A stretch of 64,000 nucleotides of DNA, from contig LSRY02000062.1 of assembly GCA_001643675.2 (NCBI GenBank), forward strand, positions 62,001-126,000, given 5' to 3'. Each line of letters begins with the position of its first letter. Within the stretch, counting starts at the first letter, position 1. Below the pieces are notes generated by a model. It had not been told where the DNA came from. It saw nothing but the letters and a program-made list of their open reading frames with translations, and searched no databases. Of this stretch, positions 1 to 64,000 are shown in pieces. The position numbers and the translations under genes are program-made. Origin of the DNA: Monocercomonoides exilis PA203 (lineage: Eukaryota; Protista; Preaxostyla).

Positions 1-1643
1 ATGCTCCACCACGACGCCTCTGCTCCTCTCTGCTGCCTCCCGCTGCTTCGCCGTCTTCTTCTCTGCTGCACCCCGCCGATCCCCCAACCCACCCGAAGCC
101 GAGCCAGACGGCAAAGAGCCAGCGAGCGACGCTGCACTCGGCGATGCAGCTTTCTGTATTTGCGCAATCAGCGAAACAGCCCTGTCCTTGCTCGTGCTCC
201 GCCCTGCTCCCTGCTTTGCCCCGCCAGCTGCCCTGCCGCTCCTCCCAGCGCTGCTGCTCCTCGGCAACGCCATCCCATGGATTGGCACTGCGCCAGCCAT
301 TCCCGATGCTTTAGGAGATGGAGATGGAGATGGAGATGGAGACGGTTGAGACAAAAGAGATGACAGAGACTGCCTTCCTGCAATTGTTGATGCTCCGCGT
401 CTGCCTTTCTCTCTTGTGCTCGATGCCTCGGCCTCTGCCTCTGCCTCTTCCCCCTTCCTCTTTGCCCCAACCTCCAAGCCCTCACTGCTGTTGCACCCAC
501 GCACACTCTCTTTCCCCACCCCGCCTTTTGCGCTGTGAGATCCAGAACCGAGTGCCCCTCCCTTCTCTCTGCCCATCTCAAACAGGCTGTACACAAGCGC
601 TGTGATCCCCATCCCTCGCTGCAGCAGCGGAATGCACTGCTTCAGCAGCTGCTCCAGAAGTCGCACTGCCCCCGGCGTCTTTTCTGCAAACAGCGACAGC
701 ACCCGGTCAGACGCGCTGCTGACGGGGACAGGCGCGCTCCCCAGCGATGCAGCCTTCGCCACAAGCGGCGTGATCGAATAAAGCGACTGATACACACTCT
801 CCGACAGAATCGACATCTGCATGTGCGGGGGCAGAAAGCGCAGCGCCCCATGCCCCAGCGGCCGCGTCGACGCAACGTTGTGCACAAGCGGCTGCAGCGC
901 TGCCTTCTGCTCCAGCACCGCCTTCGACCCTGCCAGCGGGGCAAGCGGAAACAGCGGCGCCTCTGCCTTTGCCTCTGAGCGTTCTTCTTCCTCCCAAGCC
1001 CCCTCCTCGCCCCCAGAGCCAAGCCCCGACTGCGCAGCCCTCCCTGCAGGCCACCGCTCCTCCGTCGTCTCCCACATGTACGACGCCCGGTGCAGCGTGT
1101 TGCAGAACTGTGAAAACGACCCAGCTGCAATTTTCGCTTTTCGCCCCTCTTCTGCGCCCCCGCTCCCTTTGCACCCCTGGCCCACCTCCCTCTGGGCTGC
1201 CCATCTCGACCGCTGCTGGTGCAGATGCCGCACATAGCGCTGGATGTTCTGCGCCTGCGACAGCCCCTGAAAACTGCTTCCGGGCTTCGGCCCCGCCTGC
1301 ACGCGCACCGGAGACGGCTTCCGCGCCGCCTGCCCAGAAATCATCTTTGCCTTCTCCAGGCGCGACCGCGTTATCACCGCCACCGACGGCGCCATCTGCG
1401 GCTGCGCAGGCGCTTCGATTGCCGTGAAATGCTCGTCCTTCCCGAGCCCCGTCTGCAGGAAGCGCAGCGACTCCCGCAGCTCGCTGTTCACAACGGCCGC
1501 GTGGCTGGCCTGCGCCTCCAGCCGCGCATAGATGCGCACCAGCCGAAGGGAGAGCTCTTTGAAGTTCTGCATAAATTATTGTGGGCGCCTCAATTGATTT
1601 TTTTTTATTTTTGATAACTGTCAACCTCAACATGCTCAATCAT
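1..1643 (-). CDS. Hypothetical low-complexity protein, left-arm copy (3' part runs off the window)
   Basis: Mirror of the 37224..39769 gene. Confidence 0.7.
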
Positions 1644-1928
1644 AGCAAAATAAACAATCTGTAGATATGAAGGATAGAAATGGAAATGCAATTTTTTTCC
1701 TTTGTTTTTCTTTCTTTTTTACAAAAAGAATTATTATCTCGAAAACAACAAACGGAAAAGCGGAAAAGAACAGAAAAACAGAAAGCACTGAACAAAACAC
1801 AAAAACAAAAAAATCGCCAATTCTTTGCTTTGTCTTCAGCCCCACATCCACGCAACAGCACAGCCAAGGTTCCTTTCACAAAGCCTTGTGTTCTCAAAAA
1901 TACACAGCAAGAAAGCCACCACACACCC

Positions 1929-4900
1929 TCACAGAAACACCATTGCCTCCAGCTTCTCCACAATCGCCTCAAAACTCGGACGCACATGCACGTCAGACTG
2001 TTTGTTCAGCAAAAGGCAAATCACACAGACACCAGATTAATATATGCGAATAAAGAGGGAAAAGAGAGAGAGAATAAAAAAAAAATTAAAAATAAATGAG
2101 CTTCCAACACACCGACCAGCACTCGTCTATCAGCTGCGTGAACACAGCGGGGCACTCGCTCATCCCCTCAAACCCCGGCCGGTGCAGCCCCTCTGCCACA
2201 ACAGCCCGCAGGTCCTCCTTTGCAACCCCTTCGAATGGCGCTCTCCGCGTCAGCAGCTCCCACAGCACCACTCCAAAGCTGGCGCCATCCACAAGACAAA
2301 CACAAACAAAAAAGAAAAATAATTTCACTCAACAAAATGCAACCAAAATGCACACCTGTAGACATCCGACTTCTCAGAGTATGCCCCGTGTGCCATCACC
2401 TCCGGCGCATCGGCTGCAGATGGCTCGTACTTGCACTGCCCTGCCAGCGCAGACGCCCTGCTGAACGAGCAAAGCCCGCTGAACGAGTTCGGCACCCGCA
2501 GCCCCGGATGGAACAGCTCTGTGCAGCAGTCGCCCAGCTGGACAGGCACTCCGCAGATGGCAGAGGAAGATGACGAGGAAGATGAGGAAGAGGAAGAAGT
2601 AGAAGAAGAGGAGGAAGAAGATGGCAGCAGACTCAGCTCTGATGGATCGAGAAAGATGTTTGTCGACTTTATCCGCCGAAGCGCAAACTGGCTCCGCACC
2701 TCCAGCTTGCTGATGCGGAAGTGCGTGCACTTTTCTGACCCGTCTCCCCTCTCCCGCACAAACGACTCCAGCTCGTCTTCTGGCACAAGCTCATCATCAT
2801 CATCATCCTCCTCCTCCTCCTCTTCTTTCTTTTCTTCACTTCCACTTCCATTCATTTGGCGTTCTTCTCTCTTTTCCTTCTCCTCCTTCTCCTCCCTCGC
2901 CTTCCTCGCCCTCTTCTCCCGCTCTGCCCTCCGCCTCCGCCCAACTGCCACAGCATCCACAATGTCTGCTGCCGACCGCTGTGCAAACAGCTCCCTCCCA
3001 GCCCGATGGATCCGCAGCAGCAGCCGCCCCACCGAAACGGCAACCGAAAGCACTCCGCTCCAGCTGAGTGGCCTGCTGCACGACTGAAGATACTCCCGCA
3101 GCGAAGGCAGCCGGCTGTGCGAGAACACAACTGCTGGCGGACATACACTCACCCCCACAAGCGGCACAAACACCGGCAGCCACTCAGGGCGCAGCTGCTG
3201 TGCTGGCATCTGCACTGACACCGAGGAGGCTGTGTCTGAAGCGCCAGATGGAGAAAACGACTCTGTTGGCAGGTCGTGCTGGGCATCCCTGCAAAGCTTC
3301 TCGATCGCCAGCAATGTGCCAATCTGCTCGAGCATCGTCTCCACAACTGGAAGCACACCCTCCGGAACGACCTTCCACTTCGCGCTGATTGTCCCCTCAG
3401 CACTTCCTGCTTCCTTTTCACCACCACCCTTCTTGTCCTTCTCCTTCTCTTTCTCCATTTCTTGTCCTCCTGATGTGTCATCACCTTTGCTGTTGTGCAG
3501 CATGCAGCCATCTCTGCCTTTTCTGCGCTCGACAATCCATTGCTCCAGGGCAGGAAGCACCCGCACCACAACTGCCTCCCCCTGCCACTCTGTCCTGACC
3601 GACACCACACAGTTCACAGCTGCTCTTCCACACACACCCCTTCGCTGCTGCTGCCCAATCTGCTTCCACGACAGAACAGCAACCCCGCTGTCAGACACAG
3701 CCCCCGGCGAAGGCGCCTTCAGAAGCACCGAGCACACCCCATCCACCAACTCCCACACATCCTCCCGCACCAACGGCACCACCTCTGCTGCAACACGCAG
3801 CTCCCTCACGCTGCACACTGTGTGATTTGACACTTCACCCAATCCTCCTTCCTCTTCCTCATCATTTGCATTCTGCGGAGATTCAGCCATTTCCACCTCC
3901 ACCTCCACCTCCACCTCCACACAGACACACTCTGATCTCCTGCTCCTCTCAATCGGCATGAACTTCCTCCAACTCTTCGACGCTGCAAACGAGCTCAGCA
4001 CCCCGCCTGCTTTCCTCCTCCTCCGCGTCTGCCCCCGCCTTCTCCCACCCCTTCCCCCACCTGCCTCCTCCTCTTCCCCATCATTTCCCCAGCATCCTCA
4101 AAGTCATCATCCATCTCATCAACCACATCTTCCTCCCCTTCCTCCCCTTCCTCCCCTTCCTCCCCTTCCTCCCCTTCCTCGCCTCCTGCATCAGCATCAT
4201 CGTCTGCCTCTTCTTCCACAATCACTTGAGGTGCACTCTTCTGCGCTTTCTCCCCTGCCTCGCCCTCTCTCCCACCCTCTCTCCCACCCTCTCCTCCTCC
4301 TGCAAGCTCTGATGCTTCTTCCATCAGGTGCCTCTCAAACTCCACTTCCCTTTCCCCTTCCCCTCCATCCCCTTCGCTTTTCTCCTCAGCTCTTGACGAA
4401 CAGAAGTCTCCACAAGATTGCTGTTGTGCCTCTGGTGTCTGAACCGATGAATAAGCATCACTGGTCGAGGAGGAGGAAGAATAAGGCACATCAGATGGAG
4501 GTGGAGGAGATATCGAAAACTCTTTTGCCAAAAGCCGAATGTAGTCTTCGTCCTCGTCCAGCATCTCATACTCCCTGCTCCCCTGCTTCCCTCCTTTCCC
4601 ATTCATTCTCCCTCTCCCTCTCCCTCTTCCTCCAACCCCACAGCATCTGCACTTCCATCCTCCTCTTCCTCTTTCTCCTCCTCCTCTTTCTCCACCAGCC
4701 CTGCCACCTGCTCCTCTCTCACTCCCCTCTCCTCTCTCAGCTGCGCTGTCCCCATCCTCAAACAGGCTGCGCTCGTCCTCGTCAGCATCCACACACCCAA
4801 AGCAGCAAAAGCAGCATCCCCTCCTTTCTGAACCAAGCTCATCAAACTCCCCTCCCCTGCTCCCACCAATCTCTCCTTCCCTCCCTTCCTCCCCTTCCTC

Positions 4901-7900
4901 CTCTTCGTCTCTTTGCCTCCACTCGCTCAGCTTTTCCATCCACTCCTTCATCCTCCTCTCCCGCGCCCTCTTCCGCCGCCTCACCCACCCCTCCAGCCCG
5001 CACAGCACAGCCCCCGACACCACACACACCCCTGCAAACACTGCCCCGTCGATCGCCAGCACCCTCACAATGTTGTGCACGTGATACATCCGAACACGCT
5101 CCTCTGCCTCCTTCACTGCCCGCTCGCCCTCTCCCTCCCCTTCCCCTGCCCCTTCCCCCGAAGATGGCACCGACGAAGAAGAGGTCGGGTCTCCTGACCC
5201 ACCACCCCCACCACCCCCCTTCACCTCAATCACATGTGCCTGCGAAAACAGCCCTTCCCCATAACCCTCCTCCTGCCCTCCTCTGCCCTCTTCTGCCTCT
5301 CCCTCTCCCTTTGCCTCTGAACTCTGCTTCATCGCCACCCCCGATGCCACAGACACCCTCAGCCCGCCCTTCTCTGTCAGATACAGGTCTCCCAGCCCAC
5401 ACACCACCCACTTGCACCCCGCCATAAGCGCTGGCCGCACCACCGCTGCCGCATTCTGCCGCTCCACCCGGCAGTGGATGTCGAACGGATATACCCGCTC
5501 CACACTCAGGTTCACCGGTGGTGCATTCACCCCCTGTGTGAGCCGTGTTGTGTTCGACGACACAATCACTGGCGTGGGCAGCAGAGGCGGCGCCTGCAGA
5601 GACAGCGGCAAAGGCACCCCTGCTGCCTCACCCGAATGCCCAGTGTCTGCCAGCCCTTCCTGCCTGTTCAGAGGCAGCCGAGAAGGGGAAGATGTGGATG
5701 TGATGTTTCGTGGAGGCTGATGAAACGAAAACATGCACCGCTTCCCGTTCATCCACGCTGCATTCCACTCGTCCTTTTCCCTTTCTCTTTCTCTTTCTCC
5801 TTTTCCTTTTCCCTGGCGTTTCTTCCCATCATCGCCCCCAGGCTGTTCGCACTCCAGCTGCTGCCTCCCTTCAGCCTCTCAGCCACCGCCTTCGCCTGCT
5901 CCACCGGCCATTCCACGTACTCGTCTCCCCCGTCCACCAGATGCGTCTGCCTCGCCTCCACAGCGCTCGCCCCCTCGCACAGCACATTCGCCCGGTGTGC
6001 CGGAAGCGCCATCCGGAACGGGTTGTTCCCTGCCAGAAGCGACCCCTCAACCACAATCCGGTGCCCATGGTCTGTGTGGATGGCTGTGGCGTTGTTGTGT
6101 GCAATCACCGTGTTGCGCACCACAACTGTGAAGGGCTGCCTCTCAGCTGCCTGGTGTGGCTTCCCTGCTGATGATGCCTCCTCCCTTTCCTCTCCTCCAC
6201 CCACTCCACCCATCTCATTCATTCTGTTCATTCTGCTCATTCTGCTCTGCCTGCCCTCTGGCTTCATCAGCACTGCTGTCTGGATCACCGATGCGGCTGT
6301 GCTGATTTCTGTCGCACTCAGCACAAAAAGTGGCGCTTGCACCGCCGACGTGTTCATGTTCAGTCGGTGCGCCCCTCCGTTGTTGCACACAACACACCCC
6401 GAAAGCACCGCCTGCGAGTCGATGCAGCTCACACAGATCCCTTTTGCCCCGCTGTTCCCCACAAACACACACTCACTCACTTCATCACAAAAATAAAAAA
6501 AGAAATTGATTTATTGAAACATCCAAAAATGTCCAGAAGCGAGAAGGGCACACCATTCGCTGTCTCCAAGGCCTGGTGGATCACAAGCACGCTCCCCTGC
6601 CTCAGCTCGCTCCCGTTGAACACACACCCTTCCACCACGCAGCCCCTGCACTCACTCAGAACAGCTGCCGACGCATACGCCCCCCGCTTCGCCACACACC
6701 CCACAAACGAGCACTTCTCCACCGCCACCTGCCTCGCCCGAAGCACAAACAGAAGCGAGCTCTCAATTCCCGACAGCGACGGAATCGGCGATAAAGGCGT
6801 CGACAGCCGCCTCCTGCCTCCCAAACGCTGCTTCTGCTGCTGAGAAGGCGAGTCAGATGAGCCAGATGAGTCAGTTGATGTTGAGGTGCAGCCATCACAC
6901 CCTTCGCTGTTTGTCCCCATGTAATACCCAAACAGCACAGAATCCATCCTCACCTCCTCCAGCCTCAGCTCTCCAACATCTCGGAACGAAAGCATTGCTG
7001 GTGGGCATTGGCACAAATAGCAATCAGGAAAATAAACAAATAAAAAAGGAATAAATAAATAAAGGAATTAAGAAATAATTAAAAAACAAAAGAGAAATGA
7101 CAATTCTCACAGGCAAAAATTCTCTTCTCTTGTTTTTCTCTCGCAAACATATTCCGATTGTCTTGAAGTCCTTTATCGTCACGTTCTTCAACTCCACCCT
7201 TTTCGATGCACTGATGTTCAACAGAAGCCCAAACGGCCCTTCGTCAAAGTCCTCCTCATCCTCATCCTCATCATCCTCATCATTACCGTCCTCGTTGTAT
7301 TTGCCTTCTTCTGCACCTGCCCTGCCTCCAAGCGCATTCCTTCCACCCCATCCAGAGTGCCCTGCCTGCCAGCCAGATTCATCCTGCTCTCTTTCCCCTT
7401 CTCTCCCATTCTCCTCTCCACACCACGCCAAGTCGCCCTGCCTGTCCTTCTTCTTCTCATACACAACACTCACATCCACCACCCGCACCTCTCCCGCATT
7501 TCGCACAGAAACAAGCCCCGTCGCCGAGCTGTGCGGTGTCCAGCACTGCCCAACTCCCACCGACGTGTTCGCAATCCTGATGCTCGCTGGACACTCTGTG
7601 CTGAGCAGCGAAAGAGACGAGTAGTTTGCGTTGTGCTGCGCCGATGCCACTGCCCTGCCTGCCCTGCCCGCCCCACCTGCATTGCTCAGCTCGCTCCGGC
7701 AGAAGTCTGCAATCCTCAGCGTCGACGATTCAATCACAATCTTCGACAGCATTGCCTGATCTCTTTCTCCATTCTCCCCATTATCTCCATTTTCTATTGT
7801 TTCCCCTGTCTTGTCAGACGCACTCGCTGACCAGCCCTCTCGCAATCTGCCTCCACGGCGCGGAAGGCGGGGCAAGTGCGGCGACAGCGCAATGAACGAG

Positions 7901-10900
7901 AACGGGAAAAACACTGTGTTGTTCCACACCGACACACCCTCCATCCCCAGGTCCGTCTCAAACAGATAGATCAGCGAGCAGTTCCGCATGTCTGCCGTTT
8001 CCATTCACAGCCCCATCCCACACGCCAAGCACACAAAAACAAAACATAACAACCAGCGCAGCCATTCGCATTCATTTCCAACAAAGCATAATGTCACACA
8101 AGCCGTTTTATTCATATTAAAAGAAAAAAAAAGAATGAACAAATAAATAGATATGTTGCAGATAGATTGCAGATGTGTTGCAGACTTGCATCGCTCAGGT
8201 TGGTCTTGCGCACATTGAGGAGTGACTGGCTGCAGACAAGCAGCGGATGGTTGTGCGACTTGATCCGCCGAATCGTCGACTCGCTGATTGTGGCTTTACA
8301 CTGTGCATCACACCCCGCCCCCGAACAACCAGAAAAACAAAAATAATAAAAATAAATGAAAGCAGAGCAAGATGAGAGAGGAAATATTTCGGAGCACTTC
8401 AAAAAGGCAACTCGCAGCAACAAAACAAGTCACACCAGCGATGTGCACAAAAGGCACCCGACAGAGTTCACAAAGGTTCCATTGCGGATGTCCGCCTTGC
8501 AGTTCAGCAGCCTCAAGAACGAGCCATTCGAAGGCAGCACATACGCGCCTGCCCATCCCATCCCAGCAGCAACAGCAAACAGAAGCAACGAAATAATGTT
8601 GTTGTCAAAAAAAAAATTATGAAATAAAAAAAACAAAGAAGGAAAATAGCAGACACTCGCATTGCTCGATCAGGCAGTTCTCAAAGGCAACAGCCACGTT
8701 GACAGCGCTGTTCCGCTCTCTCCTCTTTCCCCTGTGCTCCAAATGGCCTTCTGCCCATTCTGCTTCGCTTTCCCGAGAGCAGCACTCATCTCTCTCCCCA
8801 CTCCTCGTGCCAGCTGGAATGGCATTCCCCTCCGCCTCGCTCCTGCCGCCCAAAGGCACCCCGCCCAACCCATCCACCACAACCATCGACGTCTGCGGGT
8901 TCGTGCAATTGGTGAAGCGGACCGAGTCAAACACCACACCAAACTTGCTTTTCCTGCCTCCTGAGCTGCTTTGCCCTGCCTCATGCACACTGATGAAGGC
9001 AGATGGAGCACCTCTTAACTCTGCATCTGCACATTCTTCATCCTCGCCATCTCCCTTGCTCTCGCCCTTGTGTTGCAACTCGGCACCTTCCCAATGAAAA
9101 GCTCCTGGGCACACAGAATTTTGTGTCAGCAGATCATTCGCGCTGCCTGCCCTGCCATCGCCCTTCGGCTGGGCCTTGTGCAGTGGCTGAGGCACAACCT
9201 CAACCAGCGTCTGGTTGCTTCGGCTCACCACCGATGTGAAGTTCGTGTTTCTGAACACAATCTCAGTCTGCTGCTGCCTGGGATACACAATTTTGATTGC
9301 CCGCGGATGCACTTGCTCCCCTTTCTGCTGCCCTGCAGCCACACCCAATCCAGCATTCTCTCTTCCCGTTCTGCTCCCATCCCCCTCGCTTCGCATGGTC
9401 CACCATTCTTCCTCTCTGCTTTCTATCTCCCATTCTCCTCCATTTCCCCACTCGCTCTCCCAACCATCCACATTCCCCCTTCCTTCCCTTTCTTCTTCTC
9501 CCCATAAATCAGCGAGTCGCTCATCCAAAACACCAGGTGCCCGACAGATGCATCCACACACACAAAGAATGCACTGAGCTGTTCCGCTCAGCAGCTGCCC
9601 CCGAAAGGCTCGCCTGGCTGCCACCTCCACTCCGCAATGCCTCGCTGCTGCTGCTGCTCTGCATAGACAGCAATCCTGCTGCTCCCTCCCACCAAGCGGC
9701 ACAGCCTCCTCGAATGCTCGGCTCGTCAAAAAGCTTCTCAACCTCACGGCCAAACAGCTCTGATGGCTTGGGCGTGATCGGCATGTGGCGAAAAGAGCCA
9801 AACGACACATTCAGCAACTCGCATTCGGCACATGAGACAGCAAACGAGCATCCTGATAAAACAAGCCCAGCAGACAGGCCAACAGCAGCATCCGTGTGAG
9901 TTTATACACAAAATAGATATATTTTTCCAAAGCAAATAATTAAAAGCACAATTGTGCGAAAAACAAGCAAAGAATACCATTTGCACATTCATAAGCAGTG
10001 ATGTTGCTGAATTCAATCCCAACGCTCTTCTGCTGCTTCACTGCGCATCCAAAATAATTCCCTCTGAACTTTTCTTCTGGCTTTGCATCTCCCCCTGCTT
10101 TTGTCCTCTGCGCCTTTGAGTCTGCACCAACGCCTTCTTGCTCCCCACTTGCGCACCCACAGCTGCAGCGAGCAAACACACACCGTCCAACCGCAGCCTC
10201 ACACAGCTGCCCTTCTCTCCATCCCCAACCCACACAGCCCCTCCCGAGCAGCACGCCCTGCACCCATAAAACGTGCAGTTCGACACACGAAAACGAGCCA
10301 ATTCTGCTTCATCCCCTTTGCCATCATTCCCATCCTCATCACTGACACTCTCGCAAACACACCCCGCCAGCCCAATTCGATGAGAAGGAGACGGGCGCAT
10401 CAGAACGATCCCAATCGCACCGCCTGCATCCTCTGCCACACATTCCACAAACTGGCAGCTTTCCACTGCAAGATGCCCGCTCGATCCAAAATACACAGCT
10501 CCTCCGAAGATCGGCGAAGAGGAATGGCCCAGTCTCCCTCCCTCCCATCCGCCAGCTGCCCTCCCGCCCTCTGCACCCGAGGAAGATCCGAGGTCTGAAT
10601 GCAAAGGCTGTGGCGCAGCAGCATCTCCACCAGAGATGGGAGCTGCCCGTTCTCCTTCGATCCATCTCGCGCTGCATCTCGCAAACACGCACTTTCTCAC
10701 ACTCAGCGAAGCACTCCCCACAACACAAATGCACCCGCCGCTCACTTTCTCCCCGTCGCCCCCGGCCTCCGCTTGCGTTGACTCGCTCTTCATCTCCACA
10801 AACTCGCTCTCCTCAATCACAACTGTTTTTGCCTCCCTGATTATCTGCCTCTCCTTCACACCTCCTTCACTGGCCTTCCTCTGCAGCTGACTGCCCCAAC

Positions 10901-11755
10901 CCTTCACCTCGCCTGTGCAATCGCAAACAGCGTCTGATGCTGCTCGCTGGCATTTGGAAAACGTGCAGTTGAGCGTCTGTGCAGTCCGCGCTGCCATCCA
11001 CTCTGCACTCAAAACCCCATATCCGGCTGATGCGACTGCCTCATAACAGCATGACTCCATCCGCGAGTGCTCAGAGCGAGCAGCAGAACACCGAGACCCA
11101 TCGCTGCGCCTGCCGCCTCGTGTGATGTTTTTGAACACACACTGCTCCAGCGCCTCTGTCCCCAAAAACCCCTGAAGCACAAACGATGCTTCTCGCTCTG
11201 AATCCAAGCAAAACGAGTCGAGGTTCGTGTTGCACAGCGAAACCGATCCCATGAGCGATGCTCCGCTGGCAATGCCAGAAAAGAGCCCTGCATCTCCGCT
11301 GGCCCGCGTGGCTGAAATGTTGGACAAGCACACTGTGCCAGCTGAACATATAAATGGCCCCTGAACGCAAGAAATTGCCTGCAGGGCGCATGCCTCCACA
11401 AAAAGAGCCGACCGTGCATCTTCGTCGATCATTTGGATTGGCGCTGTGCGGTGCAGTGCCAGGCCTTTCAGCACCATCGATGAGTTGCGCAGGTTGAATA
11501 ACACACCCTTTTGAAGCACTCGTTGCGAGAGGACCGCCTGTCGAATCCATGACTTTGCGCCATCCGCCGAGCCCTGCCTGAAAATGCAAAGTTACAAACG
11601 CACAACCCTCGAGTTGCACACCAGCACAAGTTTTTTGAAAAACACGCGTCTCGCCCCGTGTGAATGCTTTCTGCATGGCCCGCTCCATCATCACATATAG
11701 CGTTATAGCACAAGGGCATGAGCACACATACAATGCTCAGTAGCCCTCTACACAT
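1929..11755 (-). CDS. Multi-exon receptor-like TKL pseudokinase (beta-helix ectodomain, TM, kinase-like tail), left-arm copy with homopolymer frameshifts
   Basis: Mirror of 27102..36938. ORFs 11468..11755, 10038..11519, 8617..9810, 7024..8004, 6477..7016, 5749..6480, 3995..5752, 2325..4001 and 2086..2328 chain on the minus strand. Confidence 0.8.
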
Positions 11756-11975
11756 CCAAAAACTGCAAAAAAAGAGATTCGAAGAAATGTCTTATGGTAT
11801 GACATTTTCAAATTCTCAATTTTGAATGGAATGTCAATCAACACAAGTTGATAGCACATTTCAAAAAAGAAATTGAAAATATGTTTTTATCAGAAAATAT
11901 TGTCTTTTTAAATCTCAATCTTTCAATCATGAATGAAATATCATTGGTTATTCCTGAAAGGCTAATTTTCTTTCA

Positions 11976-12720
11976 GTGAAATTGATTTTTTTGTTATTTA
12001 TTTTATGTTTAATATCTTTCAAAAAAAAATATTTTAAAACTGAAATGACTCCAATTGTTTTGAATGAACAACGTGAAAAGTGTTTATTCTTTGTGAATTG
12101 TGAGAATGAAGAACAATCACCAACTTCAAAACTTTCACATACTGTTTCGTTGGCAAAACAATCGATTCTTCCTTTACCACATCATTCAACTCATTCCACC
12201 CCTGTGTTGCAGATGCTCGAAACTCAAGCAATCTTTTTTCTCCACCAACACAACTGACGAATCTGACTTTTCAACTTGCATGATTCCAAAGGTGTTGCGC
12301 ATTCCACATGCTCATCCCCACTTTTCTGCGTTGCAACAACATAGAGCTTGCAGCCTCATCCACATGTGGTGGACGACTCTTTCTTCTCATTGTATTTGCA
12401 TTTGCTCATTCACTGCTCTTTCAGTGTGCATATGGAATGAGTCTCTTTCTGCTCAAGAAAATGACCATGCCAATTGCAAATCCACAGAGTTCGCAAATGT
12501 GCCAAATGGAGCACCTGATGTCATGCGAAGATCTTTTGTGCTGCTTGCGGGAAACTTCGCTCCAAATGCTCCGTCTTTTCCTGAATCCCAATCTCCACAC
12601 AGAAATCCCATTTGTTCTGTTGGGTCTGTGGTCGATGGGAAAGTGGAAGAGCAATGATTGGAAGAAAGCAAAGAAAGTGAGAGATTCCTGTGAAAAGAGA
12701 GATTTCACAGAACGTGAAGG
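11976..12720 (+). pseudogene. Possible decayed gene fragment in the divergent intergenic region (mirror ~26140..26881 -)
   Basis: Overlapping broken ORFs with a hydrophobic N-terminus (MKLIFLLFILCLISF) and intermediate GC; no recognisable domain. Confidence 0.25.
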
Positions 12721-13798
12721 CAGATGCTGCAAACAATGATGCTTCACGCCTTCCTCCATCTTTCACTTCTTCCTCTTCTCCAACTCCTTTTTCCAATTCC
12801 TTGCTCGCTCCTCACCACTCTTTCTTTTCAGTTCTCGTTCCCATCTTCTTCGCTCCCATTTCCTCACCCTTCTTTTCATCTCTGGTGTGGTTATTGTTGA
12901 AAGATAACAGTCAAGTTGCTGGCATCAAAGAGGATAATAATTATCTCTCATTTTCCTTTTTGTTTTCTTTCCCAACCCTTCTCCAACTCAACCCCCCACA
13001 AATATATTCACAATCCATAAGTGTCTTTTCCTTCTTATCCTCTGCAAACGCCACACACACGAAACTGAAATCTTTTTTTCTTGTCTTTTTCTCATCTCTC
13101 CAGCACCTCCTTCACATTTCTCAGCAAGTCCAACAAATGTTCCAGCTGTAGCAGCCAGAAATCCAGCGGAAAGACCTGTTTTGAGATGACAAGGGAAGAA
13201 TATTGCATCAATTGAAAGATTTTGCACAAAGTTGAATCGTTGATGGAGCTAAGACTGAAGGCGAAAGAATTCGCCACATCTGTGCTTCGACAACTCTGCG
13301 GAGATGAACCCCACGGGCAGTGCAAGTCCATCTCATATATTCCGTTCAATGACCTTGCACCCTCTCGCAAGTTCGACTGTCAAAGTCTTTCCAGCCAATT
13401 AAAAAAAAAAAGAAGAATCATCATCCATTCGCAGGCTCTTCTCTTGATGAAAACCTTTCGAAAAGCAATTTTCCATCACACCTCATCCTTTTCCTTTCTC
13501 TGCAAAATTTCATTTTCCACTCCAATTCAACAACAATCGTCAGACAACCCAATTCTTTCGCAAAATTCATCTTTTCTCACCAGCTGAAGCAGCAGGTGCT
13601 TCTAAATACGTTTCTTCTTTCCTACCCACTTCTCATCGCAAGTAGACTGATTTATGTGGAATTATCTTTCAAACAAAAAAGAAAAAAGAAAATCGTTTTT
13701 TTTTTTTTTCGTTTTGTCCAACAATATTGTATGGGTCTATTTATTGAGCAAACTTTGTTTGGGCTCCGAAACCGAGGGGCGTGCAGAAAAAGCAGGGA

Positions 13799-16700
13799 AT
13801 GATAGGGCAGCGCAACGCACTGGACACCCAGGTTGTGACAGCGATTTCGCGGCAATCGGGGGCGCAAATCTCGGAAGAGATACAAAATATCATTTCGACC
13901 TCCGACAGGGAGATAAAGAAGATCTGTGCGGAGCACTTCGAGGTGTGTGCGGGCTGTTTTTGTGTGCTTTTTCGAACGACCCCCTTTTGAAACGGGGTGC
14001 TTTGCGGTTTTCAGGAGTTTATAAGCTGCTGCCACGAAGTGATAAAAATCAAAGAGGAGATTGAGGACATCACGGCAGAAATCAAAAACGAAGAAAAATG
14101 TGTGGGGCGGTTTGCGTCGGGGATGATCAAGCCGGTATTGTGCTTCAAAGATTTTTTATTTCATTTTGTCATTTTATTTTATTTTATTTTATTTTATTTT
14201 ATTTTATTTTATTTTATTTTATTTTATTTTATTATTAACTGCTTTGGCGCGGCAAATGTGGCTGGGAAGATTGAGTCGCGGCAAAGGCATCTGCGGGCGA
14301 TTGAGCATGTGGACAGCACGATAGGGACGATAAACGAGTGCCTGTCGCTGCTGGACGAGTATGGGCTGCTGCTGAAGCTGCTGGACCAGAAGCGGTTCTT
14401 CGAGTCGCTGAAGTCGATCTACCGGCTGAAGCGGGTGCACTGTGCGCCGCTGCGGTCGGCGTTTGCGTTTGTGGCGCACATCGACGGGACGCTGGACCAG
14501 CTGTCGCAGTCGATCCACCACTGGTCGCTGCTGTCGCTGCACTCGTGGCTGACGGAGGTGCGTGTGAAGCACTACGAGGTGGGGCTGGCGGCGATGGCGG
14601 AAGAGGCGCTGGAGTGGGAGGATGCGGCGGTGCTTGTGATGGAGGAGGCGGAGAAGCGGTTTTCTGGGGTGGAGCTGGAGCAGCTGAGCCGGCGGCGGAT
14701 GACGCTGTTTGAGTTTGTGGGGCTGGACTTCAATGCGGTGCTGCAGTGGGATGCGATCCACACGCACTTTGAGGAGCTGGCGGAGGAGGAGCGTGGCGCG
14801 GGGGGCGAGAGGGGAGACGGGGAAAGCCGGGGGGGCGGGGGCGGAGGGGCAGGAGGGAAAGGGGCGGGAGGAGGCAGCGGGGCTGAGCGGGAGGGGGAGG
14901 AGGCGAACCCGTTTGTGGAGAACCGGCGGTTCCAGGCGAAAAACGACCTGCGGGTGGCAACGTGGTTTCCACATGCGCCGCTGCAAAGGGGAGTTATTCG
15001 CAGACTTCATCATCATCATCATCACAGTCATCTTCATCATCATCATCTTCCTCTATTTCTTCTTCTTCATCATTTGCTGGTGGTGCTTGTGGTTCAGAGG
15101 ATGAGGTGCCGTTTCTGCAGTTTGTGGGGAAGCTTGTGGAGTTCCTGGCGACGGTGCTGGGGTTCTTCATGGTGGAGAACAAAGTGTCGTCGCTGCTGAA
15201 CTCGCCGTCGCATCGGTCGCATGCGATGGCGGCGATTGAGGTGGAGGACAAATGGGACGACACGATCAACACGCTGAAGCAGGTGCTTGCGTCGGAGATG
15301 TTTGAAGTGCTGCCGAACCGGCGGCAGCTGCTGGGGTCGCGATTTGGGGATGGGGAAAAGAGGCCGAGCAATTCGTCAGCTTCTTCTTCGTCATCGTCGT
15401 CATCATCATCATCATCGACATCATCAGATCCAAATGCGGATGATGAGACAGTGTGTGTGGACGAAGGGGAGGAGGTGTTTGCAGATGTGATTGCAGAGCC
15501 GGAGGGGCTGAACGACCGGTTCAGCAAGATTGTGTTTGCGAAGGAGGCGGTGGAGGTGTTTTCGACGTGTGCGGCGAAGCTGCACTACAACACGAGTGTG
15601 CTGGACGACTGGCTGCACGGGTCGCATGTGCTGTTCATCCGGACGCTGCATCCGATCTATGTGTCGCGGGTGAAGACGGTGCTGTGGTCGAGCCGGTTTG
15701 AGCGGGTGTATGTGGCGACGGGGGGAGGAGCTGGAGGCGGTGGTGGGGATGCATCTGACGAAGGCGCAGCTGATGCTGTGCCACCAGCACCAGATAGGGA
15801 TGCAGTACAACTGCCTGGCGAGGGAGGATGGGGCAGACGGGGCAGACGGAGTGGATGGGGCAGGGGTGTGCGCAATGGGGGCAGCGAGGGAGAAAGGGGG
15901 AGGAAGGGGAAGGGGCAGTGTTTGTGCCGTCGTCGGGGCAGACGCTGGTGGGGAGCCGGAGCCAAAGGCAGGGGATCCACCGGGAGGCAGACGCGCTGGT
16001 TGCGCTGGCCACAGGGAGCGAGGGGTCGGAGATATCGCCGCTGCTGCTGCCGCGGTCGCTGCCGGCGGTGTTTCTGTTCTCGTTCATCCCGCAGACGCTG
16101 CTAATCCTGTTCAAGCAGTACGAGTCGTTTGTGCTGCAGTACAACCCGGATCTGAAGGAGTCGCCGGAGGTTGTGCGGGGCGCGCTGGACAAGCTGATTG
16201 ACGAGGGGGTGGTGCCGGCGTTCACGGGGCTGGCGAGCAGGCAGTCGATGGAGCTGCCGCAGATGGCGCAGCTGGTGGTGGACATCCTGATATTCCGGGA
16301 CTCGCTCACGTACATCGAGGAGGATGTGATCTCGCAGTGCAAGCCGGCGTCGTCGTCGCTGATTGCGTCGGCGGCGGCAGCAGCAGCGACAGCATCGACT
16401 TACTCCATCGGCACGCTCACGCTCACGTCAGCTGCACTTGCTCAATCGTCGATATCATCATCTTCATCATCTTCATCATCTTCCTCGTCTTCATCCAAGT
16501 TCTCGTCGTCTTCGTTTGCAGCCGGGTCGTCAGCAGCAGCGGCAGTGCTGTCGGCGCAGCAGTTCCGGCTGAGCCACCGAAGCCATCTGACCGATGCAGC
16601 GAACCGGATTATGCAGAAGATGACGCTGCGGCTGACGTCAAAAGTGATCTGCCTGATTGAGAACCAGTGTCCGATCAGCTGGATGGGAGATGGAGACGGG

Positions 16701-17304
16701 GCGTATGGAAAGAAGCTGGAGTCGTTTGGATCGTCTTTCTCAGTGTTTCTGGCGAACACGATTGTGCCGTCTCTGGCAGTGCTGCCAGCGCGCAAGATCA
16801 TTGAATCGTGGCTGCACTGCATAGCAGCTGTGGAGAACCACTTTGTTGTATGCTATTTTGTCTGAATTGTTTGTTTATTTTGTTTGTTTATTTTGTTTGT
16901 TTATTTTTTGTGTCCTTTGTGACATGTGATGGATTTTGTTGCAGGAGCGGCTGGGAGATCCAAAGCTGAAGGAGTTCAATGCGGGCGGGCTTGTTGCGCT
17001 GGACAAGCTGCTGAAGGAGTTTGGGGGCACAGTGAATGCCGAGTATCCGAGTCTGTCGGCAGCGTTTCCGACGCTGGGGACGCTTCTGGACATTGTGCTG
17101 CGGTCAGGCTGGGCAAACATGGCAGCCGTTCCATTTGTCCGTGCAGATGCTGCGGGGCGGCTGGTGGCTGTGGACCGAAAGAAGATGGGGCGAATGCTGG
17201 AGAAATACCGCGAGCCGAAGCTGCTGGATGCAGGGAAGATCGAAGGGCACAAGCTGCCGAAGAGGAAGGACATCCAGATGGCCATCAAAGAGATGCAGAA
17301 GTGA
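13799..17304 (+). CDS. SEC15: Exocyst complex component Sec15/EXOC6, left-arm copy (introns ~13943-14014, 14135-14269, 16848-16944; apparent homopolymer frameshifts)
   Basis: Spliced product DREIKKICAEHFE|EFISCCHEVIKIK...CLSLLDEY..LLDQKRFFESLKSI..L...LHSWLTEVR....VGLAAM, LDFNAVL, ENRRFQAK, VLGFFMVENKV and KEFNAGGL match Sec15 N-terminal and core motifs. Start codon is uncertain. Confidence 0.85.
14171..14230 (+). repeat. (ATTTT)12 microsatellite in SEC15 intron 2
   Basis: Direct reading. Confidence 0.95.
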
Positions 17305-17993
17305 ACGAGGTGCCTGGTTTATGAGACAGCTTGGAGCAACAAAGCCTTTCTCTTCAGAAAGTGGATTGGGGAATGAAGAGATTGGTGGTTTTATCAGCAG
17401 CATTGCGAGCATATATATTTCAGGCAGCAAAGGATAATTTCAGAGACAGCCACATTCAATACACTGATTTTTTTCAGAATAGCATGGAAAAACGGAATTG
17501 TGAAGGTTGATGGCTTGTTGAAAGGAGGAGCTGCTGATCTTTTTTTTAGAGGCGATTCAGCAAACAACTTTGGAAGATGGGATTGCATGGGGCTATTTGA
17601 ACTTCTTTTTGAGTATTTCAGAAAGACTGAGAAAAAGACTGACTGAGAAGCTGGCGAAACGAAAAGAGAGGAAGCAAAAAAGAGTAATAAGAAATTATGA
17701 AAGAAGTCGATTGAAAAGAAGATAAGTTGACTTGCTTTAGAGTTGCAAATTTTTGTTTCAGAATTTTTTTTTGTTATTGATGAGTAAATAGAAAAATTGT
17801 GATAGATTATTTTTGTTTATTTTTTAAATCTTTAACCAATATCTTTTCTTTTAAAGTTGTAACAAAAAAATTATGTTTTTCTATTTTTATCATTTCATAG
17901 AAAAGAAAAAAACAATTAGGGTCATCTTTTTATTGGCACTTTTTTCTAAATTGGCACAAAAATTTTTTGAAATGAAAAAAAGTTAAAAACACA

Positions 17994-19537
17994 TCAAAAA
18001 AACGCAAAACTCGAATCAATTACTCTTCTAACTTTTCTTTTTCCATTTTCACGTTCAAAGGGGTCAAATTCATCACTTGTTTCATCGTCATCATTCTGAA
18101 TTTTTCTGAATTTCCTTTTCACTTTTTTCTCCAAAGGCAATTCTTCTTCTTCAATTTCCTTTTCTTTTTCTTCTATTTCTTCAACTTTCATCGTGTGATT
18201 TTCATTATATTCATCTCATTCATCAAGAAGCTTTTCTTTTGTTATTTCTTTTCCGAAGAAGTCGAAACTATGTGAATGAGAAGGAATGAAGTATTGAGAA
18301 GACTGGGGAAGCTCCATAAGAACCGATCCAGATCCATTGCTGAGGACTCCGCTGTTAACGAAGGCTTTTTTGATCACCGATGGGGTGAATGTTGCGTGAA
18401 TGACTTGTGACAACACATCCGAAGGGTTGTTCTTTTTGAAGATGAGGAGGTGGATGATGGAGAGCTGTAATTGTTTGAAAGTACCGACTTCAACACTGCA
18501 AATATACCTCTGTCCAGCGGCTGAGATATATGTGTAGGATGAGGAACGAAGGTGATTACGTCTATTTCGGATTCCTTTAAATGTCTCCATACAGATGGAT
18601 CTGCGCGCGATGAGTACGAATATAGGAGAAGAAGGCAATGATGAGATTCTTTTAGAATTCGCTTTCTTCTGTCAATGATAGATGGAAGAAGGACTGTTAA
18701 GGCGTATATTTTGAATGCTGTTTTGTCCATCCAGCCGTTTGTGTTTGGCCAAATGTCAAGCAACGGCGTTAACAGTGTTGTCAGTTCTTTCGGAAGAGTT
18801 GCGCTCGGCCACAGCACGACAGACGGAAGCGAGAAGCCATCAGCAGCGATTCCAGCAACGAAAGTGGCATTCGGCATCCTTTCGGCAGTCTTTTTGAATC
18901 CAGATTGTTCATCTACGGGATGAACAACAATGCCACGTGTAGAAGTTGGAATGCGAAGCGAAGATTCTTCGATATTGAGGATTAATTCCTCTGGATATTT
19001 GTTTTCATCGTGTAATGCTTGTAATTCTGTGTATCACGGCCTTTGGACTTTCAGACAAGATGCTGCAAATCGGAAAATATCAACTTTCTTTGGCAGCGAT
19101 GACTTCAATTCAGGATGGCGCTTTATGAATGTGTGAACTGTCTTCAGAGTTACTGTCTTTTTCTTCTTTTCTTCTTTTTCTCCTTCTTCTTCACTATCGT
19201 TAATTATATTTTCCATCTAAATACAAATTAATATACAATTCAAATATCAATTGCAAACCAGATCGCGCGCTTTTCGTAACAAGAGGCTTGTCCCAGATCT
19301 GAATTCTATTGTTATTTCTTCCAAGAATTGCTTTTCTTTTTCGCAGCTAATAATTGGTGGGTGTACAACTTTTGCAATAGGCCTGCCGTTTTTTTATAGT
19401 TTTTACAGCGTGCTCCAAAGATTTTTTGCTAATTCCACCATTTCTTCCCCGTTGACCAACCTGACAACATTGTCATTCACAATGTGTGCAATCCTTTCCA
19501 ATCTTGTTTCATATTTTCTGTAACGTAATGTGGACAT
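17994..19537 (-). pseudogene. pogo-like transposase, frameshifted and catalytically mutated
   Basis: CENP-B/Tc5 HTH-like LLRKARDL...VHTFIKRHPEL; DDE_1 motifs NGWMD..F, LLLLYSYSSR (D->Y) and VPHPTHISQPLDRGIF; stops and frameshifts; 42-nt GT-AG intron 19217-19258. Confidence 0.88.
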
Positions 19538-19812
19538 TGCTTCCTTCAGCCGCTTCAACTTTCTTCTTCACTAGAAATTTCATATATGTATTATGGGTAA
19601 TGATCATTAATATATTTTGGAATTTATTAATTCTCATTAAAGGATTTTAAATTAATATTTAAAATTTTGAATGAATAAGAAATATTTAAAAACCTTTGTG
19701 CAGCCCAATTTCTCATGAAAGCTTAATGGAAGGACTTGCATCCTCCCATTTCCGCCCCATGAGAAATTGGATTTCTTTCAAAATTCAAATATAAGAATAC
19801 TTGACATATGTA

Positions 19813-20076
19813 TATGGGTGATTATTTTTGAAATCATAACTTTTTTCGGAGCGTTGATTTTTAAAATGTCATATTTCTTTGGAGAGGAATTATATATTCG
19901 AAAGAAAAAAAATCATGGAATATTTAAAAAAAAATAAATGCTTGATATTTCAATCATGTTGAAATTATTTTGAAAGGATGAACAACTTTTCAGTGTTCAT
20001 TTGTCAAAATTCAAAGTGAATTCCCAAACCGAAATTTTTATAAGAAAAAATATGAATTCAAAAATAATCACCCATA
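19813..20076. mobile_element. Putative MITE nested in the pogo 5' region
   Basis: ~26-bp IR TATGGGTGATTATTTTTGAA(A/T)TCATA at both ends, flanked by TA; AT-rich non-coding interior. Confidence 0.6.
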
Positions 20077-21548
20077 TATACCAATAATATTTTTTAAAAT
20101 ATCATTTGTGTGTCAGATTAATTTTTATTAAAAAAAAAAGTGCCAATCAAGAAAAAAGTGCCAATAAAGAAAAAAGTGCCAATAAAAAGATGACCCTATT
20201 TGAAGAATTTTAATAAATGTTATTGCTTATTACAAAAAATGAAAAATGAAAATTCTTTTCTATTTTCCATATCAAGAATCTTCGTTGAAGGAATTATTGT
20301 TCACCATCTTCTTCAACAAGGTTCAATTTTTAACAATTTGAACAATATTTTTTGCTTTATGAATTTTGTTTCATGCAATCTTTTCAAACATTTTCCTCAT
20401 TTTTGAAAAATTTCTGTTTTATAATTGAATGAGGATGAAAGATTAAGAATAAAAGATTGCAGAAAAGGTTTGAAATAAATCAGTGTTTTTTTCATAAATG
20501 CAAGAATATTGCCCCATGTGTTCAATTATTCAGTTATCCCCTCTTGAGGCACTTGATGTTCTCTGCTTATCCTCTTTCAAACTGCATTTTCAATGAATTC
20601 AAGATGGAAAAGGAGTAGAATGAAATGAAATTTCTGGAAAAGTCTGAGAAAGATATTAAGAAAAAGCATGATAATGTTTTTCAAAACCATATTGAGAAAA
20701 AAAGTTTATCTAGATTGAATTTCCTCCCTCTCTATTTCTTTCTCTTTCGCTTTGGAACCTTTTATTGAAGTTCCTCCAATTATTGTTCATTGCTATTCAC
20801 TTCCATTCTGTTCATCTTTTGAATGGTATTGAATTTCAATTAATCTGAATTGTATGTTGTCTTTCATGTAGAAATAGAATGAAGAAGAAAAGGATGATCA
20901 CAATCGGTGAAATGGAGAAAGATGCTGTGTGAATGTTTGAATGAATGAGGAAGAATGCGTGAGTGAAGTGGAAGATGAAAATGAGATGAATGAATGAGAT
21001 GAATGATTAACATGCGAATTTTGTTGAATATACTTTATTTACCCCAAATATAATGCTTTTGAATGAAATTTTTTCTCTTCTCTTTTATCTTCTTTAATAA
21101 TAAAATCATTTCTTTTTCTCATCATCTTTCGTTATTATCCTTCCTCTTCTGCCATCTTTAAAGATAACTCCATTTTTGTTGCCTCTCTTTTCGTTTCGCC
21201 AGCTTCTCAGTCAGTCTTTTTCTCAGTCTTTCTGAAATACTCAAAAAGAAGTTCAAATAGCCCCATGCAATCCCATCTTCCAAAGTTGTTTGCTGAATCG
21301 CCTCTAAAAAAAAGATCAGCAGCTCCTCCTTTCAACAAGCCATCAACCTTCACAATTCCGTTTTTCCATGCTATTCTGAAAAAAATCAGTGTATTGAATG
21401 TGGCTGTCTCTGAAATTATCCTTTGCTGCCTGAAATATATATGCTCGCAATGCTGCTGATAAAACCACCAATCTCTTCATTCCCCAATCCACTTTCTGAA
21501 GAGAAAGGCTTTGTTGCTCCAAGCTGTCTCATAAACCAGGCACCTCGT

Positions 21549-24500
21549 TCACTTCTGCATCTCTTTGATGGCCATCTGGATGTCCTTCCTCTTCGGCAGC
21601 TTGTGCCCTTCGATCTTCCCTGCATCCAGCAGCTTCGGCTCGCGGTATTTCTCCAGCATTCGCCCCATCTTCTTTCGGTCCACAGCCACCAGCCGCCCCG
21701 CAGCATCTGCACGGACAAATGGAACGGCTGCCATGTTTGCCCAGCCTGACCGCAGCACAATGTCCAGAAGCGTCCCCAGCGTCGGAAACGCTGCCGACAG
21801 ACTCGGATACTCGGCATTCACTGTGCCCCCAAACTCCTTCAGCAGCTTGTCCAGCGCAACAAGCCCGCCCGCATTGAACTCCTTCAGCTTTGGATCTCCC
21901 AGCCGCTCCTGCAACAAAATCCATCACATGTCACAAAGGACACAAAAAATAAACAAACAAAATAAACAAACAAAATAAACAAACAATTCAGACAAAATAG
22001 CATACAACAAAGTGGTTCTCCACAGCTGCTATGCAGTGCAGCCACGATTCAATGATCTTGCGCGCTGGCAGCACTGCCAGAGACGGCACAATCGTGTTCG
22101 CCAGAAACACTGAGAAAGACGATCCAAACGACTCCAGCTTCTTTCCATACGCCCCGTCTCCATCTCCCATCCAGCTGATCGGACACTGGTTCTCAATCAG
22201 GCAGATCACTTTTGACGTCAGCCGCAGCGTCATCTTCTGCATAATCCGGTTCGCTGCATCGGTCAGATGGCTTCGGTGGCTCAGCCGGAACTGCTGCGCC
22301 GACAGCACTGCCGCTGCTGCTGACGACCCGGCTGCAAACGAAGACGACGAGAACTTGGATGAAGACGAGGAAGATGATGAAGATGATGAAGATGATGATA
22401 TCGACGATTGAGCAAGTGCAGCTGACGTGAGCGTGAGCGTGCCGATGGAGTAAGTCGATGCTGTCGCTGCTGCTGCCGCCGCCGACGCAATCAGCGACGA
22501 CGACGCCGGCTTGCACTGCGAGATCACATCCTCCTCGATGTACGTGAGCGAGTCCCGGAATATCAGGATGTCCACCACCAGCTGCGCCATCTGCGGCAGC
22601 TCCATCGACTGCCTGCTCGCCAGCCCCGTGAACGCCGGCACCACCCCCTCGTCAATCAGCTTGTCCAGCGCGCCCCGCACAACCTCCGGCGACTCCTTCA
22701 GATCCGGGTTGTACTGCAGCACAAACGACTCGTACTGCTTGAACAGGATTAGCAGCGTCTGCGGGATGAACGAGAACAGAAACACCGCCGGCAGCGACCG
22801 CGGCAGCAGCAGCGGCGATATCTCCGACCCCTCGCTCCCTGTGGCCAGCGCAACCAGCGCGTCTGCCTCCCGGTGGATCCCCTGCCTTTGGCTCCGGCTC
22901 CCCACCAGCGTCTGCCCCGACGACGGCACAAACACTGCCCCTTCCCCTTCCTCCCCCCTTTCTCCCTCGCTGCCCCCATTGCGCACACCCCCTGCCCCAT
23001 CCACTCCGTCTGCCCCGTCTGCCCCATCCTCCCTCGCCAGGCAGTTGTACTGCATCCCTATCTGGTGCTGGTGGCACAGCATCAGCTGCGCCTTCGTCAG
23101 ATGCATCCCCACCACCGCCTCCAGCTCCTCCCCCGTCGCCACATACACCCGCTCAAACCGGCTCGACCACAGCACCGTCTTCACCCGCGACACATAGATC
23201 GGATGCAGCGTCCGGATGAACAGCACATGCGACCCGTGCAGCCAGTCGTCCAGCACACTCGTGTTGTAGTGCAGCTTCGCCGCACACGTCGAAAACACCT
23301 CCACCGCCTCCTTCGCAAACACAATCTTGCTGAACCGGTCGTTCAGCCCCTCCGGCTCTGCAATCACATCTGCAAACACCTCCTCCCCTTCGTCCACACA
23401 CACTGTCTCATCATCCGCATTTGGATCTGATGATGTCGATGATGATGATGATGACGACGATGACGAAGAAGAAGCTGACGAATTGCTCGGCCTCTTTTCC
23501 CCATCCCCAAATCGCGACCCCAGCAGCTGCCGCCGGTTCGGCAGCACTTCAAACATCTCCGACGCAAGCACCTGCTTCAGCGTGTTGATCGTGTCGTCCC
23601 ATTTGTCCTCCACCTCAATCGCCGCCATCGCATGCGACCGATGCGACGGCGAGTTCAGCAGCGACGACACTTTGTTCTCCACCATGAAGAACCCCAGCAC
23701 CGTCGCCAGGAACTCCACAAGCTTCCCCACAAACTGCAGAAACGGCACCTCATCCTCTGAACCACAAGCACCACCAGCAAATGATGAAGAAGAAGAAATA
23801 GAGGAAGATGATGATGATGAAGATGACTGTGATGATGATGATGATGAAGTCTGCGAATAACTCCCCTTTTGCAGCGGCGCATGTGGAAACCACGTTGCCA
23901 CCCGCAGGTCGTTTTTCGCCTGGAACCGCCGGTTCTCCACAAACGGGTTCGCCTCCTCCCCCTCCCGCTCAGCCCCGCTGCCTCCTCCCGCCCCTTTCCC
24001 TCCTGCCCCTCCGCCCCCGCCCCGCCGGCTTTCCCCGTCTCCCCTCTCGCCCCCCGCGCCACGCTCCTCCTCCGCCAGCTCCTCAAAGTGCGTGTGGATC
24101 GCATCCCACTGCAGCACCGCATTGAAGTCCAGCCCCACAAACTCAAACAGCGTCATCCGCCGCCGGCTCAGCTGCTCCAGCTCCACCCCAGAAAACCGCT
24201 TCTCCGCCTCCTCCATCACAAGCACCGCCGCATCCTCCCACTCCAGCGCCTCTTCCGCCATCGCCGCCAGCCCCACCTCGTAGTGCTTCACACGCACCTC
24301 CGTCAGCCACGAGTGCAGCGACAGCAGCGACCAGTGGTGGATCGACTGCGACAGCTGGTCCAGCGTCCCGTCGATGTGCGCCACAAACGCAAACGCCGAC
24401 CGCAGCGGCGCACAGTGCACCCGCTTCAGCCGGTAGATCGACTTCAGCGACTCGAAGAACCGCTTCTGGTCCAGCAGCTTCAGCAGCAGCCCATACTCGT

Positions 24501-25061
24501 CCAGCAGCGACAGGCACTCGTTTATCGTCCCTATCGTGCTGTCCACATGCTCAATCGCCCGCAGATGCCTTTGCCGCGACTCAATCTTCCCAGCCACATT
24601 TGCCGCGCCAAAGCAGTTAATAATAAAATAAAATAAAATAAAATAAAATAAAATAAAATAAAATAAAATAAAATAAAATAAAATAAAATGACAAAATGAA
24701 ATAAAAAATCTTTGAAGCACAATACCGGCTTGATCATCCCCGACGCAAACCGCCCCACACATTTTTCTTCGTTTTTGATTTCTGCCGTGATGTCCTCAAT
24801 CTCCTCTTTGATTTTTATCACTTCGTGGCAGCAGCTTATAAACTCCTGAAAACCGCAAAGCACCCCGTTTCAAAAGGGGGTCGTTCGAAAAAGCACACAA
24901 AAACAGCCCGCACACACCTCGAAGTGCTCCGCACAGATCTTCTTTATCTCCCTGTCGGAGGTCGAAATGATATTTTGTATCTCTTCCGAGATTTGCGCCC
25001 CCGATTGCCGCGAAATCGCTGTCACAACCTGGGTGTCCAGTGCGTTGCGCTGCCCTATCAT
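21549..25061 (-). CDS. SEC15: Exocyst complex component Sec15/EXOC6, right-arm copy (main exon intact)
   Basis: ORF 21988..24762 is uninterrupted, plus exons in ORFs 24870..25079, 24531..24863 and 21549..21917; Sec15 motifs as above. Confidence 0.88.
24625..24689 (-). repeat. (ATTTT)13 microsatellite in SEC15 intron 2, right copy
   Basis: Direct reading; one unit longer than the left copy. Confidence 0.93.
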
Positions 25062-27101
25062 TCCCTGCTTTTTCTGCACGCCCCTCGGTTTCGGAGCCCA
25101 AACAAAGTTTGCTCAATAAATAGACCCATACAATATTGTTGGACAAAACGAAAAAAAAAAACGATTTTTCTTTTTTTCTTTTTTGTTTGAAAGATAATTC
25201 CACATAAATCAGTCTACTTGCGATGAGAAGTGGGTAGGAAAGAAGAAACGTATTTAGAAGCACCTGCTGCTTCAGCTGGTGAGAAAAGATGAATTTTGCG
25301 AAAGAATTGGGTTGTCTGACGATTGTTGTTGAATTGGAGTGGAAAATGAAATTTTGCAGAGAAAGGAAAAGGATGAGGTGTGATGGAAAATTGCTTTTCG
25401 AAAGGTTTTCATCAAGAGAAGAGCCTGCGAATGGATGATGATTCTTCTTTTTTTTTAATTGGCTGGAAAGACTTTGACAGTCGAACTTGCGAGAGGGTGC
25501 AAGGTCATTGAACGGAATATATGAGATGGACTTGCACTGCCCGTGGGGTTCATCTCCGCAGAGTTGTCGAAGCACAGATGTGGCGAATTCTTTCGCCTTC
25601 AGTCTTAGCTCCATCAACGATTCAACTTTGTGCAAAATCTTTCAATTGATGCAATATTCTTCCCTTGTCATCTCAAAACAGGTCTTTCCGCTGGATTTCT
25701 GGCTGCTACAGCTGGAACATTTGTTGGACTTGCTGAGAAATGTGAAGGAGGTGCTGGAGAGATGAGAAAAAGACAAGAAAAAAAGATTTCAGTTTCGTGT
25801 GTGTGGCGTTTGCAGAGGATAAGAAGGAAAAGACACTTATGGATTGTGAATATATTTGTGGGGGGTTGAGTTGGAGAAGGGTTGGGAAAGAAAACAAAAA
25901 GGAAAATGAGAGATAATTATTATCCTCTTTGATGCCAGCAACTTGACTGTTATCTTTCAACAATAACCACACCAGAGATGAAAAGAAGGGTGAGGAAATG
26001 GGAGCGAAGAAGATGGGAACGAGAACTGAAAAGAAAGAGTGGTGAGGAGCGAGCAAGGAATTGGAAAAAGGAGTTGGAGAAGAGGAAGAAGTGAAAGATG
26101 GAGGAAGGCGTGAAGCATCATTGTTTGCAGCATCTGCCTTCACGTTCTGTGAAATCTCTCTTTTCACAGGAATCTCTCACTTTCTTTGCTTTCTTCCAAT
26201 CATTGCTCTTCCACTTTCCCATCGACCACAGACCCAACAGAACAAATGGGATTTCTGTGTGGAGATTGGGATTCAGGAAAAGACGGAGCATTTGGAGCGA
26301 AGTTTCCCGCAAGCAGCACAAAAGATCTTCGCATGACATCAGGTGCTCCATTTGGCACATTTGCGAACTCTGTGGATTTGCAATTGGCATGGTCATTTTC
26401 TTGAGCAGAAAGAGACTCATTCCATATGCACACTGAAAGAGCAGTGAATGAGCAAATGCAAATACAATGAGAAGAAAGAGTCGTCCACCACATGTGGATG
26501 AGGCTGCAAGCTCTATGTTGTTGCAACGCAGAAAAGTGGGGATGAGCATGTGGAATGCGCAACACCTTTGGAATCATGCAAGTTGAAAAGTCAGATTCGT
26601 CAGTTGTGTTGGTGGAGAAAAAAGATTGCTTGAGTTTCGAGCATCTGCAACACAGGGGTGGAATGAGTTGAATGATGTGGTAAAGGAAGAATCGATTGTT
26701 TTGCCAACGAAACAGTATGTGAAAGTTTTGAAGTTGGTGATTGTTCTTCATTCTCACAATTCACAAAGAATAAACACTTTTCACGTTGTTCATTCAAAAC
26801 AATTGGAGTCATTTCAGTTTTAAAATATTTTTTTTTGAAAGATATTAAACATAAAATAAATAACAAAAAAATCAATTTCACTGAAAGAAAATTAGCCTTT
26901 CAGGAATAACCAATGATATTTCATTCATGATTGAAAGATTGAGATTTAAAAAGACAATATTTTCTGATAAAAACATATTTTCAATTTCTTTTTTGAAATG
27001 TGCTATCAACTTGTGTTGATTGACATTCCATTCAAAATTGAGAATTTGAAAATGTCATACCATAAGACATTTCTTCGAATCTCTTTTTTTGCAGTTTTTG
27101 G

Positions 27102-30100
27102 ATGTGTAGAGGGCTACTGAGCATTGTATGTGTGCTCATGCCCTTGTGCTATAACGCTATATGTGATGATGGAGCGGGCCATGCAGAAAGCATTCACACG
27201 GGGCGAGACGCGTGTTTTTCAAAAAACTTGTGCTGGTGTGCAACTCGAGGGTTGTGCGTTTGTAACTTTTGCATTTTCAGGCAGGGCTCGGCGGATGGCG
27301 CAAAGTCATGGATTCGACAGGCGGTCCTCTCGCAACGAGTGCTTCAAAAGGGTGTGTTATTCAACCTGCGCAACTCATCGATGGTGCTGAAAGGCCTGGC
27401 ACTGCACCGCACAGCACCAATCCAAATGATCGACGAAGATGCACGGTCGGCTCTTTTTGTGGAGGCATGCGCCCTGCAGGCAATTTCTTGCGTTCAGGGG
27501 CCATTTATATGTTCAGCTGGCACAGTGTGCTTGTCCAACATTTCAGCCACGCGGGCCAGCGGAGATGCAGGGCTCTTTTCTGGCATTGCCAGCGGAGCAT
27601 CGCTCATGGGATCGGTTTCGCTGTGCAACACGAACCTCGACTCGTTTTGCTTGGATTCAGAGCGAGAAGCATCGTTTGTGCTTCAGGGGTTTTTGGGGAC
27701 AGAGGCGCTGGAGCAGTGTGTGTTCAAAAACATCACACGAGGCGGCAGGCGCAGCGATGGGTCTCGGTGTTCTGCTGCTCGCTCTGAGCACTCGCGGATG
27801 GAGTCATGCTGTTATGAGGCAGTCGCATCAGCCGGATATGGGGTTTTGAGTGCAGAGTGGATGGCAGCGCGGACTGCACAGACGCTCAACTGCACGTTTT
27901 CCAAATGCCAGCGAGCAGCATCAGACGCTGTTTGCGATTGCACAGGCGAGGTGAAGGGTTGGGGCAGTCAGCTGCAGAGGAAGGCCAGTGAAGGAGGTGT
28001 GAAGGAGAGGCAGATAATCAGGGAGGCAAAAACAGTTGTGATTGAGGAGAGCGAGTTTGTGGAGATGAAGAGCGAGTCAACGCAAGCGGAGGCCGGGGGC
28101 GACGGGGAGAAAGTGAGCGGCGGGTGCATTTGTGTTGTGGGGAGTGCTTCGCTGAGTGTGAGAAAGTGCGTGTTTGCGAGATGCAGCGCGAGATGGATCG
28201 AAGGAGAACGGGCAGCTCCCATCTCTGGTGGAGATGCTGCTGCGCCACAGCCTTTGCATTCAGACCTCGGATCTTCCTCGGGTGCAGAGGGCGGGAGGGC
28301 AGCTGGCGGATGGGAGGGAGGGAGACTGGGCCATTCCTCTTCGCCGATCTTCGGAGGAGCTGTGTATTTTGGATCGAGCGGGCATCTTGCAGTGGAAAGC
28401 TGCCAGTTTGTGGAATGTGTGGCAGAGGATGCAGGCGGTGCGATTGGGATCGTTCTGATGCGCCCGTCTCCTTCTCATCGAATTGGGCTGGCGGGGTGTG
28501 TTTGCGAGAGTGTCAGTGATGAGGATGGGAATGATGGCAAAGGGGATGAAGCAGAATTGGCTCGTTTTCGTGTGTCGAACTGCACGTTTTATGGGTGCAG
28601 GGCGTGCTGCTCGGGAGGGGCTGTGTGGGTTGGGGATGGAGAGAAGGGCAGCTGTGTGAGGCTGCGGTTGGACGGGTGTGTGTTTGCTCGCTGCAGCTGT
28701 GGGTGCGCAAGTGGGGAGCAAGAAGGCGTTGGTGCAGACTCAAAGGCGCAGAGGACAAAAGCAGGGGGAGATGCAAAGCCAGAAGAAAAGTTCAGAGGGA
28801 ATTATTTTGGATGCGCAGTGAAGCAGCAGAAGAGCGTTGGGATTGAATTCAGCAACATCACTGCTTATGAATGTGCAAATGGTATTCTTTGCTTGTTTTT
28901 CGCACAATTGTGCTTTTAATTATTTGCTTTGGAAAAATATATCTATTTTGTGTATAAACTCACACGGATGCTGCTGTTGGCCTGTCTGCTGGGCTTGTTT
29001 TATCAGGATGCTCGTTTGCTGTCTCATGTGCCGAATGCGAGTTGCTGAATGTGTCGTTTGGCTCTTTTCGCCACATGCCGATCACGCCCAAGCCATCAGA
29101 GCTGTTTGGCCGTGAGGTTGAGAAGCTTTTTGACGAGCCGAGCATTCGAGGAGGCTGTGCTGCTTGGTGGGAGGGAGCAGCAGGATTGCTGTCTATGCAG
29201 AGCAGCAGCAGCAGCGAGGCATTGCGGAGTGGAGGTGGCAGCCAGGCGAGCCTTTCGGGGGCAGCTGCTGAGCGGAACAGCTCAGTGCATTCTTTTGTGT
29301 GTGTGGATGCATCTGTCGGGCACCTGGTGTTTTGGATGAGCGACTCGCTGATTTATGGGGAGAAGAAGAAAGGGAAGGAAGGGGGGAATGTGGATGGTTG
29401 GGAGAGCGAGTGGGGAAATGGAGGAGAATGGGAGATAGAAAGCAGAGAGGAAGAATGGTGGACCATGCGAAGCGAGGGGGATGGGAGCAGAACGGGAAGA
29501 GAGAATGCTGGATTGGGTGTGGCTGCAGGGCAGCAGAAAGGGGAGCAAGTGCATCCGCGGGCAATCAAAATTGTGTATCCCAGGCAGCAGCAGACTGAGA
29601 TTGTGTTCAGAAACACGAACTTCACATCGGTGGTGAGCCGAAGCAACCAGACGCTGGTTGAGGTTGTGCCTCAGCCACTGCACAAGGCCCAGCCGAAGGG
29701 CGATGGCAGGGCAGGCAGCGCGAATGATCTGCTGACACAAAATTCTGTGTGCCCAGGAGCTTTTCATTGGGAAGGTGCCGAGTTGCAACACAAGGGCGAG
29801 AGCAAGGGAGATGGCGAGGATGAAGAATGTGCAGATGCAGAGTTAAGAGGTGCTCCATCTGCCTTCATCAGTGTGCATGAGGCAGGGCAAAGCAGCTCAG
29901 GAGGCAGGAAAAGCAAGTTTGGTGTGGTGTTTGACTCGGTCCGCTTCACCAATTGCACGAACCCGCAGACGTCGATGGTTGTGGTGGATGGGTTGGGCGG
30001 GGTGCCTTTGGGCGGCAGGAGCGAGGCGGAGGGGAATGCCATTCCAGCTGGCACGAGGAGTGGGGAGAGAGATGAGTGCTGCTCTCGGGAAAGCGAAGCA

Positions 30101-33100
30101 GAATGGGCAGAAGGCCATTTGGAGCACAGGGGAAAGAGGAGAGAGCGGAACAGCGCTGTCAACGTGGCTGTTGCCTTTGAGAACTGCCTGATCGAGCAAT
30201 GCGAGTGTCTGCTATTTTCCTTCTTTGTTTTTTTTATTTCATAATTTTTTTTTTGACAACAACATTATTTCGTTGCTTCTGTTTGCTGTTGCTGCTGGGA
30301 TGGGATGGGCAGGCGCGTATGTGCTGCCTTCGAATGGCTCGTTCTTGAGGCTGCTGAACTGCAAGGCGGACATCCGCAATGGAACCTTTGTGAACTCTGT
30401 CGGGTGCCTTTTGTGCACATCGCTGGTGTGACTTGTTTTGTTGCTGCGAGTTGCCTTTTTGAAGTGCTCCGAAATATTTCCTCTCTCATCTTGCTCTGCT
30501 TTCATTTATTTTTATTATTTTTGTTTTTCTGGTTGTTCGGGGGCGGGGTGTGCTGCACAGTGCACAGCCACAATCAGCGAGTCGACGATTCGGCGGATCA
30601 AGTCGCACAACCATCCGCTGCTTGTCTGCAGCCAGTCACTCCTCAATGTGCGCAAGACCAACCTGAGCGATGCAAGTCTGCAACACATCTGCAATCTATC
30701 TGCAACATATCTATTTATTTGTTCATTCTTTTTTTTTCTTTTAATATGAATAAAACGGCTTGTGTGACATTATGCTTTGTTGGAAATGAATGCGAATGGC
30801 TGCGCTGGTTGTTATGTTTTGTTTTTGTGTGCTTGGCGTGTGGGATGGGGCTGTGAATGGAAACGGCAGACATGCGGAACTGCTCGCTGATCTATCTGTT
30901 TGAGACGGACCTGGGGATGGAGGGTGTGTCGGTGTGGAACAACACAGTGTTTTTCCCGTTCTCGTTCATTGCGCTGTCGCCGCACTTGCCCCGCCTTCCG
31001 CGCCGTGGAGGCAGATTGCGAGAGGGCTGGTCAGCGAGTGCGTCTGACAAGACAGGGGAAACAATAGAGAATGGAGATAATGGGGAGAATGGAGAAAGAG
31101 ATCAGGCAATGCTGTCGAAGATTGTGATTGAATCGTCGACGCTGAGGATTGCAGACTTCTGCCGGAGCGAGCTGAGCAATGCAGGTGGGGCGGGCAGGGC
31201 AGGCAGGGCAGTGGCATCGGCGCAGCACAACGCAAACTACTCGTCTCTTTCGCTGCTCAGCACAGAGTGTCCAGCGAGCATCAGGATTGCGAACACGTCG
31301 GTGGGAGTTGGGCAGTGCTGGACACCGCACAGCTCGGCGACGGGGCTTGTTTCTGTGCGAAATGCGGGAGAGGTGCGGGTGGTGGATGTGAGTGTTGTGT
31401 ATGAGAAGAAGAAGGACAGGCAGGGCGACTTGGCGTGGTGTGGAGAGGAGAATGGGAGAGAAGGGGAAAGAGAGCAGGATGAATCTGGCTGGCAGGCAGG
31501 GCACTCTGGATGGGGTGGAAGGAATGCGCTTGGAGGCAGGGCAGGTGCAGAAGAAGGCAAATACAACGAGGACGGTAATGATGAGGATGATGAGGATGAG
31601 GATGAGGAGGACTTTGACGAAGGGCCGTTTGGGCTTCTGTTGAACATCAGTGCATCGAAAAGGGTGGAGTTGAAGAACGTGACGATAAAGGACTTCAAGA
31701 CAATCGGAATATGTTTGCGAGAGAAAAACAAGAGAAGAGAATTTTTGCCTGTGAGAATTGTCATTTCTCTTTTGTTTTTTAATTATTTCTTAATTCCTTT
31801 ATTTATTTATTCCTTTTTTATTTGTTTATTTTCCTGATTGCTATTTGTGCCAATGCCCACCAGCAATGCTTTCGTTCCGAGATGTTGGAGAGCTGAGGCT
31901 GGAGGAGGTGAGGATGGATTCTGTGCTGTTTGGGTATTACATGGGGACAAACAGCGAAGGGTGTGATGGCTGCACCTCAACATCAACTGACTCATCTGGC
32001 TCATCTGACTCGCCTTCTCAGCAGCAGAAGCAGCGTTTGGGAGGCAGGAGGCGGCTGTCGACGCCTTTATCGCCGATTCCGTCGCTGTCGGGAATTGAGA
32101 GCTCGCTTCTGTTTGTGCTTCGGGCGAGGCAGGTGGCGGTGGAGAAGTGCTCGTTTGTGGGGTGTGTGGCGAAGCGGGGGGCGTATGCGTCGGCAGCTGT
32201 TCTGAGTGAGTGCAGGGGCTGCGTGGTGGAAGGGTGTGTGTTCAACGGGAGCGAGCTGAGGCAGGGGAGCGTGCTTGTGATCCACCAGGCCTTGGAGACA
32301 GCGAATGGTGTGCCCTTCTCGCTTCTGGACATTTTTGGATGTTTCAATAAATCAATTTCTTTTTTTATTTTTGTGATGAAGTGAGTGAGTGTGTGTTTGT
32401 GGGGAACAGCGGGGCAAAAGGGATCTGTGTGAGCTGCATCGACTCGCAGGCGGTGCTTTCGGGGTGTGTTGTGTGCAACAACGGAGGGGCGCACCGACTG
32501 AACATGAACACGTCGGCGGTGCAAGCGCCACTTTTTGTGCTGAGTGCGACAGAAATCAGCACAGCCGCATCGGTGATCCAGACAGCAGTGCTGATGAAGC
32601 CAGAGGGCAGGCAGAGCAGAATGAGCAGAATGAACAGAATGAATGAGATGGGTGGAGTGGGTGGAGGAGAGGAAAGGGAGGAGGCATCATCAGCAGGGAA
32701 GCCACACCAGGCAGCTGAGAGGCAGCCCTTCACAGTTGTGGTGCGCAACACGGTGATTGCACACAACAACGCCACAGCCATCCACACAGACCATGGGCAC
32801 CGGATTGTGGTTGAGGGGTCGCTTCTGGCAGGGAACAACCCGTTCCGGATGGCGCTTCCGGCACACCGGGCGAATGTGCTGTGCGAGGGGGCGAGCGCTG
32901 TGGAGGCGAGGCAGACGCATCTGGTGGACGGGGGAGACGAGTACGTGGAATGGCCGGTGGAGCAGGCGAAGGCGGTGGCTGAGAGGCTGAAGGGAGGCAG
33001 CAGCTGGAGTGCGAACAGCCTGGGGGCGATGATGGGAAGAAACGCCAGGGGAAAAGGAAAAGGAGAAAGAGAAAGAGAAAGGGAAAAGGACGAGTGGAAT

Positions 33101-36100
33101 GCAGCGTGGATGAACGGGAAGCGGTGCATGTTTTCGTTTCATCAGCCTCCACGAAACATCACATCCACATCTTCCCCTTCTCGGCTGCCTCTGAACAGGC
33201 AGGAAGGGCTGGCAGACACTGGGCATTCGGGTGAGGCAGCAGGGGTGCCTTTGCCGCTGTCTCTGCAGGCGCCGCCTCTGCTGCCCACGCCAGTGATTGT
33301 GTCGTCGAACACAACACGGCTCACACAGGGGGTGAATGCACCACCGGTGAACCTGAGTGTGGAGCGGGTATATCCGTTCGACATCCACTGCCGGGTGGAG
33401 CGGCAGAATGCGGCAGCGGTGGTGCGGCCAGCGCTTATGGCGGGGTGCAAGTGGGTGGTGTGTGGGCTGGGAGACCTGTATCTGACAGAGAAGGGCGGGC
33501 TGAGGGTGTCTGTGGCATCGGGGGTGGCGATGAAGCAGAGTTCAGAGGCAAAGGGAGAGGGAGAGGCAGAAGAGGGCAGAGGAGGGCAGGAGGAGGGTTA
33601 TGGGGAAGGGCTGTTTTCGCAGGCACATGTGATTGAGGTGAAGGGGGTGGTGGGGTGGTGGGTCAGGAGACCCGACCTCTTCTTCGTCGGTGCCATCTTC
33701 GGGGGAAGGGGCAGGGGAAGGGGAGGGAGAGGGCGAGCGGGCAGTGAAGGAGGCAGAGGAGCGTGTTCGGATGTATCACGTGCACAACATTGTGAGGGTG
33801 CTGGCGATCGACGGGGCAGTGTTTGCAGGGGTGTGTGTGGTGTCGGGGGCTGTGCTGTGCGGGCTGGAGGGGTGGGTGAGGCGGCGGAAGAGGGCGCGGG
33901 AGAGGAGGATGAAGGAGTGGATGGAAAAGCTGAGCGAGTGGAGGCAAAGAGACGAAGAGGAGGAAGGGGAGGAAGGGAGGGAAGGAGAGATTGGTGGGAG
34001 CAGGGGAGGGGAGTTTGATGAGCTTGGTTCAGAAAGGAGGGGATGCTGCTTTTGCTGCTTTGGGTGTGTGGATGCTGACGAGGACGAGCGCAGCCTGTTT
34101 GAGGATGGGGACAGCGCAGCTGAGAGAGGAGAGGGGAGTGAGAGAGGAGCAGGTGGCAGGGCTGGTGGAGAAAGAGGAGGAGGAGAAAGAGGAAGAGGAG
34201 GATGGAAGTGCAGATGCTGTGGGGTTGGAGGAAGAGGGAGAGGGAGAGGGAGAATGAATGGGAAAGGAGGGAAGCAGGGGAGCAGGGAGTATGAGATGCT
34301 GGACGAGGACGAAGACTACATTCGGCTTTTGGCAAAAGAGTTTTCGATATCTCCTCCACCTCCATCTGATGTGCCTTATTCTTCCTCCTCCTCGACCAGT
34401 GATGCTTATTCATCGGTTCAGACACCAGAGGCACAACAGCAATCTTGTGGAGACTTCTGTTCGTCAAGAGCTGAGGAGAAAAGCGAAGGGGATGGAGGGG
34501 AAGGGGGAGGGGAAAGGGAAGTGGAGTTTGAGAGGCACCTGATGGAAGAAGCATCAGAGCTTGCAGGAGGAGGAGAGGGTGGGAGAGAGGGTGGGAGAGA
34601 GGGCGAGGCAGGGGAGAAAGCGCAGAAGAGTGCACCTCAAGTGATTGTGGAAGAAGAGGCAGACGATGATGCTGATGCAGGAGGCGAGGAAGGGGAGGAA
34701 GGGGAGGAAGGGGAGGAAGGGGAGGAAGGGGAGGAAGATGTGGTTGATGAGATGGATGATGACTTTGAGGATGCTGGGGGAAATGATGGGGAAGAGGAGG
34801 AGGCAGGTGGGGGAAGGGGTGGGAGAAGGCGGGGGCAGACGCGGAGGAGGAGGAAAGCAGGCGGGGTGCTGAGCTCGTTTGCAGCGTCGAAGAGTTGGAG
34901 GAAGTTCATGCCGATTGAGAGGAGCAGGAGATCAGAGTGTGTCTGTGTGGAGGTGGAGGTGGAGGTGGAGGTGGAAATGGCTGAATCTCCGCAGAATGCA
35001 AATGATGAGGAAGAGGAAGGAGGATTGGGTGAAGTGTCAAATCACACAGTGTGCAGCGTGAGGGAGCTGCGTGTTGCAGCAGAGGTGGTGCCGTTGGTGC
35101 GGGAGGATGTGTGGGAGTTGGTGGATGGGGTGTGCTCGGTGCTTCTGAAGGCGCCTTCGCCGGGGGCTGTGTCTGACAGCGGGGTTGCTGTTCTGTCGTG
35201 GAAGCAGATTGGGCAGCAGCAGCGAAGGGGTGTGTGTGGAAGAGCAGCTGTGAACTGTGTGGTGTCGGTCAGGACAGAGTGGCAGGGGGAGGCAGTTGTG
35301 GTGCGGGTGCTTCCTGCCCTGGAGCAATGGATTGTCGAGCGCAGAAAAGGCAGAGATGGCTGCATGCTGCACAACAGCAAAGGTGATGACACATCAGGAG
35401 GACAAGAAATGGAGAAAGAGAAGGAGAAGGACAAGAAGGGTGGTGGTGAAAAGGAAGCAGGAAGTGCTGAGGGGACAATCAGCGCGAAGTGGAAGGTCGT
35501 TCCGGAGGGTGTGCTTCCAGTTGTGGAGACGATGCTCGAGCAGATTGGCACATTGCTGGCGATCGAGAAGCTTTGCAGGGATGCCCAGCACGACCTGCCA
35601 ACAGAGTCGTTTTCTCCATCTGGCGCTTCAGACACAGCCTCCTCGGTGTCAGTGCAGATGCCAGCACAGCAGCTGCGCCCTGAGTGGCTGCCGGTGTTTG
35701 TGCCGCTTGTGGGGGTGAGTGTATGTCCGCCAGCAGTTGTGTTCTCGCACAGCCGGCTGCCTTCGCTGCGGGAGTATCTTCAGTCGTGCAGCAGGCCACT
35801 CAGCTGGAGCGGAGTGCTTTCGGTTGCCGTTTCGGTGGGGCGGCTGCTGCTGCGGATCCATCGGGCTGGGAGGGAGCTGTTTGCACAGCGGTCGGCAGCA
35901 GACATTGTGGATGCTGTGGCAGTTGGGCGGAGGCGGAGGGCAGAGCGGGAGAAGAGGGCGAGGAAGGCGAGGGAGGAGAAGGAGGAGAAGGAAAAGAGAG
36001 AAGAACGCCAAATGAATGGAAGTGGAAGTGAAGAAAAGAAAGAAGAGGAGGAGGAGGAGGATGATGATGATGATGAGCTTGTGCCAGAAGACGAGCTGGA

Positions 36101-36938
36101 GTCGTTTGTGCGGGAGAGGGGAGACGGGTCAGAAAAGTGCACGCACTTCCGCATCAGCAAGCTGGAGGTGCGGAGCCAGTTTGCGCTTCGGCGGATAAAG
36201 TCGACAAACATCTTTCTCGATCCATCAGAGCTGAGTCTGCTGCCATCTTCTTCCTCCTCTTCTTCTACTTCTTCCTCTTCCTCATCTTCCTCGTCATCTT
36301 CCTCTGCCATCTGCGGAGTGCCTGTCCAGCTGGGCGACTGCTGCACAGAGCTGTTCCATCCGGGGCTGCGGGTGCCGAACTCGTTCAGCGGGCTTTGCTC
36401 GTTCAGCAGGGCGTCTGCGCTGGCAGGGCAGTGCAAGTACGAGCCATCTGCAGCCGATGCGCCGGAGGTGATGGCACACGGGGCATACTCTGAGAAGTCG
36501 GATGTCTACAGGTGTGCATTTTGGTTGCATTTTGTTGAGTGAAATTATTTTTCTTTTTTGTTTGTGTTTGTCTTGTGGATGGCGCCAGCTTTGGAGTGGT
36601 GCTGTGGGAGCTGCTGACGCGGAGAGCGCCATTCGAAGGGGTTGCAAAGGAGGACCTGCGGGCTGTTGTGGCAGAGGGGCTGCACCGGCCGGGGTTTGAG
36701 GGGATGAGCGAGTGCCCCGCTGTGTTCACGCAGCTGATAGACGAGTGCTGGTCGGTGTGTTGGAAGCTCATTTATTTTTAATTTTTTTTTTATTCTCTCT
36801 CTCTTTTCCCTCTTTATTCGCATATATTAATCTGGTGTCTGTGTGATTTGCCTTTTGCTGAACAAACAGTCTGACGTGCATGTGCGTCCGAGTTTTGAGG
36901 CGATTGTGGAGAAGCTGGAGGCAATGGTGTTTCTGTGA
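27102..36938 (+). CDS. Multi-exon receptor-like TKL pseudokinase: signal peptide, Cys-rich right-handed beta-helix ectodomain (GGAV/GGAI...FxxC), TM segment, kinase-like C-terminus
   Basis: Intron 28882-29006 joins ORFs in frame. Introns 36512-36588 and 36755-36869 yield [33 protein letters not shown]...DECWSSDVHVRPSFEAIVEKLEAMVFL*. TM-like VLAIDGAVFAGVCVVSGAVLCGL is followed by RRRKR. One homopolymer frameshift near 33645. Confidence 0.82.
34686..34737 (+). repeat. (GAGGAAGGG)5+ coding minisatellite encoding EEG repeats (mirror ~4131-4180)
   Basis: Direct reading. Confidence 0.9.
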
Positions 36939-37223
36939 GGGTGTGTGGTGGCTTTCTTGCTGTGTATTTTTGAGAACACAAGGCTTTGTGAAAGGAACCT
37001 TGGCTGTGCTGTTGCGTGGATGTGGGGCTGAAGACAAAGCAAAGAATTGGCGATTTTTTTGTTTTTGTGTTTTGTTCAGTGCTTTCTGTTTTTCTGTTCT
37101 TTTCCGCTTTTCCGTTTGTTGTTTTCGAGATAATAATTCTTTTTGTAAAAAAGAAAGAAAAACAAAGGAAAAAAATTGCATTTCCATTTCTATCCTTCAT
37201 ATCTACAGATTGTTTATTTTGCT

Positions 37224-39769
37224 ATGATTGAGCATGTTGAGGTTGACAGTTATCAAAAATAAAAAAAAATCAATTGAGGCGCCCACAATAATTTATGCAG
37301 AACTTCAAAGAGCTCTCCCTTCGGCTGGTGCGCATCTATGCGCGGCTGGAGGCGCAGGCCAGCCACGCGGCCGTTGTGAACAGCGAGCTGCGGGAGTCGC
37401 TGCGCTTCCTGCAGACGGGGCTCGGGAAGGACGAGCATTTCACGGCAATCGAAGCGCCTGCGCAGCCGCAGATGGCGCCGTCGGTGGCGGTGATAACGCG
37501 GTCGCGCCTGGAGAAGGCAAAGATGATTTCTGGGCAGGCGGCGCGGAAGCCGTCTCCGGTGCGCGTGCAGGCGGGGCCGAAGCCCGGAAGCAGTTTTCAG
37601 GGGCTGTCGCAGGCGCAGAACATCCAGCGCTATGTGCGGCATCTGCACCAGCAGCGGTCGAGATGGGCAGCCCAGAGGGAGGTGGGCCAGGGGTGCAAAG
37701 GGAGCGGGGGCGCAGAAGAGGGGCGAAAAGCGAAAATTGCAGCTGGGTCGTTTTCACAGTTCTGCAACACGCTGCACCGGGCGTCGTACATGTGGGAGAC
37801 GACGGAGGAGCGGTGGCCTGCAGGGAGGGCTGCGCAGTCGGGGCTTGGCTCTGGGGGCGAGGAGGGGGCTTGGGAGGAAGAAGAACGCTCAGAGGCAAAG
37901 GCAGAGGCGCCGCTGTTTCCGCTTGCCCCGCTGGCAGGGTCGAAGGCGGTGCTGGAGCAGAAGGCAGCGCTGCAGCCGCTTGTGCACAACGTTGCGTCGA
38001 CGCGGCCGCTGGGGCATGGGGCGCTGCGCTTTCTGCCCCCGCACATGCAGATGTCGATTCTGTCGGAGAGTGTGTATCAGTCGCTTTATTCGATCACGCC
38101 GCTTGTGGCGAAGGCTGCATCGCTGGGGAGCGCGCCTGTCCCCGTCAGCAGCGCGTCTGACCGGGTGCTGTCGCTGTTTGCAGAAAAGACGCCGGGGGCA
38201 GTGCGACTTCTGGAGCAGCTGCTGAAGCAGTGCATTCCGCTGCTGCAGCGAGGGATGGGGATCACAGCGCTTGTGTACAGCCTGTTTGAGATGGGCAGAG
38301 AGAAGGGAGGGGCACTCGGTTCTGGATCTCACAGCGCAAAAGGCGGGGTGGGGAAAGAGAGTGTGCGTGGGTGCAACAGCAGTGAGGGCTTGGAGGTTGG
38401 GGCAAAGAGGAAGGGGGAAGAGGCAGAGGCAGAGGCCGAGGCATCGAGCACAAGAGAGAAAGGCAGACGCGGAGCATCAACAATTGCAGGAAGGCAGTCT
38501 CTGTCATCTCTTTTGTCTCAACCGTCTCCATCTCCATCTCCATCTCCATCTCCTAAAGCATCGGGAATGGCTGGCGCAGTGCCAATCCATGGGATGGCGT
38601 TGCCGAGGAGCAGCAGCGCTGGGAGGAGCGGCAGGGCAGCTGGCGGGGCAAAGCAGGGAGCAGGGCGGAGCACGAGCAAGGACAGGGCTGTTTCGCTGAT
38701 TGCGCAAATACAGAAAGCTGCATCGCCGAGTGCAGCGTCGCTCGCTGGCTCTTTGCCGTCTGGCTCGGCTTCGGGTGGGTTGGGGGATCGGCGGGGTGCA
38801 GCAGAGAAGAAGACGGCGAAGCAGCGGGAGGCAGCAGAGAGGAGCAGAGGCGTCGTGGTGGAGCATGCGATGCTGTGGGTGAGCGAGAGGGAGTGGGAGG
38901 AGTGTGGCTGTGCAGTCGAGGAGAAGGAAGGGGGTGCAGGCAGCAAAAGCGGAATGGGAGGGGCAAGCGAGAGGGCAGGCCCTTCTTCAGGAAGCGGGCT
39001 TCTGGCGCGGAAGGAGATGAGTGCGATGGTTGGGGTGGTGAGGGATGCTTTGTTGCCTTTGTTTGTGCCAGTGCCACCTTCCCATCGCCCAGCCGCGTGG
39101 CATGCGCAGAGGATGTCGCTGGCGCTGTCTTCGGCCACGCTGGTGCATTCGTATCAGGCGGTGCTGGTGAAGACAGGGCTGTGCCTGTCTCTTTTCTCGT
39201 CGCTGTCTCCTCTGCTGGATTCTGTGCTGAAGCCTCGGCAGCTGGCGAGCGGGGCATCAGCCTCCTCTTGCAGCTCGGCTGCCTCTCTGCCGCCGCTTGC
39301 AGAGCACCAGGCGTGGAGCCTTCCTCTTCTGCGATTTCTGGCGACAATCATCACGAACAGAAACGAGACGATGGCATCTGTCCTTTCGAGGCCCTATCAG
39401 CGCGAATGGGACGAGACAGGCGCCTTTCGCGGTGAAGCAGCACAGGGCGATGGAGAAGAGGACGAAGAGTGCATGGGGAAAGAGGGAAGTGCCATTCAGA
39501 TGCAATACAGCAGCAGTGGTGGTGGCGGTGGTGGAATGAAATATGGAGGCAATGAGAGTTATAGGACTTCATATGAAGAAGAAGAGGAGGAGGATGAGGA
39601 GGAGGATGAGGAGGATGAGGAGGATGAGGAAGAAGATGGTGATGATAATGATTGCGATGAACATGGGCAATTCACATCTTTTGGTGAAAGCAGCGAGATT
39701 GGAGATTCGAGAAGTGGGGAAGGCCAGCCAAATGAAAAAGAGTGGAATGATTCGGGTGAATACACTTGA
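37224..39769 (+). CDS. Hypothetical protein (~830 aa, Ala/Ser/Gly-rich, acidic tail); short first exon plus 59-nt intron 37242-37300
   Basis: 824-aa ORF 37295..39769; upstream ATGATTGAGCATGTTGAG|GT...ATGCAG| splices in frame; no domain recognised. Confidence 0.7.
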
Positions 39770-40275
39770 AGAAGATGAGCCAAGTTGAGTCTGTTTCTGT
39801 TTGTGTCCATCTCTCCATCTTTCGAAGCATGCACTCATCCCCTGAAGATTTGATTTGGAGGATGCAATGTGCATTGAAGCATTGAATTAATGAATAAATA
39901 TTTATTGTGATTCCACTTATCGATAATATTTGTGCTTAACCTTTGCTATGAGTCCAAGCACGACGAAAGCACATCAATTTCTCTTTGTTCTTTATTTCTT
40001 CGTATAAATTTTCTTAATATGAAAAAGAAAATGAATGTTAATTGTGAAATGTTGAATATAATTATTTTTTCTTTGGAAGATGAAATTTCATGCAAGTTAA
40101 TTATAACGTTCTTTGTATGGTTCATCCTCCAGAGATATTATCCTTTACAAAAGAGAAAATCAATAACCTTCCATTTTCTGAAAAACATTCACGTCGATAC
40201 ATGCCACTTCATGCCAAATACAAAGAACGATGAAGATACTAATATCATTGTTCTGATGATAAGTGAGAATCATCA

Positions 40276-40925
40276 GTGCCCACTTTTTTATTTACACTTT
40301 TTTCATCATTTGCAGAAAAATTTTTAGAAAAAAAAAATTGATAAACTCAATAAAACTTTCAAAAGATGAATCAATCACTCTTTATACCTTTCATTCTCTG
40401 CTATCGTGATCAAATTGTTGTATCCTTCAGAATTTTCGTTGTCATCTTCATATGTTTTTTTCAAAAGAATTATCTCCATTTTTGGGAGATGCAATTCAAC
40501 TATTTCCACTTCCAATTTTTTTTTATTCTTGTTACTTTGATTTTCATTTCATGAGTTTCATAACAGCGTATCACTTATCTTGAAGCTGTTCATCTGTTTA
40601 TTCTTTTCGAAAAAATCGAAATGATGAAAATGAGGAGATGAATATCGAAAAGATGCAGTGGAAGTACAACAGTTTTGATCTGAATAACAGTTGAAATTTC
40701 TTTTTTTTTAACAAAAGCCTTTTTCTTTTCGGAAGGCATTAATGGTGTGTGAAGAGCTTGTGGCAACACATCTGAGAGTGGTGAATTTTTCTTTAAGTTG
40801 ATGTTATTCTTTTCAGAGTTCTGGTTAGATGTCAATGTTTTCGTTATGATTGTATTGTGTGAATGCTTTCCATGGACTAAACGAACAAATTCAATGTCTT
40901 TCTCCCTGCACCTCAAAAAATGTTG
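40276..40925 (-). mobile_element. Decayed relic (3' end and TIR) of a pogo element related to 17919..20196
   Basis: REKDIEFVRLVHGKHSH ~ KESEIDVITFVPHPTH and LSDVLPQALHTPLMPSEKKKAFVK ~ PSDVLSQVIHATFTPSVIKKAFVN; 40276-40385 aligns loosely with the pogo terminus 17919-18030. Confidence 0.7.
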
Positions 40926-41224
40926 AAACTGTTTGAAATGCAAATCCTCCTCAAAAACAAAAAGCAAAAAGTGAAATAAAAAGATAAAAAGAAAACAAAA
41001 GAGAAAACAGAAGCTTTTCATCTTATTCCATTGCAGCACACTCAACAACCAAAAACAGGTGAAAGGCATCTGACTCTCTCAATGAAAGAGCCAATGCCCC
41101 ACAAAAACAAGCAAACAAAAAACATTCAAAGCTCAAATGCTTCTGTTTTCTTCTCTTCCCATCCAATCCCAAATGGTATCTTCACAAGCCCCACAAACAC
41201 AAACACCAACCCCTCAAACACTTT

Positions 41225-44200
41225 TCATCTCTCGCTCATCAAGCTCCAACTCCCATTCCCACTCCCATTGTTTGTTCCATTTGTGTCTTCCTCAACATCC
41301 ACAGCATCCGACACAGTCATGACTAAACCTCCTGCCGGAAACCGCTGGATAAACTCTCGCTTCAGCCCAGCCAGCGTGGGCCGTTGTTCCGGAACTGCTG
41401 AAAGGCACTGGCCAACCACTGTGCTCAGACTTCCCGTGCTCTTCACATCCTTCCTCGGTCTCTCCCCATTCACAATCTTCTGCCCCGCCACCTCTGCCTC
41501 ATACTCCCCAAACGGGATCTCCAGCGTCAAGCACTCCCACAGCATCATCCCAATCGAGAATGCCACCGACTCCTTCGTTGTTCCCATGTTTTTGTTGATC
41601 AACAATTCTGGCGCCTTCCACCTCAAGCACTCCTTCCTGTTGTCTTCACAATCCTCAAACGCTGATGAGGGAAGGGAGTCATCATCATCATCACTTGCAG
41701 ATGTCACAACTGTTGTTGATGAGATCGATGATGAAGTGTCTGAGTCTGATGAGCAGTCGGAGTGGAGGGCAATGCAGATCACCATGTGTTCTGAGAAAAG
41801 AACAATGTGAGGACTCAGATTGGCCAGTGAAGATAATCCGTTTTCCATCTCATCAAAGGAGTGAAGTGCAAGATTGGCCACCCAGAACAGGATTTGGGCA
41901 GCTGTCTGCTCTCTTTGTTGAAGACTTCCAATCGCCATCTCTTTCTTCTCATTCCTCCCATGAAGCAGCATGAACAGCGAATCCCTCAGATCCACAATCA
42001 GCTTCTCATGAGGAGACGAACAGGCCATTGCATCCACCAGATTAGACATAGATGAAGTGGTTGGGCACAGATCCTCCCCTCGAACAAATGTGGAATCTGA
42101 ATCAGTTGTTGAAGTGGTTGAGGTGGATGAGATGGAAGGTGATGGTGTTCTCTTCCTTATCTCTTCTTCGTCAACCTTTTCCAATGCCCAATCAGGAATC
42201 TTGTCTGAGTCCTTTCCCAAGATGTATTCTGTGGAGCCACTCTCGCTCAAAAGATACTCTTCAGACTCCGAATGCACCATCTCCTTTCCATTCATTCTCT
42301 TCTTGATCCTCTCTTCATTCTTCTTCTCTACCTCCTTCTCTCCTCTCCTCCACTGCTCCTCAGGCGACATCTCCATCGTCACCATCTCAATCAGCTTCGG
42401 ATCCTTCTTCACTGTGTCTTCCACAATCACTTCCAATTCCTCTGCTCTTCTCTTTTGCTTTCTCCATCGAATAATAGATATGATCAATGCTATTAGAAGA
42501 ATTGCCACAATTACAACACACACAATCAACACCCATGTAAATTTTCCTTCTTTCCCACCTTCAACAATTCTATCTTCTCCATCAACCTTGGGCTCACTTT
42601 TATTTTTGACGATGAACGACTCTGTCGATGAAGGAGACTCTGCATTTCCAAAGAGGATGCACACTTTCACTTCTGTCTGCGCTGATGCTCCCGAAACAAC
42701 AGACAACGGAATCTTCCCCACAGCTTCATCCTCGCTCACATGCCCCGCCTCCTCAAATTCGAAACACTCAATTTGCTCAACATCTTCAACAACAACCACA
42801 ACCCTGAACGACAGGTTGCACGGAATAAGGAGTGACCCCACAAATCTCACTCTCGCCTCTGACACATTTTCTGCTTCTGATGATTCTTCCACTCTCACCT
42901 CTCTCAGCGTGGGGATGAAGAACGAAGAGCCTCTGTCTTCTGTGATCCCCTTCACATTGCACCCTTCGTTCAGCATCCACATCGAGCTCCTCGCCCCCAT
43001 CCCGTCTCCGCCCTTCACACTCACCACGTCCACTTCTCCCATCCCGCTGCACAAAATGTTCCTCCGATACGACGGATACTTCTCCATCCCTGCCAATGGC
43101 CTGTTCCCCTCAAACACCCCCTTCTCCACAACAACACTCCCCCCAACCACTCCCATCCCTCCCTCTGCCCCATCCCTCACTGTCGTGTCTCTCACCACCC
43201 CCTTGCTCCCCACCAGCTCCACCAGCGATCCATTCCATCTGCACATCTCATCCCCCTGTGCATTTCCCAAACTCTCTTTGTCCTTTCCCCCTTTCCCCTC
43301 AAACAACGATCCCTCCACCACCAGCTCCCCACTCCCCTCAACACTCATGATCTGCCCCTTCCTTCCAGGTGTTGTGTTGTTGCCAAACGAACAGTTTGCA
43401 ACCACCATCTCCACATCCTCCAATCTCGCCTCAACAGCACATGCCCCCTCTGTGCTTCGCCTGATGTTCCTCACCGAAGAGTGTGCCACTTTCACAGATC
43501 CTCCTTCCTTCACTCCCCTTCCCCTTCCCTCATCATCTTCACCATCATCGCCATCTCCAACACTCACAACAGAGCAGCCTCCACACACAACATCCCAACA
43601 CTCCATTTCTTTCACTGTGACCTTTGCCCCTGTGCCGATCCACATCACCGACTCTCCCACATCCAGCTCCCTCGCCTCAAACCCAACAACTCCCACAACA
43701 CTGCTCTCCTCAAACCGCATCAGTGCCTTTCTCCCACATATCCCCTCCACCCGCGACTCCCTCATCTCAAACCTCCCCGACACCACCTTCACCAGCGTGT
43801 GCTCCACCTCAATCCCCTCTCCCTCTGATGAAAACACTCCCCGCGAAATCGTGCAGCTCCCATTCAGTTGTAGCACAACACACTCATGTGCCGACCGGAA
43901 TCCTCCCCGAAACACCATCCCCATGTTTTCCAGCCACACCCCTTCTGAGCATTCCACAACCCCCTCTGCCAACGGCTCCTGCTCCACCTCCTCCCGAAAC
44001 ACCACCTTCGCTCCTTCTGACCCATGCAGACTCTTCACTGTCACCGAGCATATCTGGCAGTCCTTCCTCAGCCCTGCTTCTCTGTCAATCAGCACCTGGC
44101 TGTACGATGATGCCAGCACATGCGACAGCCCATAGTCCAGCGATCGGCATGGCAGTGTCGAGTTCCCACACGGCTTCGAGTCACTCCCTTCCCCATCTGC

Positions 44201-47200
44201 CCCGCACACGAAGATCAGCTCGCTCCGATACACAACAATCAGCGGAATCAGATCCTCCTCTTTTTCCCCCTCTCCTCCCCAGATCGCATTCTCCCTGTCA
44301 TATCGCGGCTCTCGCAGATCCAGCACAAACTGCCTCTCGCTGATCTGAGACTCAATTTCCCAGCACCGCACATACACATCTCTCCCCACAAGCGCCTTGT
44401 TCTTCCCAAACTCCACATTCCCCAGCACAAACCCCAGCGCTTCCCTCTCTTCCACCGTGCTCCTCAGATACACCCCTCCTCCTTTCCCCTCCACTGCCTC
44501 GCACCCCTCCACCACTGTGTCGTTCATCTCAAACCTCCCATCCACCGCAACTGCCACACACACCCCTCCCCCACAGCTCTTGCTCCCTCCCGAGCACAGC
44601 TCAATCGTCGAGTTCCCAATCCCCACAAACACCCCCTCCGACACTGACGATGACACCACACTCGCCTCATCCTTCCTGTTCCTCACGTTCCTCACTCGGC
44701 ATCCCTCCAGCTCCATCCTCCTCCCATTCCCCTCCTTCCCACTCTCCTCAAACACAAACAACGCACTTTCAGTCACAACATCACACACCTCGCACTTCAC
44801 AATCCCCACATCTCCATCTTCCCCAGCCACCAAGTGGAATCCCACCACACAATCCTTCTTCCCGCTGAACACACACTCCCTCACCTCCACCCACGCCCCT
44901 TCACCACACACACCTATCAGCGCCCTCTGCCCATTCGCAAGCCTTCCAGGAAGTGAGAAATTCACTCTCAAAAACGATGCTCCCTCTGCCGCAAACACCA
45001 TCCCCTTCTCCTTCTCCACCACTTCCTCCACTTCCATCACACTCATCTTATCCTCCCGCTCCGACTCCACCCCAACCATCTTCAGAGTCGTTTCCCTCTC
45101 TGTCCAGCACATCTCTCCAACCACAATCCTCCTCATCCCCTCTCCCCTCACTCGCTCCACCCCATACTCAAACGTCGAGCACCGAAATATCTCCTTCCCA
45201 CACCCAATGTTGTTCACCCCCTCCTTCCCATCCACATATACCACCTCCCCATAATACCCAGTGATGAACACAAACAGATCTTCCCCATCTCCAAAGTGCA
45301 CCCCATCCACCCCAACAAGCGAATTCTTCCGCTCATCTTCTCCAATCTCCTTCGCAAACCCAAACGATGTCTCATTCACCACCTCTGTCAGATCCGCACA
45401 CTTCACAAACATGTCTCGCCCAACCCAGGCATCATTCCCTTCAAACTCCATCTCTTCAAACAACACTCCACTCCCTTCCCCTTGCAACTCAACACACACA
45501 AACCCTCCTTTACCTCTCTCCACTGCTTCGCACGCACATCCCTTCGCTTTTGTCTCCACTCCCACCACTTCAAGCATCCCTCCCTCCCCCAGCACCATCC
45601 CAATCGCGCCTCCCTCTGAGCTCAACTCCGACCTCACCCCTTCAAACAGACATCCATCAGCAACAACCACAACATTCAATCCCACCCTCGAAGACACAAT
45701 GCATGCCTCATTTGTGTCTTCAAGCACAACCCCCCTGAATTGGGTGCCATTCATCTTCACAACAGTCCCAGCCGAATTTCCTCTCCCATTCTCATCACCT
45801 CCCTCTTCTGCTTCCAATCCAAACAGAGCATGCCCTTTCAGCTCCGCATTCACAAACTCGTCTTCCAAAAGCCTTATTTCACTGCTCCCACAAAACTCAA
45901 ATGGCTGCCTCTCAAATCGCATGTCAGTGATCATGCACTCTTCCATCTCCATCATTCCTCCCCCAACCACAACCAGGGCATATGTCAGTCCACCTCCACC
46001 AACACACCCAAAGCTGCAATCTGCCAGCGTCAACATCCCACCCTCTGATCCAGAGGATTCAATCGCACACTTCACAGGAACAGAAAGCGATGGTGGCATC
46101 CGAAACTCCATCCTCGAAAACCCTGCCTCTCCATTGTTCCACACAATGCTCTTGATTCCTTCTCCAATTGTCATTTCCCTGCTCAGTGTGATCTCCGATC
46201 TTCCTTCCTCCTTCACTCCCTCAACTGTGAATCCTGACAGATCATACCAATCGCATATCCTTGCCTTGTCTCGGATCTTCAGCCCTTTCCTCTCTCCCCC
46301 TCTCTTCACATTCTCATATCCTCTCCAGAACGATTCGCACGGATACACTCCATCCCCACACCCAACAACATCCACCCCATCCTCCGATATCTCAATCACC
46401 TCCGAATACCGCTGCTCAAGGAAATACCCCAGATCCACAGGATTTTCGGAAAACAACCCACTGTCAGTCCCTGCCAGATCAACACCCAGACCCTCAGCAT
46501 TCTCAATCTCAAATACCCGCTCACTCGAAACAGACACATTCAGGTCTCCGCACAGAACAAACACATCTCTTCCCCATCTCGCCTGGTTTCCTCCGACTGT
46601 CACATTCCCCACACTGAAGTTGTTCGTGCTGCTTTCATCCACCCCAATAAACACCCCTCCTCCCCTCCCGCCTGTCTCCTCCACCAAGCATCCCTTCACC
46701 TCTGAACTCTTGATCTGAAATGACCCTCTTCCTGCAATCTCAGCAAGCACTCCACCTCCTCTCCCCTCTGCACTCCCGCAACTGCATCCCTCCACTGTGC
46801 AGTTCTCAAACACAACACTCCTCCCTTCACCCACCCTGCTCCCAACAACTGTCCCATGCCCCACTGCTCGGGTCACAGATGAGTATGTTGTGTTCACTGA
46901 TTCAAATGTGCTCCCTGCCTCCACAAACGAGGCATCCCCCATCCCAAACCCGCTGACATCACACATCTGAAGTGTGATCCCTCCTCCAATGGCACACAGA
47001 CGCGTCTTCGAGAATGGCTCCAGCCCCTGACTGTCTTTTCCAGCAAGGATGCACCCGCTCAGCTCAAGCGAGCTCTCCCCATCACTCACAAGAAACAGGC
47101 ATCCTACCCGGTTGCGCTCCCTCAGCCCATCATCCACAATCTTCATATCCATCAGCTTCGCCTCACCCCCACTGATCACAACAAGCGCACTTTCTGCCTC

Positions 47201-49012
47201 TCCAAGCTCTGCTCGTATCACTGTCGCCTCTTTCCCTTCTCCTCTCCCTGTGACATTTCCTCCTCTGACTTCAACCTCCCCTGACACAAACTCCCCTTCC
47301 TTGATCCTCATTTCCATCGACTCCTCTGCTGCTCGTTTCACCCCTTGCTTCACGGTCAGGCAGTTGAACGAGTCTTGCTCGCTCTTCCCACACCCATCCC
47401 AATCAAACCCATTCACTGCCACAACAATCACAGAAAGTGTGCTCAGAGGGTCTTTCAGATATTCCTTTGTTTCATCTGGATTCGCCCATTCAAACACTGT
47501 TCGTGGCTGTTCGCTCAAAGAATAACACTCACTCATCGTCAATGTTAGCTTTCCATTCCAGCTACCATTCACATGAATATCGTTTCCTTGTGTTCCTGCA
47601 CTGTTATTAATAAACAAACAATGTTGAATCATTGCAATAACCATGTTCTCCTGTGAATGATCAAAACAAATTGCGCCTCCGAATGTATTCGCCCTGTTTG
47701 ATCGAAATTGGCATGACAAAAGTGAAAAATCATTTGTCATACGATAAATATTTAAAGCTCCTGAGAAATGTGTTATTGCTTGATTATTGAAAAAATCACA
47801 TTCAGACATTACACATTTGTCATGATTATATAACTCTCCAGCTCCAAGGCCGTGCGAGTCGCATTCAATAAATTTGCACTTATTCATTATCAGGCTATTT
47901 GTCCCTCTCGAATCGAATGCTCCTGACGCATCGCAAGAGCTGCATAAATGGAATGTCGTGTTTTCTGATGTCCAAGCGCCAGTTCCTTTATTTCGCACTG
48001 CAGCTGCTCTTGAAGAAGATCCCGTTAATCGACAACTCTCGAACAAGCAGTTCTTCAATGTTAGCGTTGCGTTTCCTGAAAGAAATATTGCTCCCCCTGA
48101 AATTTCGCTCGAGCTTTGATATGAGAATGTTGTATCCTCAAACAGCTTTTCTTCTGTATCGAATGTGTGCCTCTCTGATTCCGCAGAGCACTCCATGAAT
48201 GAGGAGTTGAAACAGAACAGCGGACAGGAAGCACCGTCAACAACACATCCCATGAAAGGATTCTGCACCTGTCTGCAGTTTATCGAATCCATTATGCAGT
48301 TCTTGTCTGGTGCACCAGCTGTTCCACTCTCCACTAGTCTGAAAGGTTCGTGCATCTGAGTCATGTTGATGAATTCGCATTGGCGCACAGCAACTGAAGT
48401 GGAAGGCGACGAAGGCAAAAACGAACCGTGACATTGCACCAAGTCCCTGAAATCGCTTGAAGAAACACTCACTCTGCCTGGTTTTGACAGAATGTGTTTC
48501 GACTCTGACAGGCTCACAAGGTTCGCCATCCTTCCACTTCCCAAAGGCAATTGGAGCGAAATGTTGAAAAGCACACTCTCTCCGCTTTCCATCCTAAACG
48601 GACTCTCTGCCCCCTCCTGTGCAATCTCCACCCTGCAGCTCCACAACTTCAGGGCCGAGCTGCTCTGGATGTCAATCAAGCTCTTTCCACGTGTTTGTTG
48701 AAGAACAGCCTTTTGAATCGTCATCGATGTGTTGGATATCACAGCCCAAGTGGAAATCCAGCTCTCTTCGTTGGCCCTTTGCTTTTCACTGAACTCGCTT
48801 TTTGCTCTGCTTCTGCGGCCTTCCAAGCTGTTTCTTGAGACTGCAATTCCTGATGTTTCTTCTCTGCCATTTCTTTTTTCACTGCCAATGTCTGTCTCAG
48901 CAAAGCTCTTCCAGGGTTGGCTTGTTGCACCTGATCCCAAACAAACGAACACCAGCAGCAAAACTCTCATGAGATGCTGAACGTTGCAACGGGAAATGGC
49001 AGAACTCATCAC
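41225..49012 (-). CDS. 2595-aa single-exon receptor-like protein: signal peptide, repeated beta-helix (pectin-lyase/PMP-like) ectodomain, TM, degenerate tyrosine-kinase-like tail
   Basis: Uninterrupted 7.8-kb ORF; GGAI/GGGV..FxxN motifs and G.D..GCG....C repeats; TM FTWVLIVCVVIVAILLIALIISII-RWRKQKRR; LRWKAPE..ESVAFSIGMMLWECLTLEIPF..ERP..CL...PEQRPTL. Confidence 0.92.
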   Translation of the reverse strand: MMSSAISRCNVQHLMRVLLLVFVCLGSGATSQPWKSFAETDIGSEKRNGREETSGIAVSRNSLEGRRSRAKSEFSEKQRANEESWISTWAVISNTSMTIQKAVLQQTRGKSLIDIQSSSALKLWSCRVEIAQEGAESPFRMESGESVLFNISLQLPLGSGRMANLVSLSESKHILSKPGRVSVSSSDFRDLVQCHGSFLPSSPSTSVAVRQCEFINMTQMHEPFRLVESGTAGAPDKNCIMDSINCRQVQNPFMGCVVDGASCPLFCFNSSFMECSAESERHTFDTEEKLFEDTTFSYQSSSEISGGAIFLSGNATLTLKNCLFESCRLTGSSSRAAAVRNKGTGAWTSENTTFHLCSSCDASGAFDSRGTNSLIMNKCKFIECDSHGLGAGELYNHDKCVMSECDFFNNQAITHFSGALNIYRMTNDFSLLSCQFRSNRANTFGGAICFDHSQENMVIAMIQHCLFINNSAGTQGNDIHVNGSWNGKLTLTMSECYSLSEQPRTVFEWANPDETKEYLKDPLSTLSVIVVAVNGFDWDGCGKSEQDSFNCLTVKQGVKRAAEESMEMRIKEGEFVSGEVEVRGGNVTGRGEGKEATVIRAELGEAESALVVISGGEAKLMDMKIVDDGLRERNRVGCLFLVSDGESSLELSGCILAGKDSQGLEPFSKTRLCAIGGGITLQMCDVSGFGMGDASFVEAGSTFESVNTTYSSVTRAVGHGTVVGSRVGEGRSVVFENCTVEGCSCGSAEGRGGGVLAEIAGRGSFQIKSSEVKGCLVEETGGRGGGVFIGVDESSTNNFSVGNVTVGGNQARWGRDVFVLCGDLNVSVSSERVFEIENAEGLGVDLAGTDSGLFSENPVDLGYFLEQRYSEVIEISEDGVDVVGCGDGVYPCESFWRGYENVKRGGERKGLKIRDKARICDWYDLSGFTVEGVKEEGRSEITLSREMTIGEGIKSIVWNNGEAGFSRMEFRMPPSLSVPVKCAIESSGSEGGMLTLADCSFGCVGGGGLTYALVVVGGGMMEMEECMITDMRFERQPFEFCGSSEIRLLEDEFVNAELKGHALFGLEAEEGGDENGRGNSAGTVVKMNGTQFRGVVLEDTNEACIVSSRVGLNVVVVADGCLFEGVRSELSSEGGAIGMVLGEGGMLEVVGVETKAKGCACEAVERGKGGFVCVELQGEGSGVLFEEMEFEGNDAWVGRDMFVKCADLTEVVNETSFGFAKEIGEDERKNSLVGVDGVHFGDGEDLFVFITGYYGEVVYVDGKEGVNNIGCGKEIFRCSTFEYGVERVRGEGMRRIVVGEMCWTERETTLKMVGVESEREDKMSVMEVEEVVEKEKGMVFAAEGASFLRVNFSLPGRLANGQRALIGVCGEGAWVEVRECVFSGKKDCVVGFHLVAGEDGDVGIVKCEVCDVVTESALFVFEESGKEGNGRRMELEGCRVRNVRNRKDEASVVSSSVSEGVFVGIGNSTIELCSGGSKSCGGGVCVAVAVDGRFEMNDTVVEGCEAVEGKGGGVYLRSTVEEREALGFVLGNVEFGKNKALVGRDVYVRCWEIESQISERQFVLDLREPRYDRENAIWGGEGEKEEDLIPLIVVYRSELIFVCGADGEGSDSKPCGNSTLPCRSLDYGLSHVLASSYSQVLIDREAGLRKDCQICSVTVKSLHGSEGAKVVFREEVEQEPLAEGVVECSEGVWLENMGMVFRGGFRSAHECVVLQLNGSCTISRGVFSSEGEGIEVEHTLVKVVSGRFEMRESRVEGICGRKALMRFEESSVVGVVGFEARELDVGESVMWIGTGAKVTVKEMECWDVVCGGCSVVSVGDGDDGEDDEGRGRGVKEGGSVKVAHSSVRNIRRSTEGACAVEARLEDVEMVVANCSFGNNTTPGRKGQIMSVEGSGELVVEGSLFEGKGGKDKESLGNAQGDEMCRWNGSLVELVGSKGVVRDTTVRDGAEGGMGVVGGSVVVEKGVFEGNRPLAGMEKYPSYRRNILCSGMGEVDVVSVKGGDGMGARSSMWMLNEGCNVKGITEDRGSSFFIPTLREVRVEESSEAENVSEARVRFVGSLLIPCNLSFRVVVVVEDVEQIECFEFEEAGHVSEDEAVGKIPLSVVSGASAQTEVKVCILFGNAESPSSTESFIVKNKSEPKVDGEDRIVEGGKEGKFTWVLIVCVVIVAILLIALIISIIRWRKQKRRAEELEVIVEDTVKKDPKLIEMVTMEMSPEEQWRRGEKEVEKKNEERIKKRMNGKEMVHSESEEYLLSESGSTEYILGKDSDKIPDWALEKVDEEEIRKRTPSPSISSTSTTSTTDSDSTFVRGEDLCPTTSSMSNLVDAMACSSPHEKLIVDLRDSLFMLLHGRNEKKEMAIGSLQQREQTAAQILFWVANLALHSFDEMENGLSSLANLSPHIVLFSEHMVICIALHSDCSSDSDTSSSISSTTVVTSASDDDDDSLPSSAFEDCEDNRKECLRWKAPELLINKNMGTTKESVAFSIGMMLWECLTLEIPFGEYEAEVAGQKIVNGERPRKDVKSTGSLSTVVGQCLSAVPEQRPTLAGLKREFIQRFPAGGLVMTVSDAVDVEEDTNGTNNGSGNGSWSLMSER

Positions 49013-49776
49013 AATGCAACCATTATTTACTCTTTCAGATCAACAAAATTATCTCAACTTTTTCGTTTGAAATGTTGCTTTGATCTCGATTTTCTTTTTC
49101 TTTCTTTTTTTTTTTTTCAATTTTGCATTTCGTCAGTTATATTTTTATTTTTGGAATTTGTGATGCTCTTCTTGCTCGGTTTGTTCTTTTTGCCTGGAAA
49201 TACCATTCTCACTTTTTCATTCATTCTTTCTTTCTTTGGCGTTAAATTCAAAGATAAAATTTCAATTCAATCATCCAACAAGATAATTGTCAGCATATTG
49301 CATAGAAACCTGTTCACCACTCATGGAAGCCTCATGCTTGAAAGCAGCCCTGATTTTGAGAAATTTAACAAATATTGTATTTTGGCCAAGCTTATTCCTC
49401 GTTCTCATCTTCCTGTGCTGTCAAAAGTTGTTCATACGATGAATCAATGTGGTAATGATTATTCCAAAAAGTTGTGGAAATTTTCAATGAGAAGCGAATC
49501 ATTCTGTTGGCTTCAGTGGGTATTTTGAGCTCAAATCACAAAATCATCTTTTCTCGGCCAACCAGCCCTGCAAGCAGCAAAATCACCTCGACAACTCTCA
49601 TGCACGGTGATGCAAAACAAAAAGCGGACGTGTTGTGCGCTTTGTTAGAAACATCAAAACCGAGCGAAGAAATGAAAAAAGCGATGATCGGACCTGCCAT
49701 ATTTATCAGCTCGAAAACGTGTATTTTTGTTTTTCTGATGCGTTGAGCAGAGACAGCATGGAGGGCAATCGCACAC

Positions 49777-51723
49777 ATGATGAGGTATGGCAGGCACTCT
49801 GTTGTTGTGGATTTCTTGTTTTCTGCTGTGCGGTGGACATTGCTATATTTTTATTTGCAGATCTTATTGGCGCAGCGTTTCGACGAGCGGGATGAGTTGC
49901 AGGGCAGGAACAGTTTGAGCATCAGCACCGCAAATCCGAAAAAAAGCGATGTGTCTGAGGCTGTTCATGGCTCGTTGCTTGGAGGAGCGTCTTCGCAGTT
50001 TGCTTTGTCTTTGCCAATCTTTGCAGCGGAATCGGGGGCTTCATCGTCGCTTGCAATGAGTGCAGCGCAAATGCTGCATCTGAGGAGCGGGCAGATGAAA
50101 AGTGTGCTGGAGCAGCCGACTTCGTCTTTTCGTTCGTCCAACTGGTTTTCGTTTGTGGAAAGTGCCCCGAGCTCTTCAGAGCCACATTTCGTTTCATCGT
50201 CTGTGGGCACACAGCTGCCTGTGTGTCTCGATCTGGGACATTCTTCAAAGGCGCAGAAGGAGGAACCCCCGTCTGACTCTGCGGAGCCCAAAGAAGAGCA
50301 AGAGAGAGATTCGTGGATGCCTGCAGATGGGCTGGGGCCAGAGGGGCTGGCAAGGCCCCTGGCAAAGATACTCGGGTGGGGCGACAGCTTCGTGAAGAAC
50401 AAGAGGGAGGTGCTGGTGAGCCTTTGGCGGAGCTACGACAGCGAGGTGCAGCGGAGGGCAGGGAGCATTTCAGAGGTTGCGCTGTTGGCAGGGGTGAAAG
50501 GGGGCGCTGGCTCAGGCACAGAAGAGGCAGGGGTGGATGAGGCGCTGAGGGAGGAGGCAGAAAAGGCGCGGAGGCTGCGGGAGAAGACGATCCGGGTGGA
50601 GATCAAAGAGGCAAGGATCTTCCACAAGATGTTTGGGGTGTGGGTGGGGAAAGACTGGGTTGTGGACGAGGCAGAGCGGGTGATGTGGGAGGCGGCAGAA
50701 GAGGCAGCAGTGGGCAGGGCAGGCGATGGAGCTGTGAATGAGCCGGGATTGAGTGAGGGAATTGGTGCAGCAGCACAGGAATGCTGGGGAGGAGGCGAAT
50801 GCGGAGAAGGCTGGGGAAGGCAGGGGGAGCTGCAGGAGAAGGCGAACTTCTATGAGCTGTATCCGAAGGTGAAGAAGCAGATGAAGAAAATCAAGATGGA
50901 GACGCTGGACCAGCTGATGGAGCAGGTGGAGCTGCACCCTCGGCGCGGATGCCCAGCGCTGGCAGAATTGCATGTTCGCTCGAGACCGCATGGCGCGGGC
51001 AAGACAGCTGGCTGTGCTTCTGCAGGGGTTTGGAGGGAGCTTGAAGGGAAGTCTCGTGAAGGTGGAAGTGAGTGGTCAGGCTGTCTGTCTGGTGCAGAGG
51101 CAGACAAGGGAAAATTCAGCTTTGCAGACTTTGCTTGCACTGCGCAGGCTCAGCTGGGCTGCTGGGAAACGGAAGACAAACTGTGCACAGCCAGCCATCT
51201 CCAGCCGGCTCTTGCTGGGGAGGCACTTTTTGATGCAGTGTTTGCAGCACCACCAGAATGGGAGGGATGCTGGCGAGTTGTTCGAGAAAGTACCAATGCA
51301 GAAGTTGAGCTCAACGATTCTGCGATTCCCTGTAACGTTGTGCTGGATGAAAATGGAGCGAGCTTGCTGGTGCAGCAGGTCGTGCAGGTTGTTGTGCCTC
51401 TTGTTCCTGCAGGTCTGTTTGCAGGAGGGAAGCTGCCTTCTTCGCTGTCTGGCTCTGACACAGCAGCGCTTGTGCGCGAAAAGGGCAGAAGAGCCAAGCG
51501 TGAAACGCTGCGAGCACAGATGGGGAAGCGGAGGTGCTGGGTGTTCCGGCCGACACCGCTGCAGCAGAGGTACCTGTGGGTGTTCGACAGGATGCCGATC
51601 AACTTCAAGAAAAGGGTGAAGAACTGGATCCACGGGAAGGGGAACAGGGATGCAGACATCTCCCAGATGCCCCGCTATCTGAGGGTTGCGTGTGCTGAGG
51701 CGCTTCCTGCTCTGAAGCCCTGA
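49777..51723 (+). CDS. Hypothetical protein, main exon (further short exons likely upstream at ~49300-49790)
   Basis: 648-aa GC-rich ORF with coding-like composition; acceptor-like ATTTGCAG at 49853-49860; no domain recognised. Confidence 0.7.
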   Translation: MMRYGRHSVVVDFLFSAVRWTLLYFYLQILLAQRFDERDELQGRNSLSISTANPKKSDVSEAVHGSLLGGASSQFALSLPIFAAESGASSSLAMSAAQMLHLRSGQMKSVLEQPTSSFRSSNWFSFVESAPSSSEPHFVSSSVGTQLPVCLDLGHSSKAQKEEPPSDSAEPKEEQERDSWMPADGLGPEGLARPLAKILGWGDSFVKNKREVLVSLWRSYDSEVQRRAGSISEVALLAGVKGGAGSGTEEAGVDEALREEAEKARRLREKTIRVEIKEARIFHKMFGVWVGKDWVVDEAERVMWEAAEEAAVGRAGDGAVNEPGLSEGIGAAAQECWGGGECGEGWGRQGELQEKANFYELYPKVKKQMKKIKMETLDQLMEQVELHPRRGCPALAELHVRSRPHGAGKTAGCASAGVWRELEGKSREGGSEWSGCLSGAEADKGKFSFADFACTAQAQLGCWETEDKLCTASHLQPALAGEALFDAVFAAPPEWEGCWRVVRESTNAEVELNDSAIPCNVVLDENGASLLVQQVVQVVVPLVPAGLFAGGKLPSSLSGSDTAALVREKGRRAKRETLRAQMGKRRCWVFRPTPLQQRYLWVFDRMPINFKKRVKNWIHGKGNRDADISQMPRYLRVACAEALPALKP

Positions 51724-51998
51724 GCAAAGCACATATGCGTAATTTTCGACAAAAGGAAGAATGTTTTGAATGTTCTTTCTCTATTTCCCTTTTTTGAACA
51801 ATTTGTTTTTTTATTTTATTTTATTTTATTTATTTTATTTGAAAGAAAATTTTAGTTTTAAAAAACTAAATTAAAAAATAAAAACAAATCTCTTTTTGAG
51901 AAAAAATACAAAAAAAATTAATCAATAAAATAAAACGTCTATCAAATTATAAATTTGTTTTGTGTTATTCTTCAGCAATATGAACCCAGAATGGATCC

Positions 51999-52418
51999 TT
52001 ACCAAATATTCACACATAAATCTCCAGCACCTGGATTATTATTATCTCCCAAATAAAGAGAATAATCGGCTAATGGACACGGGGTTGAAGCCTGCTTGTA
52101 TTTTATTGTGAACTCCACTGGTCCAACAGGAATTGGGGTTGAAACATTTGCTACATCAGAATACTTCAGCATGTCCACCTTCATTGCTCCAGAACCGCAT
52201 AAAACAGAATCTTTGAGTTGTTTAAATGCAAATGTTCCGTCTTGAATAGTCGCAGTTGCATTCAAGGTTATTTTAAGTGTTGTATATTTGTTGTTAAAAT
52301 TCGGAGGATATGGATTTGATGTAACTTTTACCAGACGAAGCTTGTTCATTCCACTTCCACATTCGTTATAATGTATACCAGAAATAGAAGTTAACAGCAA
52401 AAACAAAAAACTTAACAT
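51999..52418 (-). CDS. ML-domain (MD-2/NPC2-like lipid-recognition) secreted protein
   Basis: 139 aa with signal peptide; ECG...V.VTSNPYPP..., L.I..NAT..I.DG, D+......PIP.G and terminal LCV pattern typical of ML/E1_DerP2 proteins. Confidence 0.72.
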   Translation of the reverse strand: MLSFLFLLLTSISGIHYNECGSGMNKLRLVKVTSNPYPPNFNNKYTTLKITLNATATIQDGTFAFKQLKDSVLCGSGAMKVDMLKYSDVANVSTPIPVGPVEFTIKYKQASTPCPLADYSLYLGDNNNPGAGDLCVNIW

Positions 52419-53257
52419 TTTTCACAAAATATGTGATCATGTCTAATATTTTTTTTTCTGTTGTTTTTTTATTCAAAGTCGTTCACACAAACATTATAAT
52501 TCTTCAATTAATGATGATCAGATAAGATCACAAATTCAGAAATTGATTATTATGTGTTTCTTTTATCCGTTTTTCTTTTTTAAAGTGCTAAAAATAAAAC
52601 TTGTGAACTTTTTCTAAAAAAAGCACTTTAAATATATCTATTTTCAACCTCTCCGAAATAATTGAATTTTTTGGAATCAGAAACATTCTTATTTAAATCC
52701 AAGATTTCTGAATTGATTGGGAACAATCCGGTTATTTTGAATGATTCCTCCTTGTTCAGCAATGATGAAACAGTTTTTTCTGCTCAATTGCGCACTCAAC
52801 GATCATTTTGTTTCTATCTGCTACTTTCATTTATTGACTGTCAATGAACTCATTCACTCACATTATTTTCCTTCTTCTCAGCAGCTTTCTGAACGCATGA
52901 CGTTGAAGGTTTGCAATTCGAACTTTAAAAGATTGCATCGATTAAGTCATTATTCCAGGCAGTGTGTTCAGTCCAAACCGGATGATTAAACATCGGTAAG
53001 TGGGAACAAAACGCACTGTTAAAAAAGTCTTTCGTTTTGTTATCTTTCAAAAAGAAATTTCAATTATACATTATGATGAAATTATTTATGTGGTGAATGA
53101 AGAGATGGAAAAGCGTTTGAGAAAATTAAAATACTTTAAATCTTTCTAAAAAAAGACAATTGTGTGACAAAATTATCTATGCATCCTCACGCTCAGATGT
53201 AGATAAGCTATCTCCTGCTCCAAAACTGCTGCTGCTGCTGGTATCAGAGTCTTCCAC

Positions 53258-54400
53258 TTATGTGGACATTGAATCGTTGTCTTCATCAGTTTCACTTGAT
53301 TCATCATCGTCTCCTTTGTCATCAGTTGGAAGAGAGTTCATTATTTCTTTAACTAATTTTTTGAAAGTGTAATTCTTTGATGAATGAAACATGAAATTTG
53401 CAATGAAATCATCAATGAATTTGTCTTTTGCACCAGTTCTAGGAAAAAACGCTCGAAACCTGGACAACAAACCCTCGATTCAATTTGTGCAATCACCTGT
53501 AATTGTATCAACAAAATGATATTTGTGACACACAGTCATGTGAGTGAAGTTGTGATCCTTTATGAAGTTGAAAGCGCTCCGTTCATCGCTGTTAACTGTT
53601 GTCTTTGGTTTGATGTCAGCTAAAATGACAGGCAATAAGGTTCTTCTGCTTCTGTTCTTCACGCGAATAATAATGAATCTTCTTCCTCCATCTTCATGTT
53701 TTCTTTCTATTCCTTTAAAAAGCCAGACTTGTGCCTTTTTCCTTCCTTTATGAGATTTTCTTTTTCTCAAAATATCTTGTCGATTTCCACTATATGACCC
53801 TCTTCCCCAACATGTTCGAAATTTTCCATTATGATTGTTGAAGAAATTGATACAAAATTAAAAAACCAAAATCCAACTGTCTTTTTGTTGACATAAAGCA
53901 AAATGATAAATGGAGTGATGCTCAATTTTAGAGCAAAATACAGAAAAATATGAAGAAATTTGTTTACTGAAATATTTGAATATCTGAACGAAATTCCTTC
54001 CGAAATGCTTATTGCCTTTCCACATTTAGAACATCAATTTTGTTTCATTGTCTCCGATCTGGTATATATAAACATTTTCCCCTCACATTTTGTTCAACAT
54101 TTGGCTGATCCTTTTTGAAATCAATATTTCGTTCGAGTTTTGATCAAAAAAATATTTCTTTAAGGGATTTTTAAATAAATGGACGATATCGGAAAATACC
54201 AACATTTTATGTAGATATTTAAAATGAAATATTATTTTTTCAAAATCCCATTGAGATAAAATTTTTGATCAAAACTTAAACGAAAGTATGATTTCAGAAG
54301 GGATCAGCCACATTTATAATTTTCTGTTTTCATTATTTCGGTGAGTGGGTAGATAACGATAGGTATAAAATTTCGATTTACAAGTTTTTTTTTATTAATA
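53258..54400 (-). pseudogene. Merlin/ISXO2-like (DDE_Tnp_IS1595) transposase pseudogene
   Basis: G.EGHIVEID/RKRK.HKGR...VWLF.GIER, VKNRSRRTLLPVI...I.P.T.V.SD, H.TV.H..HFVD..TG..TN*IEG; N-terminal CxxC pairs; stops and frameshifts. Confidence 0.88.
54103..54309. mobile_element. 207-bp fold-back MITE inserted in the Merlin ORF
   Basis: ~78-bp imperfect IR arms beginning GGCTGATCC; 6-bp direct repeat ACATTT at 54097-54102 and 54310-54315. Confidence 0.82.
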
Positions 54401-57400
54401 CAATTGTAAATGAATGCGATTGTGTTTTTCGAAAGTGATTTTCGAATTACGATGATACCAAACTGAGAAAATCTATATTTAAATATAAACAGGAATTTAT
54501 ATTTTGAAAACTTCCTCACTTTAAATTGAAAATCCTAATTAGTTTATTTAATAAAAAGTTTTCGTTGCACTTAACCCTTATGAAAACATTGAAAAGGAAT
54601 AAATATTTATACACTAATTAAAAACATTATAGAAAATATCTCTCTTATTTATCTTATAGGTTTGTTCATTAACTTTTGATAATAAATGCATGATAAATAC
54701 AAATAATTTTCAGTTTTTTATCGAATGTTTCTCCTTTTTGAGAATATTTGTATCCGTTAATTAGGTTTTTGAAGGTCAAATATTCTTCTTTTTAACATTT
54801 TTTATACAAGTCGCTATGGACCCTTTCATTGTTTTTTCTTGTTTATTTTAAATTTTAAGAAAATATCGATGTCATATACATCAAAAGCATTAATATTATA
54901 TTCAAAAAATTGAAGTTGTTCAGGCAAAACTCATGTTTTCGAAATGATTCATAAAACTCTGTGATTCTTCGTTAATAAATCAGGATTATTTGTTCTGAAA
55001 TTATTTTTCACAAATCTCGTAGAAATTCAATATTGAAGTATCTCCGAGAAATAAAAAAAAGATATTTTTTCCTGTGTAAATGTTTTTTATTTTTTAACAA
55101 TAAGTCACAGAATTGTTTGAATTTCTTAATTCAAAGGCAAATTTCGAAAACGTATAAGGAGAATTATTAAATGAATCATTAGATGAATTGCACAATTTTT
55201 GTGTTATTTTGAAATATTTGTAAAATTTTGAAATTAGCATATGTTATTTTGAAATAATCAAGTGATTTTGAAATTTTTCAGAAAAATTGAAAATAAGGTA
55301 GATATTTTAAGTTTCACCAACAAATTTCAAGTTTTATGAAAATTGAAGGAAGATCTTCTTTTTTCTTTTGACATTGTTGCATTCACAAATCGCAGTTTAT
55401 TTATCACAATGATTATTAAATATGTTTTATTCAATTGTCAGAACATTTAACAACAAATAATGCGAAATATATCATTTTTCATATTTTTGTGAAGATCGTT
55501 AAGAAAAAAATATATTATTTTGCGTTTAATACGATTATTGAAATGTTTCCATGAACAATAAATGATTGTAATTATTCAAAACATTTCAAAATTTCTATAA
55601 AATGGTTATAAATTACTGATTTGCAAAAATCTACAGAATACGTCAAATATGAAAGAAAAAAGCAAAAAAGAAATCAAAAATGTATCAAGTATTGATGCAA
55701 TGCGCAAAAATGAATATTTCCAAAAGAACAAAAATGTTAACGTGACAAAAAAAATGTTAAAAAGTGAAAGAGAAATAAAAGTGTAGTATTGATAATATAT
55801 CAGCATCACGTTTCGCTTAATGAGATTTTCAATATCATCAAAAAATATATTCAAGTGTTATTGTTTCTTTCTCTTCCTCTTTCTCTTCTTCTTCTTCTTC
55901 TTCAGCACATTCCACTTTTCTCAACCGCTCAAACATTCACAAAAAAACAGCATTTGCATCGACATAGGCGTTTTTTCAATGATGAGAAAACTCAAAGAAC
56001 ATCAACTTGAGAACAAAATTTTCTCAGTATCTTTTCAATGAGGCAGTTGTCAGTTCAACTTTTGTCAACTCTGCCTCAAGAAAGGAAGTCACCACAGGCC
56101 AGTTCCTCTTTTCTCTCTTCTTTCAAGCCGTCAAAAATTTCATTTCCACTTCTCAATCATTTGCCAAATTTCTTCTTCTGCTGCATCATCAATTCCTTGA
56201 TCTCATTTTCGGCTTTCAACAAGATTCGTCGTATATGTCTTCCAAAACCTTCTAAAAAGAAAGAAAAATATCTTCTCATTTCATTTATATTTCTTAAAAA
56301 TATCTACTTCTTCCCAATTTTTTTTGCCAGATATCTTCTTCGGCCTTGTCATCAACTTTTGTTTCCTTCTTTTTGCTTTTAACAAGATTCGCCTGATACG
56401 CCTTCTAAAGCCTTAAAAATAATCATCTTCGTTTCCTTTCCTTTCATTTATATTTCCCGCTCCCTCACTCCTCCATGCGCCCCTTCAATTGTTGTTTTCT
56501 GGCTTCTTCAATGCATTTAACATCCTCTCTTTCCATATTCCATAGGCATATATTCGCAGCAAATATTCTTAAAAAATTCCTAGTTTCATCAAAAAATAAT
56601 AACAAACGATGAAATTAAAAATAATCATAATAAGCAAACCTATATCTTTTATGATGATCATTCTTCTCAAACATCTTCTCCTCCTCCAAATATCGTTCCT
56701 TTCTGCAACAAAACCCATCTGTCTCGTCTTCGTTTCCTTTCTGCTTCCTCAAAAAATATCAGCCAAAGCCCAACTTCTTGTTCTTCTTCCGCTCAAATAA
56801 CTCATCCATCTCCATTCTATAAAAAAACCAGCAATGAAGAAGATTCCATCAGAAGAGCCCCTTTCCATCCCTACTCGCTGCATCACCTTCTTCTTCTCCA
56901 CATTTCCCCCAAAAAACATCAACGCCCCTCCACCACACATCCTTCATCTCCTCCACAAACAATTGCAAAATTCCTTTCTTTTTCACTCCCTGTTACTTCT
57001 TCTCCCATCATCCTTCTCCTAATCAGAAAATAAATATCTCCAATATTTTGCCTCTCTTTGGTGCAAAACACCCTCTCGTAGTCAGCCCCTCATCTCGATT
57101 CATCCCTGTCGCACCTCTGTCTCCACACCTCCAATGCAAAGCGCCAACACTGATGTTCCTTCTTCCTGTCTTCCTCCACCTACACCTCCATCCCTTGCCC
57201 CGCAAATGAGAGGCGCGACCAAAAAGTCCATCCAATTAAAAATATAAAATATGCAAAACCTTCCTCACATTTTTTCCCCTTCAACTCCACTTTTCTCTCT
57301 TATCATGCACACGCTCGCAAAAATTCTCCCTCTTGTCATACCTCATATGCCTCCTCCTTCTCTCGATGCATTTGATAAAAAAAATAATCCCTTTTCCATA

Positions 57401-57744
57401 TCACTCCATTTCCAACCTAACTCTTGACCTCCCCTCCAATAAATATATTCCATTAGCTCCACTCATCTTCTACCCCTATTTCCCACCTCGCCCCACCTCC
57501 TCAACAATAAATTCCTTTTCTCCAACAAATAACACAACTCCCACTCCTTCCAATTCACAAAAATCTCAACAACAACCCTACAAAAATTCATCCAAATCCA
57601 TCTCCTACACATCCATTTTGCATCTTAAATCTCATAAAAATACCTCTTTATACCCCAAAAAACATTCTTTTTATCGTTTCATTCCCAATCAAAACCCTGT
57701 TTATTCGTAATTACTAAAATTCTTCACCCTACACAATAAATCTA

Positions 57745-58178
57745 GGCATAGGTGAAAATTGTACCACTTTCAGTTTGCATTTTTTCAAAATTCAAACACA
57801 ACAGTGTAAATCTACACGATTACGTCAAGCGATTCAAAGAGGGAAATTTCGAAATTCGATCAAAAAATTTTCAACAAAATTTTCAATTTTGGAGACCCAT
57901 AATATTTTTATGTTGATCACTACAAACTTAAAATTCGATTTCTTAACTCCTAAAAGTTCAAATGAATTTATCGATTCAATGAAACAAGAAAAAAATATAG
58001 TTTTTATTGTTTGTCATGGTGAATTTTCGTCTATATTATTTTTTATGTTGTTAATTTCTATAAATTCAATAAATACGAAAAGCTAATGTTCTTAAATAAT
58101 AATGTGAATGCTCCAATAACATTTTAGAAGCAATAACGGAGGAAAACATATGCAACGTATGATAATAATCTTTAATTG
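57745..58178 (+). repeat. Left TIR (434 bp)
   Basis: Reverse complement of 61362..61795; mirror ORFs 57775..58086+ and 61454..61765- translate identically. Confidence 0.95.
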
Positions 58179-59180
58179 TTTAATAACTATTTTTGGTAAT
58201 AAATTTGTTAAAACTTGTATGATATTCAATTTTAGAAAGGAGGAAGGAAAAGTTGAATTGGAGAGGATGTGTTTAAAAGAATGTTCTTTGAAAGAGTTCA
58301 TGGGGAAGCTGGATGAATGAAAAGAAAAGATGTGGAGAATATTGAGTGATGCGAAGCTAGTTATAACGAGAAAAGGGAAAAAAGGAGGAGGATGATGAGG
58401 AGGAGGAGGAAGGTTAATGCTAAGAAGCATATGAAAAATGCAATATTGAGGATGCAGCGGGATGTCTTCGAAAGTTTTTAAAAAAATCAAGATTTTTTGT
58501 GGATAACCTTCAAACACTGTATTCTCTATTTTTTTTCATAAACCATATTGCTGTTTTCATTTTCATTCCATTTTATTTTCGTTTTTTGAGATTTGGGGTT
58601 TATAATTGTTTGCGCAAAATTAATTTTTCCTGTTTTTAACAAAGGATTCACAACAAGCTCGATTATAACTATGTATACATATTTTATTTTGGCTTTGCAA
58701 AGCTGCTTTCGTTTTCAAACGCATTTGTTAAAGAAATGAGTGTGAATTTGTAAAAATTTGTACAAGAAAAACAATTAATTCAGTTATTCATCATTATTAA
58801 AGTTTTATTAATTAAAGATAAAATAATAGCAATGAATAAATATCGCATCCAAATAATTGGAAAAAAATCACAAAGCTGGTTCAAAAAATTGCTTCTGCCC
58901 AGATCACGAATTATGTATCACTGTCGACGTGTGTGATTCGATATTTGTACTGCAGCGCTTGAATCGACTTTTTTTTCTTCAATAGAAATTATTAGAAACT
59001 GTGGCGGAGTGGGTACGAATGTCAATTCCAATATTAGATTCACCTTTAGACTTAGGATTATCCCTTATTTTTGCAAACAAAAATATTTCAACATCAGTTG
59101 GTGTCACGATCACTCTCGGCGATAGATTTCTTTCGAATTGTGATCATTCCCTACATGCCACACCTCCAACTGCCCTCTTT

Positions 59181-61044
59181 TCACACTGAACAGCTGTCCA
59201 GTTGATGATGGAAAAAAAGTATTCCTGTTCCAATCGAACTTACATCCCTTCTCTTCCCAATAACCGAAATTTTCTTTGTCCAAATCTTAATAGTTGTTGT
59301 CTCGCTAGTGTGATCCCCTTCTATCAGTGTAACTGACAGGCTCACTTGAATCACGCTCTTATCAACTGCAACACCAATGGTTCGGCATGCACTTGACTCA
59401 TCCAATCCACATAACTCTTCTTCGCCACCGCCACTTACTGTTACAAATCGATTGAGAATCCCTCTCTTCAGCCAATCCTTCTTTTCCGCGTGCTGAAAAT
59501 ACCAGGTGTTTGCATTCGAGTAGTTGTATGCAAAGCACATTCTCTGTTCATTCGTGTTTGTTGTGTAGCATTCATAGAACGGATTTCCTGAGTGCAAATA
59601 GACATTATAAAAATCAACATAATAGGCATCGTGACCATATGGAGTATTTACAGAACATTTACATTCATGGAAAAAGATGAAATAACAATAAATCGTTTCA
59701 TTTGGTGCTGCTGCTCGATTTGGATATAATTCCAAACCTCCTCCATATCCCATTGCCGAACATGAAATAAACTGAATGCTCCTCATTTTGAATTGATTAG
59801 GAACAGTGACACAATACATACCTCCACCCCAATTACTTTTAATTGAACATGAAGTGAAACTGCAGTCAAACACACGCGCACTTTCCCCTTCCCCTTTTTC
59901 TTCTCCAATGCAATCAGCTCCCGAAACCTGAAAATTATCAAGATAAAGTCCTCCTCCACAATTAACTGTTTTGCAATTCTGAAATTCACATCCGCTGATA
60001 TGAACACAAGACGAAATCGTATAAACAAATACTCCGCCACCATAACGATTTTGAGCGTTACAAGAATCGACGGTGTTATTCACAATCTCAACTGATGAAA
60101 TATTGAAGCAATTAATTCCTCCTCCAGCATAATGTACAATACATCCATTAAACACACAACGAGAAACAGATACAGAGGCAGATGATTGACTGTACATGCA
60201 CATAGCTCCTCCACTCGATATTCCATCAGTATACGAGTCGCTTTCTCATGTTGTCTTCGATCCATCCCATTCACACCAAACAAATGTATTCGCTCCATTT
60301 TCCGTTGTGTTTTGTCTCCCTGGCTTCAATGGTACCTCTGCATTTCCTTCACATTTCACATTCCTTGTCCTGCAACACCCAATAAACGAGGTGTTTGAGG
60401 CAGTCAAAGAGGCATAGGGATTATTGAGGGAATGAACAATCCCTCCATCACATACATCGCAGACTGATGAGAATGAGCAGCTGTTCATAAAACTTGATGT
60501 TTGGGTAGACGAAGTTGCTGGGTATGGGCAATCTGTAGATGCTGTTGAAATGTTGAAAAATATTTGTTTGAAGAGGGATACAAGAGGCATGGAAGGAGAT
60601 GAGAAAAATCGGTAAATAGAGGAGAAAGGCGATTCTCTCACAGAAGTTCTTCCTTTTCCTTTTCCCTTTCCCCATGCTTCTTAGCTCCATGTCAAAAAAT
60701 ATCCCAATGCAGCTGTATCCATTTTCCTGCCTCTTCTTCTGCTGCTTCCAAAAAGATTTTTGTAAATGAATTCCACAAAAATTTCTTTTCCCGTTCGCTC
60801 CATTTTTTCCGTTTCGCTCATTCTGCCAAACACTCTTCTGGATGCTGATTTCTTTCAATTTCTTCCAAGTATGCCCCAGAAAAAAGCAGTGTTTCCACAT
60901 TCCATATTTCATGCTCCCCCGGCGCTTCTGACAACACCTGATCGCATCACACATCAATGAAATCAAAAATAGACAAATAAAAACAAAAAATGAAACATGA
61001 AGAAAATGAACAAACAAGAATAAAATACCTCCACAAATCTTCAT
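59181..61044 (-). pseudogene. Captured 5' portion of a beta-helix surface-receptor gene (frameshifted, lacks TM and kinase tail)
   Basis: Hydrophobic N-terminus, FMNSCSFSSVCDVCDGGIV, GGG(I/V/L/M)..F..C beta-helix repeats and DWLK..RFVTVSGG..EELCG.DE..ACRTIG; same architecture as the N-terminal quarter of 41225..49012. Confidence 0.8.
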
Positions 61045-61361
61045 TTCTCTTCACTCCCCTCGTCCCCTGTTTGCCTCTCTCCAATTAACTCTCACCCCAA
61101 CATCATTCACTTCAAGCACCACATACACCACGCCTTCACCTTTCAAATCGAATCCAAATAAAGAAATTAAAAATTGTTTTCACCCGCTCTTTTATTGCCC
61201 ATTCAATTTCACTTACAGCATTTTTCTCTTCTCGTGTTCCTCAATCCAGCCTTCGATACATAAAAAATGCAGTTGAAACCTGATCTTCATTTTGTCAAAA
61301 ACGTTTCAAATTCAGTTCAATTTAAAATAGAGAAAATACAGCATTTGAGAAAGTTAATAAT

Positions 61362-61795
61362 CAATTAAAGATTATTATCATACGTTGCATATGTTTTCCT
61401 CCGTTATTGCTTCTAAAATGTTATTGGAGCATTCACATTATTATTTAAGAACATTAGCTTTTCGTATTTATTGAATTTATAGAAATTAACAACATAAAAA
61501 ATAATATAGACGAAAATTCACCATGACAAACAATAAAAACTATATTTTTTTCTTGTTTCATTGAATCGATAAATTCATTTGAACTTTTAGGAGTTAAGAA
61601 ATCGAATTTTAAGTTTGTAGTGATCAACATAAAAATATTATGGGTCTCCAAAATTGAAAATTTTGTTGAAAATTTTTTGATCGAATTTCGAAATTTCCCT
61701 CTTTGAATCGCTTGACGTAATCGTGTAGATTTACACTGTTGTGTTTGAATTTTGAAAAAATGCAAACTGAAAGTGGTACAATTTTCACCTATGCC
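61362..61795 (-). repeat. Right TIR (434 bp)
   Basis: As above. Confidence 0.95.
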
Positions 61796-62996
61796 TAAAT
61801 CTATCCTTTTACAACCACATTGTCTTCATATGCACATTCAACCACAATACAGAGCTGAGCCTTCTTTTCTATTATTGCAGAAAATATGTGATGGGCATGA
61901 TCAAGAAATGTCAAATACTCAGAAACTGTCAACGGAGTGAGACTCTGAGATTTTAACAAAGGCAGATTGACTAAATGAAATATTTCTCGTGAAGAGACGG
62001 GACATTGCAAAAGCGATATTTATTTGAAGAAAATAAAAGTTGTTCATTTTAATTTGTGGATGGCTGTGGAGCAACAATATTTCCAATGTGAATTTGAAAT
62101 TTAATGCGTATGTATTTTTTTATTGTTCAATTGATTGTGAAGATGTTTCCATCCGTATCCTCCCCAAAGTCGTGATTCAGGCAAATTATTTAAAATGAAC
62201 AATTTATTTTTTGCAGAGCAGAACAGTGAGGAAGCAAGCCAAATGTTTTCAAACAAATATATTAGAGCTTGAACATATTTTGTTGCAAATGTTTATGCAA
62301 CTTTTTTTGGATTCAACACGCGGCATTTCGCAATTCGATGAAAAATGAATTTTGAAGGAGCAGAACATCTGAGTAAACAGATAATTGGAAGGACTTGAAA
62401 AAAATTATTTTATTTCAATAATGATTATGATGCACAGTCCGAAGAATTGTGTGGAATAAATGTTTTGCAAGAAATAAATAAGAAGAGAAGAAAAAAGAAA
62501 AAGAAAGAGGAAATAATGCTGCACCTGAAACTTGAAGACAAATGAAAGGAAATAGCTGTTTTATTGTTGCAAAAACTTAGAGAAATTGTGGAAAAGATGA
62601 TGTTCTGTTGAAATACATCACTGAAATTTTTTTTTGGAAATTTCATTTTCAAATTTCTTTTTTGGGATAAATCCTTCAAAAAAATATTTGAAATAGAAAT
62701 GAGTATCGTTTATTGTAATTTTTACCCAATTGTTTATCTAAAAACTGCAGTGTTTATAGGTTTTGTTTGAATAATCAAAATTAATCACTAAAAAATATCT
62801 TTTGAATATCTTTTCAACTAATTTCAATTTTAAAAACAGCAGAGCATTTTTCGATAAAATGCTTTGAAAAACTTCTTGAACATGCATAATATATATTTTC
62901 ATAGAAAATATTTGGCCACCTGATTAATTGCAAAATTCCCCAAAAATTTCAAAATTTCCATTGACAATTTCAAAATTATTGGGTTATTTCAAAATT

Positions 62997-63581
62997 CGCG
63001 GAGAAAAATCTATCTACAACACCTCTTTATTAAGGGAGTGAGCTCTGCATTATGGGCTCAGCCGGTCACAAAAGTGATGTGTTCAAATGGATGAAGTGTT
63101 AAAATAACATTACAATAAATATATTCTGTGCCTAATGGCATACTGAGGCGTTGCAGGGATTGGCAATTGTCTTTGGCTCGGCTTGGGACGTAGTTTTGGC
63201 ATTTTGTAAACGGCGCTCGATTTAGGCATCGGCAACAGCACACGGCTATCCGCATAGGCTCTTTGTATTGGCTAGCTGTTCACGTTCTTGGTATTCCTTT
63301 GGTGTGGCTTTATCTTTGGCTTGTTCTGTTGATTTCATCAATGATATCTGTGTTATTTTGACTCAATTAATTTCATTGTATTTCTTTCTCCTTGAATATC
63401 TCTTCCATTATTCCAGGTTGTGAATTATTATTTAAAGGTCTTGGCTTGGGAAAATTACTGGAATGATTGGACCACGTCCGTTCGGTGGAACATAATTTAT
63501 TTAAAACACGAAGTGTGAAGCGGAGGGAGGAGCTATGCTCTGGGAGGGAAAAGAGGTGTTGTAGATAGATTTTTCTCCGCG
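62997..63581. mobile_element. ~585-bp non-autonomous TIR element
   Basis: Perfect 36-bp IR AATTCGCGGAGAAAAATCTATCTACAACACCTCTTT at 62993-63028 and 63550-63585 (outer AATT may be the TSD). Confidence 0.72.
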
Positions 63582-63602
63582 AATTAAAGTACAAAGTACC
63601 TT

Positions 63603-64000
63603 AATTCTAGAGAAAAACCGTTATCTACAACACCTCTTTATTAAGGGAGTGTTCATAGTTGGGCAAATCTTTGCATTTACATATTTCAGTGCGTATATCA
63701 GTCCTATCTGTCTCTGGTTCTCCTCTGGTAATTTCTGGTTCATTCCTCTTTGCAGTATTATTGTCCTCTGGCTCTTCAACACTCGTTGGAAATATTATCG
63801 CTTGATTAGGCTGTGTCGCTGGAAAAGTTTGCTGCGATGGAAGATCTGGGGAAGGCGCTTGTGTAGAAAAAGGTTCGGCTGTTGAATCCGCGTGATTAAG
63901 TGGTTGAAGCGGAGGAAGACCAAACATTATGGTTGTTGTTTGCTGAGTGGCACAGAAGGGAATGCCCTCTATCTGTTTTGAAATGCAGCTCTTCTCAACA
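63603..64000. mobile_element. Left end of a second element of the same TIR family, running off the window
   Basis: AATTC.AGAGAAAAA...TATCTACAACACCTCTTTATTAAGGGAGTG repeats 62993-63040 directly, then diverges. Confidence 0.55.

Follow-up and report, generated by a model that had tools for sequence, protein, structure and literature searches.

The 64,000-nucleotide stretch of Monocercomonoides exilis DNA analysed here (hereafter, the window) contains a 4,051-bp unit, at 57745-61795, which the evidence supports as a real, non-autonomous transposon with terminal inverted repeats (TIRs), carrying a fragment of a receptor family. Taken as a whole, the observations are, in our estimate with a probability of roughly three in four, best explained by a Merlin-type element that is mobilised in trans, holds a cargo captured once and inherited by all copies, and has had that cargo overwritten by ectopic gene conversion. 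The genome searched for relatives comprised 82,301,135 bases in 101 contigs, the window being C61:62001-126000.

The element opens with GGCATAGG and closes with CCTATGCC, and the 8-bp target site duplication (TSD) TAAATCTA stands on both flanks. Its two arms are identical over 434 bp, the first arm-to-arm mismatch falling at position 435, and their likeness reaches about 444 bp at 99.5%. The sequences on either side are the two halves of one dispersed repeat, and at empty paralogous sites (C2:1147625, C47:1212883, C49:93793, C80:1605518 and C42:455845) these halves are joined with the 8-mer present once. Since the empty target repeats join the halves through a single 8-mer, the 4,051-bp element was inserted as a unit, the TSD and the empty sites being direct evidence for this. 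The preliminary description was correct in reporting identical 434-bp TIRs, a perfect 8-bp TSD and transposition in one piece, and our scan of 57745-61795 likewise found no transposase. The features of the element and its flanks are as follows.

56900..57736, no strand: left half of the interrupted dispersed repeat, lying outside the element, with 94 candidate copies that include many from the C80/C53/C42 arrays
57737..57744, plus strand: left TSD TAAATCTA, a single copy at the paralogous empty sites
57745..58178, plus strand: left TIR, 434 bp, identical to the right TIR by arm comparison; outer ~320 bp family TIR core, inner ~110 bp a copy of the right-hand subterminal sequence
58179..58505, no strand: interior spacer, 84-98% alike in the C34 sister copy only, no protein match
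58506..59096, minus strand: element-specific region 3' of the cargo (20 genome matches in all, 18 inside known elements), its first ~130 bp a decayed continuation of receptor coding sequence
59106..60671, minus strand: cargo, beta-helix head of the receptor/kinase-like family, a pseudogene (protein matches, fold)
60292..60419, minus strand: 128-bp tract identical to the non-sister C25 element, a recent exchange patch
60696..61267, minus strand: non-coding block conserved 5' of the cargo, with at least 25 counterparts that lack TIRs (84-88% identity)
61362..61795, minus strand: right TIR, 434 bp (arm comparison)
61796..61803, plus strand: right TSD TAAATCTA
61804..62500, no strand: the other, right-hand half of the dispersed repeat, with 218 candidate copies

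The TIR is by no means confined to the window. Namely, the genome-wide search with the TIR and end pattern, which had been proposed together with a listing of TSDs and cargos, returned about 25 related elements of 1.2-11.5 kb, as well as a 2.4-kb subfamily with related ends in about 20 copies. Among the copies read with both ends, the 8-bp TSD is perfect in 10 of 18 and carries no more than one mismatch in 13; a perfect TSD of 7, 9 or 10 bp was seen in 0 of 18.

Merlin elements have TSDs of 8 or 9 bp and TIRs of 24-462 bp starting with 5'-GG; MULEs have long TIRs and TSDs that are mostly 9 bp (8-11). The present family has a TSD of strictly 8 bp and TIRs that open with GG, as Merlin elements do, and its TIRs are long, as in MULEs, ranging from 210 to 541 bp, such that three copies slightly exceed the published Merlin range. 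The genome holds 575 candidates for the IS1595/Merlin domain (PF12762, DDE_Tnp_IS1595), and a first-look search for the MULE transposase (PF10551), which detected its controls and which divergent MULEs could escape, gave 0 candidates genome-wide. Both superfamilies had been considered at the outset, and it is Merlin that fits better. The published M. exilis Merlin families F1-F7 all have an 8-bp TSD and GG termini, and F1, F2, F4 and F6 start with GGCAT (PMC8101967). The ends of our family share this GGCAT, F4 being nearest by eye, and none of F1-F7 has the same TIR. The element is therefore most likely of Merlin type, a type that we infer only from the ends and the TSD because no F1-F7 family has these ends and no scored Merlin match lies inside a GGCATAGG pair. 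In particular, a transposase-bearing copy was looked for and none was present in the 18 copies read, nor did any of the 150 scored PF12762 matches (of 575) fall inside such a pair. The 2.4-kb subfamily is rejected for now as an autonomous partner, as it contains no scored Merlin match and the same cargo family recurs in two of its copies. A 5.9-kb element that does bear a transposase, and whose TIRs measure 190 bp with GGCA ends, lies in L027 and counts in favour of Merlin. Its Merlin gene was rejected as the family's transposase on account of its own, different TIRs. The DDE_1 gene in the C7 copy was likewise rejected, since it sits in a 2.3-kb extra insertion.

Identical arms had initially been read as a sign that the insertion is probably recent. 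However, in copies of the family one end has supplied inner TIR sequence to the other. In the window copy, 110 bp on the inner side of the TIR derive from the subterminal sequence of the upstream side and now stand at the other end as well; in the C29 copy the copying went in the opposite direction and the upstream block was lost. One and the same TIR extension is present in the window and C34 copies, which are separated by 33-36 differences in each arm, whereas the window's own arms are identical. In other words, end-to-end copying homogenised the arms after the copies had diverged. As the arms were re-copied onto each other, their identity is no proof of recent insertion, and the intact TSD suggests moderate youth only.

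The coding segment of the cargo (60671-59106, minus strand) corresponds approximately to residues 212-725 of MONOS_10961, with a top identity of 68%. Its relatives are receptors of 2,500-3,700 amino acids with an N-terminal hydrophobic segment, one transmembrane (TM) segment and a partial kinase-like domain, so that full-length relatives of the kind originally postulated do exist. With a host-gene fragment between TIRs, no transposase and full-length relatives elsewhere, the element has the make-up of Pack-TYPE and Pack-TIR transposons. That said, the cargo had been described as the upstream region, signal peptide and beta-helix ectodomain of a receptor, and of these only part of the ectodomain stands. 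Coding homology begins at about 60671, which is roughly residue 212-240 of the full-length relatives; the cargo lacks the initial 210-240 residues, and with them the signal peptide, as well as the TM segment, and it amounts to some 500 residues from the outer head rather than the entire ectodomain. Modelling (pLDDT 75) confirms the predicted right-handed beta-helix fold: residues 1-250 of the model align to parallel beta-helix proteins with Z of 12-15, and a Foldseek search returned nothing significant. In the window copy the cargo is interrupted by a TGA at 60248-60246 and by a frameshift near 59215, the latter at a homopolymer site where a sequencing error is possible. No receptor promoter or signal peptide was found upstream of the cargo; a hydrophobic frame near 61044 was rejected as a signal peptide, being T-rich sequence whose frame is not kept between copies. 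The gene at 41225-49012, to whose superfamily the cargo had been assigned, does belong to the same superfamily, but at 21% over 401 amino acids it is distant in the cargo region and is not the source of the cargo.

The block of about 570 bp upstream of the cargo is non-coding, with frame-breaking indels between copies. It does not match full-length receptor genes; its counterparts, at 84-88% identity, are at least 25 copies without TIRs on C80, C53 and C71, which are arranged as tail-to-tail pairs 6.6-12 kb across, most of them too short for full-length genes. The single TIR-less cassette that was read, in a C80 palindromic pair, runs for about 630 codons and contains no TM segment, and the arms of the pair are 99.9% identical. 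A MULE-like gene guessed by eye upstream of the C80 cassette had no Pfam support; it is related to the repeat into which the element inserted. The block does not match receptor N-termini, and its reading as a decayed N-terminus was rejected, HMM and frameshift-aware alignments being not significant (best z 3.3 of nine); the frameshift-aware alignment is insensitive, having also missed the decayed 3' margin that a gap-free DNA test revealed. Because the upstream block matches the short, tail-to-tail TIR-less pairs, the captured unit is thus a truncated head cassette rather than the front of a receptor gene.

Every copy examined holds the same homologous segment, including the two copies of the 2.4-kb subfamily that were matched, and in all full-size copies its place and orientation relative to the ends are the same. 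The different cargos among family members that are typical of Pack-TYPE transposons were not found. Half of one refuting outcome named at the outset, the same cargo in every copy with no full-length parent gene, was thereby observed. Since all copies examined carry the same segment, the capture is, on this sequence comparison, best taken as one old event inherited by all of them, and the analogy with the repeated captures of Pack-MULEs, drawn at first, does not extend to this family. One could argue instead that empty elements independently captured different receptor paralogs in Pack-MULE fashion, given that the cargos are as unlike as paralogs (dS ~1) and that two types occur at the cargo 3' end. 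We consider this very improbable: not only segment, place and orientation but also the upstream block and the decayed margin are common to all copies, and each cargo is internally a patchwork whose nearest neighbour differs from third to third. The shared junctions have already largely refuted independent repeated capture.

The patchwork nature of the cargo is best seen by comparing it with the shell around it. In sister copies the TIRs are 95-98% alike and the cargos 65-79%. Namely, the window and C34 copies agree at 94.7% over the TIR core, at 89.4% over the region downstream of the cargo and at 64.7% over the cargo itself, and for the C68 and C35 copies the respective values are 97.7%, 94.0% and 69.3%. 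The window and C34 copies are sisters in the TIR and subterminal trees (support 98-100), and yet this clade is rejected in three cargo segments (AU p 1e-7, 3e-6 and 2e-5), just as a clade of the C68, C35 and C58 copies is rejected in every cargo third (AU p 1e-4 to 0.012). Over one tract of 128 bases the window copy is identical to the C25 element, while other copies match at 80-108 of the 128 and the next genome match stands at 88%; the sole near-exact patch partner of the window copy is another element, and no cassette or gene. A patch in the C21 element recurs in the C35 element (98% identity), in a C80 cassette pair (97%) and at a lone C62 locus (98%), and 48 amino acids of it are identical to the full-length MONOS_7424; as the same patch gives this identity, the C62 locus is probably MONOS_7424. 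The cargos are thus mosaics, with patches at 97-100% identity in common with other elements, with TIR-less arrays and, probably, with a full-length gene. In this sense, the shuffling of ectodomains that had been suggested is real, but it proceeds through sequence exchange into the cargo and not through transposition that fuses the cargo to new genes.

As to the direction of transfer, the cargos have a median dS of ~1 and a dN/dS of ~0.29, and they contain 0-3 stops each, as opposed to the ~8-12 expected from neutral decay over 15-25%; two, on C7 and C25, are free of stops and most are broken. Because dN/dS is this low with so few stops, these values favour cargo variants having arisen in coding-constrained sequences and having entered the elements later. 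Past the cargo, the 3' margin corresponds to the coding stretch that would come next, but it is richer in AT and broken: in the C35 copy, on which the gap-free test rests (the window row was mis-anchored and left out), 64 of 132 nucleotides are identical to intact coding sequence, against a shuffle maximum of 52. The C1 copy holds intact coding sequence in this margin, which would fit the import of a longer tract. Together, the stop counts, dN/dS and the decayed margin favour elements that are mainly recipients, with element-to-element transfer in addition.

The opposite role deserves attention as well. Namely, the elements could be maintained mobile donor cassettes that feed expressed receptors, elements and arrays forming one diversification system; a DNA transposon would then scatter a receptor head together with a homology block and pass patches to expressed genes, and the arrays may even have been seeded from its cargo. 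Among copies, the upstream block varies less (median 88%) than do the TIRs (77%), which is what one would expect of a homology box; in addition, one patch is shared three ways and two cargos lack stops. We nevertheless regard both the maintained system and the donor function itself as unlikely, in that most cargos are broken, the number of stops agrees with neutral decay since the most recent overwriting, the margins are decaying and no transfer from element to gene was seen. What is more, full-length genes share long tracts among themselves (244 of 9,870 pairs with at least 30 amino acids), so that no special role of the element is needed.

It was also suggested that transposition may have amplified the receptor family. 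There are 332 kinases in M. exilis (PMC6759080), and our search gave more than 1,400 TM-kinase candidate sites. Since the ~45 element fragments (~25 and 20), mostly broken, cannot account for these sites, a role of the element in the expansion of the receptor family is not supported. A related proposal, whereby the cargo is expressed as a secreted decoy ectodomain and the transposition of such pieces expanded the family, could appeal to the homology with TM/kinase-like receptors and to the purifying-selection signature in the cargo. It faces the same disparity in numbers, and we find it scarcely credible: the cargo has no signal peptide, the window copy has a TGA and a frameshift, no start frame is conserved and no full-length gene was seen between these TIRs.

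The course of events that we favour would then be as follows. A transposase encoded elsewhere, probably a Merlin enzyme, would move the element in trans by cut-and-paste, the movement itself being shown. The ancestor of the family would have taken up a truncated receptor-head unit, that is, the upstream block and the beta-helix segment, of the kind found in the C80/C53/C71 palindromic arrays, and all copies would have inherited it. The cargo core would since have been overwritten patchwise by ectopic gene conversion with other elements, arrays and probably full-length genes. Such conversion may have accompanied the repair of breaks inside the element or close to it, and would have started from the conserved upstream block and from constant stretches of the head. 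Margins that escape overwriting would decay, and the same copying, when it occurs between the two ends, would remake and lengthen the TIRs. In this way the element would for the most part passively receive sequence, and occasionally donate it, within an exchange network that spans the whole family.

Carriage of gene fragments has been described for MULE, CACTA, hAT and Tc/mariner elements, and silent-cassette gene conversion is known from trypanosome VSG, Anaplasma msp2 and Borrelia vls. As in the silent-cassette systems, truncated copies of surface-protein genes exchange patches here, and the conserved upstream block could serve as homology. Unlike those systems, the truncated copies of M. 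exilis lie partly inside a DNA transposon, where most are broken, and no single expression site or switching machinery is apparent. Plant Pack-MULE and Pack-TYPE elements (PMC8903248, PMC6379663) are similarly non-autonomous, with a TSD, long TIRs and a host gene fragment in place of the transposase, but they carry many unrelated fragments, whereas the M. exilis family carries one rewritten segment. It further differs from plant Pack-MULEs in its 8-bp TSD and GGCA ends, in a genome with no detected MULE domain. Animal multicopy Pack-TIRs such as Ssk-FB4 (PMC8277862) are alike in that one capture was followed by repeated transposition to distant sites; their copies stay near one parent, in contrast to the M. 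exilis cargos, which stand at dS ~1 inside near-identical shells. The text of that survey mentions neither Merlin nor gene conversion (PMC8277862). The Merlin families F1-F7 of Monocercomonoides (PMC8101967) share with our family the genome, the 8-bp TSD and the GG termini, extended to GGCAT in F1, F2, F4 and F6, but they are transposase-coding elements of about 1.5 kb with TIRs of 23-29 bp, none has a GGCATAGGTG end, and no cargo-carrying family features among them. Within a literature search of incomplete coverage, we found no report of gene-fragment carriage by Merlin or in oxymonads, or of a cargo renewed by conversion.

For the genome of M. exilis, it follows that identical TIRs are no clock. 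The genome paper noted an overlap between 'unclassified repeats' and kinase genes (PMC8767320), and a rewritten cargo offers an explanation for part of it. More unusual than the carriage of a gene fragment is that the cargo is renewed from coding-constrained relatives rather than simply decaying, and this renewal ties a transposon family to the diversification of the organism's largest gene family.

Two of the GGCATAGG elements (members of the element's family, named by their terminal sequence) touch other loci with Merlin transposase sequence. One of these loci, and several further features discussed here, are as follows, where G000 is the whole M. exilis assembly, C-numbers are its contigs and L-numbers are loci extracted from it.

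L027:2950-8872 (G000:C25, approximately 910845-916767): 5.9-kb element with a broken Merlin transposase
Window 53261-54033, read on the minus strand: Merlin transposase, broken, matching PF12762 at E 1e-10
Window 51999-52418, also on the minus strand: ORF of 139 aa resembling an ML/NPC2 lipid-binding domain by eye
L013:4032-4763: DDE_1 (pogo-like) transposase ORF
G000 C8:588473-590875, C25:2355686-2358070 and approximately 18 others: 2.4-kb subfamily with ends related to those of the element

The 5.9-kb element has GGCAAG ends, 190-bp TIRs (95%) and an 8-bp TSD with two mismatches, and encodes, besides the broken transposase, one further host-like ORF. It cuts off a GGCATAGG element, the other half of which is absent. 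On C74, the end of an 11.5-kb GGCATAGG element coincides exactly with the start of a Merlin transposase match (G000:C74:81348), and it is therefore probable that this element inserted into a Merlin gene.

Within the window, the broken Merlin transposase closely resembles published family F7, and no TIR/TSD pair was found for it; the 139-aa ORF gave no Pfam match at E 0.01. The repeat interrupted by the element (window 56900-57744 and 61796-62500) is a recurring component of palindromic arrays on C80, C53 and C42. Separately, window 1-38866 forms, as assembled, a giant palindrome with a 3.5-kb spacer and arms approximately 99-100% complementary, in which the Sec15 exocyst gene is present in duplicate.

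As for the element's relatives, the DDE_1 ORF sits in a 2.3-kb insertion within the C7 copy. Copies of the 2.4-kb subfamily are almost uniform in length and, in the two copies matched, their cargo belongs to the same family as that of the element.
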